DNA from: Patescibacteria group bacterium
GTDB taxonomy: Bacteria > Patescibacteriota > Patescibacteriia > JACRDY01
Length of the DNA stretch: 64,000 nucleotides
NCBI GenBank assembly: GCA_041650515.1
Contig: JBAZLA010000002.1
Location: forward strand, 39,572-103,571
Direction: 5' to 3'
The position numbers were made by a program, and so were the translations under genes. Of the stretch, positions 1 to 64,000 are shown in pieces (within the stretch, counting starts at the first letter, position 1; each line of letters starts with the position of its first letter). The notes beneath the pieces are model-generated. The model had not been told where the DNA came from. It saw nothing but the letters and a program-made list of their open reading frames with translations, and searched no databases.

Positions 1-2047
1 TTGCGCCTTGAAGATCACGTGCGGCACCGGTAAATTGGCTCAAAATTAAAACCCCAGACTCATCGCTCCTGGCAGCCACAAATTCTTTGGCCACCAAGTT
101 CATGCCATCACTTAATGAGGTTACTAAACAAATCTGGGCAGCACGATACAGCGGATAAATTTCTTCATGAGTATGATGCTCTTTTAAAAAAACTATTGGC
201 TGCCAACCATTTTTTTCGAATTTCTGATTTATTCTTTCTGCCTCTTGTGTAACTTCTTCATTAAATTGGCGATATTTTTCCACGCCCTCACGACTAGGTG
301 GCGCAATTTGCAAAAATGTGAATCGTTCTTTATAGGCTGGATAGATATTAAAAAAGAATTCTAAACCTTTAAACCTCTCCAGAATTCCCTTAGTGTAATC
401 TAATCGATCTACGCCGACACCCAAAATTTTAGATTTTAGTTTTAAATCTTCTAACAATTCAGATTTTGGTGCGGTCTTTGTGCTTTCACCATTAGTAAAT
501 GCAACGCTGATGGGGAAAGGTTTAATATAGGCGGTATGGCCTTCGTGAGTGATGGCAAATTTTTCCAGATCAACTAGAGATTCGATCTCTTTACTGACAG
601 TTTCCATAAAATTATTAGAATACTGCTGGGTGTGAAAGCCTAAAACATCGGCCCCGAGCATACCTTTCAAAATCTCCTTTCGCCAAGGACAAATACTAAA
701 CACCTCCGCATTCGGCCATGGAATGTGCCAAAATAGCTCGATCTCGGCATCCGGTCGGCTATCTTTAATCATTTTTGGCAATAAAGCAAAGTGGTAATCT
801 TGGACAAGGATAATCGGTCTAGGTACATCTTTAATTTCTGCCAATAACGCCTGGGCAAATTTATTATTAACCTTCTGATATGTCAGCCAATCATTCTTAC
901 GGAATATGGGCCGAGTATGGGCTATATGACACAGGGGCCATAATGCTTCATTGGAAAATCCCACATAATACTCTTTTATTTCTTTTTCAGTTAACCACAG
1001 ACGTTTTAAAGTGTATTTTGGTTCATCCGGCGGGACTTGAATTTTGTTTTCAGCATCTACCGTCAATTTATCAGCATTACCACTACCATGAGCCAACCAC
1101 AAACCGCCGCAGGCTCCCATAACCGGCTCTAGAGCAGTGACCATGCCGCTCGCTGGCACATCATAACTTATTTCATTTTTAATTTTTTTGTGGATATAGG
1201 GCTCACGATTGGAAACCACAAATATTCGACGATCTTTGAGATAAGCTTTAAAAAACTCCTTCAGTCGTTCCGCCGTCCAGGGCGAATCCAGTTTTTCTAA
1301 ACGCATTCTAGCTTCTTCGCTGGCTGCTGTTCTCGCCGAAATTAGACTCCTGGCTATTTTTGTGATTTCGGTTGCGACTGGCTTAAAAAAACCATAATTT
1401 TTCTGTGCACCAAAATCTTCGTCAATCTTACCACTACGCGCTTGGCGAATTGTTTTAACCATGGTTATTATCGGCTGATAAATAATCCAACGTAAAATCA
1501 ACGCTACAGCAATAGCAAATAATAGTGCCTGGACTAAAAGACGTAATAAATTAGTTTTCCAAATCTGACTAATTGCATCATCAATATAACCAGCCCTTTG
1601 GAATACCGTTAATACTCCTATCACTTTTTCGTCTTGATGCAACGGAGTAGCAAAGACATATACTTTATCGCCACCAGAGGTAGAAAAGTCACCTTCAGCG
1701 CTGTCTAGATCCATCGCCTTTTCTGGTATAGTGACATTCTGAACCAAATCTGGCGGCAGACCGGTCGATGAGGCGAATAAATCGCCCTTATTATCATAAA
1801 CAACTAAACCTAACAAACGCTCTCGCCCCACAAATTTATCAAGCAAATCTTGTAAAGTGGCAGTAGTATTACTCAAATATGAAGGTTTAATAGATTCTTT
1901 AAGGCTGTCAGCTAAAAGTGTAGTCCGACGCTGCAAGTCATCCACTAATGATGTCTGCTGCTGACGGACTTGCCAGAAAGTAAAACCTAGCACTACTAGA
2001 CTAACGATTATTACCACAGCTATGATGGAGGCAAAAAACTGTCTCAT
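1..2047 (-). CDS. Membrane-anchored sensor domain fused to a GT20 trehalose-6-phosphate synthase (OtsA-like). It is partial: the C-terminus runs off the window start.
   Basis: Hand translation of the minus strand from the ATG at 2045-2047 gives TM1, a ~150-aa extracytoplasmic segment, TM2, then a GT20 core with VVSNREPY, GACGGLW, WHIPWP, GVDRLDYTKGI and SDGMNLVAKEFVAA motifs. The frame was checked at three points. It is missing from the ORF track because it is truncated at the window edge. Confidence 0.75.
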   Translation of the reverse strand, partial: MRQFFASIIAVVIIVSLVVLGFTFWQVRQQQTSLVDDLQRRTTLLADSLKESIKPSYLSNTTATLQDLLDKFVGRERLLGLVVYDNKGDLFASSTGLPPDLVQNVTIPEKAMDLDSAEGDFSTSGGDKVYVFATPLHQDEKVIGVLTVFQRAGYIDDAISQIWKTNLLRLLVQALLFAIAVALILRWIIYQPIITMVKTIRQARSGKIDEDFGAQKNYGFFKPVATEITKIARSLISARTAASEEARMRLEKLDSPWTAERLKEFFKAYLKDRRIFVVSNREPYIHKKIKNEISYDVPASGMVTALEPVMGACGGLWLAHGSGNADKLTVDAENKIQVPPDEPKYTLKRLWLTEKEIKEYYVGFSNEALWPLCHIAHTRPIFRKNDWLTYQKVNNKFAQALLAEIKDVPRPIILVQDYHFALLPKMIKDSRPDAEIELFWHIPWPNAEVFSICPWRKEILKGMLGADVLGFHTQQYSNNFMETVSKEIESLVDLEKFAITHEGHTAYIKPFPISVAFTNGESTKTAPKSELLEDLKLKSKILGVGVDRLDYTKGILERFKGLEFFFNIYPAYKERFTFLQIAPPSREGVEKYRQFNEEVTQEAERINQKFEKNGWQPIVFLKEHHTHEEIYPLYRAAQICLVTSLSDGMNLVAKEFVAARSDESGVLILSQFTGAARDLQGA

Positions 2048-2155
2048 GAATTTTAACTTAAAACAATTAAAATAAATACTGCCCAAAGATAACCATATAT
2101 AATTGCATTATACCAAAAAACCGCCTTTTCGGCGATTTTTAAGCTCATCTAGCTC

Positions 2156-3784
2156 TCAAGATAAGGGTTGTATATTCTCTAAACTATTATTAATCACCTT
2201 AATCAAATCCTTTGGCTCGGTATTGCCTTTAAACACATAAGCCGCGGCACCCAACTTTTTGGCTTTTTCGCGGTCTTGATCAGTATTAAGATTGGTAAAA
2301 ATAATCACAGGAATTTTTGATATCGCCGGATCTTTTTTAGCTGCCTCCAAAAAACTCCAACCTTGTTCGGCAACGGTATAAACCGAACCATCTTCCCTCT
2401 TCTGGGGTAAAATGATATCTAACAAAACCACATCGACGGAGACTTCTCTCAACTTAGCCAAAGCGGTTTTAACATCTGACACTGAATAAAAATTAAAACC
2501 GTGGCTTCTCAAATAGGAGTCATACATTTCAACTAACAACTGCTGATCTTCAATCAGAAGAATACTGGGACGCTGTTTAGCCTTAGCTACGGTGTTCTTA
2601 CTGTTTCTTACTCCTACCTTAAACTGGGCGGCTAAAACCTTTTCTTTAGTTTCCGCTTGACCAGTAGAAATCGGCAAAATAAAGCTAAAAGTCGTACCCT
2701 TACCAATTTCAGTTTTTTCTAACTCTAATTTTCCACCGCAGCCACCCACAACTTTTTGAGCAATATATAGACCCAAGCCCGATCCATCGGGATGTAAATT
2801 ATTGGCGCTATCGCCACGGGAAAACTTGCGAAACATTCTTTTTTGATCATCGAGCGATATACCGGCACCAGTATCTGTAACAAAAACTTTCAGATACTCA
2901 CTAGTATTTTGTTTAACTTTGCCGAGTGAAACAGTCACACTACCAGCCGGTGTATAAAAAATAGCATTATCTAATAGATTAGAAATTACGTGAACAATCT
3001 TTTTGGGATCACAAAAAACTTTAGGCACCTCAAAAGATGGCTTCTGATAAACCAATTTGATTTTCCTTTCTTGAGTAATCTTTAACAATCGCTTAGTATC
3101 AACTTGATCATTAATAATCCGTTCGATATCGACAACGGCGAAGTTAGCTTGCATCTCTTGACCTTCCAGCTCAAAAGCATCCCAAAAATCTTGAATTGTA
3201 TTACTCATCGCTTCTAAACCCGAACCCAAATATATCAATGCCTGTTTTGGCGGCAAAGTCTTTTCCTGCAACATCGAATAGGCGCTGCGCATCACTGATA
3301 GCGGCGTATTGAGCTGATGATTAACTACCCGCAAAAAATCTGACTTCATGCCTAGCAACTCTTCAAGATGCTTGTTTTTATCACTAATTCTGCTGGTCTG
3401 TTCGGCCACTTTACTTTCTAGATTATCAGTCAATTCTTTTAGAGCATCGGTTGCTCTTTTTAAGGAAAAATTGGCTTTGATAATTCTCTCAGTACTACGG
3501 TTAAAAAAATAACCGTAGACAATGACCAGAATAAAAACTGTGATCACTACCAACCAGGAGAGTCTTTTCTCAATCAAAATAAAGAGTATAAAAGCCAACG
3601 CTATTAAGAATAAACTAATGACTTGATATTGGAGGAAGAGACAACGGCGAAATTTAAATTCGCAGTACTGACAACGCCGGTATGGAGCATAGCCCAAATT
3701 TTTTACCAGCCAACAATCATTGTTGCGATAATCATCACCACCAATTTTTTTACCACCGTTTTGATTTTTATCAGCCTCCACCAT
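2156..3784 (-). CDS. Hybrid sensor histidine kinase with a C-terminal receiver (REC) domain
   Basis: 542 aa with an N-terminal Cys4 stretch (CWLVKN..RRCQYCEFKFRRC), two TM helices, a coiled coil, a HisKA-like phospho-acceptor His region (VVNHQLNTPL) and an HATPase_c domain (TDTGAGI, GLGLYIAQ). The REC domain carries LLIEDQ and VLLDIILP. Confidence 0.85.
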   Translation of the reverse strand: MVEADKNQNGGKKIGGDDYRNNDCWLVKNLGYAPYRRCQYCEFKFRRCLFLQYQVISLFLIALAFILFILIEKRLSWLVVITVFILVIVYGYFFNRSTERIIKANFSLKRATDALKELTDNLESKVAEQTSRISDKNKHLEELLGMKSDFLRVVNHQLNTPLSVMRSAYSMLQEKTLPPKQALIYLGSGLEAMSNTIQDFWDAFELEGQEMQANFAVVDIERIINDQVDTKRLLKITQERKIKLVYQKPSFEVPKVFCDPKKIVHVISNLLDNAIFYTPAGSVTVSLGKVKQNTSEYLKVFVTDTGAGISLDDQKRMFRKFSRGDSANNLHPDGSGLGLYIAQKVVGGCGGKLELEKTEIGKGTTFSFILPISTGQAETKEKVLAAQFKVGVRNSKNTVAKAKQRPSILLIEDQQLLVEMYDSYLRSHGFNFYSVSDVKTALAKLREVSVDVVLLDIILPQKREDGSVYTVAEQGWSFLEAAKKDPAISKIPVIIFTNLNTDQDREKAKKLGAAAYVFKGNTEPKDLIKVINNSLENIQPLS

Positions 3785-3803
3785 ATCTAATAGTTAGACG
3801 TTT

Positions 3804-4229
3804 CTATGGATTATTTTTACTGAGTAACTTCTTGAATAAAACGTACATCAAGGTCGCCACGCAAAAACCAACAAAACAAGCCAAAAATATCAATAGATCC
3901 ACGACTAAGATATAAATCCAGGCAAATTCAACAAATTTGCCGAAATAGAGAAACAAAAAACCAATCAGCAGGAGTGCCCCGGTCATGCCGGCGACGAAAC
4001 CTAGCTCTCCCGAATCTTTCTGAACTGATGATAGGCCGCCTTTTTTAAAAACTAAAACGTGGAATTGATAAGGAATATTGAGTTTTAAAGATAAAGCTCC
4101 CACAATTGTCAAAAGGCCAGCCGCTAAAACCAGCCACTGATTATGAATTAAAAAAGCAACCAAAACCAAAATTCCATAAGTGGCCCGAGAGAATCTCAAC
4201 GACTTGTCATAAATTGAACATTGTTGCAT
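3804..4229 (-). CDS. Hypothetical integral membrane protein (about 4 TM helices)
   Basis: 141-aa ORF that is hydrophobic throughout. No recognisable catalytic motif. Confidence 0.5.
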   Translation of the reverse strand: MQQCSIYDKSLRFSRATYGILVLVAFLIHNQWLVLAAGLLTIVGALSLKLNIPYQFHVLVFKKGGLSSVQKDSGELGFVAGMTGALLLIGFLFLYFGKFVEFAWIYILVVDLLIFLACFVGFCVATLMYVLFKKLLSKNNP

Positions 4230-4257
4230 GTTTTTTAGAATTAATTTTATTTATATT

Positions 4258-5589
4258 TTACTTATTATTCTCAATAATTTTTTTTACAGCCAGGCATGCT
4301 TGTCTAACATCTTTAATATCATTATAAATGTAAAAGCTCAGTCGGCAACTAGCTGGAGGGTCCAACTTATAATAATGATGCGCTAGAGTGGCACAATGAC
4401 AGCCAGCTCTGGATTCTACACCCAACTTGCTTAACTCCTCGGCAATTTTGAAAGGATCTTTATCTTTATGAGTAAAAGCAACTAAAGAAGTTCTGCCCTC
4501 AAAATTTTTGGGACCAAAAATATTTAATGACGGGATTTCGCCTAATATTTTTAGTGCCTCACTAATCAAAGCTTTTTCGTGAGATTCAATATTTTCCATC
4601 GCCTTTTTAACATCCGAGGCTTCTATTTTTTTATCCGTCATAAAATATCGATATTTTCCCGGATTTAAAGAAAAATCCATCAATAGTCTCAGGGCTTGAG
4701 CGGAAAGAATCGTTCCCAAAATATTGGGCGTTCCGGCCGTAAATTTCCAAGGTAATAAATTATAGCCAACTTTTTCTGGACTCACTTGTCCTTCGGCAAT
4801 CATATCGCCACCGTAAAGAAACGGCCGCATCTTTTCTAGGAGTTCTTCTCTGGCGTACAAAGCGCCGACACCAAAAGGCGCTAACATTTTATGAAAAGAC
4901 CAAGCAAAAAAATCTACCCCCAATTCACTAACATTAACAAAAGTGTTAGGGACAACTTGAGCGCCATCAATTAAAAAATAAGATTTTTTTTCGCCATTCG
5001 GTTGAAGGTAGCCGCTAGCATCAGCGATCTCCCTGATTTTCCTGATCGGAATTTTAGTGCCTAAAAAATTTGAGGCGCCAGTGCAACAGACTATTTTAGT
5101 CCGATTGTCGACCAAAGATTTTAAATGATTCAAATCAAGCTCGCCGGTCTCTTTATCAAATTTAGCTAGCCGACATTCAACATTGACTCCGAACTTAGGC
5201 AATATTTCCTTACACAACCCGTACCAAGGAACATAATTAGAATTATGTTCCATCAAGGTGGTGACTAAATTGTCGCCATCTTTAAATTCAGTCATCAAAG
5301 AATACATGACCGAATTAATTGCCTCGGTGGCATTGCGATATAAGATAATATTTTTCCGAGAAGGAGCACCGATAAACTGGGCGATGGTGTCATAAGAAGA
5401 TTCAAACTTCTCGGTAGTTAGAAGCGAAGACTCTGCCTGACCCCGATGGACATTATCATACTGGACTATAAGCTTCTTAAATAAATCCAAAAGCTGAGCC
5501 GGAACCTGAGTACTAGCTGCATTATTAGAAACTACCCTCCCCGCCTTGATGGCCGGGAAAAATTTCCTGATCTTTTTTGTATTAATCAT
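4258..5589 (-). CDS. Cysteine desulfurase, class V aminotransferase (SufS/CsdA-like)
   Basis: 443 aa. PLP-lysine context SFHKMLAPFGVGALY and active-site Cys context RAGCHCA, typical of SufS-type desulfurases. Confidence 0.85.
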   Translation of the reverse strand: MINTKKIRKFFPAIKAGRVVSNNAASTQVPAQLLDLFKKLIVQYDNVHRGQAESSLLTTEKFESSYDTIAQFIGAPSRKNIILYRNATEAINSVMYSLMTEFKDGDNLVTTLMEHNSNYVPWYGLCKEILPKFGVNVECRLAKFDKETGELDLNHLKSLVDNRTKIVCCTGASNFLGTKIPIRKIREIADASGYLQPNGEKKSYFLIDGAQVVPNTFVNVSELGVDFFAWSFHKMLAPFGVGALYAREELLEKMRPFLYGGDMIAEGQVSPEKVGYNLLPWKFTAGTPNILGTILSAQALRLLMDFSLNPGKYRYFMTDKKIEASDVKKAMENIESHEKALISEALKILGEIPSLNIFGPKNFEGRTSLVAFTHKDKDPFKIAEELSKLGVESRAGCHCATLAHHYYKLDPPASCRLSFYIYNDIKDVRQACLAVKKIIENNK

Positions 5590-5611
5590 AAACCGTGCTC
5601 TGACCGAATTT

Positions 5612-5647
5612 ACTTCAAATTATAGCATAACTTCAAATTATAGCATA
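5612..5647. repeat. Perfect 18-bp tandem duplication (acttcaaattatagcata x2), each copy containing a TATAAT box in minus orientation, immediately upstream of the desulfurase start
   Basis: Direct reading of the sequence. Confidence 0.7.
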
Positions 5648-5744
5648 TTCTCAAAGTCAAAACAATAAAACAAATTAAGATACTCAAAATCTTGACATAT
5701 TTGAATAATAATGGTACCAATAAAATACCAAACAGGAGGATGCG

Positions 5745-5933
5745 ATGAAAACGTTGAAGATCATCATGATTCTGATCGCGGTCGTGGTTGGACTCGTTGT
5801 CGGCCTTACCTCCGGCAACTGGATCGCCGGCCTGCTGGTCGGCGCGATCTTCTTCGGCCTCTGGGCCTTCATGACCCACAAGGGCTGGTGTCCCCTTTGC
5901 CGCTATGTCGCGGCCAAAGAGAAAAAGCGGTAA
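5745..5933 (+). CDS. Small GC3-rich two-TM membrane protein (62 aa), possibly horizontally acquired
   Basis: AGGAGG lies 6 nt before the ATG. Third codon positions are almost all G or C, unlike the flanking genes. The product is hydrophobic with a C-terminal CPLC motif. The overlapping ORFs 5610..5879, 5684..5881 and 5711..5971 are regarded as artefacts of the high GC content. Confidence 0.5.
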   Translation: MKTLKIIMILIAVVVGLVVGLTSGNWIAGLLVGAIFFGLWAFMTHKGWCPLCRYVAAKEKKR

Positions 5934-5996
5934 AAAAACCGCTTCTCCACACTTACCTACTACCGCCTTAGAGCCTATCAGCTCGGCGGTTTTTTT
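5932..5996 (+). terminator. A7-CCGC ... GCGG-T7 inverted repeat enclosing a ~45-nt loop. Putative terminator or structured 3' end of the small ORF.
   Basis: AAAAAAACCGC at 5932-5942 is complementary to GCGGTTTTTTT at 5986-5996. Confidence 0.35.
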
Positions 5997-6134
5997 ATAA
6001 ACGTTCCTTAGCCTTAACTATCTACTAAAAAAACGCCTGGCGAGCGATCTTTTGATTGCCCTTTCGGGTAAAGTTTATTATTAAGTATTATTATCGACTT
6101 TGACCCAAAATGCATTACTCCCAAAGCAACGGCT

Positions 6135-6467
6135 TTATAATTCACAGATATCACTCATCTCTGAACAAGCGACAGAACTCAAAATACAGCTAATTTTGTT
6201 GGCGCTCCAATCAGCGCACTCTTCCAGACAAGTGTTTAAACCATCTTCGAATAAAACATGGTCAGCGTTGGGGACTAAAGTTAAACATTTGTTCACATAG
6301 TTGGCACAAGCGGCTTCGCAATCGTTACCGCTAAGCGGTAAATTTGTCTCCTCGGCGGCTGGTGTTAGATCATTAATCGGACGATCGGACGCGCTTTTGA
6401 CACAACCACTGAGAAACAATGCTCCGACTACCAGCATTAGTCCCAGGGTTAAAATTTTTTTGGTCAT
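6135..6467 (-). CDS. Cys-rich secreted lipoprotein
   Basis: Signal peptide with lipobox (LFLSGC). The mature part has 8 cysteines. Confidence 0.6.
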   Translation of the reverse strand: MTKKILTLGLMLVVGALFLSGCVKSASDRPINDLTPAAEETNLPLSGNDCEAACANYVNKCLTLVPNADHVLFEDGLNTCLEECADWSANKISCILSSVACSEMSDICEL

Positions 6468-6560
6468 CCATTTTTAATTAATTTATAAATAGATTTAACT
6501 ATTATATCAAAAAACCGTTTTTAGAGCGATTGCTATTTATATAAACTGAGTACGCCGCGA

Positions 6561-7256
6561 CTACAATTTGACCACTATAGCTTGGGTGAACGACAATTCT
6601 ATTATCCCTTCCGGCTTATCAGCCATAAATTCATTAAAAGCTTGCCGCACGCCAGCAGCTTGAGCGTAATCGTGAGTTAAAATAATTCCTCCCGGCACAG
6701 TTCGGTCATAAAAAAATTCTAAGGCCGCTTTAGTACTGACATAAACATCAACGTCGAGATGAACAAAAGCAAACTTTTTATCCTTTATGGGGCCAGAAGT
6801 GGCTGGAAATACCCCCTGGTATGTTTTTACATTAGAATAACCGGCTAAACGCTTTTTGACACTTTCTTCACTGGCAACAAACATATTTTTGTGAAATCGG
6901 CCATCGTTGCCGCCGACCTCGGGTATGCCTGAAAAAGTATCAAATAAGTATAAATTTCTATCGCCCTTTACTCGGCAGATTACTTTAGCTGAAGTGCCGT
7001 TATAGACGCCGACTTCGGCGAAATCACCTCCCAGTTTAGTACAGGCCTGGGCAATAGAATAAATATGGAATATTTCACTGGGCTTAAAAAGGAAATGGCC
7101 TTCTTTTCTTAGTTCATTTATCATCTCTAAAATTTTCTTGTCTTTGTACGGTTTCATTAATAAAAGCTCGACCGACGAAAAAAGATGATTACCCAGCCGG
7201 CCGATCCAAGTGGCAAAAAAGTGTCGATGGATGAAATCACTTAATGGCTTCGACAT
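6561..7256 (-). CDS. TylF/MycF-family (macrocin-O-methyltransferase-like) class I SAM-dependent methyltransferase
   Basis: 231 aa with AEVGVYNG and LYLFDTFSG motifs. HLDVDVYVSTKAALEFFY and GGIIL match the TylF fold signature. Confidence 0.7.
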   Translation of the reverse strand: MSKPLSDFIHRHFFATWIGRLGNHLFSSVELLLMKPYKDKKILEMINELRKEGHFLFKPSEIFHIYSIAQACTKLGGDFAEVGVYNGTSAKVICRVKGDRNLYLFDTFSGIPEVGGNDGRFHKNMFVASEESVKKRLAGYSNVKTYQGVFPATSGPIKDKKFAFVHLDVDVYVSTKAALEFFYDRTVPGGIILTHDYAQAAGVRQAFNEFMADKPEGIIELSFTQAIVVKL

Positions 7257-7372
7257 ATTCTAAGAGTATATCAAAAAGCCACCCAAACTTATAGGTGATC
7301 TTTTGTTCCAGAGAATCTGAAAAGATGTATTAAAATTCGAGCCGGACACCATACTCGGAGATATAATATTAA

Positions 7373-8218
7373 TTATTTTATCAATAAAGATAGGACTAAA
7401 ATTAATAAGGCCGTTATTACTTTCCTAGTAGTAACTTTTTCGCGCAAAAATATTGCGCCAAAAATAAAAACAAAAATTGGCGTAATGTTACCGAGCGTGA
7501 TGGTCACCCCAGCATTACCTCGAGAGAGCGCAAAATAGAGTAATAACCATTGTACTATCACAAAAAGACTTCTAACAAAAATTAACCTGTATTGTTTAAT
7601 GGATATCTCTTTTATAGGAAACCTAAAAAACAATAGGGCGAATAAAGCGATTATCCCCGCTCGATACATGTACAATGTGGGGGCGTTTATGGCATGTAAT
7701 GTACTAAGTAGTGCCTTAGAAGGGATAGCCGAAATACCAAATAATATTGAAGCTAATATGGCTGGAGATAATGTTGCTGTTTTAAATTCTTTAAAGTCTT
7801 TAAAATTAGTAGAGAAAAATATTACTAATACTATTATAATAATGGAGATAATATAAGTACTAACAGATACGACGTCACCTAATAGAAACCAGCCAAAAAT
7901 AAAAGTAAATCCAGGAGCGAGTGACAAAATTGGTGTAGCTACGCTGGCTTCTGTCTTTTCAAAAGTCTTAAAATAAAAAAAATTAGCCAGCACGTCAATT
8001 GAACTAACTAATAAAATCAGAAAAAGCGTGTATCTAGTAGCATTAAAATAATAAAAAGTCGGAGAAAATAATACTAGAATCGCTCCCATGGTCAAAAAAT
8101 TTATACCAATAATATCTTTCGACCTTAAATTTTCTTTTAAGAGAACGCGCGCTAATATATTAGCAATAGCGGCAAAAAAAGCTGAGCCTAAAGCAACAAT
8201 TGTAAAGTTAATACTCAT
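7373..8218 (-). CDS. EamA/DMT-family transporter (10 TM)
   Basis: 281 aa with two halves of five helices each, typical of drug/metabolite transporters. Confidence 0.7.
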   Translation of the reverse strand: MSINFTIVALGSAFFAAIANILARVLLKENLRSKDIIGINFLTMGAILVLFSPTFYYFNATRYTLFLILLVSSIDVLANFFYFKTFEKTEASVATPILSLAPGFTFIFGWFLLGDVVSVSTYIISIIIIVLVIFFSTNFKDFKEFKTATLSPAILASILFGISAIPSKALLSTLHAINAPTLYMYRAGIIALFALLFFRFPIKEISIKQYRLIFVRSLFVIVQWLLLYFALSRGNAGVTITLGNITPIFVFIFGAIFLREKVTTRKVITALLILVLSLLIK

Positions 8219-8230
8219 CCAAAAAAACTT

Positions 8231-9328
8231 TTATATTAGTTCATTTTCGATATTTACCTCACCATGCAAGTCTTCCAACATTTTTTGTTTAATCTGTTCG
8301 TAGCTAAATTTTTGAGCTAATAGCCAAGCAAGCTTAGTGGTCATAGATTCAATACTCATGTCATAAGCAGGAATAGCTAAGTCTCTATCCTTCAAAAACT
8401 TGCCTGATTCGTTTACCTGAAAACTAGCCACTCCCTGCGGGGCTTGAGATGTCACCACAATAGGAATATTTTTTTCTTTTAAATATTCGAATCCTTTCAT
8501 TATATGCATACTGGCGTCGCCGGCACCAAAAGCTCTAAAAATAAAAGCCTTCACTCCATTATTTTCGACCAACGTCCGAAAAATGTTGGGTGACATGCCG
8601 GGAAATTCTGTTAATGAGGCAATACTAGCGGTATCAAAATCTTTTTTCACGCTTAGTACGCGTGATTGTATCGCCAACGGTTTTACTTTAGATAAATAAG
8701 AAATATGCTTTTCTAGAGCCGGCTCGGATATTCTGATAAACCTTCCGATTTGACCCAGAGCACCAGTGATGAAAGAAGCAAATGGATCATAATCAAAATC
8801 TGTACCCTTCTTTACCCTAACGCCAGATATAATCTTACTACCAAAAACGGCCATCACGCCTTTTATCGGATGATAGCCCCAGACAGCCAATCGTAGAGAG
8901 TTAACAAGATTAGTCGTAGCATCAGAACCTAAATAACCCAGGGGCACCTGTGCACCGGTTAAAATAACCGGTTTATTAATATTTTCCAATGCAAAAGACA
9001 ACGCCGCCGCGGTGTAGCCCATAGTATTGGTTCCGTGGAGTATTATAAAAGAATCAAAATCATCATACGACTCAGCTATTTTAGCGGCTAATGTCGACCA
9101 GTTTTCCGGAAGTATATCGGAACTATCAACGTTAAACAACTCGACAATTTCCGGCTTAATCTCGATACTCCAATTTCTTTTTACAATTTCTATAGAAGCT
9201 TCTAGGGTTGCGCGAAAACTGTCAGGACTAGACATTTTTTTCTCAGCCACATCATTAGTTGCAACATTCCCGGCGATTGTTCCTCCAGTTAAAATAAGCA
9301 AAATTCTTTTTTGGGTATAATTAGCCAT
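8231..9328 (-). CDS. L-asparaginase (type I/GatD-like)
   Basis: ILLILTGGTIAG (the TGGTIAG threonine motif) and ILHGTNTMGYTAAALS (the HGTDTM-like motif). Confidence 0.8.
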   Translation of the reverse strand: MANYTQKRILLILTGGTIAGNVATNDVAEKKMSSPDSFRATLEASIEIVKRNWSIEIKPEIVELFNVDSSDILPENWSTLAAKIAESYDDFDSFIILHGTNTMGYTAAALSFALENINKPVILTGAQVPLGYLGSDATTNLVNSLRLAVWGYHPIKGVMAVFGSKIISGVRVKKGTDFDYDPFASFITGALGQIGRFIRISEPALEKHISYLSKVKPLAIQSRVLSVKKDFDTASIASLTEFPGMSPNIFRTLVENNGVKAFIFRAFGAGDASMHIMKGFEYLKEKNIPIVVTSQAPQGVASFQVNESGKFLKDRDLAIPAYDMSIESMTTKLAWLLAQKFSYEQIKQKMLEDLHGEVNIENELI

Positions 9329-9533
9329 ATTTCTATCATTATATTAGATAAATTATCTTTAAATATAATAATCCTAATTTATCTAAATTGCAAATTAACC
9401 AAGCCAAAAAAATAAATCAAAAAATCGCCTAAATTTATAGACGATTTTCTGGTTATCTAATTACCGAACTCGCGGGGCACTCGGGTCTGGAACCACAAAG
9501 GGCACCCCACCGGGTCTCGATACTTTTTTTCTT

Positions 9534-9608
9534 TGGTGACCCTACCGGGACTCGAACCCGGGTTTACGCCGTGAGAGGGCGTCGTCCTAACCACTAGACG
9601 ATAAGGCC
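9534..9608 (-). tRNA. tRNA-Glu (anticodon CUC)
   Basis: Manual cloverleaf fold. The acceptor stem GGCCTTA/TAGGGTC pairs with two G-U wobbles. D stem is GTCT/GGAC. Anticodon stem is ACGCC/GGCGT with loop CTCTCAC. T arm is CCGGG-TTCGAGT-CCCGG, with discriminator A and an encoded CCA. Confidence 0.8.
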
Positions 9609-9614
9609 GTATTT

Positions 9615-10137
9615 AGTATATAGGTCTTAGTATGCAGTATGCGGGAAAATTAAACAATTTTTAATAAAAGATTTAGATGATTTTAATGCCTAGTTTTTTA
9701 TTATTCTAATATTAATTAATAAATACAACTTTATGTCGGAAAAAATCAAATCCTTCACCGATCTTATAGCCTGGCAAAGGGCCCGCGAGCTAGTCTTGAC
9801 AATTTATAAAGCGACTGAAAATTTTCCTAAAAAAGAAATCTACGGATTGACAGACCAAATGCGCCGAGCTGCCGTCTCGGTTACTTCTAATATCGCCGAA
9901 GGCTTTAGCCGAAAATCCAAAGCCGACAAGGCCCATTTCTACACTATAGCTAAAAGTTCACTAGTTGAGCTACAGAACCAACTGATTATTGCCAAAGATA
10001 TTAACTATCTAGAAAATAACTATTATCAAGCAACCTACATTATAACTATTAATTGCAGCAAACTATTAGTTGGTTTAATCCGCGCCGCTGAAGCAAAACA
10101 GTCTTCCCCGCATACTACATACTAAGACCTGCATACT
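9615..10137 (+). mobile_element. IVS-like cassette: a 31-bp imperfect inverted-repeat pair (9615..9645 and 10107..10137) flanking a four-helix-bundle protein gene, inserted between tRNA-Glu and murF
   Basis: AGTATATAGGTCTTAGTATGCAGTATGCGGG on the left, and on the right the reverse complement of cccgcatactacatactaagacctgcatact. The two match at 28 of 31 positions. Confidence 0.45.
9733..10125 (+). CDS. Four-helix-bundle protein (23S rRNA intervening-sequence protein family; same fold family as DGR Avd)
   Basis: 130 aa. FTDLIAWQRARELVL, DQMRRAAVSVTSNIAEG and AKSSLVELQNQL match the family (PF05635/TIGR02436) closely. Confidence 0.85.
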   Translation: MSEKIKSFTDLIAWQRARELVLTIYKATENFPKKEIYGLTDQMRRAAVSVTSNIAEGFSRKSKADKAHFYTIAKSSLVELQNQLIIAKDINYLENNYYQATYIITINCSKLLVGLIRAAEAKQSSPHTTY

Positions 10138-11444
10138 CACCTATTCCGCCACTGCCCGGTTTGCCGCACCAAAAGCTCCTCGGCACGTAACGGCTCGGCC
10201 ATCAGTTCTTTGACTACTTTTTCCATCCGCACGCCTTGCGAGCCTTTAACTAAAATTAAGTCGCCCTGATCAATTCGCTCTTGCAAAAATTTACCAGCTT
10301 CTTCCGCTTTATCAAAGCTATAAACCTGATCAGTAGATAGACCAGCGCCCTTAGCCGCATTGGCTGTTTGTTTAGATAGACTACCAACAGTAACCAAATA
10401 GTCAATACCTAATTCCGCTACTTTCCGACCGACTTCCAAGTGACCCTTATCGGCATAAGTACCCAACTCTAACATATCACCCAAAACAGCGTATTTTTTA
10501 TGCGGTGACGGCAATTGAATCTTACCCAAAACTTCTAAAGCCGCTAGAGCCGCGATTGGCGACGAATTATAGGTATCATCAATAATTAAGGTGTATTTAA
10601 TCCCATCAATCAAATTCATCCGACCGGGTGGTGATTTATATTGTTTAAGATTTTCGGCGATTCTGATTAAGTTTATTTTAAAAACCGTTCCCACCGCCAC
10701 CGCGGCTAGAGCTGACATAATTGAGTGGTGGCCCAGAATAGCCGGCAAAAAAACCGGCACCGTACTGCCTTGATAACTAATTTTAAAAGTCACACCACTA
10801 ATTGATTTAATACCCTCTGGGCGAGAAACATTTTGACCGGCGATTGTCTCTTCATAAGCTCTAACCAAAGCATTATCAGAAAAACCATAAGTTAAGACCC
10901 GACATTTTAGCCCATCAATCATCTTAGCAACCATCGAGTCATCAATATTAAGAATAGCTGCCCCATCACTCGACAAACTCTTAGCCAGAGTCTGTTTTTC
11001 TCTAGCCACACTATCGAGGTCACCTAAAAACTCGGTGTGTACCGGAGCCACTGCTGTTACCACGCCAACTTGGCATTTTACAAATTCGGTTAAATATTTA
11101 ATATCCCCCAGCTTATCCGCCCCCATTTCTAAAATTAATATCTCCGGGTAATTTTTCTTTTTGGGCAAGATAATTAAACTCAAACCTTTTAAAAAAACAA
11201 CCAGCCACTTAAACGGATTTTTGCCCCCGGTGTCAGCATCAATAATGGTTAGTGGCACGCCTAATTCATTATTATAATTTTTATAATTTTTGCGGACCCG
11301 AAATTCGCTAGATAAAACCGTATAAACCGCCTCTTTGGTTGAGGTTTTACCAACACTACCAGTAATACCAACCACCTGCGGTTGATAGCGCTTGAGCGTC
11401 CGTCTGGCCAGAAAACGGAGAATTTTTTGAATTATTTTTCGCAT
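10137..11444 (-). CDS. murF: UDP-MurNAc-tripeptide--D-Ala-D-Ala ligase
   Basis: 435 aa. Mur ligase P-loop ITGSVGKTSTKE, plus Mur ligase central and C-terminal domains. Confidence 0.8.
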   Translation of the reverse strand: MRKIIQKILRFLARRTLKRYQPQVVGITGSVGKTSTKEAVYTVLSSEFRVRKNYKNYNNELGVPLTIIDADTGGKNPFKWLVVFLKGLSLIILPKKKNYPEILILEMGADKLGDIKYLTEFVKCQVGVVTAVAPVHTEFLGDLDSVAREKQTLAKSLSSDGAAILNIDDSMVAKMIDGLKCRVLTYGFSDNALVRAYEETIAGQNVSRPEGIKSISGVTFKISYQGSTVPVFLPAILGHHSIMSALAAVAVGTVFKINLIRIAENLKQYKSPPGRMNLIDGIKYTLIIDDTYNSSPIAALAALEVLGKIQLPSPHKKYAVLGDMLELGTYADKGHLEVGRKVAELGIDYLVTVGSLSKQTANAAKGAGLSTDQVYSFDKAEEAGKFLQERIDQGDLILVKGSQGVRMEKVVKELMAEPLRAEELLVRQTGQWRNR

Positions 11445-11488
11445 ATTAATGTCCCACCATTCTAGCTAATTTAGAGTAAAAAATCAAT

Positions 11489-13258
11489 CTACTGAGCGGC
11501 ATCCGGTGGAATTTGATAATAGCTAGCTAAAAATTTACCAATTTCACCAAAAAACGGCACGGCCGTACCTTCGGCCCACTGACTGGTTTGCGGACTATCA
11601 AAACGAGCGACCACCACTAACTGCGGATCCGAGACTGGAAAAAATCCGCCAAAAGTATGAATTGTCTTACCGCTATTATAGTCTCCAGTACTAGGATTAG
11701 CCACCTGCGCCGTGCCGGTTTTGCCAGCGACATAATAACCAGGAATTGCCGCTCGTTTGGCATGGCCTTCTTGCACCACTTGGACTAGCATACCAGAGAT
11801 TAGAACAGAAGTACGTGGGCTGATTACCTGACGAATCTCTTGTGGCTCGGTTCTAATCTCAATTCCCGACGGATCGATCACCCTATCGACTATATATGGC
11901 CTCATTAATTTACCACCATTAGCTAGAGCCGAAAAAGCCGTCGCCACCTGCAGCGGCGTCACCATTATCCCCTGGCCAAACGAGGCAGTGACGGGATAGA
12001 TTTCGCCTTTTTTATAAAGTGAAGCGATGGTGCCTGGCGACTCACCTTCGAGGGGTATCCCCGATAAAACACCAAAACCAAATTTTTCGACATAGTCACG
12101 AAAGGTCTCTGGCCCGGCTTGACGCATGGCAAAGATAGCACCGGTATTGAGAGAAAATTTTAAAACATCAGTCATAGTCTGAGTGCCATGCGCTAAAAGA
12201 TCAGAATTTTTAATCGAGTACTGACCAATCTTAACTTCACCAGTGTCCTCGTAAGTACTCTCTGGTGTCACTTTACCCTGATCCAGGGCGATCGACATAG
12301 TGATTGGTTTAAAAACCGATCCCGGCTCATAAGCTGCAAAAACAGTCGGATTATTATAATATTTGATATTTTCTACATTGCCATAATCATTAGGGTCAAA
12401 ATTCGGCCAACCACACATGGCTAAGATCGCCCCGGTCTTAGGATCCATCACCACCACGCTCGCCCCTTCGGCCTTGTAACGCTCGACCGCTTCATCTAGT
12501 TTTTGACAAAGCACGGTCTGGACTGTGTCATCAATGGTTAGAACTAAACTTGAGCCATTTTCTGGACTAGCATAATCATGTTCACCAACACCAATTAAGC
12601 TCCCGCTGGCGTCTCGCTCAGACTTAACAAAACCGGCCTGACCAGATATTTGAGAATTGTAGTAACCCTCTAAACCGTATTGCCCGACTAGTTTATCATC
12701 AACAAAACCAACAAAGCCCAAAACATGACTGCCAATATTATTCTCTGGATAATAACGCGATTTTTCCTTAACCCACTTGATGCCTGCCAAGTTAAGCTCG
12801 GCAACTTTTTGGATTTTTTCTTCGGTCACCCGATGAGCCAAAGGCTCATAAGGATCATTATATTTTGCTAGCTGAGTTTGGATGCGATCAGCCACCGCTT
12901 GGGGTAAAGCCAAGACCGAATTAAGCCTTTCTGTTGTTGCCCCTGGATCATCGATGGCATAAGTCTGACCATAGATTAAATAAAAATCACGATTGGTCGC
13001 CACGGGAAAAAGTTTGGGGTTGTCTTTATCTTGAACCCGCGTATCCTGGGTATAAATAATCCCTCGATCCGGTAACAACTCTTGGTAGATATCATGTTGT
13101 TGCGATGCCAGTTCCAAATAATCCCGATGATGTAATATTTGTAGCCAAAATAATCGGCCAATAATAATTAGTCCAAATAAAAATATCCCTCCCCAGAGGA
13201 TCCGGATCCGCATCGGGTGGTCAGTATAAATTTTTCTGGTTATCATTCGATGTTTCAT
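11489..13258 (-). CDS. Penicillin-binding protein (class B transpeptidase, FtsI/PBP2-like)
   Basis: 589 aa with an N-terminal TM anchor. The transpeptidase motifs SVFK (SxxK), SxN and KTGT are present. Confidence 0.85.
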   Translation of the reverse strand: MKHRMITRKIYTDHPMRIRILWGGIFLFGLIIIGRLFWLQILHHRDYLELASQQHDIYQELLPDRGIIYTQDTRVQDKDNPKLFPVATNRDFYLIYGQTYAIDDPGATTERLNSVLALPQAVADRIQTQLAKYNDPYEPLAHRVTEEKIQKVAELNLAGIKWVKEKSRYYPENNIGSHVLGFVGFVDDKLVGQYGLEGYYNSQISGQAGFVKSERDASGSLIGVGEHDYASPENGSSLVLTIDDTVQTVLCQKLDEAVERYKAEGASVVVMDPKTGAILAMCGWPNFDPNDYGNVENIKYYNNPTVFAAYEPGSVFKPITMSIALDQGKVTPESTYEDTGEVKIGQYSIKNSDLLAHGTQTMTDVLKFSLNTGAIFAMRQAGPETFRDYVEKFGFGVLSGIPLEGESPGTIASLYKKGEIYPVTASFGQGIMVTPLQVATAFSALANGGKLMRPYIVDRVIDPSGIEIRTEPQEIRQVISPRTSVLISGMLVQVVQEGHAKRAAIPGYYVAGKTGTAQVANPSTGDYNSGKTIHTFGGFFPVSDPQLVVVARFDSPQTSQWAEGTAVPFFGEIGKFLASYYQIPPDAAQ

Positions 13259-13346
13259 ATGGCTATTTTAGCAAAATTTTGTCTTATCTCCAAACAAAAA
13301 TCGGGGTGATATTTTTTACTTACCTATTATTAACTCTCCGAATCTA

Positions 13347-13535
13347 TAAATCTAGTTGGGGCCTGGGGCGGATGCGGCGCAGAGTCCCGACCCGGCCTCT
13401 TTGGTCTTTCCTTAGGGGCGGGACGGGTAGAACGAACTAAAGTTCAACAATGAACCGCGCCTCATTATGTCTCTTGGCGCAAAGAGACATAATCCCCAGG
13501 ACTTTTTTGCTACTTTTTTAGTCATAAAAAAGTAG
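13347..13535 (+). repeat. Structured repeat element, copy A. It is related to 35507..35646 and is a candidate ncRNA or MITE-like unit.
   Basis: Shares GGGGyCTGGGGCGrATrCGGCGCArAGTCCCG ... GGGACGGGTAGAACGAA ... AACAATGA ... CCCCAG ... TTTTTTGCTACTTTTTT-(6 nt)-AAAAAAGTAG with copy B. The closing helix shows compensatory changes. Confidence 0.6.
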
Positions 13536-13572
13536 ATTATTACGTAGATGAGACAGAGATTCTTCGACTGCG

Positions 13573-13590
13573 CCCCGATGTACATCGGGG
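13573..13590. repeat. CCCCGATG-TA-CATCGGGG palindrome. The same core as the 17940..17993 element.
   Basis: Direct reading. The core is shared with the long hairpin downstream of rplA. Confidence 0.5.
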
Positions 13591-13637
13591 CTCCGCTCAG
13601 AATGACAAATGAGAAACCAATTAAAAAGTAAAAAACA

Positions 13638-13672
13638 AAAAAACAGTTCAAATTAAATCTGAGCTGTTTTTT
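13638..13672. terminator. Bidirectional Rho-independent terminator (A-run, AACAGTTCA / TGAGCTGTT hairpin, T-run)
   Basis: 9-bp stem with one G-U pair, flanked by A7 and T7. It lies 8 nt downstream of the 13680..14042 minus-strand gene. Confidence 0.6.
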
Positions 13673-13679
13673 AAAAAAA

Positions 13680-14042
13680 TTAAATAACCACCAATAAAAC
13701 CAAGACCAAAACAATCACTACCACGAAGGTTAGAGCGCTGATTCCAACAGTTGCCAGCGCTTCTTTATATTTTTTCTCAAAGGCTAAATAGGCTGGATAA
13801 CCAAAAACAACTATTCCAGAGATAGCTACCGAAAAAACGAAAAAAAGCAGATAAAAAAAGAAGAACAAAATCGGTGGTGTCGACCCGGCTGAATTCAACT
13901 GCAAGCGAGTAACTATTAACTCAACTATCGGCAAGACTGCTCCAACTACCAACAAACAATAAGCGCTCTCGACCAAAGCCGCTAGCACTCCCCATTTCCA
14001 GTGGGCTGGCTGGTCATGATGAAAAAATTTTTTTAAGCACAT
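13680..14042 (-). CDS. Hypothetical membrane protein (3-4 TM)
   Basis: 120-aa hydrophobic ORF followed by a terminator. The overlapping ORF 13412..13714 was rejected. Confidence 0.45.
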   Translation of the reverse strand: MCLKKFFHHDQPAHWKWGVLAALVESAYCLLVVGAVLPIVELIVTRLQLNSAGSTPPILFFFFYLLFFVFSVAISGIVVFGYPAYLAFEKKYKEALATVGISALTFVVVIVLVLVLLVVI

Positions 14043-14059
14043 AAGATTTAAAAAAAATA

Positions 14060-14383
14060 TTATGTAAACATTTCTCCGCTAATTTTTTCCCAATCATCTA
14101 AACCATCGTTCCATTTATAAGTAGTCAGTTTATAAGTAAACTCGTCGGGCGAATAAACATAATCAACTTTTACTCCCGCACCAATCCGCCGCGAAGTAGT
14201 AGTTTTTTTGTCCAAAACTAACGGCCGAACGGCATATTCTAGCCTAATCTTACCTAAAGGGCTATTAAACTCCAAAATCTCCACTGTTCCTGGACCATCT
14301 TCAAACTCCATTACTTCTTCGCTGTCCAAAGTAAATTTGATTTTAGCCTCGGCTTTCAATTCTTGCCATCGTTCAGGAGTCAT
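14060..14383 (-). CDS. Hypothetical protein (107 aa)
   Basis: ORF only. An AACTTTATAACTTTATAA leader motif precedes its ATG. Confidence 0.45.
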   Translation of the reverse strand: MTPERWQELKAEAKIKFTLDSEEVMEFEDGPGTVEILEFNSPLGKIRLEYAVRPLVLDKKTTTSRRIGAGVKVDYVYSPDEFTYKLTTYKWNDGLDDWEKISGEMFT

Positions 14384-14433
14384 GGAATCAGGTTAAAAAA
14401 TTATAAAGTTATAAAGTTTGTTCCAAGTAAGCG

Positions 14434-14477
14434 AAGCGAGTCGAAGGAGCCTGCCCTGAGGAGCAAAGCGACGAAGG
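14434..14477. repeat. Direct repeats AAGCGAGTCGAAGG / AAGCGACGAAGG downstream of pilT
   Basis: Direct reading of the sequence. Confidence 0.4.
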
Positions 14478-14478
14478 G

Positions 14479-15531
14479 TTAAAAATAAGTTCCCACCCGT
14501 TCGGCATTAAGCGATCGATTTTGATAGACCTGTTTTGAGATAATGCCCTTATTTAATAAATTCTTAAGTGAATTATTCATACTAATCATCCCCTCGGCTT
14601 TGCTCGTTTGAATAACCGATGGAATATGAGCAGTCTTATTTTGTCGGATCAGGTTAGACACCGCAGCATTATTGACCATAATCTCGCGAGCTACGGCAAT
14701 TTTATCATCAACAGTCGGTACCAACTGTTGCGTCACCACCGCCGCCAAAGCACCAGCCAACTGAATTAAAATCTGATGCTGGCGCTCCGAATCAAATGAG
14801 TCGACAATTCGTTCTAGAGTTTCGGCGGCCGAATTAGTATGCAAGGTAGAAAAAACTAAATGGCCAGTTTCCGCCGCTGTTAGCGCCGCTGCCATAGTCT
14901 CGGGATCGCGCATTTCGCCAATTAAAATCACATTGGGATCTTGGCGTAAAGCGTATTTTAAGCCGCTGTAAAAAGACTTGGTATCGCGTCCCACTTCTCG
15001 CTGCTCGATGACGCTATTTTTCTTAGGATAGATAAATTCGATCGGGTCCTCCAGGGTAATAATATGGGCTCGGCGCTCCATATTAATAATATTAATCATC
15101 ACCGCTAGAGTAGTTGATTTACCGCTACCGCTCGGGCCAGTAACCAAGATAAAACCTTTATTCAGATGAGTTAATTCATACAGTTTATCTTCTAAACCGA
15201 TAAACTCCGGCTCAGGGATATCTTTGGGTACAACGCGAGCCGACAAGGCAATCTGCCCTAACTGATAATGCAGATTAATACGAAAACGGGTGCTATCAAC
15301 CTGATGAGCCAGATCCAAATCCCATTCATTTTCAAAACGTTCAATTTTTTCTTTGTTAAGTAAGGTAAAAGCCGCTTTGGTTAATTCATCATTATTTATA
15401 ATCGGCGCCTTTGGATCTAAATCTTTAAGCAAACCATAAATACGCATGATCGGCCGCTCGCCGGCAATTAGGTGAACGTCGGACGCGCCCTTGGCAATGG
15501 CCTGTAAAAAAATCTGGTTAAGGTCAAACAT
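14479..15531 (-). CDS. pilT: Type IV pilus retraction ATPase PilT
   Basis: 350 aa with Walker A GPSGSGKSTT, and the secretion-ATPase Asp and His boxes. Confidence 0.85.
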   Translation of the reverse strand: MFDLNQIFLQAIAKGASDVHLIAGERPIMRIYGLLKDLDPKAPIINNDELTKAAFTLLNKEKIERFENEWDLDLAHQVDSTRFRINLHYQLGQIALSARVVPKDIPEPEFIGLEDKLYELTHLNKGFILVTGPSGSGKSTTLAVMINIINMERRAHIITLEDPIEFIYPKKNSVIEQREVGRDTKSFYSGLKYALRQDPNVILIGEMRDPETMAAALTAAETGHLVFSTLHTNSAAETLERIVDSFDSERQHQILIQLAGALAAVVTQQLVPTVDDKIAVAREIMVNNAAVSNLIRQNKTAHIPSVIQTSKAEGMISMNNSLKNLLNKGIISKQVYQNRSLNAERVGTYF

Positions 15532-15620
15532 AAAATTAGAGTAAAATTAACATTTTGAATAAAATTAACTATTATTATTCTACCATAAGAACAGCCCAGA
15601 TAGCTAGTGGCCGCCCACTC

Positions 15621-15649
15621 TTGACGAAAAACCGGTTATCCCCTATAAT
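15621..15649 (+). promoter_or_regulatory. Sigma70-like promoter (TTGACG, 17-nt spacer, TATAAT) for the secE-nusG-rplK-rplA operon
   Basis: Near-consensus hexamers with optimal spacing, about 70 nt upstream of secE. Confidence 0.55.
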
Positions 15650-15668
15650 TTAACCACAAATTTAAATT

Positions 15669-15686
15669 CCGCCTCCGGGCGGTTTT
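15669..15686 (+). promoter_or_regulatory. Leader hairpin CCGCC-tccg-GGCGG followed by TTTT, between the promoter and secE. Possible attenuator.
   Basis: Direct reading of the sequence. Confidence 0.35.
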
Positions 15687-15717
15687 AAGGATGAAAATAT
15701 TAAACTAACTAGCTACT

Positions 15718-15915
15718 ATGTCATTAACTAACAACCGCGTGGTAAATTACTTTAAAGAAGCTAAAATTGAGCTTAAAAAAGTCGCCTGGCCCACCCGTAA
15801 AGAAACTACCAAGCATACTCTATTGGTGATTGGCATCAGCTTGGCGCTGGCCGCTTTTTTGGGCGCTTTGGACTATTTTTTTACCATTGGTTTTGAAAAA
15901 ATAATTGAACGCTAA
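15718..15915 (+). CDS. secE: Preprotein translocase subunit SecE
   Basis: 65 aa with a single TM. VAWPTRKET matches the SecE signature. Confidence 0.85.
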   Translation: MSLTNNRVVNYFKEAKIELKKVAWPTRKETTKHTLLVIGISLALAAFLGALDYFFTIGFEKIIER

Positions 15916-15971
15916 ATTGGTAGTCAATGGCTAATAACTAAAAAAATTTTAGCCACTAGCCACTATAATAT

Positions 15972-16517
15972 ATGCCAAAGCAAACATTAAACCTCGGCCG
16001 ACGCTTCTACGTCATTCATACCTATTCTGGTTATGAAGAAAATGTGGTCGAGAATCTCAAGCAAAGAATCAAATCGATGAACATGGAAGATCGGATCTTT
16101 AATGTTCTGATTCCCACCGAGAAAAAAATTAAGATCAAAAACGGCAAACGCAAGGTGGTCACCGAAAAAATCTTTCCTGGCTACATTCTAGTCGAGATGG
16201 AAGTAACTGACGACTCGTGGTATGTCGTTCGCAACACCCCCAATGTTACCGGTTTTATCGGCTCTGGCACTATCCCAACACCAATTTCCCAAAAGGAGAT
16301 GGACTCACTTAAGAAAAGAATGGGCGTTGAGGAACCAACTTATAAAATCGACGTTAGTATCAACCAGGCAATCCGAATCATCGATGGACCATTCAAGGGT
16401 TTTGAAGGTAAAATATCAGAAATCGACGAGACTCACGGCAAAGTTAAAGCCTTGGTTTCGATGTTTGGCCGCGAGACTCCAGTTGAGCTTGATTTTCTAC
16501 AAGTTAAAAAACTTTAA
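15972..16517 (+). CDS. nusG: Transcription termination/antitermination factor NusG
   Basis: WYVIHTYSGYE NGN domain and a C-terminal KOW domain. Confidence 0.9.
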   Translation: MPKQTLNLGRRFYVIHTYSGYEENVVENLKQRIKSMNMEDRIFNVLIPTEKKIKIKNGKRKVVTEKIFPGYILVEMEVTDDSWYVVRNTPNVTGFIGSGTIPTPISQKEMDSLKKRMGVEEPTYKIDVSINQAIRIIDGPFKGFEGKISEIDETHGKVKALVSMFGRETPVELDFLQVKKL

Positions 16518-16628
16518 TAATAAGCTGTCAGTGGTAGAGGGTCGGTGGTGCTGCTTCTAGCCATCAACCACTTCGCCCAAAGGGCGATCCGCCTCTGGCA
16601 AAAATCACTACTATCAATCACTAATTTT

Positions 16629-17054
16629 ATGGCCAAAAAGATAAAAACGTTAATCAAACTCCAAATCCCGGCCGCTCAAGCTAATCCAGCGCCACCAGTC
16701 GGCCCAGCCTTGGGTCAACATGGCGTTAATATTGGTGAATTCTGTACTAAATTTAACGAAGCCACCAAAAAACTAGCTGGCGATATTATCCCAGTCGAGA
16801 TTACAGTTTATGAAGATCGCAGTTACACTTTTAAGCTTAAAACTCCACCAGCGGCCGAACTGTTAAAAAAAGCCGCCGGCATCCAAAAAGGTTCGGGCAA
16901 ACCCCTACAAGAAAAAATCGGCAAAGTAACCAAAGCTCAGGTCCGTGAAATTGCTGAGAAAAAAATGGAAGATCTTAACGCCGGTAGTGTCGAAGCCGCC
17001 ATGCGGATGATCGAAGGCACCGCTCGTCAGATGGGTTTAACAGTTGAAGGCTAA
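16629..17054 (+). CDS. rplK: 50S ribosomal protein L11
   Basis: [34 protein letters not shown]. The start was moved to the ATG at 16629. The N-terminal extension in the ORF track is not conserved. Confidence 0.9.
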
Positions 17055-17137
17055 TTTTTGTCATCTTTTATATCATTAATTAAGGTGGGAGATTCGATAT
17101 CAAACTCGGATCATTAATACCACATAAATACAACTTT

Positions 17138-17821
17138 ATGTCCAAAAGAGGTAAACGCTACACTGATGTAGCCAGCCAGATCGATCGAACCAAAACCTAC
17201 AGCCTAGAAGAGGCAGTCGATCTGATTAAGCAAGCTCCTAAAGAAAAATTTGATGCTTCTATTGAGGTCCACCTGCACCTCGGCATCGATACCAAAAAAA
17301 GTGACCAACAGATTCGTTCAACGATTGTCCTACCCCATGGTACTGGCAAAACTAAAAAAATCGCGGCTTTTGTTGAACCAGAAAAAGAAAAAGAAGCTAA
17401 AGACGCCGGCGCGGCTCTGGTTGGTGGTGAACAACTAATCAACCAAATTAAGCAAACCGGCAAATGCGATTTTGAAATCGCTGTTGCCACCCCCACTATG
17501 ATGCCCAAAATGGCCGCGATCGCCAAGATCCTAGGCCCCAAGGGTCTGATGCCCTCACCTAAAAACGAGACTATCGCTCCGAATGTAAAAAAAATAATTG
17601 AAGAATTAGGTAAGGGTAAAGTAGCTTTTAAGAGCGACAATACGGGCAACATCCACCAATTAATTGGCAAGGTTTCTTTTGAGAAAAAACAATTATTAGA
17701 AAATCTCCAAATATTTCTGGATGCAGTCAAAAAAGTTAAACCGTCTTCGAGCAAAGGTGTTTTTATTAAAAGTGCCACGCTTTGCACTACGATGAGTCCG
17801 GGAATCAAAATTGCCGTCTAA
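17138..17821 (+). CDS. rplA: 50S ribosomal protein L1
   Basis: 227 aa. MSKRGKRY...AKDAGA..VGG match L1. Confidence 0.9.
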   Translation: MSKRGKRYTDVASQIDRTKTYSLEEAVDLIKQAPKEKFDASIEVHLHLGIDTKKSDQQIRSTIVLPHGTGKTKKIAAFVEPEKEKEAKDAGAALVGGEQLINQIKQTGKCDFEIAVATPTMMPKMAAIAKILGPKGLMPSPKNETIAPNVKKIIEELGKGKVAFKSDNTGNIHQLIGKVSFEKKQLLENLQIFLDAVKKVKPSSSKGVFIKSATLCTTMSPGIKIAV

Positions 17822-17939
17822 ACTTTCCATCAGCTATATATTAAAAACCCACGTCAGTTCGACGATGGGTTTTTAAGTTATGAAATCAAAAATCTAGAAA
17901 ATTGAGGGGCGTAAACTTCCCCAAAGCCAAATCAATGCT

Positions 17940-17993
17940 TGTCATCCCGAGTGAAGCCCCGATGTAATCATCGGGGCTTCACTCGGGATGACA
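17940..17993. repeat. Perfect ~24-25-bp inverted repeat (TGTCATCCCGAGTGAAGCCCCGATG / taatc / ATCGGGGCTTCACTCGGGATGACA). REP-like element or bidirectional terminator.
   Basis: Direct reading. A related TGTCATCGCGAG element lies at 21940..22033. Confidence 0.7.
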
Positions 17994-18058
17994 GTGGGAT
18001 AAAAGCGACCCTGTGGAGTTTACCATAAACAATTTGATAAACTCTCTAACTTTCAACT

Positions 18059-18859
18059 TTATAACAACTTTAGTATCTCTTGGTGCAATTTGGTGCCATT
18101 GCTCGCTACAAACTGCGGGGCTAGATCACTAGTAGCGCGACTATTAAAATCAGTAATTTTACCTCCAGCTTCGCGGACCATCAATTTACCACCCAGATAA
18201 TCATAAATCTCGTTACCTCGGTTGATCACTACTTCTAGTTTACCAGCTGCTAAGAGAGAAAAATCAATCGCCGGCGACCAATTATTGACTACTCGTTTAG
18301 TCTGCTTCTGACCAGACTTAACTAAAAAACCAGCTAAATTTTTGTTCCAATCACCATAACTACCAACATAGGCAACCGTTGAACGTTTGATATCCGTTTG
18401 TTTATTAACCCTCAACCGACGATTACCTGAATAAGCACCGCCACCCTCGACTGCCCAATAAACCTGACCGGACATTGGCAAATAAGTTACCGATCTAATC
18501 ACCTCTTTATTCTGGAGTAAAGAAATAGCCACTGAGAAATTAGTTAGGCCTAAAATAAAATTATTTGAACCATCAAGCGGATCAATAACCAGGGTATACT
18601 CTGAGCCTTTATTAATTATCCCCCGCTCTTCACTGTGTAAATTATAGCTAGGAAAGCTCTGACTTAAATATTTTAGGATTTTAGCTTCTGACTCTAAATC
18701 AGCCTTCGATACAAAATCAGCAATAGTGGTCTTCTCTTTTAGCTTTAAATCCTGCCCAAAATACTTTTTGAGCATTTCGCCACCAGCCTTGGCCGCCTGA
18801 ACAATTTTTTTACTCATTAGATCCATAATGACGTTATTATAAAATAGTATCGTTTCCAA
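18059..18859 (-). CDS. Inositol monophosphatase family protein (SuhB/CysQ-like)
   Basis: VIDPLDGSNNF metal-binding motif. The true start may be the internal MDLMSKK. Confidence 0.75.
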   Translation of the reverse strand: METILFYNNVIMDLMSKKIVQAAKAGGEMLKKYFGQDLKLKEKTTIADFVSKADLESEAKILKYLSQSFPSYNLHSEERGIINKGSEYTLVIDPLDGSNNFILGLTNFSVAISLLQNKEVIRSVTYLPMSGQVYWAVEGGGAYSGNRRLRVNKQTDIKRSTVAYVGSYGDWNKNLAGFLVKSGQKQTKRVVNNWSPAIDFSLLAAGKLEVVINRGNEIYDYLGGKLMVREAGGKITDFNSRATSDLAPQFVASNGTKLHQEILKLL

Positions 18860-18984
18860 GGCAACCTTTGCCCTCGACTTTATAACTTTTTACTTTGTAA
18901 CTTTTAACTTTTCTCTTTTGACTTTATCTCCCCTTTTGCTAAAATGGAATAACTATCTAAACTTTTAAAACTATCAACTATTTT

Positions 18985-19479
18985 ATGACCGAGGAACAAA
19001 AGTACATCCGACCGAGTTGGGATGAATATTTTATGGGCATAGCCAAGGCCGCCGCCAGCCGAGCTACTTGCGATCGTGGTCGTTCAGGTTGCTGTATCGC
19101 TCGCGACAAACGCATCTTAGTCACCGGTTATGTTGGTTCGCCAATGAATTGCCCACACTGTGATGAGGTCGGCCACGAGCTGCATACTGTTCGCCATCTT
19201 GATGGCCATGAAACCCAGCACTGTATTCGCACCACTCACGCTGAACAAAACGCCATCTGCCAAGCCGCTCTCCTCGGCGTTTCACTCAATGGTGCCACTA
19301 TCTATTGCAAAATGACTCCCTGCTATGTTTGCGCCAAGATGATTATTAATTGCGGCATCAAACGAGTCGTCTGTGAGTTTGACTATCATGATGGTGAAAG
19401 AAGCAAAGAAATTTTTTCTCAAGCCGGAGTAGAATACTGTCTCCTTAATAACCAAACCGTCCAATACGAAAACATGTAA
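18985..19479 (+). CDS. dCMP deaminase (ComEB/Dcd-like zinc deaminase)
   Basis: HAEQNAI and PCYVCAKMII zinc-ligand motifs (HxE ... PCxxC). Confidence 0.85.
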   Translation: MTEEQKYIRPSWDEYFMGIAKAAASRATCDRGRSGCCIARDKRILVTGYVGSPMNCPHCDEVGHELHTVRHLDGHETQHCIRTTHAEQNAICQAALLGVSLNGATIYCKMTPCYVCAKMIINCGIKRVVCEFDYHDGERSKEIFSQAGVEYCLLNNQTVQYENM

Positions 19480-19482
19480 TTT

Positions 19483-20037
19483 ATGCCAACTAAGATCATT
19501 TTGGGCTTTGCCGGACTGCTTTGTAGCGGTAAGGGCACGGCCGCGGAATACTTTAAAATTAACCATGGCGCGACCACTTACCGCTTTTCGACCATTCTCC
19601 GCGATTTACTCCATCGAGTCTACCTAGAAGAGAGTCGAGACAATATGATTCGCATTTCCGAATGTGTCCGTCATGAATTTGGTGAAGATATCTTATCAAA
19701 AGCCATTGCTGGCGATGCCGCTAAAGACACTAACAATCTAGTGATTGTTGAAGGAATCCGCCGCATGACCGATATTGAACATCTAGCCAAGTTGCCTAAT
19801 TTTATTTTAATCGAAATTTTTGCTGACCCACAGAAGCGCTACCAACGGCTAGTCCAACGCGGTGAAAACAGCGACGACAAAACTAAAACCTATGCCCAAT
19901 TTTTGGCCGATCACCAACGTTCTACCGAACTAAGTATTTTAGATGTTATTAAACATGTGCAGGAACGAATTGATAATAATGGTGATAAAGATAAACTCCA
20001 TAAACAGTTAGACCAGTTACTAACTAAGTATCAATGA
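19483..20037 (+). CDS. P-loop nucleotide kinase, putative dNMP kinase
   Basis: G-loop GLLCSGKGT resembles the phage T4 dNMP-kinase-type GVKRSGKDT. It is embedded in the dTTP cluster. Confidence 0.55.
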   Translation: MPTKIILGFAGLLCSGKGTAAEYFKINHGATTYRFSTILRDLLHRVYLEESRDNMIRISECVRHEFGEDILSKAIAGDAAKDTNNLVIVEGIRRMTDIEHLAKLPNFILIEIFADPQKRYQRLVQRGENSDDKTKTYAQFLADHQRSTELSILDVIKHVQERIDNNGDKDKLHKQLDQLLTKYQ

Positions 20038-20456
20038 AAATTCTAATTAAAAAACTCCGTCCCGAGGCAATTATCCCTAGCTACGCTCACCCCGGTGACA
20101 GTGGGCTTGACCTTTATTCTCTGGATGAATACGAGTTACAGCCAGGCGAACGACGATTATTTTTCTTGGGTTTTGCCCTAGAATTCCCGGCTGGCTACGT
20201 GGCCACGGTCAAAGATAAGAGCAGCTTGCCCAAAAACGCTGGCCTCCACACCATGGGCGGGGTCTTTGATTGTGGTTTTCGCGGCGAATATAATGTGATG
20301 CTAATAAATCTAGGCGACCAGCCATATAAAATTTTAACCGGCGACAAAATCGCCCAATTAGTTATTTTGCCAGTCGCCCAAGCCGAGCTAGAAGAAACCA
20401 CGGAATTAAACGATAGTAGCCGCGGCCTGGGTCAATTTGGCTCCACCGGTCGCTAA
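20034..20456 (+). CDS. dut: dUTP diphosphatase
   Basis: GDSGLDLY and RGLGQFGSTG motifs. Confidence 0.9.
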   Translation: MKILIKKLRPEAIIPSYAHPGDSGLDLYSLDEYELQPGERRLFFLGFALEFPAGYVATVKDKSSLPKNAGLHTMGGVFDCGFRGEYNVMLINLGDQPYKILTGDKIAQLVILPVAQAELEETTELNDSSRGLGQFGSTGR

Positions 20457-20460
20457 ACGT

Positions 20461-21333
20461 ATGAAACAATATTTAGACATCGTCAAAACCATTCTGGAAA
20501 AGGGCGAAAAAAAGGAAGACCGCACCGGCACCGGCACCTTGGTCGTACCTGGGATAATTTTTCAGCATGATATGGCTACCGGCTTTCCTCTACTCACCAC
20601 CAAAAAAGTGCCTTATCGGCTAGTCGCTAGTGAGTTGGAATTTTTTATCAAAGGAATAGCGGATAAAAAATGGCTCCAGGAAAGGAACAATCATATTTGG
20701 GATGAATGGTGTACACCACTTAAAGTAACTTATAGACATGATGAAGAAACTAAGAAAAAAATGTTCGAGGAAAGAGACTTAGGAGCAATTTACGGCTGGG
20801 AATGGCGTCATTTTGGAGCTGAGTATAAAAGTTATGACACCGACTATACCGGCCAAGGTGTTGATCAATTAAAAAGATTAGTCAACGATATTAAGACCAC
20901 ACCAGAAAGCCGACAATTACTAGTTTTGGCCTGGAACCCAGTTGATCGCGACAAGGTCGTCCCCCCTTATTGCCATTTTGGTTTTCAAGTAACAATAGTG
21001 AATAAAAGACTTAACCTCTTTTGGTTTCAGAGATCAATTGATGTTGCTCTGGGGCTACCATTTAATATCGCTAGCTACGCGACGATGCTCCATCTGTTAG
21101 CCAAAGAGACCGGCTATCAAGAAGGTATACTAACCGGCATGCTAACCGACACTCATATTTATCTTAATCATATTAATAACCTAAAAGAACAATTAACTCG
21201 CGACCCCAATAAATATCCCCTGCCCCGACTAGAAACCAAAAACTTTACTTCAATTTTTGATTGGCAATATACTGATACCGAAGTGATCGGCTATGAAAGT
21301 TACCCAACTATTAAATTTGATATCGCCGTTTAA
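20461..21333 (+). CDS. thyA: Thymidylate synthase ThyA
   Basis: MKQYLDIV start, LVLAWNPVD..PPCH, and DVALGLPFNIASYA. The upstream extension to 20437 was rejected because it overlaps dut. Confidence 0.9.
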   Translation: MKQYLDIVKTILEKGEKKEDRTGTGTLVVPGIIFQHDMATGFPLLTTKKVPYRLVASELEFFIKGIADKKWLQERNNHIWDEWCTPLKVTYRHDEETKKKMFEERDLGAIYGWEWRHFGAEYKSYDTDYTGQGVDQLKRLVNDIKTTPESRQLLVLAWNPVDRDKVVPPYCHFGFQVTIVNKRLNLFWFQRSIDVALGLPFNIASYATMLHLLAKETGYQEGILTGMLTDTHIYLNHINNLKEQLTRDPNKYPLPRLETKNFTSIFDWQYTDTEVIGYESYPTIKFDIAV

Positions 21334-21414
21334 TTAAGTAGCTAGGACGATGGGAGGCTAGGACAATAGGTAAATACCTAACCTCATATCTTCCTATCGT
21401 CCTATCCTCCTAAT

Positions 21415-21930
21415 ATGAAGTTAACCCTAATGATGGCCATGACCCTTGACGGGATCATTGCCAAAGACAAAAATCAAAACGCCGACTGGACCAGCCCGGC
21501 CGATAAAAAAATTTTTGTAGCCCAGACTAAAAAAACTGGCGCCATTATTATGGGCGACACGACTTATTTTTTGATTGGTAAACCTCTACCCGGCCGGTTC
21601 AACCTAGTCTTATCTTTTACCCCAGAAAAATATAAAAAGCAGGAAATCCCCGGCACCTTAGAATTTTTTAAAGGTACGCCAGCCGAGGTTTTAAAATACG
21701 TAGAAAATAAAGGTTTTCAATCCGCTATCTTGGGCGGTGGCGCTGGCACCAATAGCGCTTTCTTAGCTGCTGGTTTAGTGAATGAGATAATGATCACGGT
21801 TGAACCTAAAATTTTTGGCCGCGGCCTCAATTTTACCGAAGGCCAAGATTTGGATCTAAATTTGGAATTGATTGAAGCTAAACCAATCGGCGACAATGCG
21901 GTGCAGCTGAGATACAAAGTGATTAAATAA
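21415..21930 (+). CDS. Dihydrofolate reductase family protein (RibD_C-like DHFR)
   Basis: 171 aa. MTLDGIIAKD...IMGDTTY and GGGAGTNSAFL match the DHFR/RibD C-terminal fold. Confidence 0.7.
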   Translation: MKLTLMMAMTLDGIIAKDKNQNADWTSPADKKIFVAQTKKTGAIIMGDTTYFLIGKPLPGRFNLVLSFTPEKYKKQEIPGTLEFFKGTPAEVLKYVENKGFQSAILGGGAGTNSAFLAAGLVNEIMITVEPKIFGRGLNFTEGQDLDLNLELIEAKPIGDNAVQLRYKVIK

Positions 21931-21939
21931 TTTCTCTCC

Positions 21940-22033
21940 TGTCATCGCGAGCCCGCCGGGCGAAGCAATCTCCTGGATAATTCACCGGATTGCTTCGTTG
22001 CTCCGCCAGTTGGCGGAGCTCCTCGCAATGACG
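21940..22033. repeat. Nested palindromic element (TGTCATCGCGAG ... CGAAGCAATC / GATTGCTTCG ... CTCGCAATGACG), REP-like, between the DHFR gene and tmk
   Basis: Direct reading of the sequence. Confidence 0.55.
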
Positions 22034-22044
22034 TAGATAAAAAT

Positions 22045-22758
22045 ATGCCCAAAGGTAAATTTATCATCGTCGACGGTATTGATGGCTCTGGCAAGGGCCA
22101 GATTGTTGATTTTTTTAAAAAGTTTGCCAAACGAGAAGGCAAAAAAATATTTGATTTACGTCTTTTTTGGCAGCAATATCACCGCTTCCCCGAGCTTAAA
22201 GAAATCAGTAAATATCAAATTATCCTCAGTGCCGAGCCAACCTTTGCTCTGGTTGGTCGAGCGATTAGGCAAGAAATCGCCCGGGATAATAATGAACATT
22301 ATTCCGCCCTGTCCACGGCTCAAGCTTATTCCTTGGATCGGGAAATTTTGTACAAAAAATTAATCCTACCCGCTCTAGCTAAAGGTATCTCGGTTTTTCA
22401 AGAACGCTCATTTACCACTTCCCTAATCTATCAGCCAGTCCAAGCCGAACCACTCTCGATCAAAAAAATTCTAGGGCTCGCTGGCAACAAGCTCGCCTTA
22501 CAAAATAGCCCCGACCTCTTAATTATAACCCTGCTCAACCCCAAAATCGCCTTGGCGCGCTTGGGCCAACGCCAGAAAAAAGATAAAGCGATTTTTGAAA
22601 AACTAAAAATTCTCCAAAAACTCGACCAACGTTTCCGTTCCCGCTGGTTTAGAAATATTTTTCATGCCCAAAAAACCAAAATTATTTACCTCGATACCAA
22701 TAAAAGCCTCAAAGAGACCCAAAAAGAAGCCCAAACGATTTGGGACAGCTTAAGATAA
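22045..22758 (+). CDS. tmk: Thymidylate kinase
   Basis: FIIVDGIDGSGKG P-loop, characteristic of Tmk. Confidence 0.85.
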   Translation: MPKGKFIIVDGIDGSGKGQIVDFFKKFAKREGKKIFDLRLFWQQYHRFPELKEISKYQIILSAEPTFALVGRAIRQEIARDNNEHYSALSTAQAYSLDREILYKKLILPALAKGISVFQERSFTTSLIYQPVQAEPLSIKKILGLAGNKLALQNSPDLLIITLLNPKIALARLGQRQKKDKAIFEKLKILQKLDQRFRSRWFRNIFHAQKTKIIYLDTNKSLKETQKEAQTIWDSLR

Positions 22759-22825
22759 AAAAAGATAATTTTTGATCAGCTAAAAAAAGCCTAACCACCG
22801 GCTCTAATTATTATCTAGTTTAATT

Positions 22826-25800
22826 CTAGATCCCTAAATTACTTCTTAATTGTTGGTTACCCTCAATCAGCGGCCACAATTTGGCCATCCCTGGATACTC
22901 TGATAAAACCTGACCAACAGGACGACCATCACTCTGGCCCTTGCCAATAGCTTCGGCATACGCCCGAGCCAAATAATTACTTAAAGCGTCAAAATGACCA
23001 CCAGCTGAAGCCAAGGACTTAAGTAACAATCGAAACTGCGGATGAGTATCGGCTTTTTTAGCTAAAACTTCTTTGAGTAATTCTTTAAAAAAATCACCAA
23101 TGGCAGAATTCTGCTGATCTAATTTCCCGACCAGCTGCGCCCAACTATCAGGGCTAGCGCCGTCTAGCTTAACATACTGGCTGATGATCTGACCAAGTCT
23201 GACAGTATCACCACCACCCAACTTCATAAATAATAAATTTTGTAAAAACTCTTTAAAGTTGCCACGATGATCAACGACCTCACCTTGCTGATTTTTTTCA
23301 ATACTCCGACCAAAGCTGCCGAGATCAATCAAACCGGCCTTGCGTTCTTTGGGATTTAGATCAATCATTATATTACCAGCGTGTAGATCGGCGTGAAAAA
23401 CGCCGTCACCAATTATTTGTTCAATCAAATCTAAAGCGATCTGGGCGCGAAAACCCTCTGTTGAGAGCGAATTAAAATCATCACGAACAAAAGGAGCATA
23501 CTCATGATAAACCCTTTCCAGCCGGCGTTCTATCTTTTCTTTTTCGGATCGTTCTTTATCAGTCAGTTTAGTCTGGCGACGATATTGCTGATAATTTTCA
23601 ACATCCTGCAAACTCAAGCCGGGGAAAAATTCATCAACCATTAGCTGCAAATTTTCGATTCGACTCTCGCCCTTACGCAGAAGATAGACTAAATCGGGCA
23701 CATCTAAGCGCACTGCCTCAGACGGCGAGCCCTCTCGATCCAGAGCAACCATGGCCTTTCTTTTATAAAGATTTTGATCTAAATCTTTTTGAGCACCACC
23801 TTCTTGAGCGAAATCAAACTCTGATTTGCAAGCATTAACAATTTCACCAATCAGATATTCGGGGATGTCTTTACCTTGCTGTCGAAGGGCGGCAAAAACT
23901 TTTTCCAAAACGCGGATATCTTCCTCATAATTTTTATCGATCGTTGGCCGAGGAACTTTAACCACTACCGCCTTTTTCTCAGTTGTCCAAGCTAAATGAG
24001 CCTGCTTAATCGAGGCACTGCCTAAACACTCGCCAACGGCCGCGATCTGAAACGGCGCCGAGCCCGCTTCACCTTCTAACAAACCAGCGGCTCGCAGATA
24101 GGCAAAAACCCCAAATTTAGAGAACGGATTAGCTTTATCTTTTAAAGAAGATAATTCGCTCTTAATGCTGTCGCTTACCATCTCTTTCTGTTCGGAGATA
24201 ACCTGGCCAGCTTTGACGCCCACTACACCAACCTGCTCTAAAAAAATTCTGATAGCCATCGGCGCGGTCAATTTTTTATCTTTACTAAATCGGAGCTCGC
24301 GCATTTTTTCTACTAAGGCCAAAAATAATTCAACCCGTCGGGGAGCAGTGTAATTTTTAAAAACTTCGAAAAAAATAGTTCTTAGCACCGGCTCCATATC
24401 TTGACCATCGACATCTTCAGCAATAACTGACTTAAAATTATGTTCATAAAAATTAGCTAAAAATTCCTTAAATTGATCAATGCCAGCTCGATTATCATGG
24501 CGCAAGCCGTCCCATTCGTCAGCTGGTGGCACTTGAAATAAACCTTCTTTGCCAAGCATCGCGTTATAAACAACCGCTTTTCTCTCAACTCGGCTCATCA
24601 GCCAAAACAGTTCGCGCTCCTCATCAGCATTGAGATTAAACTCCCGCCCTTCTAGGTAACGGTCATCTGGTATCTCTCCGCCAAAAATCCAGTTCATCAC
24701 TTTAAGCCGGCTATCTCGATTAGAAAAAAGGGCCAGATAATTTTTGACTGCTTCGGCCGGAGAAAAAATTGTTTTAGCATCTTTAGCCTTTTGCTTCTCG
24801 GGTTGACGAACTAAATATAAATAGGTCTCCTCCTCCACCCGGCGGACCTGATCTGAAGTCATCGCATAGTCCAAAGCGAACCGCTCTAAAAGCTCATCGC
24901 GATTATAACTAGCCGGAGTAAATCTTTTTAGAATATAACCTAAAACAAATTCGAACGCCTTATTACGTGCTTCTCTTTCCTCAGCGGCTGTCGCCTGACG
25001 GCCTCGGGGCAAGCAATCGCGATAGTGACCCTCATAATCAGCTCGAATTTTCTCGTCTTCCAATTCGATACAGATTCTTTCATAAATTTCGGCTGGGCCA
25101 GGCGCCATCTTCTGAGAAAAACCTCTAGTCAAAGTGGCGAGCTCATTTTTTTCTTCAAAGCTGAAAAGATCAATATTAGTGGCTAAACCCTGGACGCGGA
25201 AAACTGAATAAGTATGAAAATAAGCATCTTTTAAAATCCCTTCATCCTTACCACCAGCAAGATGATCAGCCAAATCAACGTCTGTTATTTCTAATTTAAT
25301 CCCTCGTTTGGTTAGCTCGCCTCTAAGTTTAGGATCACTAGTGAGTTTATGCCAAAGCTGGAGATTGAGAATATTCTCTAGATAAAAATCTTTCAACAAA
25401 CAACTCTCCGGTAAATATTTACTAATCCACTCATGGACCTTTTCTAGGTCAACAGCGATATCCTCTTGTTTATCAATTTTATCTTTAATCATTGCCAGCT
25501 CCCGATTGGCAATCTCAGTTACCAAATGAGTAGAGTAAGACTTCTCGGTAAAAGCCTCCTTTTTATCCTCGCGACGAACAGCATCAGAGAATAAATAAAG
25601 ATGGCGCAAGGGTGGAAATTGTTGCTGCTGCCAAGACTCTCGGGCAGTCTGTTTGCGCTCCTGGTGAGCTTCTTGAAGACGATAATCATAATTAGTCTCC
25701 TTAAAACTTACATAACGAGGAGTCCTTTTAGCCGCTTCCATTTCTTCTTTAGAGACTTTAGCTAAATCTTCGTCACTAATTTCTTGATTGGTGGTAAACT

Positions 25801-27337
25801 TCAAATACGCCTTATAAACTAACCGCTCTTCATTCTGTGTTCCGTCGGCATAATGATCACGAACATAACGGTTGACAATATCAGCAGACCGATTAGCCTG
25901 AGCGCCGTCAGGGATTTCGCGCCGCATCAAATCTAAATGTTTAGCTGCCACTTCGCTAGATTGGACCGGCTCCTTTTGCCAACAATGATAAAGTAAAAAA
26001 TCGCGAAATGGCCCAGCGGTAAATTCTTGGGCTTTTTGAAATAAATCTGACCGCTCGAAAGTCTTAACTAATAATTCTTTAAATTTTTTAACTTTTTGCC
26101 ACTCAACTTTTCTAATACCAAGCATAAACACATCTTCCAGTTCAGAATCAGCTGGCACTTTGTTACCAGCCTCAATGTACTCAACCAAGGCCGCTCGAGC
26201 GATCGCTGCATGCTGCTCTGGCAAAGGCAAAGAATCCATCTTCTTATCCCAAGCATAAAACGGGGCTAATTTTTCACCTATCATTTTAAGGGTATCGGCA
26301 AACTCTGGATGATCAATATAGTCTTGAACATTAGCGACAGTAAAAAAGTCATGGCTACTATAATTACTATCATATGGTAATTTAATAAATTGATCTTGGA
26401 GTAATCCCTCTTCTTCTTCTAACTTTTTTAACAAAAATGTCCAAGATAACCGATTCCGCTCACCCAAAGACACCCGTTTTAAAATTTGGCTCAACCCCTT
26501 AAACTCAGCAAAAATTGCCTGATCTTCGCCGGCTGGCCATAAATGATTATCCTCTTCCCATTCTAGAACGCTCAGTTTACCCCCGATCGCTCGATAGAGC
26601 TCCGAATTATTCTCCCGCCAAGCTGGGGCATATTTTTTCTCAGCGGCCTTAAAAAGCGCAATCATCTTCGCTACATCAGGCGCTGGCTCCTTCTCCGAGT
26701 CAACGAAGGCCGGATACTCCGACTCAAAATAACTCTGCGGCGGCAAACTGCCCAGAGCTAGGTGCATAGCCATTTTTTGAACCACTAAATCCTCGGCTGG
26801 CGGCTGGGCATAATTTTTTTTATCTTCTAGATTCTCTTTCGGCGCCAAAGTAATCCCTAGCTTCTTAGCTGATCGCAGTTCTTTGTCACTGACTGCTTGG
26901 CCTAGCCTAGCCGAAAAATAACCAAAACCAGACGGTAACTCTTTAATTAAATAAAAAAACGAATCTTGCTGGGCAACAGTCGGATTCTGATCAATAAAAG
27001 TCTGTAAATCCCTCAAAACCCTCTCTCTGCCTAGGGCATCAGTGGCTGCCAAGCCACTCCGAATTTTTTCTACTTCGGGCGACGGTGGCAGGTGAGCCAG
27101 GGCAAAATCTAAGCGGCGCATTAATTGGCCACCAAACTTTTGAAAAGTAGATTCGTTGTTAATATGCCTCTCCTCAAGGCAGCTACCAGGTTCAACATAG
27201 GGTAAAGCTACTTCAACACCACCAGCATCATGAAAATAACCTTGAAAATTAGGCTGGACCTCAGATGAAGTAGCCGCTTGTCTCAGGCGAGCAAAGACAA
27301 TTTCATCTCGGATGGATTGTTCTGTCGTTCTAGACAT
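22826..27337 (-). CDS. Giant protein (1503 aa) with a C-terminal UbiB/ABC1 (ADCK)-type atypical protein-kinase-like domain. The N-terminal ~1000 aa have no recognisable domain.
   Basis: LGSASIKQAHLA..KAVVVKVPRP (ABC1 N-lobe), FHADLHAGNIMID (HADxHPGN catalytic loop) and GLIDLGSFG (DFG-like). No TM segments. Confidence 0.8.
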   Translation of the reverse strand: MSRTTEQSIRDEIVFARLRQAATSSEVQPNFQGYFHDAGGVEVALPYVEPGSCLEERHINNESTFQKFGGQLMRRLDFALAHLPPSPEVEKIRSGLAATDALGRERVLRDLQTFIDQNPTVAQQDSFFYLIKELPSGFGYFSARLGQAVSDKELRSAKKLGITLAPKENLEDKKNYAQPPAEDLVVQKMAMHLALGSLPPQSYFESEYPAFVDSEKEPAPDVAKMIALFKAAEKKYAPAWRENNSELYRAIGGKLSVLEWEEDNHLWPAGEDQAIFAEFKGLSQILKRVSLGERNRLSWTFLLKKLEEEEGLLQDQFIKLPYDSNYSSHDFFTVANVQDYIDHPEFADTLKMIGEKLAPFYAWDKKMDSLPLPEQHAAIARAALVEYIEAGNKVPADSELEDVFMLGIRKVEWQKVKKFKELLVKTFERSDLFQKAQEFTAGPFRDFLLYHCWQKEPVQSSEVAAKHLDLMRREIPDGAQANRSADIVNRYVRDHYADGTQNEERLVYKAYLKFTTNQEISDEDLAKVSKEEMEAAKRTPRYVSFKETNYDYRLQEAHQERKQTARESWQQQQFPPLRHLYLFSDAVRREDKKEAFTEKSYSTHLVTEIANRELAMIKDKIDKQEDIAVDLEKVHEWISKYLPESCLLKDFYLENILNLQLWHKLTSDPKLRGELTKRGIKLEITDVDLADHLAGGKDEGILKDAYFHTYSVFRVQGLATNIDLFSFEEKNELATLTRGFSQKMAPGPAEIYERICIELEDEKIRADYEGHYRDCLPRGRQATAAEEREARNKAFEFVLGYILKRFTPASYNRDELLERFALDYAMTSDQVRRVEEETYLYLVRQPEKQKAKDAKTIFSPAEAVKNYLALFSNRDSRLKVMNWIFGGEIPDDRYLEGREFNLNADEERELFWLMSRVERKAVVYNAMLGKEGLFQVPPADEWDGLRHDNRAGIDQFKEFLANFYEHNFKSVIAEDVDGQDMEPVLRTIFFEVFKNYTAPRRVELFLALVEKMRELRFSKDKKLTAPMAIRIFLEQVGVVGVKAGQVISEQKEMVSDSIKSELSSLKDKANPFSKFGVFAYLRAAGLLEGEAGSAPFQIAAVGECLGSASIKQAHLAWTTEKKAVVVKVPRPTIDKNYEEDIRVLEKVFAALRQQGKDIPEYLIGEIVNACKSEFDFAQEGGAQKDLDQNLYKRKAMVALDREGSPSEAVRLDVPDLVYLLRKGESRIENLQLMVDEFFPGLSLQDVENYQQYRRQTKLTDKERSEKEKIERRLERVYHEYAPFVRDDFNSLSTEGFRAQIALDLIEQIIGDGVFHADLHAGNIMIDLNPKERKAGLIDLGSFGRSIEKNQQGEVVDHRGNFKEFLQNLLFMKLGGGDTVRLGQIISQYVKLDGASPDSWAQLVGKLDQQNSAIGDFFKELLKEVLAKKADTHPQFRLLLKSLASAGGHFDALSNYLARAYAEAIGKGQSDGRPVGQVLSEYPGMAKLWPLIEGNQQLRSNLGI

Positions 27338-27343
27338 AAAAAA

Positions 27344-36698: not shown

Positions 36699-37317
36699 AG
36701 ACATTGTTCAAATTTTTAAAGATATCAATTCAATCATCACTAATAGTCATATTGTTTACACTTCCGGTAAACACGGCAGCTTTTATATTAACAAAGATGG
36801 CCTATATCCCTACCCTAAAAGGGTCTCCGAGGTCTGTAAAATGTTTGCAGAAAAATATCAAAATGAGGATATCGACGTAGTAATCGGTCCGGCACTCGGT
36901 GGAATAATTCTTTCTACCTGGACCGCTTATCATCTATCGGAATTAGAAAATAAAGAAATATTAGGAATCTTTACTGAAAAAGATGAAAACAATAATCAAA
37001 TATTTAAAAGAGGTTATGACAAGATCGTTCAAGGAAAAAATGTCTTAGTATTAGAAGATGTCACTAACACTGGTGGCTCCGTAAAAAGAGTAGTTGATGC
37101 CGTTAAACAAGCCGGTGGAAATGTAGTAGCAGCTTGTGTAATGGTTAACCGTCAACCAAAAATCGTAAACTCAGAATTTGTCGGCGCACCATTTTCCTCT
37201 CTCGGGGTAATAGAAGCTGAGGTTTTTGAAGAGGTTGATTGCCCTCTGTGCAAAAAAAACATACCAATTAATACTGACGTCGGCCACGGTAAAAAATATT
37301 TAGCTAACAAAAAATAA
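36691..37317 (+). CDS. pyrE: Orotate phosphoribosyltransferase
   Basis: PRPP-binding [13 protein letters not shown]. Confidence 0.8.
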
Positions 37318-37318
37318 T

Positions 37319-38086
37319 ATGAAATACTCAGACCGCGCCAAACTTTGCACCAACCCCACCGCTATCAAACTTTTAAATTTGATGGAGCAAAAGCAAACTA
37401 ACCTCGCTATTGCCGCTGACATTACCACTAGCGCTGAACTGCTTAAAATCGCTGACGAGTTGGGGCCAGAGATTTGTATTTTAAAAACCCACATCGATAT
37501 TATTACCGATTTTACGCCCGAATTACCAACTAAGCTCCAAACCTTAGCCCAAAAACATAATTTCTTATTTTTTGAAGATCGCAAATTTGCTGACATCGGC
37601 AATACGGTTAAATATCAATATCAAGATGGTATCTATCATATTGCTGCTTGGGCTGACATCGTTAACGCCCACACCGTACCCGGACCTGGCATTATTGCCG
37701 GCCTTAAAGAAATTGGCTTACCATTAGGTCGCGGCCTGCTGCTTCTGGCTGAAATGAGCTCAGCCGGCACTTTAGCTAAAGACAATTATACTGAAGAAAC
37801 TTTAAAGATGGCTCAAGAAAACTCTGACTTTGTTATTGGCTTTATTACCATGCGCCAACTGCTTGATGATCCTAAATTTATTAATCTGACTCCTGGCGTC
37901 CAGCTGCAAGCCGGCACCGACAAACTAGGCCAACAATATAACACGCCAGAAAAAGTAATCTTGGAACAAAAAAATGATATAATAATCGTCGGCCGTGGAA
38001 TTTATCAAGCCGCCGATCCCCTGGCCGAAGCCAAGAAGTATCGTGTCGCTGGCTGGCAAGCTTATCTAAAAAGATTAAAAAATTAA
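37319..38086 (+). CDS. pyrF: Orotidine-5'-phosphate decarboxylase
   Basis: LAIAADI...[10 protein letters not shown] (K..H..D catalytic region). Position within the pyr operon. Confidence 0.8.
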
Positions 38087-38102
38087 TTTTGAATCGCTAT
38101 TT

Positions 38103-39113
38103 ATGCCTTTTAAATTCATCTTCAAGGATCTATTCTTAGAGGAGGTTAAAAAAACCGGCTACGGACTGGTTAACTGTCACGCCCATCTAGACCGTGCCTA
38201 CACGGTCACCCCGGAAATCTGGCAGCAAGCATCAGCCCTAATGGAAGAAAAGTGGGTCTTGAATCGAGAAATTAAAAAAAGGCACACACCGGAGTCAATT
38301 CAAGAGCGACTAACCTTTTGCGTGGAAGATTTCATCCGCCAAGGTGCCACCGCCTGCCGGACATTTGTTGATGCCGATAGTATTGTCAACATGCTCGTAG
38401 TGGAAAATGCCGCTAAAGTACGAGAAAAATATAAAGGCAAATTTACCTTGCAACTTGCCCCCCAGCCCCTGGAAGGTTTTTTGAATGAAGATAAAACTGA
38501 TTTTGATAAAACCAAAACCGATCTTTTTGAAGCCGCCTGTGATATCTGTGATGTTGTTGGCGGTTTACCCTCCCGCGATCGCGCTCTACCCGGCGGCGAT
38601 AAAAAACACGCTGACTTCATCCTCTCGGTCGCCAAAAACTTAGACAAAAACATTGACATTCATATCGACCAAGAAAATAATCCTGATGAAAAAGATACTG
38701 AATGGCTATTGGACAAAATAATCAGATTCAAAATGCAAGGCCGAGTAAATCTCCTGCACGCTCTCTCAGTCGCCTGCCAGCCAACTGCTGATCGTCAACG
38801 TATCTACAAAAAAATGATTGAAGCCGGCGTCAGTGTTGTTGTCTGCCCGAAAGCGGTAATTAGTATGAAACAACATCGGGATAAATTAGCACCAGTTCAC
38901 AATTCAATCGCTCAAGTCGATGAACTTATCGCCGCTGGTGTTAATGTCTGTCTTGGCACTGATAATATCTCTGACATTATTGTGCCCGAAGATAACGGCG
39001 ACTTATATGAAGAAATTTCGATGCTGGCTTCTGCCTGTCGATTCTACGATCTGCAAAAATTAGCTCAAATTGCTACTGTTAACGGTTATAAAGCCTTAAA
39101 ATTATCTAGATAA
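38103..39113 (+). CDS. Amidohydrolase-superfamily protein, cytosine-deaminase (CodA)-like
   Basis: HAHLD N-terminal metal motif, DIHIDQ and CLGTDN motifs. 336 aa. Confidence 0.55.
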   Translation: MPFKFIFKDLFLEEVKKTGYGLVNCHAHLDRAYTVTPEIWQQASALMEEKWVLNREIKKRHTPESIQERLTFCVEDFIRQGATACRTFVDADSIVNMLVVENAAKVREKYKGKFTLQLAPQPLEGFLNEDKTDFDKTKTDLFEAACDICDVVGGLPSRDRALPGGDKKHADFILSVAKNLDKNIDIHIDQENNPDEKDTEWLLDKIIRFKMQGRVNLLHALSVACQPTADRQRIYKKMIEAGVSVVVCPKAVISMKQHRDKLAPVHNSIAQVDELIAAGVNVCLGTDNISDIIVPEDNGDLYEEISMLASACRFYDLQKLAQIATVNGYKALKLSR

Positions 39114-39117
39114 ATTT

Positions 39118-40476
39118 ATGACTAAAAAAGATCTTAAACCGATCAAACGCAAACTCTGGTACAAAAATAAAACTATTACTCTTAATCCCCTAGTAGAACA
39201 ATATAATGCCGGCGAAGATATTTTATATGATCAAGAGTTGGTTCCCTATGATGTCCAAGGATCACTTGGCTATGGCCAGATGCTACTGCGCCACGGCATT
39301 TTAACTCAGGCGGAATTTAAAAAATTAGAAAAAGGCCTAAAAGAAATCCTTAAACTTCACGCCGCCGGACAATTCGTTTTGACTCTCGAAGATGAAGATT
39401 CGTCAACAAAAATTGAAAATTATTTAACTCAAAAATACGGGGATATCGGCAAAAAGATCCACACCGCTCGCTCGCGCAATGACCAAATTCTGGTTACTAT
39501 GCGTTTATTTATGAAAGAAAAACTAAACGAACTAAAAACTCTAGCGCTAAAATTAGCTACCGATCTTCTCTCCGCCGCCAAAAAATATGAATTTGTTCCT
39601 TTACCAGGCTATACTCATATGCAAAAAGCCATGCCCACTACCTTAGGCACTTGGTATGGTTCTTTTGTTGAAAGTCTACTTGATGACATTCGGATGTTAG
39701 ATGCAATTAATAATATTCTGGTTGATCAGAACCCCTTAGGCAGCGGCGCTGGCTATGGCTCACCCTTTTCTTTCGATCGCGATAAACTATCCGCCGACCT
39801 TGGACTAGCTCGGACCCAAAATAATGTTATCTACTGCCAAAATTCACGTGGCAAAATTGAGGGCATGGTTCTCGAAGTCTGCAGCCAACTAATGCTAACT
39901 TTAAATAAATTAGCCTCCGACTTACTATTTTATACCACCCAGGAAGTTCGTTTTTTTACCGTACCCGATCAAATCTCAACTGGTTCATCAATTATGCCTC
40001 AGAAAAAAAATCTGGATGTGGCCGAATTAATCCGCGCCCGCACTTCAACAATTATCGCCTGCCGCAATGAAATCACCATGAATATTTTAAATAAAATTTC
40101 TGGCTACCACCGCGACGGCCAAGAAATCAAACGACCACTCTTTTTGGGCCTACGCTACACTCAAATGTCGCTTAATGTAATGTCGATTATTATCAAAAAT
40201 CTTAAACCCAATGAGAAAGAAATGCTCGCCGATATGACCCCTGAGCTTTTTGCTGCACATAAAGCTTTTGCTATGGTTAAACAAGGTATGTCTTTTCGCG
40301 ACGCTTATATCAAAATTGGCGCTAATCTAAGCAAAATTAAGATTACTAAAAAAGAAATAACCAAAATGCTTAAAGAATCCAAACACCAAGGCGGTGCTGG
40401 CAATCTGCAATTAAACAAACTAAAAAATGAAATTAAAAAACTTGCCTCGAGTAAAATCGAGAAACTAAAAAAATAA
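39118..40476 (+). CDS. argH: Argininosuccinate lyase
   Basis: Fumarate-lyase signature GSSIMPQKKN. 452 aa. Confidence 0.9.
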   Translation: MTKKDLKPIKRKLWYKNKTITLNPLVEQYNAGEDILYDQELVPYDVQGSLGYGQMLLRHGILTQAEFKKLEKGLKEILKLHAAGQFVLTLEDEDSSTKIENYLTQKYGDIGKKIHTARSRNDQILVTMRLFMKEKLNELKTLALKLATDLLSAAKKYEFVPLPGYTHMQKAMPTTLGTWYGSFVESLLDDIRMLDAINNILVDQNPLGSGAGYGSPFSFDRDKLSADLGLARTQNNVIYCQNSRGKIEGMVLEVCSQLMLTLNKLASDLLFYTTQEVRFFTVPDQISTGSSIMPQKKNLDVAELIRARTSTIIACRNEITMNILNKISGYHRDGQEIKRPLFLGLRYTQMSLNVMSIIIKNLKPNEKEMLADMTPELFAAHKAFAMVKQGMSFRDAYIKIGANLSKIKITKKEITKMLKESKHQGGAGNLQLNKLKNEIKKLASSKIEKLKK

Positions 40477-40477
40477 T

Positions 40478-41413
40478 ATGCAACACCTTCTTCATCTTAA
40501 AGATTGGACAACTGACGAAATCAAATCGACTCTCGATCTAGCAACAAAAATTAAAGCCAAGCCAACAAAATATTTTGATACACTCAAAAATAAAACTCTA
40601 ATCATGCTGTTTCAAAAAACTTCGACTCGCACTCGTCTAAGCTTTGAAGCAGCCATGACCGAGCTCGGCGGCCACGGCATTTTTTTGGACAGCCGAACTA
40701 CTCAGCTATCTTTATCCGACTTTAGAGATGAAATCAAAGCCATCATGCGCTTAGGCAACGGTTTGATGTTCCGAGCTAAAAAATTCACCGACGTCCAGCT
40801 CGCCGCAAGCCAGAACCAAGTTCCAGTAATCGATGCTTGCTCAGAAAAATATCACCCCTGCCAATCACTAGCCGACGTTTTGACTATGATTGAGCATAGC
40901 GGCGGTTTAGATAAGATTAAAAAAGTCGCCTGGCTCGGCATCGAAAATAATGTCAGTAATACACTTAAATTAATTTGCGCTAAACTGGGTATTAAAATAA
41001 CCATTATTGCGCCAGAAAAAGACCCCGACAGTCTTGACGAAGAATTAGACAAAATAGCCGACGCTACTGGCTTAGTCACTTATACTACCAACCTCGAGGC
41101 GGGCCTTAAAGACGCTGACTATGTTCATACTGACACCTGGATTAATATGGAATTTTTTGAAAACGGCCAAATTAAACCCGATTTTCAAGCTGAATATGAC
41201 CGCCGTTTAGCTACTTTTAAACCCTATCAACTAAATGCCGATTTGATTAATAAATATTGCCCAAAGGCCAAAATAATGCACTGCATGCCCTGCCATGTTG
41301 ACTATGAGATCTCCCGCGATGCCATTGACCATCCTAATGCTGTCATTTTTGATCAAGCCGAAAACCGACTCCATGTTCAAAAGGCCGCTCTGGTCAAATT
41401 ACTTTCCCAATAA
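40478..41413 (+). CDS. argF: Ornithine carbamoyltransferase-like transcarbamylase
   Basis: KTSTRTRLSFE carbamoyl-phosphate motif and HCMPCH (an HCLP-like ornithine-binding motif). Confidence 0.75.
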   Translation: MQHLLHLKDWTTDEIKSTLDLATKIKAKPTKYFDTLKNKTLIMLFQKTSTRTRLSFEAAMTELGGHGIFLDSRTTQLSLSDFRDEIKAIMRLGNGLMFRAKKFTDVQLAASQNQVPVIDACSEKYHPCQSLADVLTMIEHSGGLDKIKKVAWLGIENNVSNTLKLICAKLGIKITIIAPEKDPDSLDEELDKIADATGLVTYTTNLEAGLKDADYVHTDTWINMEFFENGQIKPDFQAEYDRRLATFKPYQLNADLINKYCPKAKIMHCMPCHVDYEISRDAIDHPNAVIFDQAENRLHVQKAALVKLLSQ

Positions 41414-41420
41414 CAAATTA

Positions 41421-41445
41421 TACCTCGGACAACCGAGGTATTTTT
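41421..41445 (+). terminator. Rho-independent terminator (TACCTCGG-acaa-CCGAGGTA followed by T5)
   Basis: Perfect 8-bp stem with a tetraloop and a T-run. Confidence 0.75.
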
Positions 41446-41466
41446 ATAAGTCAGAGGAGGAGCACC

Positions 41467-41856
41467 ATGACAATGGAACGGGATTTATTGGCCCGTACTT
41501 TTGGCCTAGCCAACGGATGGCCGCCCGACGTTGCTGGAATAGTCAGCCGCGCTAGAACCATTTGGCAAATCGATGACCCCCACCGTCTGTCGACCGAGAT
41601 AATCAACCGAATCATTGTTGAACGGGACGGTAAAAAATTACTTCTTGACTATCTCGGCATTCTGCAGAAACTCCATAGGAGCGAAGGACCGACTGAGTCT
41701 GATTGGGAAAATTTAATTATCGTCTGGCACTGCTCAGTAGCTTTTTTGGCTAACAATCCAACAATGGATCAGTTTATGGCCAAATTCGGTTTTTGTGGTA
41801 ACCCAATGGATATCTATAATCGGTTATCGCACTATCACCTGTTTCGACCCGGTTAG
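41467..41856 (+). CDS. Hypothetical protein (129 aa) with a strong GGAGGAG ribosome-binding site
   Basis: The ORF has a near-consensus Shine-Dalgarno sequence, which is unusual locally. It is bracketed by terminators. Confidence 0.5.
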   Translation: MTMERDLLARTFGLANGWPPDVAGIVSRARTIWQIDDPHRLSTEIINRIIVERDGKKLLLDYLGILQKLHRSEGPTESDWENLIIVWHCSVAFLANNPTMDQFMAKFGFCGNPMDIYNRLSHYHLFRPG

Positions 41857-41866
41857 GCCAAACACC

Positions 41867-41899
41867 AAGCGGCTTCCTCATCCGAAGACCGCTTTTTTT
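41867..41899. terminator. Bulged hairpin plus T7 between the convergent genes 41467..41856 and miaA
   Basis: AAGCGGCTTC...GAAGACCGCTT followed by TTTTTTT. Confidence 0.5.
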
Positions 41900-42818
41900 A
41901 TTTCAAAAAATTAGCCACTGCTTTTTCTATTTTTTTATAATTATTATTCCAAACAATCTCCTGGTCCCGCTTGAACCAAGTTAGCTGTCGTTTAGCAAAA
42001 TTTTTACTGTCTTGGGCTAAACCAACAACCATTTCATTATAGCTAATTTGGCCCTGCAGATAATTAGCTAACCAGCGATATTCAAGGCCAAACTCGGCCA
42101 TCTTTTTCCAACCTAAGCCCTGCTGATGCAGCCGTTTAGCTTCAGCTACCATCCCCTCTTTTTCTAATCGTTCTTTTAGTCTTTTCTCGATCCGGGTAGC
42201 TAAAATCTCTTTGGGATAATTAAGCCCAATTTTAAAAAACTGATAAGGTGGCGGCTGTTTAGTAACTACCGCCGACTTTGGCTGACCGGTTTCGTAATAA
42301 ATCTCCAGCGCCCGCTGCACCCGCCGCCGATTTTGGCGATCGATAACTTTATAAGTCACCGAATCAACCTTCTTCAACCGCGTTAATAATTGTTTTAAAG
42401 TCAACTTATTTAAACTCCTTCTTGCTTTTTTGTTTTCTTGCTTTCTTACTTTTTTGAATATAAACCCTTCCACCACCGCATTAATATACAGCCCTGTTCC
42501 CCCCACAATAATTGGCACTTTCCCCCGCTTCAAGATATCCTCAATTGCTCGGTAAGCTAATTTTTGGTATTTAGCCACATTAAACTCTGTTGTCGGCTCC
42601 ACCACGTCAATCAGATGATATCTAATCTTTAACCCTTGGCCTTTAACCCTATATTCTCGCAAATCTTTGCCTGTCCCCACATCCATACCAATATAAACCT
42701 GGCGCGAATCAGCCGAGATTATTTCGCCATTAAACTTTTTGGCTAACCTAACTCCTACTCTGGTTTTACCCGTAGCTGTCGGCCCCAAAATTATAATTAT
42801 CTTTGGCTCTTTATCCAT
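41898..42818 (-). CDS. miaA: tRNA dimethylallyltransferase
   Basis: IIIILGPTATGKT P-loop and an IPT-family fold. Confidence 0.9.
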   Translation of the reverse strand: MDKEPKIIIILGPTATGKTRVGVRLAKKFNGEIISADSRQVYIGMDVGTGKDLREYRVKGQGLKIRYHLIDVVEPTTEFNVAKYQKLAYRAIEDILKRGKVPIIVGGTGLYINAVVEGFIFKKVRKQENKKARRSLNKLTLKQLLTRLKKVDSVTYKVIDRQNRRRVQRALEIYYETGQPKSAVVTKQPPPYQFFKIGLNYPKEILATRIEKRLKERLEKEGMVAEAKRLHQQGLGWKKMAEFGLEYRWLANYLQGQISYNEMVVGLAQDSKNFAKRQLTWFKRDQEIVWNNNYKKIEKAVANFLK

Positions 42819-42968
42819 ACTATTTCAGCTTTTTAGCGTCACCACGATAGCTACGATTGACTTTAATCTTCAAAACTTGCGCCGCTAGTGTGCCACTACT
42901 TTTACTTACTTTTCTCTTTTTCTTTTTTTCCCGCTTCTCCGCTTTTAATTTATTCACTAACATACTTA

Positions 42969-44312
42969 CTACTTTTTACTTGCTACTTTTAGTATTTCCC
43001 CTCTCAGAATCCACATCAATGGTTTATTAATTTTAACCCTAACAATCCGGCCAACCAGCTTTTTATCACCCTTAAACTCCACCCGTTTCATTTCTTGACT
43101 ATTGCCACCACACTGACCGTCCTTAAAACTATCAACCAAAACCGAAACTACTCGGCCATAATATTGCTGATTTTTTTTCAAAACTATTTGCTCCATTAAT
43201 TTTTGTAAAACCAGCCAACGACGTTTTTTTTCCACTAAAGACACATCATCCTTAAATTTAGCGGCCACTGTTCCGACTCGCGGCGAAAATTTGGCTAAAT
43301 AAGCAATATCAAAATTTACTGTTTTGTACAATTTAACCGTATCTAAAAATTGCTTTTTAGTCTCGCCGGGGAAACCAACTATAATGTCTGTCCCGAGGGC
43401 AATATTAGGCTTTTTAGCTTTAATCTTTTCAATCAATTTTAAATAATCTTTAGCCGTATAATGACGATTCATCAAACGAAGCACTTCATCATCACCGGCT
43501 TGTACTGGCAAATGGAGGTAGTTAACCATTTTGGGTAAAGTCAAAGCGTCAATCACCTCGTCGCTCATATCTTTAGGATGCGCCGCCGTAAAAAAAATTC
43601 GTTCCAGTCCTTTAACTTGATTCAATTCCCACAGCAGCGCCGCGAAAGGATGACGGTAGGGATTATTTTTAGAAAAACTCGCTCTATCTTTGGGTCTATA
43701 ACTATTAACATTTTGTCCCAATAGGGTTACTTCCAAACAGCCTGCTCTAACCGCTTTTTTAATTTCGCTAATAACATCTTTGACTAGCCGACTAGTTTCC
43801 CGGCCCCTAGTGTAAGGCACGGCGCAATAAGAACAAAAATTATTACAACCAGTCATAATCGGCACAAGAATCTGCGCTCTGGTTTGATATTTAGGAATAA
43901 TTTTAAAATAGTCGCTAGCCGCTTTTGTTTTCTTATTTTCTTGCCCTCCGACTCCGCTCAGGATAGGCTTTCTTGTTTTTTTAATCTTTTCTCCCCACCT
44001 ACTCAGCTCCTCTATACCTAATACCAAATCAAATTTTTGAGCAAACGATTTTATATCTTGTGGTAAAACACAACCGGTCAGAATTGTTATAATTTCTGGC
44101 TTCTCATCTTTAAGCTTATTCCAAAGACGAATTTTACCCCAAATTCGGTCAATCGCCGCTTGGCGTACCGAGCAGGCGTTAACTAATAAAATATCCGCCG
44201 CTGTTTCTTCGCTCGTCACTTGATAACCAAGACGACTAAAAAAAGCCTCGATTCGCTCCGAGTCTGATTTATTCATTTGACAACCAAGAGTAAGAATATA
44301 AACCTTGGACAT
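42969..44312 (-). CDS. miaB: tRNA methylthiotransferase (radical-SAM MTTase, MiaB-like)
   Basis: N-terminal MTTase Cys triad, radical-SAM motif CNNFCSYC, and a C-terminal TRAM domain. It lies upstream of miaA. Confidence 0.8.
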   Translation of the reverse strand: MSKVYILTLGCQMNKSDSERIEAFFSRLGYQVTSEETAADILLVNACSVRQAAIDRIWGKIRLWNKLKDEKPEIITILTGCVLPQDIKSFAQKFDLVLGIEELSRWGEKIKKTRKPILSGVGGQENKKTKAASDYFKIIPKYQTRAQILVPIMTGCNNFCSYCAVPYTRGRETSRLVKDVISEIKKAVRAGCLEVTLLGQNVNSYRPKDRASFSKNNPYRHPFAALLWELNQVKGLERIFFTAAHPKDMSDEVIDALTLPKMVNYLHLPVQAGDDEVLRLMNRHYTAKDYLKLIEKIKAKKPNIALGTDIIVGFPGETKKQFLDTVKLYKTVNFDIAYLAKFSPRVGTVAAKFKDDVSLVEKKRRWLVLQKLMEQIVLKKNQQYYGRVVSVLVDSFKDGQCGGNSQEMKRVEFKGDKKLVGRIVRVKINKPLMWILRGEILKVASKK

Positions 44313-44314
44313 AA

Positions 44315-45331
44315 CTAATAATCAACCGACTCCGACTCGGGATTAATAACGGGTTGAATTTGTTGATTACTATTTGACGATTGATCAAAAAGCCTCATCG
44401 TCTCTTCTATCGCCTGATCAACAGTCTTTTTTTCTACTGTAATGTTATTTTTTTTCGTTTGTAAGATAAAATTAGAAATATTTTCTGCTTGGTTGGCCGT
44501 TGCCTGCACCTCACTACGAATTGGTTCTGAAGGATTAAGGCTATTAAATTCTAAGAGTAAATTATCACGGGTTATCTTGTCTAGATCAACCAAACGACGA
44601 CGCAATGTCCCTACCGTCCTCTGCCGAGTGTTACTGACCACTCCTTGCGCTGCTGCTGGTAATTCAGTTCTTAACTGATCTAAAAAATCTAAACTAAATA
44701 TTAGCTGCGCCGTTTGAACATAATCTATGGCCGAATTTAAAGTAGCCTCTATTTTTTCCTGATCCTCCAAAAAAGATAACTCACTAGCTAGATCGCCTAA
44801 AGAGCTCCTAACCGTCTCGCGTACCTTGTCTTTAATCTCTTGTTTAAGCTCTGATCTATTTTCCAGTTTTTTAAGTAAATATTGGCGCCGAATCTCCCAA
44901 GCGGCATTTTGCTCAATCAACTTTTGGATTTTTTCATTACTTTTTAGTTCCTCCGCTTTAGTTTTAAATTTAGCCGATTGTTCTTGATATTTGTCTAGCA
45001 TCTGGCTCACTTTTTCTTGGGTCTTTTGGTCAACTGGCTGATTAAACAGAGTATCAATCTCTAATAATATCTCATTGGCTTGTTTAAGACGCAATTCTTC
45101 TTTTTTTTCTTGATTGAAAGTCAAGCCTAATTTAATCCCGCGCCACCAGTCTTTAATAAAATACAAGGGATTACTAGGCAAAAATCCCGGCTTACTGACC
45201 CCTAGATTTAATTCTTGAGCCATCGTGTCCTGATCGTCAGTCGTTTGCTCTTCTGCTTGAACGTTTGATAACGGCAATAATAAAATCAAAACCAAAATGG
45301 ACAACAAAAACAAAAACTTTGTTTTGGCCAT
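44315..45331 (-). CDS. Secreted coiled-coil protein, hypothetical
   Basis: Signal peptide (LLLPLSNVQA/EE) followed by a Gln/Glu-rich helical body. Confidence 0.5.
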   Translation of the reverse strand: MAKTKFLFLLSILVLILLLPLSNVQAEEQTTDDQDTMAQELNLGVSKPGFLPSNPLYFIKDWWRGIKLGLTFNQEKKEELRLKQANEILLEIDTLFNQPVDQKTQEKVSQMLDKYQEQSAKFKTKAEELKSNEKIQKLIEQNAAWEIRRQYLLKKLENRSELKQEIKDKVRETVRSSLGDLASELSFLEDQEKIEATLNSAIDYVQTAQLIFSLDFLDQLRTELPAAAQGVVSNTRQRTVGTLRRRLVDLDKITRDNLLLEFNSLNPSEPIRSEVQATANQAENISNFILQTKKNNITVEKKTVDQAIEETMRLFDQSSNSNQQIQPVINPESESVDY

Positions 45332-45336
45332 ATGAT

Positions 45337-47115
45337 CTATTTTAATTCTTTAGTCCGCTCATTAATTTCTTTAAGCACTCGTTTAATAAATTCTGACTTC
45401 TCAAACTGCTGGACTTCTTTCTGCCCCCGGATCCGAACATTGAGTTTATCGCTACCCATTTCTTTATCGCCGATCACCAACATATAGGGCACCCTTTCCT
45501 TTTCTGCCTGACGAATTTTTTTACCGACTGTCTCATTAGCATCATCGGCGGCGGCGCGAATATTTAATAATCTCAACTCGGCAACCAACCTTTGGCAGTA
45601 CTCAATATGGGCCGAACCAACTGAAATTATTTTTACTTGCGCTGGCGATAGCCAGACTGGAAAAGCACCAGCATAATGCTCGATTAAAACACCAATAAAT
45701 CTCTCTAAAGAACCAAGCAGTGCGCGATGGATCATAAGCGGTCGTTTTTTCTTTCCTTGCTCATCTATATAGTTTATATCAAACTTACCTGGCAGATTAA
45801 AATCAAACTGAATGGTAGACAATTGCCATTCCCGACCGATAGCGTCACTAGCCTTAATATCAATTTTAGGACCATAGAAAACCGCTTCACCTTCTTCTAC
45901 TACATGCGGCCAACCAACAACTTTCAAAGCTTTAACTAAAGATTTTTCAGCCATTTGCCAATCTTGATCGCTACCTAGATATTTCTCCTTATTTTCAGGA
46001 TCCCGAACACTTAAAACTACCTTGAGATTATCAAAACCAAAAGTTTTGAGAATAAAATCGCTTAATTTTAATACTTTCACTACTTCGTCTTCTAGCTGTT
46101 CTGGGGTACAAATAATGTGAGCATCATCTTGAGTAAAACCACGAACTCGAGTCAAACCATGTAGGGTGCCAGAACGTTCATAGCGATAAACCGTTCCCAT
46201 CTCAGTATAACGAATCGGCAAATCACGGTAACTTCTCATCTCGTGCTGATAAATCCTTAAGTGCATTGGACAGTTCATCGGTTTTAAGTAATATAATTCA
46301 TCCTCAATCTTGATCGGTGAATACATACCGTCTTTATAGAAGTCTAAGTGGCCAGAAATGTTAAATAATTTTTCTGAACCAATATGCGGTGTTTTAACTA
46401 ATTGATAATCACGTCGTAGATATTCATTCAGAGCAAATTGTTCTATCTCCCGACATAAAATCGCCCCATTAGGTAACCACAGAGGTAATCCTTGTCCTAC
46501 TTGTTCATCCAGTATAAACAAACCTAGCTCTTGGCCCAATTTACGATGATCGCGCTTCTCTGCCTCTTCTTGCATTTTAAGATACTCTTCCAGCTCTTTT
46601 TTGGAATTAAAAGCTACGCCATAGACGCGAGTCAACATATCATTTTTTTCATCACCCCGCCAATAAGCGCCAGCAATTTTAGTTAATTTAAATCCCTCAG
46701 GATCAATCTCCTCAGTTGATTTGACGTGCGGCCCAGCACAAAGATTGTCAAACCAACCGGATTTATAAAAACTAACTTTTTTCTCCCCCGCTGCTTTTAG
46801 ATCATCAATGAAACCGGTTTTATAAGGATCATGTTTATAAAATTTGTAAGCGTCGATAAAATCAACATCGTGTTGTTTAAACTCAATACCTTCTTTGATC
46901 ATCTCTTTGATCCGTTTCTCAAGTTTAGGCAACATCTCAGGGGTGATCGCAACTCCTCTAGGCAAGCCATAATCTTGATAAAAACCATCCTCAATTGATG
47001 GCCCCACTCCCAAACCAACCTGAGGATAAATTTCCTGGACTGCCATGCTCATCAAGTGACAAACCGAATGACGCATTATTGACAATTGATCATCGTGTTT
47101 TTTTTGTTTAGACAT
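45337..47115 (-). CDS. thrS: Threonine--tRNA ligase
   Basis: 592 aa. Class II aaRS motifs, a TGS/second-additional domain, and an N-terminal editing-domain HxxxH. Confidence 0.9.
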   Translation of the reverse strand: MSKQKKHDDQLSIMRHSVCHLMSMAVQEIYPQVGLGVGPSIEDGFYQDYGLPRGVAITPEMLPKLEKRIKEMIKEGIEFKQHDVDFIDAYKFYKHDPYKTGFIDDLKAAGEKKVSFYKSGWFDNLCAGPHVKSTEEIDPEGFKLTKIAGAYWRGDEKNDMLTRVYGVAFNSKKELEEYLKMQEEAEKRDHRKLGQELGLFILDEQVGQGLPLWLPNGAILCREIEQFALNEYLRRDYQLVKTPHIGSEKLFNISGHLDFYKDGMYSPIKIEDELYYLKPMNCPMHLRIYQHEMRSYRDLPIRYTEMGTVYRYERSGTLHGLTRVRGFTQDDAHIICTPEQLEDEVVKVLKLSDFILKTFGFDNLKVVLSVRDPENKEKYLGSDQDWQMAEKSLVKALKVVGWPHVVEEGEAVFYGPKIDIKASDAIGREWQLSTIQFDFNLPGKFDINYIDEQGKKKRPLMIHRALLGSLERFIGVLIEHYAGAFPVWLSPAQVKIISVGSAHIEYCQRLVAELRLLNIRAAADDANETVGKKIRQAEKERVPYMLVIGDKEMGSDKLNVRIRGQKEVQQFEKSEFIKRVLKEINERTKELK

Positions 47116-47194
47116 AATTGTATAGTTATGAAGTTATAAAGTTATAAATCAAACTAACTTTATGACTTTCAGTTTTATAACTTTCAACTCATTC

Positions 47195-47385
47195 AAAAAA
47201 CCTCATCCCAATAGCACCAAAACTCACGTTTTAATACATTTGGGACGAGGTTCTTCAGATAAAAGAATCCCGCGGTTCCACCCAACTTCCTTTCTAATTG
47301 ATACAAAAAAGGCACTCATTAATTAGCTTAGCTACGGCCTCGCGGACCGCAGATCCCCAAAGGGACAATTGGTTGGTAGCCAATT
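47195..47385 (-). promoter_or_regulatory. T-box riboswitch leader of thrS (Thr specifier ACC)
   Basis: On the minus strand there is a Stem I helix (TTGGCTAC/GTAGCTAA), a loop ...CAACCAA..., the T-box sequence AGTTGGGTGGAACCGCGGGA, and a terminator CCTCGTCCCAA...TTGGGATGAGG followed by T6. An upstream promoter is TTGACA-16-TATTAT. Confidence 0.75.
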
Positions 47386-47438
47386 CAATTGCTCAATAAT
47401 TATAATAACATTCTCTCGACAACTGTCAAGCCAGCTTC

Positions 47439-48626
47439 TTAATTAGTACTTTTAATGACAACCTCGATATGATCTTCAAAGCTAGGCACAGTCTTTAGCC
47501 AAAAAGGAAAAAAATCCACGGTGACTGACTGGACGGCGGCCTGACGCCGGAAATAAGAAATCACTTGCTCCCGGGTTAAGCCTTTTAAATTTTTCTTATC
47601 AAAAATTGGACTATTTAATCTTAAAGTAGCTTGACCAGCTAAATGAACCTTTATACTAGCTTTTTTATTAACCAAATCTAAATTCTCGACCGAGAAGGTT
47701 AAACTATCATAATCAGCCGAAACCAGCTCTTTATTAGCATCAAGACTAGATTTTAATTTGGCCTCGGCAATACGGAGTAAGCTTTCTTTATCAAAGAAAA
47801 CCCCATTTACTTTGGCTTTGGCCTTAAGATTAAACTGATCAACCTGATCACCAATCTTGGCGTTTGCGATCACATTTTCTTCTTGTAACTCTACAGCTTT
47901 AGCCACATTACCCTCTAAACCTAGATCAATAAAGCTCTGTAACTCCAACTGGTCCAAAAGTTTTTGAGTTGATTTTTTAATATCATCTTCCGCTACCACT
48001 GGCACCGTTCGCTCACCTAATTTAATCTCAGTTTTGACTTCAGCATAAATATCATCTTGAACGGCCGGCCAAAGACCAGGAATAATTAGATGAGTACCCA
48101 CTTTGACCGTTTTGTCTACCAACTGCTGTGGATCATCAGCATAAACTTCCACTTCAACTGAGCCGCCAACTGGCACATCCACCCGATTCTTAATGCGCAG
48201 CAAAATCTGCTCCGGTGATAATAAACGGGTAGTGGCTACTAGCGGTTGTGGCCGCCGATAATTATTTATAATTTTAACTATACCAATAGCATCAGTTGGT
48301 AAGGCTTTACTACCAGTCACCTTAAAATCCTTCTCACCCTCTATATCTTTACTAAAAAAAACACCGTTCACTTGGCCAGCGGCTAAACCATCGGTTTTTT
48401 CAACCACATCGACAATAAAATCTGTAACCGCGTCCTCCGACTCGGGCACTACCGTTATAGTGGCTGATAAAAAAGAAAAATACAAAATCACCACGATTAA
48501 TAACGCCGTTACCACAATAAAACTAATAACAATCTTGCGATAAAGCCCTAAGGACGGCACTCTGGTTCTCTTAGTTTTTTTTCGGCCTCCCTTGTTCTTG
48601 GGGATGGGAGTGATTTCATCAAACAT
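47439..48626 (-). CDS. Hypothetical membrane-anchored protein (395 aa)
   Basis: N-terminal basic segment, a single TM helix, then a large extracytoplasmic domain. No recognisable motifs. Confidence 0.5.
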   Translation of the reverse strand: MFDEITPIPKNKGGRKKTKRTRVPSLGLYRKIVISFIVVTALLIVVILYFSFLSATITVVPESEDAVTDFIVDVVEKTDGLAAGQVNGVFFSKDIEGEKDFKVTGSKALPTDAIGIVKIINNYRRPQPLVATTRLLSPEQILLRIKNRVDVPVGGSVEVEVYADDPQQLVDKTVKVGTHLIIPGLWPAVQDDIYAEVKTEIKLGERTVPVVAEDDIKKSTQKLLDQLELQSFIDLGLEGNVAKAVELQEENVIANAKIGDQVDQFNLKAKAKVNGVFFDKESLLRIAEAKLKSSLDANKELVSADYDSLTFSVENLDLVNKKASIKVHLAGQATLRLNSPIFDKKNLKGLTREQVISYFRRQAAVQSVTVDFFPFWLKTVPSFEDHIEVVIKSTN

Positions 48627-48679
48627 AAAAATTGGAAAATAATTTTTAAAATAGGTATAAGACTTTTAAACACTCCTTA

Positions 48680-51600
48680 TTATACAATAAAAACATCTAC
48701 TTGTCTGAGGCAAGTACCAATACCAGTAAATTCTTCAATCTTAACTTTAATATCCGGACTAGAATTAACTTTAAATGGTGTCTGAATTATCTGTTTTTTA
48801 CCCTGATTAATTATTAATAAATACACCTGCTGCTGACCAGGAAACTGACTAAATAAACTTTTAAGCCTTTCGGCAGTAGCTGGATCCGGTGGTCGGCTAA
48901 ACTTAATTACCACCCGTCCCGACGGGTTGTTTGGTTTTGGCGTTGGCGTAGAATAATAATTGGGTGGATAGGTATTTGCACCATCACGAGTGTTGCCGTA
49001 ACCATTACGCACCACCACTGGGCCCTTATACTCGCCAACCAGCTTACTAATTCCTTGACCAGTCACCTCAGCGGCTCGATTGACGATCACTTTGATTTCT
49101 CCATCTTTATCAGATAATTTACCTTCGGCAACCACAATCTTGTCTTCCTGCCAAAATTGACTTAACGCCTTGAGAATTTTTGGGAAAATAATTAACTCCG
49201 TGCTGCCAGTCGTGTCCTCAATCTTAGCAAACAACATCGGCTCGCCACTACGAGTATAAACTTTTTTTAGATCGGTAATCACCCCGCCTACTCGAACACC
49301 TATTTCACCCGCCGACGCCAGCCCAACTAATTCATTACAACGGCTGGTAATTTCTCGCAAATCTCGTTCAAATTCTTTATATGGATGACCGCTAATATAA
49401 AGACCCAAAAATTCTTTTTCCCAAGTTAAACATTCACGCCTGGTTGCAGCCGGCGCCGGGTCTAGTTTTAGAGCCAACAGTGGCCCAGCCGTGCTTTGAC
49501 TAAACAAACTGGCTTGAGCACTTAGTGCTTGCTGATTAATTTCCTTGATAAAATTAAGAATTTTATCAATATTATAAATAACCGCATTCCGCTCAGCGAG
49601 ATTATCTAAAGCGCCTGATTTAGCTAAACTTTCGATTGATTTTTTGTTTAAATCTTTAGATTTTACGCGCGATAAAAAGTCTTCTAAACTCTGATAAGGG
49701 CCATTGGCTTTACGCTCATGAATAATCGCTCGCGAAACTCCTTCACCTAAATTTTTTATTGCCAAAAGACCAAAACGAATACGTGGTTGATCAGTTCCTA
49801 ATGATTCGCGGACTACGGTGAATGTCATATAGCTCTCATTGATATCTGGCGGCAAAACAATGATCCCCATGTTCTCGCACTCCTCAACTTCAATAGCGAC
49901 TCGATCCATATCGCCCTGATCAGAGGTCAATAGCGAAGCCATAAACTCAACCGGATAATTAGCTTTAAAGTAAGCAGTCTGATAAGCAATCATGGCATAA
50001 CAAGCGGCGTGAGCTCGATTAAAACCATAACGGGCGAACGGCTCAATAAAATCAAAAATTTGCTCGGCAGTTCTTTTACCAATACCATTTTTGACGCAAC
50101 CGTTAATAAATTTATCTTTTTGCTGTTTGAGCAAAGAGGCGATCTTTTTACCAACCGCTTTCCGCAAAACATCAGCCTCAGATAAACTAAAGCCAGCTAA
50201 ATCTCGAGCAATGCGCAAAATTTGCTCCTGATAAATCGCTACTCCGTAAGTACTAGTTAAAATCGGTTCCAGCTTGGGATGCAAATATTTAACCTTCTTT
50301 TTACCCGATTTACCAACGATAAAATCCGGGATAAACTCCATTGGACCTGGCCGATATAAAGAAACCATGGCGATAATATCCTCTAGTTGATTGGGGCCTA
50401 ATTGCTTTAAATAACGCTTCATTCCCTCGGATTCTAACTGAAAAACGCCAGTGGTATGAGCGGCCTGTAAAAGTTGGAATGTTTTGAGGTCCTCCAGGGG
50501 TAGAGTATCTAAATCAATCTCCAAGCCATGAATTTTTCTGATAATCTCAATTGTTTGTTCCAAAATAGTTAAATTTTTCAACCCCAAAAAATCCATTTTT
50601 AATAAACCCAAATCTTCGATCGGATGCAAAGAATATTGAGAAACAATCGTTTTATCACCAGAGCTGGCATATTGTAGCGGTACATAATTAGTTAATGGCT
50701 CCGGGGTGATCAAAACTCCACAAGCGTGTGTTGAGGAATGACGAGCTACTCCTTCCAGCTTCTTAGCGGTATCAATCAACCGTTTGGCATCTGGATCATT
50801 ATTATATAGTTCTTTTAATTCTGGCTCCAAAGCTAAAGCCTCGTCGAGATCGGCAAACATCGGAATTAGCTTAGCCACCCGATCGCAATAATTATAAGCG
50901 AAGCCCAAAACTCGACCGACGTCACGAACCGCCACCCGAGCAGCCATCGTACCAAAAGTAATAATCTGGGCCACGTGATCATAACCATATTTTTGGGAAA
51001 CATAATCGATCACTTCATCGCGCCGGGTATCAGCAAAATCTAAATCAATATCAGGCATACTGACACGATCCGGGTTTAAAAACCGTTCAAAAATTAAATC
51101 ATATTTTATTGGATCAACATTAGTAATATTAGTTAGATAAGAAACCAACGAACCAGGAGCCGAACCACGACCTGGCCCAACCACAATACCTTGATTTTTG
51201 GCCCAATTAACAAAATCCTGAACAATCAAAAAATAAGAGGCAAAACCGGTCTTTCTAATAACCTCTAACTCATACTCTAATCGTTCTAAAACTGTTACCG
51301 GTAAATCACCCTCAATCCTCAAGTCTTGATCTACAACAACGTTATAACGCTTTTTAAGCCCCCGATAAGCTAACTCTCTAAGATACTGATTGGCGTCTTT
51401 ATTATCGGGCACTTCAAAATAAGGCAATTTAATTTTACCCAGCTCGATTTCTACACTACAGTCATTAACAATTATTTCGGCGTTAGCAATCGCCTCAGAA
51501 AAATCTAAAAACTCGCGTTGCATCTGCTCGGTTGATTTGAATGAAAAATCCTCACCCAGCATACACATCCGGTCCTCGTCTTCTTTTTTATGTTTTGTTT

Positions 51601-52273
51601 GGAGGCAAACTAAAACGTCATGAGCTTCATCATCGTCTTTTTTTAGATAATGGATATCGTTAGTAGCGATCAAAGGAATATTAAATTTTTTGCTCAAAGC
51701 GGCTAATTCTCGGTTAACTTGGGCTTGCTCAGGGATTGAGGGATGGCTTTGAAGCTCTAAATAAAAATTACCCGGGCCAAAAAGATCATGGTACCTTTTA
51801 ACGGTTTGCTCAGTTCTTTGCTGATCACCGGAAAGAATGGCCACCGGGATCTCACCTTGCAAACAAGCCGACAAAGCGATTAAACCTTCTTTATATTTAG
51901 TTAAAATCTCCCAATCGATTCGCGGCCGATAATAAAAACCTTCCAAATGAGCAATGGAAGTCAATTTGATCAAGTTTTGGTAACCAATATTATTTTTAGC
52001 TAATAAAACTAAATGATAGCGAACGTCATCAACTTTAGCGGTTTTATTTTGCCGACCATTGGGAGCCAAATACATTTCTACACCAATAATCGGTTTAATC
52101 CCCGCCTTCTGACACTTTTCATAAAATTCGATCGTCCCATACATCACGCCGTGATCAGTCAAAGCTAGAGCTGACATATTATTAGCTTTAGCTTGGTTGA
52201 TCAAATCATCAATTTTAGCCAAACCATCTAATAGGCTATAGTGCGAATGAGTATGGAGATGAATAAAATTCAT
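48680..52273 (-). CDS. dnaE: DNA polymerase III alpha subunit
   Basis: 1197 aa. PHP domain (HLHTHSHYSLLDG), polymerase core and OB fold. Confidence 0.9.
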   Translation of the reverse strand: MNFIHLHTHSHYSLLDGLAKIDDLINQAKANNMSALALTDHGVMYGTIEFYEKCQKAGIKPIIGVEMYLAPNGRQNKTAKVDDVRYHLVLLAKNNIGYQNLIKLTSIAHLEGFYYRPRIDWEILTKYKEGLIALSACLQGEIPVAILSGDQQRTEQTVKRYHDLFGPGNFYLELQSHPSIPEQAQVNRELAALSKKFNIPLIATNDIHYLKKDDDEAHDVLVCLQTKHKKEDEDRMCMLGEDFSFKSTEQMQREFLDFSEAIANAEIIVNDCSVEIELGKIKLPYFEVPDNKDANQYLRELAYRGLKKRYNVVVDQDLRIEGDLPVTVLERLEYELEVIRKTGFASYFLIVQDFVNWAKNQGIVVGPGRGSAPGSLVSYLTNITNVDPIKYDLIFERFLNPDRVSMPDIDLDFADTRRDEVIDYVSQKYGYDHVAQIITFGTMAARVAVRDVGRVLGFAYNYCDRVAKLIPMFADLDEALALEPELKELYNNDPDAKRLIDTAKKLEGVARHSSTHACGVLITPEPLTNYVPLQYASSGDKTIVSQYSLHPIEDLGLLKMDFLGLKNLTILEQTIEIIRKIHGLEIDLDTLPLEDLKTFQLLQAAHTTGVFQLESEGMKRYLKQLGPNQLEDIIAMVSLYRPGPMEFIPDFIVGKSGKKKVKYLHPKLEPILTSTYGVAIYQEQILRIARDLAGFSLSEADVLRKAVGKKIASLLKQQKDKFINGCVKNGIGKRTAEQIFDFIEPFARYGFNRAHAACYAMIAYQTAYFKANYPVEFMASLLTSDQGDMDRVAIEVEECENMGIIVLPPDINESYMTFTVVRESLGTDQPRIRFGLLAIKNLGEGVSRAIIHERKANGPYQSLEDFLSRVKSKDLNKKSIESLAKSGALDNLAERNAVIYNIDKILNFIKEINQQALSAQASLFSQSTAGPLLALKLDPAPAATRRECLTWEKEFLGLYISGHPYKEFERDLREITSRCNELVGLASAGEIGVRVGGVITDLKKVYTRSGEPMLFAKIEDTTGSTELIIFPKILKALSQFWQEDKIVVAEGKLSDKDGEIKVIVNRAAEVTGQGISKLVGEYKGPVVVRNGYGNTRDGANTYPPNYYSTPTPKPNNPSGRVVIKFSRPPDPATAERLKSLFSQFPGQQQVYLLIINQGKKQIIQTPFKVNSSPDIKVKIEEFTGIGTCLRQVDVFIV

Positions 52274-52294
52274 AAAAAATGAGATACTTAATTG

Positions 52295-52351
52295 GAAACA
52301 TGAAACAAGGTGGGAGCTCCACCATGTTATATATCGCGTGTTTCATGTTGC
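52295..52351. repeat. Nested palindromes (GAAACATGAAACA ... GGTGGGAGCTCCACC ... TGTTTCATGTT) between a small membrane ORF and the dnaE start
   Basis: Direct reading of the sequence. Confidence 0.5.
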
Positions 52352-52358
52352 ATAATAA

Positions 52359-52661
52359 CTACTTTTTTTTGCTTTTTTTATCAGCGTTACCTGCCATCTT
52401 CTTATTAATCAAATATTTTACCAACTGACCAACACCCTCGGCTAGAACACCAAGATGTGATGAAGATTTTTCAAGTTTCTCCTTGGCTAAATCAATTATA
52501 GCTTCGACTTTCTCTAGCTTGGCTCGGGCACTCCGAGTGACATCATAGGCCTGCTTAAGTAACATGGCAAAATAATAAATAACCCAGCAGATAAAAATAG
52601 TCAACCAGAGGATACAAAAAGAAAGAACAACGTACAATAAATCTTTTGATGTCTCAAGCAT
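52359..52661 (-). CDS. Small membrane protein (100 aa), hypothetical
   Basis: An N-terminal pair of TM helices and a C-terminal charged helix. Confidence 0.45.
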   Translation of the reverse strand: MLETSKDLLYVVLSFCILWLTIFICWVIYYFAMLLKQAYDVTRSARAKLEKVEAIIDLAKEKLEKSSSHLGVLAEGVGQLVKYLINKKMAGNADKKSKKK

Positions 52662-52706
52662 AATTTTATTTTTATTTTATTATCTTTATATTTATATCTG
52701 TCTTAT

Positions 52707-53588
52707 CTAGCGAACAACCGCGCCGAACTGTTTATTAAGATCTTGGATTATTTTTGCCTCAACCTTATTCACTTCTTCAGCTTCAAGCGTCCGCTCATCA
52801 GCCTGATATAGAATATGAAAGGCCAGACTCCGTTTGCCTGTTTCTATCTTACCACCTTGATAAACGTCGAACAACTGAACGTCTTTAATTAAAACGCCAC
52901 CAATTTTCTTGACCATTTTTTTTATCTTCTCCCACTCTACCTGCTGATCGACAACAATAGCCAAATCACGAGTAACGCTAGGGAATTTGGGTAATGATTG
53001 GTATCCTCGTTGATAAACCCCAATCAAACCAGCTAACTGAGAAAAATTAATTTCAAAAAATCCAACTCGTCCGATAATACCTATCTTTTTAAGCAACGTC
53101 GGATCTAGCTCACCCAAGTGACCAACCAGCTGACCCTGAGTTTTGATTGTCATGATGCGAGTTCGATCGGCATAAGGTGGAATATTATCTTTAGCTGGTT
53201 CAAAATAATAATCCAAACATAATTGATCAAATAAGCTTGCTAAAGCGCCTTTGACAGCATAAAAAGGTTGAGTAGCATTTTTATCGCTCACCACACCAGC
53301 TAAATACTTATCCTGCAACGGCAATCTAATATCCGAGCCAACACCCTTTAGATCAGTACCAACTTTTTTGCTGAATACTAGACCAAGCTCAAAAATTTGG
53401 AAACGATCAAAAAATCGCTGATTATCAACTACGTTATTAACCAAATTGGGAATTAAAGTAGTACGTAATGCTGATTGGTCAATCGAGAGATAATTCTTTA
53501 GTTTAATATGATCTTCAACCGACAAACCATAAAGCTGCACCTTGTCTAAATTAACAAAAGAATAATTAGACACTTCAGTAAAACCCAA
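52707..53588 (-). CDS. pheT: Phenylalanine--tRNA ligase beta subunit, C-terminal part. A frameshift separates it from 53591..55150.
   Basis: Matches the PheT B5-core and FDX-ACB regions. It begins with TTG, 2 nt after the stop of the upstream fragment. Confidence 0.75.
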   Translation of the reverse strand: MGFTEVSNYSFVNLDKVQLYGLSVEDHIKLKNYLSIDQSALRTTLIPNLVNNVVDNQRFFDRFQIFELGLVFSKKVGTDLKGVGSDIRLPLQDKYLAGVVSDKNATQPFYAVKGALASLFDQLCLDYYFEPAKDNIPPYADRTRIMTIKTQGQLVGHLGELDPTLLKKIGIIGRVGFFEINFSQLAGLIGVYQRGYQSLPKFPSVTRDLAIVVDQQVEWEKIKKMVKKIGGVLIKDVQLFDVYQGGKIETGKRSLAFHILYQADERTLEAEEVNKVEAKIIQDLNKQFGAVVR

Positions 53589-53590
53589 AC

Positions 53591-55150
53591 CTAAGGTAAA
53601 AATTTCTTTAACCTTGCGTTCCCGACTCTCTCGAGGTTGGCTTTGGGCGGCGCAACTGGCGCTGAGGGCATTGTTGGCTTGATATTGTCATAACCATAGA
53701 TCCGCGCTATTTCTTCGACTAAATCTTCGGCGATGGAAACGTCCTTGGTTGAGCGCCAATAAGGTACCTTAACAATCAAGCTATTTTTTTTATCTTTTAC
53801 TTCAAATTGTAACCGCTCTAAAATACCAATTACCTCCTCTTTGGCTACCGCTGTCCCCAGCCGCTTATTTAACCAATTTAAATCTAACTCGATCTCGGAT
53901 ATCTGAGAAGTATAAAAATTCTGGTCGATTACTTTACTCGCTACTTTGGCCCCGGGCGATAATTCTAGGGTCATTTCCACTGCTTTACGCATAGCTAATT
54001 CAGCTATAACTGGGCTAAGATTTTTTTCCCAACGAGCTGACCCTTCAGTCCGCAAACCTAGTTTGATGGAAGTTTTACGAATGTTATTGGGCTCAAAATT
54101 AGCCGCTTCAAATAAAATGGTCACGGTATCGTCCTTGATCTCACTATTCAACCCGCCCATCACCCCAGCCAGAGCCACGGCGCGCTTGCCGTCTTTGATC
54201 AACAACATTTGTTCATCCAAAATCCGCTCTTGGCCATCAAGGGTGGTAAATTTTTCACCTTTCTGCGCCGTATCAATAATAATAGTGCCGCCTTTAATCT
54301 CCCGCCAATCAAAACTGTGCATCGGCTCCCCTAGTTCGAGCATGACATAGTTAGTAATATCAACGATATTATTGATTGCTCTAACCCCAACTGATTCTAA
54401 CTGCCGAACTAGCCAATCTGGTGATGGTGCAATTTTGACATTATCAACCACCACACCAATATAGCGTCGACATTTTTCTTTGTCTTTAATTTCTACTTTT
54501 AAATTTTTGCCTCGGCCACCTTTAATCTCTTTAGGATCATAATTTTTAAATTTTACTTTAAGAATCGCCGCCAACTCGCGGGCTAGGCCATAATGACCCC
54601 AGAGGTCGGGACGGTGCGTCAGTGACTTATTGTCGATTTCTAAAATAGTGTCATCAAGATGCAAAGCCTCAGCTAATGGTTGGCCAACTTTTAATTTTAA
54701 GTGAGATAAATCCAAAATCTCGGTATCGCTTTTGTCTGGCATTATATCCTGTAAACCGATTTCTGAGCTAAGACAAATCATGCCTTGACTCTCCACACCA
54801 CGAATTTTAACTGGCTTTAATTCTTCAATTTGGCCAGCGCCATGCCAATTAACTCGAGCGCCAATCTTGGCCAGCGCTACCAACATGCCTTTTTTTAAAT
54901 TGGTACCACCGCAAACAACTTCCGTCTTTTTTTTACCAATATCTACTACCACCAATTTCAATTTATCAGCATTGGGATGGTCTTTGATTTCCAAAATTTT
55001 ACCCACAACAACATTATCCAATAATTCCCCTTCCTTTTTCCAACCTTCCACCTCCACCGTGCAGGCAGTTAATTTGGCGGCTAGATCCGCAGCTAGAAAA
55101 CCCTTAGGAATATCAACGTATTTTTTTAACCAATTAAGCGAAATATACAT
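53591..55150 (-). CDS. pheT: Phenylalanine--tRNA ligase beta subunit, N-terminal part
   Basis: MYISLNWLKKYVD start, tRNA-binding OB domain and B3/4 domain. It stops at a TAG inside a run of T residues. Confidence 0.8.
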   Translation of the reverse strand: MYISLNWLKKYVDIPKGFLAADLAAKLTACTVEVEGWKKEGELLDNVVVGKILEIKDHPNADKLKLVVVDIGKKKTEVVCGGTNLKKGMLVALAKIGARVNWHGAGQIEELKPVKIRGVESQGMICLSSEIGLQDIMPDKSDTEILDLSHLKLKVGQPLAEALHLDDTILEIDNKSLTHRPDLWGHYGLARELAAILKVKFKNYDPKEIKGGRGKNLKVEIKDKEKCRRYIGVVVDNVKIAPSPDWLVRQLESVGVRAINNIVDITNYVMLELGEPMHSFDWREIKGGTIIIDTAQKGEKFTTLDGQERILDEQMLLIKDGKRAVALAGVMGGLNSEIKDDTVTILFEAANFEPNNIRKTSIKLGLRTEGSARWEKNLSPVIAELAMRKAVEMTLELSPGAKVASKVIDQNFYTSQISEIELDLNWLNKRLGTAVAKEEVIGILERLQFEVKDKKNSLIVKVPYWRSTKDVSIAEDLVEEIARIYGYDNIKPTMPSAPVAPPKANLERVGNARLKKFLP

Positions 55151-55151
55151 A

Positions 55152-56183
55152 TTAAAATTGATTTAAAAATCTTAAATCGCCGCTAGTTAACAATCGGACA
55201 TCATCAATACCATATTTAAGCATTACCAGGCGAGTTAGACCAAAACCAAAAGCATAGCCGGAATATTCCTTGGGGTCAACACCGCCAGCTAAAAGAACCG
55301 ACGGGTGGACTAGACCGGCGCCAAAAATTTCTAACCAACCGGTTTTTTTGCACAACCGGCAACCTTGACCATGGCACAAAAAACAAGTTACTTCGCCGTT
55401 TACTCCCGGCTCAACAAAAGGATAAAACTTGGGTCGTAAACGAACTTTAGTTTCGGCACCATATAATTTTTGGGCCACAATCTCTAGGGCCGACTTCATA
55501 TCGGCTAGACTAATATTTTTATCAACCAGCAACCCTTCCAACTGATAAAAAGTGGCTTCGTGACGAACATCAACTGCCTCATAACGAAAACATCGACCCG
55601 GGACAACTAACCGAAGCGGCGCACCATATTTTTTCATTGCCCGAATCTGAACCGGCGAAGTCTGTGTCCGCAGTAATAAACGGTTACTTGGGTCAAAACC
55701 TTTTTCTTCATCAATATAAAAAGTGTCTTGCATGTCCCGCGCTGGATGACTCTGGGGAATATTGAGCGCTTCAAAATTATAATATTCTGACTCCAATTCT
55801 GGACCATCCTCAATCATAAAACCCATTGAGGAAAAAACATCCTCCAATTGATATTGAACCTGGGACAAAGGGTGGAGATGACCTAGATCGAACTTTTGGC
55901 CAGGCAAAGTTAGATCTAATTCGCCACCGCTCTTGATAACCGGCTCAAGCCGACTCTTAATCTGATCCAAGGCCACAATAACTTCCTGCTTAAAATCATT
56001 AGCCAGCTTGCCAAACTTTATTTTGTCTTCGGCCGACAAATCCTTGAGTCGACGTAAAATATTAGTCAATTCGCTCTTACGGCCAAGATACTTAATTTTC
56101 AAATCTTGAACTTCTTGAAGGTTCTTGACTCGACTAACTTCTTCAAGAATTATTTTTTTTAATTTTTTTAAATCTTCTTGCAT
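55152..56183 (-). CDS. pheS: Phenylalanine--tRNA ligase alpha subunit
   Basis: Class II core motifs (FYPFVEPG, GAGLVHP). Confidence 0.9.
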   Translation of the reverse strand: MQEDLKKLKKIILEEVSRVKNLQEVQDLKIKYLGRKSELTNILRRLKDLSAEDKIKFGKLANDFKQEVIVALDQIKSRLEPVIKSGGELDLTLPGQKFDLGHLHPLSQVQYQLEDVFSSMGFMIEDGPELESEYYNFEALNIPQSHPARDMQDTFYIDEEKGFDPSNRLLLRTQTSPVQIRAMKKYGAPLRLVVPGRCFRYEAVDVRHEATFYQLEGLLVDKNISLADMKSALEIVAQKLYGAETKVRLRPKFYPFVEPGVNGEVTCFLCHGQGCRLCKKTGWLEIFGAGLVHPSVLLAGGVDPKEYSGYAFGFGLTRLVMLKYGIDDVRLLTSGDLRFLNQF

Positions 56184-56195
56184 AATATAGTTTAA

Positions 56196-57506
56196 TTAGC
56201 CAAATACCTTTTGCCACAAGCCGCCACCAAACTTAACCACATCATGATAAGTCACCACCACAATTAATAACATTAGTAAAAGAAAACCGATATTATGAAC
56301 TACAGCTTCCAACCGTTGATTAACTGGCTTGCGGCGGATCTTTTCAATAATCAAAAATAAACAGCGACCACCATCCAGAGCGGGAAAAGGAATAAAATTA
56401 ATAATCGCTAAATTGATCGAGAGCAGGGCGATAAATTGTAGAATATAGATAAAACCCATACGCGCCACTTGGCCGGTCAAAACCGCAATCCCCACTGGCC
56501 CAGAAACTTCGACCGCTGGCTTTTGACCGCCGACTAAATCTTTAATAATGTCATAAAAAGCAACTACAATCATTTTGATTAATATCCCCGTACTCTGGAC
56601 ACCCTTAACAATCGCCTGATACCACGGATATGACACTAGACCGGTCTGGACCAAACCAACGCCGATCCCACCACGCTGGATATCCGAGCGAAAGGTTGGT
56701 ACTACTTCTTGAGTAATAACCTGATCACCGCGTTTAAGCTCAAAAAATACCGGTTGATCCACCTGTTGATTCAAGTAGTTCTGAATATCGGCCACCTGGC
56801 CAAATGATTGATTATCAATCTTAAGGATAGTATCACCCATCTGTACCCCAGCGGCTGCCGCCGGCCCACCATCTAAAACCATCAAAATCTGCGTCTGCAC
56901 ATCACGCACTTTAGCTCCTTTTAATTCGGCTAAATTAACCGGCAAAGATTGAGGTAAGCCCAGACCAAAACCCAGCGACAAGATCACTACCGCCAAAAAC
57001 AAATTCATCAGAACTCCAGCACTCAGAATGATGGCTCGCTGCCAAACTTTTTTGGCGCCAAAACTATCTGCTTCTTGACGGTTATCGCCGTCTTCACCTT
57101 TAATTTTGACAAAACCACCCAAGGGAATCCAATTAAAAGAATAAACTGTATCAACTTGATCACCTGGCTCAACGGCTAAATCCTTATTACCCCAAACCAA
57201 GTGTCGCTCCACGACTTCTATTTCCCGATCAACCTCAGTGATTTGGTCAATAATTTTCTCTTCAATGATTTCTGGGCCATTTAATGTTTTATAGTCAGTA
57301 ACTTCCAATCGGATATTTTCTTTTTGACCAATTTTTTTTAATTCTTTACGACGAATTGTCCAGAGACTGCCAATCCGCGGCGGAAAACCAAAGCCGAATT
57401 CTTCAACTTTGCAACCAAACATTCGAGCGGTAACAAAATGCCCTAGTTCATGAGCTAAAACTAGGATGGCCAAGATAGCGATAAAAATGATTGCGGTAAA
57501 CAGCAT
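56196..57506 (-). CDS. rseP: RIP metalloprotease RseP (site-2 protease, M50)
   Basis: HELGHF zinc motif in TM1, a PDZ domain, and a C-terminal LDGG motif. Confidence 0.85.
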   Translation of the reverse strand: MLFTAIIFIAILAILVLAHELGHFVTARMFGCKVEEFGFGFPPRIGSLWTIRRKELKKIGQKENIRLEVTDYKTLNGPEIIEEKIIDQITEVDREIEVVERHLVWGNKDLAVEPGDQVDTVYSFNWIPLGGFVKIKGEDGDNRQEADSFGAKKVWQRAIILSAGVLMNLFLAVVILSLGFGLGLPQSLPVNLAELKGAKVRDVQTQILMVLDGGPAAAAGVQMGDTILKIDNQSFGQVADIQNYLNQQVDQPVFFELKRGDQVITQEVVPTFRSDIQRGGIGVGLVQTGLVSYPWYQAIVKGVQSTGILIKMIVVAFYDIIKDLVGGQKPAVEVSGPVGIAVLTGQVARMGFIYILQFIALLSINLAIINFIPFPALDGGRCLFLIIEKIRRKPVNQRLEAVVHNIGFLLLMLLIVVVTYHDVVKFGGGLWQKVFG

Positions 57507-57575
57507 AAATCAAAAAATCAAGAAAACAAGAAAACCAACCCCTGGCTTTTTTGCTTTTTTGCTTTTTTGAAAGTA

Positions 57576-64000: not shown

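Follow-up and report, generated by a model that had tools for sequence, protein, structure and literature searches.

The locus and its annotation

The stretch of DNA analysed here (hereafter the window, 64,000 nucleotides from the genome of a Patescibacteria group bacterium) carries, in a gap of 545 bp between a gene for a class-V aminotransferase / cysteine desulfurase and a lipoprotein gene, a small open reading frame (ORF) of 62 codons, which is located exactly where an earlier note on this DNA had placed it and has the length given there. A methyltransferase gene is also among its neighbours, and the features in and around the ORF are collected in Table 1. The neighbouring proteins, and the name under which NCBI lists the identical protein, likewise point to a Patescibacteria (CPR) genome. 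The product is already on record as a hypothetical protein: the NCBI annotation follows the same frame, with a TTG start at codon 4 (WC480_01740, 59 aa). The gene calls of JGI, ENA and Logan chose the overlapping 86-aa frame instead, and the reason for this split of four pipelines over two frames is that gene calling based on codon models fails when a GC-rich insert sits in an AT-rich genome, a practical problem of annotation that this locus illustrates.

Table 1. The 62-codon ORF, its expression signals, the overlapping frames and the flanking genes (positions are those of the window).
Feature	Position	Strand	Remarks
Cysteine desulfurase gene	4258..5589	-	Divergent from the 62-aa ORF; Pfam E 1.7e-85
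Antisense shadow ORF, 89 aa	5610..5879	-	By-product
Antisense shadow ORF, 65 aa	5684..5881	-	By-product
Possible promoter	5692..5720	+	Recognised by eye: TTGACA 5692-5697, 17-nt spacer ending in TGG, TACCAA 5715-5720; weak
Overlapping ORF, 86 aa	5711..5971	+ (+2 frame)	GC1/2/3 0.75/0.47/0.39, a non-coding pattern; by-product of the GC block
Further overlapping ORF, 31 aa		+	
Shine-Dalgarno site AGGAGG	5734..5739	+	5 nt 5' of the ATG at 5745
62-aa ORF (MKTLK...AAKEKKR*)	5745..5933	+	Tail end of product CPLCRYVAAKEKKR; full product MKTLKIIMILIAVVVGLVVGLTSGNWIAGLLVGAIFFGLWAFMTHKGWCPLCRYVAAKEKKR; tryptic peptides IIMILIAVVVGLVVGLTSGNWIAGLLVGAIFFGLWAFMTHK and GWCPLCR
Hairpin 1	5919..5947		Spans the stop codon of the 62-aa ORF; RNA fold
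Hairpin 2 with U7	5962..5997	+	Stem 5962-5990, U7 5991-5997; intrinsic terminator of the small ORF; RNA fold
Cys-rich lipoprotein gene	6135..6467	-	Convergent with the 62-aa ORF; 110 aa, lipobox LSGC, without Pfam family

Composition and coding potential

The GC3-rich codons that the earlier note had described against AT3-rich neighbours are confirmed by the numbers: the ORF has a GC content of 0.57 and GC1/2/3 values of 0.51/0.40/0.81, in a window with 40.8% GC whose long ORFs (n = 44) have a GC3 of 0.39 (sd 0.04). The codon comparison proposed in that note was run against the window and places the ORF outside the host range, in the sense that 20,000 re-encodings of the same peptide with the synonymous codon usage of the window had a GC3 of 0.44 ± 0.057 and peaked at 0.69, whilst the observed value (about 0.81-0.82) stands at z = 6.7. 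Since the re-encoding falls short of what is observed, amino-acid content is not the cause of the bias. Among the 62-codon stretches of the long genes of the window the maximum GC3 is 0.61, and no ORF of 40-200 aa in the window reaches 0.7 besides the 62-aa ORF and its own antisense shadow. The block to which it belongs (5710-5995) is the top 150-nt GC peak of the 64-kb window (0.64), and the shift in composition is sharp, spanning about 260 bp. A chimeric ORF, with a foreign core and host-derived ends, was also considered and was ruled out, because, despite their AT-rich look, the first 10 codons have G or C at the third position in 8 cases.

An open frame of 62 codons is expected by chance at the base composition of the block with P ~0.11, so that openness alone means little and overlapping ORFs are to be expected. 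This, together with the preference of three pipelines for another frame, counts against reading the ORF as a gene. Other properties are more informative, namely a three-base GC periodicity whose contrast was reached in none of 200,000 permutations, with T at 43% of the second codon positions and G or C at 81% of the third, and a 17-residue hydropathy maximum of 3.09 in this frame versus at most 0.95 in the other five. Periodicity, the single hydrophobic frame and the terminator downstream indicate that the ORF is a genuine coding sequence in frame +1 with its start at 5745. The overlapping ORFs on both strands had been taken for by-products of the GC block, and this view is sustained, as they are expected by composition and show either a non-coding pattern or low-complexity products. 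Both antisense shadow ORFs run into the AT-rich promoter region, their products are of low complexity and without hydrophobic segments, and a third-position bias is common to one antisense frame by geometry.

Could the block instead be a structured non-coding RNA in which the ORF is incidental? In genomes rich in AT, islands of high GC are often RNAs, this one is the strongest of the window, and the predicted fold of 5730-5997 has z-scores of -4.0 and -4.2 on the two strands (-2.6 for the coding part alone). Nevertheless, much of that z-score comes from the two terminator hairpins, three-base periodicity and GC bias at third positions are properties of coding sequences, a coherent membrane hairpin appears in one frame only and Rfam gives no match near threshold for the GC block (the best, IsrM, has 19 bits against a threshold of 376), all of which makes a non-coding RNA very improbable here.

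Two further GC peaks were observed elsewhere in the window. The second highest, with GC up to 0.63, is an intergenic island of about 300 nt (58395-58705, minus strand) between a 263-aa ORF (57576..58367; a putative glutamate racemase, judged by eye) and an 89-aa ORF. Read on the minus strand, the island has a strong hairpin and U7 at its end, and its fold z-scores are -2.9 on that strand and -1.0 on the plus strand. No meaningful Rfam match was obtained at E <=1, and the island is a candidate for an unclassified structured RNA. The other peak (0.57, at 13328-13516) is intergenic, lies upstream of a penicillin-binding-protein gene and likewise has no meaningful Rfam match.

Expression signals

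The translation signal of the 62-aa ORF is as foreign to the genome as its codons. An AGGAGG at good spacing among neighbours with weak sites had been described before, and this is what was found: the spacing is 5 nt, and of the 44 long ORFs, whose leaders are A/T-rich, not one has GGAG, GAGG or AGGA as a core at a usable distance ahead of its first ATG. A scan that works without relying on start prediction, for AGGAGG followed 4-10 nt later by a start that opens at least 50 codons, gave only two cases in 64 kb (at 5745 and at 41467). A search of the literature for Shine-Dalgarno use in Patescibacteria yielded nothing usable. The ORF has alternative starts at codons 1, 4 and 8, of which the ATG at 5745 is preferred because of its 5-nt distance from AGGAGG. 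The fold predicted for the whole transcript pairs the Shine-Dalgarno site with part of the coding sequence downstream of it.

Over the two strands of the whole window the hexamer itself is observed 7 times, where base composition would predict about 21. The sole other ORF of the window with a canonical Shine-Dalgarno site is an orphan of 129 aa (41467-41856, plus strand), with GAGGAGGAG at ~41454-41462 and a terminator at ~41858-41898. It lies between two terminators and has no Pfam match. GC is elevated at its 5' end, and with a GC3 of 0.48 it exceeds the host mean by about 2 sd. This ORF may be a second, older acquisition.

Regarding transcription initiation, the promoter candidate of Table 1 sits in the AT-rich, host-like spacer. 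Its -35 box is perfect and lies 47 nt 5' of the ATG, its -10 box agrees at only 3 of 6 positions, and the candidate is not listed by the consensus promoter scan, in which no promoter antisense to the ORF was found either. The promoter is thus unconvincing, and this also weighs against the gene reading.

As to termination, the fold predicted for 5915-6005 has a free energy of -27.1 kcal/mol (z = -4.7). The structure of the form A7-CCGC...GCGG-T7 reported in the earlier note stands in part: the perfect 12-nt inverted repeat is present (5931-5942 / 5986-5997), but the predicted fold consists of two independent hairpins. The second of them was missed by the simple terminator scan because its stem has an internal bulge. 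The first, when read by eye on the minus strand, is followed by UUUUCUCUUU, a U-rich run, and may terminate the convergent lipoprotein gene, although the simple scan lists no minus-strand terminator there.

With these signals in view, one may ask whether the ORF is more than an inert passenger, i.e., a foreign scrap that was coding in its donor, is unexpressed or unused in the present genome and will decay. The lack of a convincing promoter speaks for such a passenger, as does a host that is essentially devoid of Shine-Dalgarno-led genes (such a host may translate the ORF poorly), and so does the absence of homologues, the protein being the one member of its cluster. Conversely, the start codon, the Shine-Dalgarno site and the terminator are intact and the frame is full-length, a perfect TTGACA stands 47 nt before the ATG, and Patescibacteria have small genomes that are generally thought to shed useless DNA. 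An inert passenger is, on balance, unlikely, and the reading of the ORF as a gene is preferred.

Genomic context and assembly

Across many Patescibacteria, the cysteine desulfurase is conserved at 80-86% identity. At seven loci with desulfurase relatives, the downstream operon is kept (a cysteine-synthase-like PALP protein, DUF4395, a histidine kinase and response regulators), and other genes lie upstream of the desulfurase (SAICAR synthase, ribosomal proteins and PMT glycosyltransferases, among others). In none of the seven, which belong to distant relatives and have 84-86%-identical desulfurases among them, was there a tblastn match to the 62-aa ORF or a GC island of comparable contrast. On the other flank, the lipoprotein belongs to a narrow, lineage-specific family with about 10 relatives in 5.8 billion clusters. 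Its closest relative (69% identity; locus L066, 2265-2597) has in common with it a neighbourhood of Mur ligase and IVP protein but is itself followed by a DUF5320 gene, and the two contigs carrying this closest relative, from distant taxa, are without the 62-aa ORF. Orthologues with the same composition across the clade, which would speak for an old resident gene, were therefore found at none of the related loci, all of them from distant taxa. The ORF thus lies at a break of gene order and is absent from each relative compared, which supports acquisition but is no proof of it, because the relatives are distant and the genes on that side do not keep their order. Mobility genes, a tRNA target and convincing flanking direct or inverted repeats were all sought at the ORF, and none was found.

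Several observations concern the neighbourhood in its own right. About 100 bp upstream of the ORF, an 18-bp unit (ACTTCAAATTATAGCATA) occurs as an exact tandem duplication (5612-5647). The minus-strand sequence of each copy, TATGCTATAATTTGAAGT, fits TGnTATAAT, which is a perfect extended -10 facing the cysteine desulfurase, and the repeat looks like a duplicated promoter element of that gene and not like an insertion scar. The operon of the desulfurase (2156-5589, minus strand) is conserved across the Patescibacteria relatives (L002-L004, L036-L039), and in the source genome PALP is missing from it and kinase and receiver are fused into a protein of 542 aa. Further along the window, at 9534-10125, a tRNA-Glu(CTC) adjoins the gene for a 130-aa protein of the 23S-rRNA-intervening-sequence / bAvd-like four-helix-bundle type (Pfam E 1.7e-37), a family that is also encountered beside the Mur ligase in L066.

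The abrupt change of composition over about 260 bp could in principle come from a chimeric assembly or from contamination by a GC-rich organism of the same sample. However, the GC block is flanked on either side by host-like sequence in long contigs, a separately assembled ENA contig of 104 kb is 100% identical over 581 bp across the region, and the overlapping 86-aa product is identical from JGI, ENA and Logan, on contigs of three size classes, besides being encoded in the NCBI genome (these assemblies may share some reads). A chimera, which the earlier note had named as the other way in which its claim could fail, is consequently not indicated, and an artefact of this kind can hardly be credited.

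Searches for relatives

Neither a word-index search of 5.8 billion protein clusters, in which the protein forms a single-member cluster, nor full HMMER against 1.84 billion representatives returned anything other than the NCBI copy of the same gene, it being kept in mind that, for a hydrophobic query of 62 residues at these database sizes, relatives below about 45-50% identity are undetectable. Scans with the back-translated peptide over genomes, metagenomes and viral contigs gave no confirmed relative (at least 600 candidate stretches in each of two scans). Independently of gene calling, a degenerate DNA motif for GWCPLCRY matched 31 times in 185,579 species genomes and 26 times in the metagenome collection, without a preceding hydrophobic stretch in any case, and these matches are read as chance, the count in the genome set being near the rough chance expectation. 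Searches by tblastn of phages and plasmids came back empty, and viral contigs were without match as well.

The earlier note had seen in the ORF something reminiscent of small membrane toxins or stress peptides, and had suggested a check against families such as Pmp3 and the type I toxins. The check lent this idea no support, since no model of Pfam, NCBIfam or PADLOC, and none of PHROGs, is significant with the 62-aa query. The marginal matches are Phage_holin_3_6 (E 0.062, 13.8 bits versus a cut-off of 28.4), Mycobacteriophage_TM (E 0.0055) and phrog_1443, of unknown function, which is the sole PHROG match (E 2e-4, residues 4-37, i.e., the first transmembrane helix and the start of the second).

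Among the candidates that were tried and set aside, the best PDB matches by sequence (PufY, E 0.17) and by Foldseek (E 3.9) were rejected as generic helical hairpins. A fragment of an ABC permease (BPD_transp_2, PF02653) was suggested by a blastn match of 82 nt with 78% identity to a gene of S. meliloti pSymA. At the protein level this Sinorhizobium match amounts to 10 of 20 residues and 23.5 bits, PF02653 does not match the 62-aa query and no permease appears at E <=0.001 among the 1.84 billion representatives. The match was rejected, as probably reflecting the compositional similarity of GC-rich transmembrane codons.

The predicted product

The two transmembrane segments claimed for the product hold up: two hydrophobic segments are present in the 62-aa frame only, and the AlphaFold2 model, made without an alignment, places helices at residues 3-23, 26-45 and 49-61 (mean pLDDT 74.6), the first two forming a membrane hairpin and the third a basic tail. 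The loop between the helices has 2-3 residues, and the C-terminal tail (THKGWCPLCRYVAAKEKKR) comprises 19 residues with a net charge of +4. Based on the basic ends (MKTLK and the +4 tail), the short loop and the positive-inside rule, the topology is probably N-in/C-in, with both termini cytoplasmic. Inspection by eye reveals the motifs G16xxxG20xxxG24, G29xxxG33 and H45xxxC49xxC52. GxxxG glycine-zipper motifs are typical drivers of tight helix packing and oligomerisation, and their presence in the two helices suggests one or the other for this product, whereas the juxtamembrane HxxxCxxC could serve in metal binding or redox sensing. A functional link with the neighbouring cysteine desulfurase by way of the CxxC was considered and is unsupported, because the pairing of the two genes is absent from all relatives.

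A hairpin of this kind invites the idea of a membrane-damaging peptide (a type I toxin, a holin-like protein or an exclusion protein of a mobile element), whose glycine-zipper oligomers would depolarise the membrane and would be restrained by RNA structure or by antisense RNA. The small size, the pair of hydrophobic helices followed by a charged C-terminus, the solitary position of a foreign gene with a strong ribosome-binding site, the pairing of that site in the predicted fold, the alternative starts at codons 1, 4 and 8 and the marginal matches to Phage_holin_3_6, Mycobacteriophage_TM and phrog_1443 would all suit it. Nonetheless, no toxin or holin model reaches threshold, the gene is present in a single copy, neither an endolysin nor phage genes are found nearby, phages, plasmids and viral contigs hold no match and the scan gives no antisense promoter. 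In addition, type I toxins usually have one helix. Taking both sides together, a membrane-damaging function appears distinctly unlikely.

Origin and possible role

The best explanation of these data is that a cassette of about 260 bp, made up of a Shine-Dalgarno site, the 62-codon ORF and an intrinsic terminator, would have been acquired fairly recently by an AT-rich Patescibacteria genome that otherwise makes barely any use of Shine-Dalgarno sites, and would have come to lie between the divergent promoter region of the conserved desulfurase operon and the 3' end of the lipoprotein gene. The donor was presumably a moderately GC-rich, Shine-Dalgarno-using organism whose genome, judging from GC3, may have had some 60-65% GC; in the ORF lysine is encoded equally often by AAA and AAG, which weakly argues against an actinobacterial donor of very high GC. 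The product would insert in the cytoplasmic membrane and function there either in oligomeric form or as an accessory subunit of a larger membrane protein. That the ORF is a real, recently acquired gene for a helical-hairpin membrane peptide is assigned a probability of roughly 0.6, and confidence in any specific activity of the peptide is far below that.

The description of the gene as horizontally acquired-looking is thus upheld by composition, by the foreign ribosome-binding signal and by absence at the related loci, with the donor not found. Acquisition, like the topology, the oligomerisation and any activity of the product, is something that we infer, in the case of acquisition from composition only, because no donor was identified. 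Against a recent transfer it can be held that neither donor nor homologue turned up, though a recognisable source is usual in such cases, an objection that is tempered by the low power of a short hydrophobic query.

A more specific scenario would be that the cassette was captured very recently from the GC-rich bacterium that serves as host to this organism, or that a new gene was born from DNA so captured, with the product serving as a peptide active on membranes where symbiont and host meet. The peptide would then be made by a Shine-Dalgarno mechanism that the other genes of the symbiont do not use. This scenario is decidedly improbable on present evidence, but if true it would provide a marker of host identity and an instance of gene flow from host to episymbiont that involves no more than one small ORF.

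Returning to the preferred reading, acquisition from a GC-rich donor in general, the gene, if real and expressed, would show a streamlined symbiont genome gaining one small membrane-protein gene together with foreign expression signals, and the composition of the donor could hint at the identity of the host organism. Otherwise, it amounts to one hypothetical small protein without relatives, with no tie to a larger question.

Comparison with known systems

Proteins of about 60 residues with two helices rich in Gly, Ala and Val and a very short loop are known from several families, such as Pmp3/YqaE, DUF2892/YgaP-like proteins and PufY/protein-U of the Rhodobacter RC-LH1 complex, and the 62-aa product is like them in all these respects. 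With DUF2892 it presumably has in common a Cys-Pro motif just past the second helix, which we take as a lead only. Neither Pmp3/YqaE (PF01679) nor DUF2892/YgaP-like (PF11127) is among the Pfam matches at E <=1, and no YgaP chain is among the PDB sequence matches at E <=10. The product would therefore resemble many small two-helix membrane proteins while appearing to be a member of none.

Both the class II holins and the type I toxins (Hok, Fst, TisB and the like) resemble the ORF in a short, hydrophobic product whose C-terminus is charged, a strong site for ribosome binding, potential alternative starts and a gene that stands alone and has a terminator of its own. The ORF differs from the toxins in having two helices and not one, and none of their models (Hok/Gef, Ldr, TisB, Ibs, Fst and others) is in the Pfam, NCBIfam and PADLOC results. 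The two transmembrane helices and charged C-terminal tail of class II holins are found in the product, whereas a profile match, an endolysin and a phage context are all absent at the ORF.

The spacing H45-x3-C49-x2-C52 is, as we read it by eye, presumably that of the ligand motif HxxxCxxC of the zinc-binding anti-sigma factors (ZAS proteins). Unlike them, the product is without an anti-sigma domain and bears the motif after its membrane helices, whereas theirs is in a cytoplasmic domain at the N-terminus; near the ORF there is no gene for a sigma factor. By analogy, the motif may hint at metal or redox chemistry, but at no more than that.

The closest parallel is with ORFan genes acquired by horizontal transfer, to which the ORF is alike in its GC3 and codon usage outside the host range, its foreign translation signal, its absence from related loci and its site at a gene-order break. 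It differs from them in being a single cassette of 62 codons and not an island, in the lack of mobility genes and in that its donor was not found. A compositionally atypical orphan at a gene-order break is a well-known phenomenon; what is particular here is its tiny size and a host that scarcely uses Shine-Dalgarno sites.

Follow-up and report, generated by a model that had tools for sequence, protein, structure and literature searches.

An IVS-type cassette outside rRNA: a four-helix-bundle protein gene within inverted heptamer arrays between murF and tRNA-Glu in a Patescibacteria genome

Why would a gene of the family known from the intervening sequences (IVSs) of 23S rRNA lie, enclosed in a long inverted repeat, between murF and a tRNA-Glu gene of a Patescibacteria genome? 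This question is raised by a 523-nt element within a 64-kb stretch of DNA, which is referred to below as the window. The answer reached here is that the element is an IVS-type cassette located outside rRNA, in a rare antisense orientation and with a 5' spacer of its own.

The element is delimited by an inverted repeat that was recovered by repeat search, whose 34-nt arms match at 30 of 34 positions (88% complementary) and are separated by 455 nt (Table 1). These arms form the longest long-range inverted repeat of the window, and their 24-nt core, with up to three mismatches allowed, occurs at two places only in the 64 kb, for 0.00 expected from shuffles. An earlier note on this DNA had described 31-nt repeats bracketing the 130-aa ORF; the 28 matching positions out of 31 that it reported were confirmed by eye, and the inverted repeat is real and found nowhere else in the window, which contains neither further copies of the arm nor any other heptad hairpin. 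Both arms are inverted arrays of 7-nt AGTATNN or AGGTCTT units. The heptad period begins at 9609, immediately past the 5' end of the tRNA, and the left array reads from there GTATTTA, GTATATA, GGTCTTA, GTATGCA, and GTATGCG, while the right arm adjoins the stop codon of murF and encodes the last seven codons and the stop codon of the ORF. No Rfam family was found for the arms. When folded as RNA, the arms alone give a stable predicted duplex on either strand, as the proposal of the earlier note required, with energies of -44.8 kcal/mol (plus strand) and -52.6 kcal/mol (minus strand), and the minus-strand hairpin is paired over about 28 bp without a break; in folding predictions for the entire cassette, the arms likewise close the structure on both strands (z about -4.3).

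Table 1. Features of the cassette and of its surroundings in the window
Feature	Position	Strand	Description
Host transcription unit end	9418..9533	-	two tRNA-Glu 3'-half-like copies (9457-9533), intrinsic-terminator-like hairpin (9451-9418)
tRNA-Glu(CTC)	9534..9608	-	5' end 6 nt from the left arm of the earlier note, 0 nt from the first heptad
Left arm	9615..9648		units AGTATAT AGGTCTT AGTATGC AGTATGC, then GGG
5' spacer	9649..9732	+	84 nt, AT-rich, from left arm to ATG
Four-helix-bundle protein gene	9733..10125	+	130 aa; PF05635 / TIGR02436
Right arm	10104..10137		reverse complement of AGTATGC AGGTCTT AGTATGT AGTATGC GGGG
murF (Mur ligase)	10137..11444	-	upstream gene of host transcription unit

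The identity proposed for the protein, that of a four-helix-bundle IVS protein, is upheld by scores above both curated HMM cut-offs, i.e., 128.3 bits for PF05635 (cut-off 33.8) and 119.9 bits for TIGR02436 (cut-off 24). The AF2 monomer model displays four helices (pLDDT 89.4), with disorder in residues 121-130, which are mostly encoded by the right arm as this begins at codon 124. Foldseek retrieved 2GSC (TM 0.8-0.9, 44% identity) and also 2RLD, and 2GSC was found by phmmer as well (E = 3e-20), so that the protein is predicted to adopt the four-helix-bundle fold of XCC0516 and BT_0352. The crystals of each of these solved relatives, 2GSC and 2RLD, contain five chains, and 2GSC/XCC0516 is a toroidal homopentamer according to the account given in PMC4990558, which cites Lin 2006. 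Upstream of the ORF, which is antisense to both flanking genes, the 84-nt spacer is atypical for PF05635 cassettes, where the median is -1 nt. Several blocks in this spacer (TTTAAT..TTTAGA.., TATTAT/TATAAT/TAATAT, and TAATTAATAA) are common to the window and its closest relatives, L001, L005, and L007, which makes the spacer a candidate for the gene's own promoter and leader. The -10-like blocks, read off the alignment of these relatives, are candidates only, and a sigma-70 scan of the spacer gave no convincing or strong site.

ORF-bearing IVSs have been reported in the 23S rRNA of Coxiella burnetii, Leptospira, Brucella, and Xanthomonas (PMC4990558), and the element resembles them in several respects. 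In addition to the protein family (PF05635, or S23p), it shares with them the size class (the Coxiella IVS has 428-444 nt, the family a median of 434 nt, and the window element 523 nt), a terminal inverted repeat that would form a stem of about 28-34 bp around the ORF (28 bp in Coxiella, where RNase III cuts in the stem), and tandem heptamers in the 5' arm, which in Coxiella are GACAGAT units ahead of the S23p ATG (PMC4990558) and in the window are separated from the ATG by the spacer. In contrast to these IVSs, it sits in an mRNA/tRNA spacer and not in rRNA, its ORF runs against the host transcript, unlike the sense ORFs of IVSs, and it has the extra 5' spacer; excision by RNase III would apply here by analogy. 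The suggestion that an ORF-bearing IVS architecture occurs outside rRNA is therefore sound, since a PF05635 gene lies within a long terminal stem and the window yields a tRNA only, and no rRNA, with Rfam.

This layout extends well beyond the window. A homologue search among GTDB representatives, in which the source genome is apparently not represented, provided 84 Patescibacteria loci for comparison, none of which is located in rRNA. Both heptad arrays bracket the gene in 75 of them, the start codon falling within or right at the final unit of the left array and the stop codon within the first unit of the right one, and the elements have the median length of 434 nt given above. Heptad arms are also present in all eight loci from cyanobacteria, Riemerella (Bacteroidota), and Azospirillum, the copy of the latter being within 23S rRNA and thus a true IVS with heptad arms; XCC0516-type genes of Xanthomonas lie between accB and accC, within an inverted GGGAATC pair; and 7-periodic inverted arms were seen in 15 of 27 IMG/VR loci. 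With a bracket around homologues that recurs in more than 90 independent loci, these comparisons show that inverted heptad arrays around PF05635 genes are a family-wide rule across phyla. They also show that a cassette normally takes up exactly the whole of an operon spacer, in sense orientation: 63 of the 84 are sense between co-directional genes while 5 are antisense, and in operon-embedded cassettes the arms occupy the intergenic gaps, which measure about 40 and 31 nt. Four of the five antisense copies, including that of the window, have spacers of 43-133 nt, compared to the median of -1.

The heptad period is invariant, but the sequence of the unit depends on the lineage, with GTATTAA, GAATCAT, GGGAGTA, AGGTGAC, AAAAGCT, GGGAATC, and AGAGGAC among others. 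Hairpins that have the same arms and keep the leader motif, but have no ORF, also occur, showing that ORF-less derivatives of the cassette exist. A metagenome scan with the window arm, in a collection without the source contig, gave 30 loci; most of these are single matches due to chance, and credible heptad arms were limited to five of them (L102, L094, L096, L097, and L090). In the literature covered, to which most subscription journals do not belong, no link was found between PF05635 and flanking inverted heptamer arrays outside rRNA.

Related genomes keep the layout of the locus, i.e., murF, a heptad hairpin with or without the four-helix-bundle ORF, and tRNA-Glu, but differ in what occupies the junction. 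In L120, this is an ORF-bearing cassette that faces the other way and has TTACGAA arms; L121 and L124 have hairpins without ORF, the L124 arm matching that of the window at 27 of 33 positions; remnants only are found in L122, and no cassette in L119 and L123. The same kind of difference is seen at one site where L005 has an ORF cassette and L007 an ORF-less hairpin. In another genome (L102), an arm with 30 of 32 positions like the window's is located at a different site, murB/murC. Comparison of the relatives thus shows turnover of the murF/tRNA-Glu junction: ORF presence, ORF orientation, and heptad type differ, and some junctions are empty. The earlier note had held that an identical arrangement in all relatives, together with a lack of additional genomic copies and of target-site signatures, would speak against its proposal; the arrangement is not identical, since the junction varies among them.

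The neighborhood of the cassette encodes EamA, asparaginase, MurF, PBP, TylF, NusG, and L1. As no promoter-like site was found between murF and tRNA-Glu, these two genes are likely co-transcribed through the cassette. The block beyond the tRNA, for part of which (9457-9533) no Rfam family was found, has a homologous counterpart in L001. As for the description of the element as inserted next to tRNA-Glu, it is accurate for the position, between tRNA-Glu(CTC) and murF, but not for a tRNA-targeted event. Such targeting was rejected: tRNA adjacency is no feature of the family, being limited to 2 of 63 scanned loci (L001 and L009), the window element has no target-site duplication and no integrase among the larger ORFs around it, the cassette is on the 5' side of the tRNA whereas the 3'-half-like copies are on the opposite side, and no att-type duplication of the tRNA 3' end flanks the cassette.

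There is about an even chance that this IVS-type cassette is part of a minus-strand unit, running from murF through the cassette and tRNA-Glu to the terminator, whose stem is processed by RNase III. When transcription reads through on the minus strand, the arms of the resulting RNA would anneal over about 33 bp, and RNase III would cut this duplex by analogy with rRNA IVSs. Cleavage would separate the murF mRNA from the tRNA-Glu precursor and the antisense cassette RNA would be discarded; the proposed release of both host RNAs could account for the host's tolerance of the insertion. Together with L001, L005, and L007, the window copy would belong to a minority sub-lineage that is antisense to its hosts and has a conserved AT-rich 5' spacer, and in copies of this type the gene probably has a transcript of its own that starts in the spacer. 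A motif search found no RNase III gene in the 64-kb window, which is part of the genome only.

Several comparisons looked for a trace of selection on the stem as RNA, and no strand-specific RNA signature was found. In the ORF-less hairpins, wobble-compatible mismatches are present without host-sense bias (10 sense versus 13 antisense, and 42 transversions), and the count of 26 sense versus 54 antisense in the ORF elements is confounded by start/stop and coding constraints in the arms. In 54 sense elements, the two strands do not differ in stem energy, and a heptad permutation test gave no indication of a mirrored unit order in the two arms (mean z -0.06 over 58 elements), with low power for homogeneous arrays. 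Arm mismatches amount to 24-31% at variable heptad positions versus 0-9% in the core; because they are concentrated at the variable positions, the arms look like arrays of one recognized unit and not like freely co-varying stems.

Intergenic heptamers of this kind have a history of their own. Those of cyanobacteria, the STRR repeats, were reportedly described by Mazel et al. in 1990. Heptamer repeats of unknown function also include GGGAATC in Xanthomonas and GGGGA(C/T)T in Anabaena (PMC4692102), as well as TAACTGA in Beggiatoaceae, cyanobacteria, and Bacteroidetes (PMC4679880). Like the cassette arms, these families form intergenic arrays (2-14 units) that often end at a start codon, with frequent convergent pairs capable of hairpin formation, mostly between co-oriented genes; Xanthomonas has about 186 GGGAATC arrays and 70 inverted pairs (PMC4692102). 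Unlike the published families, the unit of the window is AGTATNN and its genome is from Patescibacteria. Neither PMC4692102, in which the term S23 is absent, nor PMC4679880 links the repeats to PF05635 genes.

A possible, if on balance rather unlikely, reading is that the heptads are binding units of the encoded toroidal pentamer, with a specificity co-evolving lineage by lineage, much as in REP/RAYT systems or in TRAP-like wrapping. The protein would then act on the inverted arrays and on the ORF-less hairpins, be it for autoregulation, for the protection of RNA, or for propagation, all of which is compatible with the RNase III model. This would fit the invariant period with its lineage-dependent units, the near-invariant core and loose variable positions of the heptads, and the arms of usually 4-5 units next to the five chains of the 2GSC and 2RLD crystals and the toroidal homopentamer XCC0516, although the number of heptads ranges from 3 to 18. 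Arm type follows protein relatedness: 66 of 75 elements share it with their nearest protein neighbor. In addition, position 63, which adjoins the invariant SNIAEGFSR motif, carries a Tyr in 25 of 35 elements with GAAT-type arms versus 1 of 40 with GTAT-type arms, or 8/12 versus 0/13 at cluster level (p = 4.6e-4), a covariation that is partly controlled for phylogeny and that hints at recognition of the repeat by the protein. The homologue Avd is part of an RNA-protein complex (8UB7), and a Xanthomonas four-helix-bundle gene is inside one of the 70 inverted GGGAATC pairs. Other observations go against recognition: the Coxiella protein is reportedly not made and the arms nevertheless persist, and the window has a single element and no other hairpins to be bound. 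REP/REPIN-RAYT systems offer a parallel, with a single-copy gene between inverted short repeats and the repeat also found in many intergenic ORF-less hairpins. The analogy is one of layout only, since the PF05635 protein is a non-catalytic-looking four-helix bundle and not a Y1 (HUH) transposase, and the repeats are tandem heptads and not a single palindromic unit as in REP.

An element moving as DNA is less likely still. Its arms would be terminal inverted repeats or hairpin ends acted upon by a recombinase in trans, and ORF-less hairpins would be MITE-like deletion derivatives. The variable occupancy of one orthologous site, by two arm lineages and in both orientations, would be expected from such an element, as would the L005/L007 pair, the near-identical arm at murB/murC in L102, the leader motif kept in ORF-less hairpins, and the strand symmetry of the stems. 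However, there is no target-site duplication at the L001 element or at that of the window, whose flanks (TATTT and CACCT) differ, and no transposase or integrase was recognized in window positions 1-22000, where ORFs of 170 aa or more were considered, although a trans-acting enzyme could be encoded elsewhere in the genome. Moreover, the arm sequences are too diverse for a single enzyme, and a sense bias of 63 versus 5 would not be expected of a DNA transposon.

That the gene derives from a diversity-generating retroelement, as a remnant or as the accessory gene Avd, is very improbable, and the earlier note had already judged such a retroelement unlikely. The four-helix-bundle fold does resemble Avd (4DWL, 8UB7), which contacts RNA in the retroelement ribonucleoprotein, and there are weak matches to the bAvd and DivGenRetAVD models, but these are far below the cut-offs (30.6 versus 40 bits and 30 versus 80 bits), sequence identity to Avd is 10-13%, and neither a reverse transcriptase (same ORFs and positions as above) nor a template/variable repeat pair or long direct repeat was found. 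Equally remote is the possibility that the inverted repeat arose by chance, or that it serves simply as a bidirectional terminator or insulator with no relation to the gene: a stem that is stable on both strands and located between convergent units (the plus-strand ORF and the minus-strand murF) would suit this, but zero matches are expected by chance, the arms are 455 nt apart with no U-tract after them, and the bracket recurs in more than 90 independent loci.

Two puzzles that are more than 30 years old meet at this locus, namely the role of the IVS ORF and the abundance of intergenic heptamer repeats such as STRR, GGGAATC, and TAACTGA. The IVS protein and bacterial heptamer repeats are linked here by a gene nested in inverted heptamer arrays, in Patescibacteria, Cyanobacteria, Bacteroidota, and Proteobacteria, and the rRNA IVS becomes a special case of a cassette that lives mostly in ordinary operon spacers. 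For annotators, this provides a simple rule by which to recognize, in reduced genomes such as those of CPR bacteria, both the cassettes and the derivatives that lack the ORF. More tentatively, PF05635 pentamers could be sequence-specific cognate partners of lineage-specific heptamer hairpins, with 4-5 heptads per pentamer or roughly one unit per protomer, a relationship that may cover STRR-like repeats in cyanobacteria, GGGAATC in Xanthomonas, AGTATNN/AGAATNN in Patescibacteria, and the arms of rRNA IVSs. If so, each gene would sit inside one hairpin of its own repeat, as RAYT does among REPs, and the protein would govern the folding, processing, or spread of heptad hairpins in host transcripts.

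The 31-nt inverted repeats proposed in the earlier note were recovered, with 28 of 31 positions matching, and a single ORF lies between them, as had been described. The full arms are 88% complementary at a separation of 455 nt, and a 24-nt arm core (at most 3 mismatches) occurs in the 64 kb only at the two arms themselves (0.00 sites expected from shuffles). In register, the left arm forms an array of 7-nt units (heptads), (GTATTTA) AGTATAT AGGTCTT AGTATGC AGTATGC GGG, and the right arm, taken as its reverse complement, reads AGTATGC AGGTCTT AGTATGT AGTATGC GGGG. The predicted fold of the complete cassette is closed by the arms on both strands (z ~ -4.3); the arms alone give a hairpin of -44.8 kcal/mol on the plus strand and of -52.6 kcal/mol on the minus strand, the latter with an uninterrupted helix of ~28 bp. 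The protein matches PF05635 (128 bits, cut-off 33.8) and TIGR02436 (120 bits, cut-off 24), and its AlphaFold model (pLDDT 89) has four helices; the last seven codons are encoded within the right arm, and residues 121-130, mostly arm-encoded, are disordered in the model. A diversity-generating retroelement (DGR), considered unlikely in the earlier note, is excluded: two models of Avd, the DGR accessory protein with a four-helix-bundle fold, score well below their cut-offs (30.6 vs 40 bits and 30 vs 80 bits), and no reverse transcriptase, integrase or transposase is encoded by any ORF of >=170 aa at window positions 1-22000; the products of these ORFs include a histidine kinase, an aminotransferase, TylF, EamA, an asparaginase, MurF, a PBP, a T2SS ATPase, NusG and L1, among others. 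Elsewhere in the window, a G[TA]A[TG] array of three units occurs just once more (42962-42986, minus strand), and no inverted copy accompanies it. A probable bidirectional terminator at 17940-17993, where rplA (17138-17821) converges on an inositol monophosphatase gene (18059-18859), is a GC-rich palindrome of 25 nt, free of mismatches, around a loop of 4 nt (TGTCATCCCGAGTGAAGCCCCGATG / CATCGGGGCTTCACTCGGGATGACA).

Features of the window cassette, of the murF 3' junction in relatives, and of PF05635 brackets in plasmid records
Locus	Feature	Position	Strand	Description
Window	left arm	9615-9648		34 nt; repeat search of window
Window	right arm	10104-10137		34 nt; repeat search of window
Window	PF05635 gene	9733-10125	+	130 aa; one ORF, enclosed by arms
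Window	tRNA-Glu(CTC)	9534-9608	-
Window	murF	10137-11444	-	stop codon in contact with right arm
L120	murF 3' junction			PF05635 cassette, same strand as murF, TTACGAA-type arms, then tRNA-Glu(CTC)
L121	murF 3' junction			ORF-less TTACGAA element, then tRNA-Glu
L124	murF 3' junction			ORF-less GTAT-type hairpin, then tRNA-Glu; murF-proximal arm matches window arm at 27/33 positions
L122	murF 3' junction			two remnant heptads, then tRNA-Glu
L119, L123	murF 3' junction			without arrays
L125, Nostoc	unit GGGAGTA			arms 33/34; between nrdB and nrdA
L126, Anabaena	unit AGGTGAC			between cas6 and cas4
L127, Pseudanabaena	unit AAAAGCT			between cas6 and cas4
L128, Calothrix	unit AGGGTGT
L129, Nostoc	unit CAGGAGT
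L130, Riemerella	unit AAGGTTY
L131, Geminocystis	unit AAAGGGA
L132, Azospirillum	unit AGAGGAC / GGATGAC			within 23S rRNA gene

The PF05635-like family is very large (4770 proteins at E <= 1e-3 in a first search). Its three members closest to the window protein (62-64% identity; P0003, P0005 and P0007, encoded at loci L001, L005 and L007) each have their own arms of 32-37 nt, with units of 7 or 14 nt. A further 80 loci encoding relatives (49-61% identity) were fetched from many Patescibacteria lineages and analyzed by script. A forward G[TA]A[TG]-core array immediately 5' of the gene, with a reverse-complement array immediately 3', is present in 75 of 84 loci, a lower bound given that the detector is blind to the GAAATTA/GATATTA units of L124; a shuffled control gave 9 arrays per 286 kb. 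Arms mostly comprise 4-5 units, the last left unit contains or adjoins the start codon (offsets -1, -5, -12), the first right unit contains the stop codon (offsets 0, -7, -14), and the median element length is 434 nt. The GAAATTA/GATATTA units of L124 (1413-1965) bracket a second PF05635 gene, which lies antisense at 1457-1828 in the ftsI-murF interval of a contig that also carries an ORF-less hairpin (heptad arms with no PF05635 gene between them) after murF. Arms of 13-18 heptads at three loci (L032 3862-3984, L029 4392-4486, L072 3640-3727) suggest that arm length is altered by slippage, as reported between Coxiella strains.

All 84 Patescibacteria cassettes lie outside rRNA (conserved-motif scan, with Rfam on 17 loci), and adjacency to a tRNA is not general. 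According to a crude ORF caller, 63 of the 84 cassettes are in sense orientation between two co-directional genes and only 5 are antisense, with median gaps to the neighboring genes of 40 and 31 nt; the spacers are therefore filled by the arms, and typical cassettes, with no space left for a separate promoter, must share the host-operon transcript. Among the five antisense elements, which include the window copy, four (the window, L005 and L007 among them) have 43, 93, 123 or 133 nt between left arm and ATG, vs 2 nt in the fifth and a family median of -1. The window, L001, L005 and L007 have conserved blocks in common in this spacer, a pattern that can be read as a window-type sub-lineage having gained its own candidate leader or promoter; a consensus scan of the 5' spacer gave no confirmation of a promoter. 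It is only by its antisense orientation and 5' spacer that the window copy is unusual, and the label "IVS-like cassette outside rRNA", IVS standing for rRNA intervening sequence, proved right for this bracketed gene in the murF/tRNA-Glu spacer.

Beside 86 ORF-sized pairs, the same loci (589 kb) contain ~27-30 ORF-less heptad hairpins with loops of 2-120 nt. In L005 an ORF cassette lies precisely at the uvrB/uvrA junction, which in L007 is occupied by an ORF-less hairpin that has kept a leader motif in its loop. The motif CCACCGT / ACGGTGG recurs in either orientation in ORF-less loops (L007 756-851 and 2775-2871, L102 2964-3054) and may be a cassette-leader remnant or a loop signal; in L005, TCCACGT lies just interior to the left arm. 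In L102, from another metagenome, an ORF-less hairpin located between murB and murC has one arm matching the window arm at 30 of 32 positions. The closest genomes, whose murF 3' junctions are given in the table, encode MurF proteins only 64-69% identical to that of the window. The layout murF-[heptad hairpin +/- ORF]-tRNA-Glu-terminator is thus conserved, and the hairpin content has turned over. An identical arrangement in all relatives, which the earlier note had named among the points that would speak against its interpretation, is not what the relatives show. The tRNA-Glu neighbor is a sign of a conserved operon spacer rather than of tRNA targeting. Inspection of the flanks revealed no target-site duplication at the window element or at L001.

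The surroundings of tRNA-Glu hold further tRNA-like sequences. Between this gene and a terminator-like hairpin lying beyond it on the minus strand (9451-9418), the block 9457-9533 (minus strand), conserved in L001 (~2715-2798) and with no Rfam match, carries two copies resembling the tRNA-Glu 3' half, the first being TCGAGACCCGGTGGGGT vs TCGAGTCCCGGTAGGGT of the tRNA (15/17) and the second TCCAGACCCGAGTGCCC; the block may represent att-like scars or else a small tRNA-like RNA. In relatives, tRNA-Glu-like sequences 3' of murF (L120 4326-4428, L119 3822-3895, L122 3313-3400) have a D-arm region broken by a 35-40-nt GC-rich perfect hairpin and may form an interrupted or pseudo-tRNA family; ARAGORN calls a second tRNA-Glu at L120 4356-4424. 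ORF-less heptad hairpins also lie on both sides of tRNA-Thr in L027 (7920-8278) and immediately 3' of tRNA-Glu(CTC) in L009 (1295-1483), consistent with a role at stable-RNA precursor boundaries.

The bracket is also found beyond Patescibacteria. A tblastn search of a plasmid collection returned 32 records, most from cyanobacteria, and all 8 records opened have inverted heptad arms, with a different unit in each. The Azospirillum element lies within a 23S rRNA gene and is therefore a genuine IVS. In Anabaena sp. 90 (L126 1498-1866) and Pseudanabaena galeata (L127 1513-1872), the bracketed gene occupies the same type I-D CRISPR-Cas operon position. Inverted arms of period 7 were seen in 15 of 27 IMG/VR loci, and an 8-nt unit (GGAACTAA; L141 1365-1406, IMG/VR) is the sole clear departure observed. 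The Xanthomonas XCC0516-type gene (solved structure 2GSC), sense between accB and accC (L160 2430-2872; L162), has GGGAATC GGGAGTG GAGAATC GGGAATC on one side and an inverted nATTCCC array on the other. The paper that described GGGAATC arrays, as a highly enriched repeat to which no function was assigned, counts 186 in X. campestris, of which 70 form convergent inverted pairs, and does not mention the XCC0516-type protein (PMC4692102). The Coxiella IVS, of 428-444 nt and comparable to the Patescibacteria median, has a 28-bp stem and two or three tandem GACAGAT heptamers immediately 5' of the S23p ATG, and is cut by RNase III at the first of these (PMC4990558). Across loci the unit sequence varies; what is invariant is the period of 7 nt together with the inverted layout.

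Sites in transcribed spacers, arms touching the neighbors' stop or start codons, and stems of 25-35 bp (mean arms-only energy ~ -26 kcal/mol) support an RNA-level, IVS-like mechanism, and the stem of homologous rRNA elements is cleaved by RNase III in vitro (PMC4990558). Mobility of the window cassette is putative, and its RNase III processing is an inference: murF, the antisense cassette and tRNA-Glu would form one minus-strand transcript ending at the terminator-like hairpin, within which the arms would pair, allowing RNase III to separate the murF mRNA from the tRNA-Glu precursor. Comparison of the arms does not support this mechanism: neither strand-specific wobble bias nor strand asymmetry of stem energy was found, and unit order is not mirrored between arms beyond chance. 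Mismatches between arms amount to 24-31% at variable heptad positions vs 0-9% in the core, as expected if each heptad is a recognized unit.

Recognition of the heptads by the protein is consistent with shared arm types, residue 63 and pentameric relatives. Both arms of an element have the same core type in 67 of 75 cases, and in 66 of 75 the arm type agrees with that of the closest protein relative. Residue 63, adjoining the C-terminal side of the invariant SNIAEGFSR motif, is Tyr in 25/35 elements with the GAAT-type core vs 1/40 with the GTAT-type core, and in 8/12 vs 0/13 when counted over 25 clusters (>=68% identity; Fisher p = 4.6e-4); the window combines K63 with GTAT-type arms. With phylogeny only partly controlled, this association in the sequences is a lead rather than a result. 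Solved relatives crystallize as five chains, XCC0516 is described as a toroidal homopentamer in the statement of PMC4990558 citing Lin 2006, and Avd contacts RNA in the DGR ribonucleoprotein; that the usual 4-5 units per arm fit one pentamer is speculation.

The wider result is a cross-phylum rule, of which no statement was found in the literature searched: PF05635 genes nest inside inverted heptamer arrays. The bracket of the PF05635 gene itself belongs to heptamer repeat families already in print, GGGAATC for example, and the ORF-less hairpins are derivatives or putative targets of PF05635 cassettes.

Follow-up and report, generated by a model that had tools for sequence, protein, structure and literature searches.

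A structured element of about 150–210 nt, with six helices and a three-way junction, occurs twice in the window (the whole 64,000-nt stretch of DNA that was analysed, from a Patescibacteria (CPR) MAG), and a diverged orthologue lies at the corresponding locus of a related genome. Its multi-helix fold is kept by compensatory substitutions. On balance, we consider it probable that the element is a functional stand-alone structured RNA gene, accompanied in this genome by a paralogue. Judged from its sequence, it is a genuine candidate for an RNA family absent from Rfam 15; as far as could be seen, this family is lineage-restricted to one Patescibacteria clade.

Two copies of the element in the window

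The two copies, A and B, lie on the plus strand and show 80–82% column identity in pairwise alignment. A covariance model built from both (R1) was used to score them. The copies and the parts of copy A, with the equivalent positions in copy B, are as follows.

13356..13535, + strand: copy A, full element, between the PBP2 gene and a 120-aa ORF/107-aa gene; R1 score 219.9 bits
35489..35646, + strand: copy B, full element without the extra hairpin of A, in the pyrK-pyrC spacer; R1 score 192.4 bits
13347..13357, + strand: conserved 5' flank TAAATCTAGTT of A; in B TAAATCCGATT, 35480-35490 (pairwise alignment)
13358..13368, + strand: P0 (GGGG) and P1 5' strand (CCTGGGG); B 35491-35501
13372..13380, + strand: 5' strands of P2a (ATG) and P2b (GGCGC); B 35505-35513
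13384..13424, + strand: P3 hairpin arm; B 35517-35559; base GTCCCG/CGGGAC kept in A and B, distal sequence and length vary
13425..13456, + strand: purine-rich junction GGGTAGAACGAA and P4 (GTTC-AACAAT-GAAC); B 35560-35592
13457..13465, + strand: 3' strands of P2b and P2a (GCGCC T CAT); B 35593-35601
13466..13491, + strand: A-specific inserted hairpin TATGTCTCTT-GGCGCA-AAGAGACATA, with one strain SNP in the loop
13494..13509, + strand: P1 3' strand CCCCAGG and U-rich tract ACTTTTTTG, the first bases of which form P0; B 35605-35620
13510..13535, + strand: 3' A/U-rich hairpin CTACTTTTTT(A)/(T)AAAAAAGTAG; B 35621-35646; covaries in the related loci L043 and L033

The original prediction had described two plus-strand copies sharing ordered blocks, and all of these were present on reading and alignment: GGGGyCTGGGGCGrATrCGGCGCArAGTCCCG, GGGACGGGTAGAACGAA, AACAATGA, CCCCAG and the hairpin CTACTTTTTT-N6-AAAAAAGTAG. 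The hairpin is identical in the two copies (13510-13535 in A, 35621-35646 in B), and the extra internal hairpin that had been assigned to copy A was likewise found (ATGTCTCTT/AAGAGACAT, 13466-13491). The start proposed for copy B required correction. With a start at 35507, the closing helix would lack its 5' strand; the actual start is at about 35489-35491 (TTGGGGTCTGGGG), ~17 nt earlier.

The similarity of the two copies exceeds chance. A 27-nt block, CTGGGGCGRATRCGGCGCARAGTCCCG, and the 17-mer GGGACGGGTAGAACGAA each have exactly two occurrences in the 64-kb window, where chance expectations are 0.00 and 0.10, respectively. Homology between A and B begins at the TAAATC at 13347 and 35480, ~9 nt 5' of the helix. 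This conserved 5' flank may be a −10 box or transcription start region, or may merely be the edge of the copied segment.

With R1 run with filters off, no third copy was found in the 64-kb window, nor did one occur in a further ~14 kb recovered from other assemblies of the same strain, giving a total of two copies in ~78 kb of the source genome. These other assemblies differ by a single SNP, located in the loop of the extra hairpin of copy A. One Logan contig ends inside copy A.

The fold and its covariation

The fold was obtained with RNAalifold on A and B and was refined with a third sequence, from the related locus L043. Folded as single sequences, A and B were more stable than their shuffled counterparts (z = −5.3 and −3.4, respectively). 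In the outermost helix, P0, the 5' GGGG pairs with the start of the 3' U-rich tract, chiefly through G.U pairs. P1 lies inside it; P2a (AUG/CAU) follows P1 across a short internal loop and is itself followed by P2b (GGCGC/GCGCC). The three-way junction then comprises J2/3 (ARA), the arm P3, a purine-rich strand, GGGUAGAACGAA, and P4, a 3–4-bp hairpin with a loop containing AACAAUGA. The base of P3 (GUCCCG/CGGGAC) is conserved between A and B, its distal part is free, and the arm reaches ~110 nt in L043. An 11-bp A/U hairpin lies directly 3' of the U-tract, and copy A alone carries an extra 10-bp hairpin between P2a and P1.

Conservation is centred on the regions that are predicted to be unpaired. 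A, B and L043, the full-length sequences, all retain the motifs GGTAGA and ATGA, and the best-conserved stretches are the predicted unpaired junctions, with distal P3 varying and the extra hairpin optional.

Comparison of A with B revealed five double compensatory changes and no broken pairs among 38 pairs. When the three full sequences were compared, double-sided changes were present in 18 of the 42 predicted pairs, with 99.2% of cells pairing, counts that are inflated by the fitting of the alignment to R1. The three sequences include two from one genome. This level of covariation was reached by none of 500 shuffles, and slid controls gave 0–2 such pairs. When RNAalifold was given a plain MAFFT alignment, which is independent of the model, P0, P1 and P2a emerged again, and the compensatory changes in them were the same. 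In P2a all three pairs, and in P2b three of five, have compensatory changes on both sides. The helix strands concerned are these.

P1: A, CCUGGGG/CCCCAGG; B, UCUGGGG/CCCCAGA; L043, UCCGGGG/CCCCGGG
P2a: A, AUG/CAU; B, AUA/UAU; L043, CAA/UUG
P2b: A, GGCGC/GCGCC; B, GGCGC/GUGCC; L043, AGGCC/GGCCU
3' hairpin (RNA letters): A and B, CUACUUUUUU/AAAAAAGUAG; L043, UUACUUUCUG/CAGAAAGUAA; L033, GUCCUUUCUU/AAGAAAGGAC

Across A, B and L043, P1 varies as C-G/U-A/U.G at one pair and as U-A/C-G at another. Compensation in this closing helix had been part of the original prediction and is real. The change is better described in another way: the outer pair is C-G in A versus U-A in B, and at the inner position B has C-G versus C/U in A. 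The 3' hairpin also covaries, with TTACTTTCTG/CAGAAAGTAA in L043 and GTCCTTTCTT/AAGAAAGGAC in L033. The interior of the L043 sequence (P3 and P4) is poorly aligned; GGGGCG.G, GGUAGA and AUGA are clearly common there.

Genomic setting and strand

The gap that holds copy A measures 420 nt. On one side is the PBP2 gene (11489-13258), and on the other are the 120-aa ORF and the 107-aa gene (13680-14383); all are encoded on the minus strand, antisense to copy A. A bidirectional terminator is situated ~105 nt 3' of it. Other, simpler palindromic intergenic repeats adjoin copy A, at a locus that is itself a hot spot of variation.

Copy B occupies the 181-nt spacer between pyrK (34676-35473) and pyrC (35655-36698), in a pyr operon with the order pyrB, pyrI, pyrD, pyrK, copy B, pyrC, pyrE, pyrF. 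It is sense-oriented and starts 15 nt past the pyrK stop codon; 8 nt separate the end of its hairpin from the pyrC ATG. Among the copies, only B is followed by a gene (pyrC); A and its L043 homologue point towards the ends of convergent genes.

Both copies are non-coding, as had been predicted. The ORFs that overlap A and B read the common block in different frames, and a protein-coding reading was rejected. A 27-aa ORF 3' of copy A was also discarded: it is not conserved, and its counterpart in L043 has three codons.

Consensus scans called no canonical promoter or terminator for any copy. Weak −10-like boxes (TATAAA, TAGTAA and, in L043, TGCTATAAC) are present 7–11 nt 5' of the GGGG. A U-rich tract follows the GC-rich P1 by 0–2 nt in all four sequences (A, B, L043 and the relic in L033), and the terminator scan calls none of them. 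The 'loop' enclosed by P1 is 100–150 nt (12 nt in the L033 relic), and the 5' GGGG is the pairing partner of the U-tract.

The plus strand, though not proven to be the functional one, is favoured by the G.U pairs, which become A.C mismatches on the minus strand. Such pairs, which fit the plus strand only, are found in P0 of A, B and L043, once in P1 (L043) and once in P2b (B). The MFE of the plus strand is better than that of the reverse complement by 8 kcal/mol for A and by 13 kcal/mol for L043, and is equal for B. A minus-strand function would make copy A and its L043 counterpart part of the PBP2 (mrdA) mRNA, as a structured leader or an intercistronic element located 100–170 nt upstream of the PBP2 start codon; B would then be non-functional or an antisense by-product. 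The flanking genes (107-aa protein, PBP2 and Mur ligase) are all opposite to the element in A, L043 and L033, and on that strand the upstream gene has its terminator before the element. The helices are also mostly Watson–Crick and could form in the reverse complement too, and for B the reverse strand gives a fold of equal stability. In addition to the A.C mismatches and the MFE loss of 8–13 kcal/mol for A and L043, however, a PBP2 leader is difficult to reconcile with copy B, which keeps all its pairs though it would be antisense inside the operon, and with the four relatives that have PBP2 without such a leader. We therefore consider a minus-strand function very improbable.

The PBP2 locus in related genomes

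The orthologous loci of relatives were reached via protein homologues. A covariance-model search starting from A and B, which had been suggested as a check of the original prediction, returned only the two copies in the window and revealed one further homologue, in L043. This homologue is 206 nt long (9829-9624, minus strand) and scores 31.3 bits with R1 (E=5e-7). It is flanked by orthologues of the neighbours of copy A, a PBP2 that is 58% identical and a 107-aa protein that is 55% identical (E=3e-43), and its orientation relative to the flanking genes matches that of copy A. L043 contains a single copy in about 21–22 kb (21.8 kb); a second weak R1 match there (4418-4525) proved to be the end of rplA with its terminator.

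At the PBP2 locus of L033, a relic keeps P0, P1, a trace of P2a, the U-tract and the covarying A/U hairpin. It sits behind two inserted ORFs and looks like a core deletion. With the core lost there, the RNA is dispensable in L033. The PBP2 locus of four of the seven related genomes (L035, L036, L042 and L045) lacks the element and has a short spacer or another gene.

Synteny and orientation are thus conserved independently of the flanking coding genes, as expected of a stand-alone sRNA, in A and L043, and the L033 relic is in the same place. Comparison of the PBP2 proteins showed that those of L043, L033 and L035 are closer to one another than to that of the window. Its occurrence in the window as well as in L043 thus points to an element already present in the ancestor of this group, with several later losses.

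The pyr locus and the origin of copy B

The element is absent from all four related pyr operons that were compared (L007, L010, L011 and L041). In L007, the closest relative, with a pyrC that is 82% identical, the pyrK-pyrC spacer carries a different, GC-rich three-hairpin repeat. Copy B in the window is preceded by a short direct repeat.

35472..35479, + strand: direct repeat AAAAGTAG 5' of copy B, repeating the element's own 3' hairpin arm at 35639-35646

Copy A has no equivalent flanking repeat. We read AAAAGTAG as a microhomology junction and not as a target duplication, because the downstream repeat is an arm of the conserved internal hairpin. Synteny, together with a AAAAGTAG flank seen at B only, makes A the probable original copy and B a secondary one. 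Copy B nevertheless retains every base pair at ~18% overall divergence, which suggests that it remains under structural constraint.

The position of copy B raises the question of a cis-acting pyrimidine sensor, riboswitch-like or PyrR-like, that would control the distal genes pyrC-pyrE-pyrF and in which binding of a ligand or protein at the junction would stabilise P1. E. coli pyrBI and pyrE are known to be controlled by UTP-sensitive attenuators, which the two U6 tracts of the element may be said to resemble by analogy. Copy B is in the sense orientation, 15 nt past the pyrK stop and 8 nt before the pyrC ATG, and the architecture is aptamer-like (P1, a three-way junction, conserved unpaired purines and variable distal stems), with covariation, as a riboswitch would require. 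The element was not seen to recur in sense orientation in the 5' UTRs of genes with related functions, however: the ancestral copies (A and L043) have no downstream gene on their own strand, and the element is absent 5' of pyrC in four relatives, including the neighbour with the 82%-identical pyrC. Nor was a conserved terminator/antiterminator alternative pairing found, and Rfam contains no PyrR-site match to the element. Such a sensor, which would act either through termination by P1 and the U-tract or through gating by the A/U hairpin of the translation of pyrC 8 nt downstream, is decidedly unlikely. A wider version, in which the three-way junction would be a ligand aptamer, the pyr copy a metabolite-responsive attenuator and the stand-alone copies ligand-responsive sRNAs, we regard as the least probable of the proposals considered here.

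Database searches and repeat-like alternatives

A scan of the whole window against Rfam 15 (4227 families) at the gathering threshold returned tRNA-Glu only. At E<=10, the only matches of A, B and L043 were noise matches on the A/U hairpin, and ARAGORN placed no tRNA or tmRNA at the element. The pattern GGGTAGAACGAA-N4-24-AACAATGA had six chance matches in 185,579 representative genomes, none fitting the model. The 17-mer GGGACGGGTAGAACGAA gave 20 chance matches in 241 million metagenome records and one in IMG/VR. Because their patterns derive solely from A and B, these exact-pattern scans would miss the L043 homologue and limit the distribution of close relatives only. In blastn searches against phage and plasmid collections only the low-complexity hairpin was matched, and regex and descriptor searches of 46 sequences (45 loci and the window, 490 kb) recovered known copies only.

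Among other identities that were tried, a DGR template/variable repeat was rejected, since the A-B differences are not adenine-specific and neither copy lies within a coding gene. Resemblances to a group I intron, 5S, 6S and SRP RNAs failed in the Rfam scans or on comparison of topology.

The original prediction had found no match to tmRNA, RNase P, SRP, 6S or PyrR consensus sequences, and the Rfam scans, which returned no relevant match, agree. Its proposal of an undescribed small structured RNA gains support from the same scans, from the compensation between A and B and from the diverged orthologue at the L043 locus. It was to be abandoned if only two copies were found and covariation was lacking; the exact-pattern scans of genomes and metagenomes did yield no further member, but the L043 orthologue, reached through synteny, overrides this outcome. 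The alternative that it had offered, a structured MITE-like element, was not supported. No terminal inverted repeats are common to A and B (A has an imperfect 9-nt pair, AATCTAGTT/AAGTAGATT, and B has none there), neither copy has a genuine target-site duplication, only two copies occur in ~78 kb, and position and orientation are conserved across species.

The element could, more broadly, be a selfish or neutral structured intergenic repeat (REP/BIME- or MITE-like) that spreads or is copied from one intergenic region to another, at most a decorated terminator or a stabiliser of mRNA ends in which the three-way core would be a passenger in the loop of P1. Its two copies are in unrelated contexts, its distribution among relatives is patchy, the L033 relic resembles a plain terminator, and a U-rich tract follows P1 in each of the four sequences. 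The different GC-rich multi-hairpin repeat in the pyrK-pyrC spacer of L007, the palindromic repeats that adjoin copy A and the Logan contig end within it are also consistent with a repeat. Several observations nevertheless oppose this reading. The copies share no TIRs, and the repeat flanking B belongs to the element itself. Copy number is very low (two in ~78 kb here and one in ~21 kb of L043), and an element of 160–210 nt with six helices does not correspond to REP/BIME sequences, which are short (20–40 nt) single palindromes in high copy number. Locus and orientation are conserved at 58% PBP2 identity, and the unpaired junction is the best-conserved part, unlike a passenger loop. With respect to a terminator, the consensus scan does not call P1, and the A/U hairpin past the U-tract covaries, which is unexpected if transcripts stop at the U-tract. 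A repeat or terminator origin is hence unlikely in our estimation, if less so than a pyrimidine sensor; the riboswitch and MITE readings are both weaker than that of a stand-alone sRNA gene.

A model for the element

In the stand-alone sRNA reading, copy A would be the original gene, transcribed from the plus strand and vertically inherited between the PBP2 gene and the conserved 107-aa gene. Copy B would be a diverged paralogue, copied to the pyrK-pyrC spacer by illegitimate recombination at the 8-nt microhomology AAAAGTAG, and would now be transcribed within the pyr operon. The RNA would consist of a closing rod (P0, P1 and P2a/b) leading to a three-way junction with the variable P3, the purine strand GGUAGA...AUGA and P4, with the A/U hairpin at its 3' side. 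The conserved unpaired junction could serve to bind a protein or a small molecule, as in other orphan structured sRNAs, and the GC-rich P1 and U-tract of B, with the hairpin next to the pyrC start, may insulate or attenuate pyrC-pyrE-pyrF. This specific combination of junction binding and attenuation is put forward tentatively and is, as it stands, doubtful.

Patescibacteria (CPR) genomes are tiny, and to our knowledge, after a brief check of the literature, almost no non-coding RNAs have been described for them beyond the universal ones. A fold that is kept by compensatory change across genomes with 58%-identical PBP2 proteins is a concrete candidate for lineage-specific RNA regulation in this group, and the case is strengthened by the duplication into a nucleotide-biosynthesis operon. 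A built-in test set is at hand in the two paralogues, the single orthologue and the single natural deletion derivative. If the element were only a decorated terminator or repeat, it would still document recruitment into the operon spacers of reduced genomes. If the pyr copy were ligand-responsive, it would represent a class of riboswitch linked to the de novo synthesis of pyrimidines, a pathway for which we know of no described class.

Comparison with known systems

The element has a size similar to that of 6S, SRP, Y and 5S RNAs, and shares with them a long closing rod formed from both ends, an internal opening and an apical arm. It differs from 6S RNA and its like in that only 3–4 nt make up the 5' side of the bubble, with no mimic of an open promoter. 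The conserved motifs and Rfam matches of 6S, SRP and 5S RNAs are absent, and the element itself, being absent from several close relatives, is not universal.

Like REP/BIME sequences and MITEs, it is a palindrome-rich intergenic repeat with a patchy distribution, found at operon spacer and terminator positions. Unlike them, it is longer and multi-branched, lacks a common TIR or target duplication and has a very low copy number; its locus and orientation are conserved, and its conservation is centred on unpaired junctions.

The resemblance to pyr attenuators (Bacillus PyrR BL2/BL3; E. coli pyrBI/pyrE) lies in the location of B between pyr cistrons and in its GC helix with U-tracts. In contrast to these attenuators, it has no PyrR consensus or Rfam match, no conserved alternative pairing and no leader peptide; it is absent in related pyr operons, and the ancestral copy is unrelated to pyr genes.

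From orphan structured sRNAs, such as the raiA motif and the Breaker/Weinberg classes, the element differs in having no match among the 4227 Rfam families, only three members and a narrow phyletic range, and in the presence of one paralogue within a biosynthetic operon. It shares with them a covarying multi-helix fold of 150–210 nt, conserved unpaired junctions with variable distal stems and optional hairpins, and a stand-alone intergenic, lineage-restricted occurrence.

Genome-dependent contents of the gap between the 107-aa gene and PBP2

The gap separating the conserved 107-aa gene from the PBP2 gene was compared between the window and the PBP2 loci of relatives (L033, L035, L036, L042, L043 and L045). 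It is a variable hot spot, and what it contains depends on the genome, ranging from almost nothing to a combination of ORFs and the candidate structured RNA.

Contents of the gap between the 107-aa gene and PBP2
Window, 13259-14059: 120-aa ORF and the RNA (copy A)
L033, 8861-10000: 239-aa ORF, 44-aa ORF and a relic of the RNA
L045, 362-1029: 122-aa gene
L043, 9524-10000: the RNA alone
L035, L036 and L042: nearly empty

In L033, a large serine recombinase with Resolvase, Recombinase and Zn-ribbon domains adjoins the Mur ligase gene, and beyond it come small ORFs and two DNA methyltransferases. The block (13336-21767) is not present at the corresponding place in the window and has the appearance of a mobile element or prophage that has integrated.

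A contig from an independent assembly of this strain (L038, Logan contig SRR8542065_27291) ends within copy A. Its position 1 corresponds to about position 13419 of the window, and the break point coincides exactly with the start of the block GGGACGGGTAGAACGAA, common to copies A and B. Because these two copies have no 31-mer in common, the break may indicate an additional copy of greater similarity, or else strain heterogeneity within the sample.

Other structured repeats

A second family of palindromic repeats, unrelated to the RNA element and with the sequence GCCCCGATGTA..CATCGGGGCTyCrCTCrGrATGACA, is found at two places in the window.

13573-13609: a short way downstream of copy A, with the right half alone intact
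17932-17985: downstream of rplA, a perfect palindrome with 24-bp arms

Two relatives, L010 (89-127) and L011, carry related 'TTCGACTCC...CGCTCAG' strings between their genes.

At the pyrK-pyrC spacer, the position of copy B, the closest relative (L007, 9907-10000) carries a different element, a GC-rich 'cloverleaf' of three hairpins closed by CGGCGGC/GCCGCCG. Within it lies the palindrome GGGGCGATTCATGAATCGCCCC, and a near-identical palindrome, GGGGCGGTTCATGAACCGCCC, is found in L045 at ~360-400. The pyrK-pyrC spacer seems to be a site that draws structured repeats.

Operon content and gene starts

In L007, carA and carB lie between pyrF and a downstream amidohydrolase gene (11689-17825), whereas in the window the amidohydrolase gene directly follows pyrF (37319-39113). 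carAB is therefore missing from the window's pyr operon, through relocation or loss.

Two kinds of motif were found at gene starts in the window.

18040-18060, 18880-18911, 32084-32127 and 47160-47190: tandem AACTTT-type motifs, such as AACTTTATAACTTTCAACTTT, immediately 5' of several start codons, that of pyrB included
9719-9735 and 17124-17140: the string ATAAATACAACTTTATG, identical at two gene starts

None of the window's gene starts that carry either motif shows an evident Shine-Dalgarno sequence. The motifs may act as a promoter or as a translation-initiation signal particular to this lineage.

A tRNA-like sequence between pyrB and pyrI

The 256-nt pyrB-pyrI spacer contains a tRNA-like sequence, which has a counterpart in L007.

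Window, 33155-33245, minus strand: tRNA-like sequence
L007, 7570-7650: its counterpart

Both keep the T-arm GGGGTTCAATTCCCC and an acceptor-like stem. The sequence was called neither by ARAGORN nor by the Rfam tRNA model; below threshold, it matched mascRNA at E=0.0026 and, at E=8e-5, the 3' tRNA-like domain of tmRNA. Such a sequence could be what is left of the 3' part of a tRNA or tmRNA, marking an old att site, or else an unusual tRNA-like RNA.
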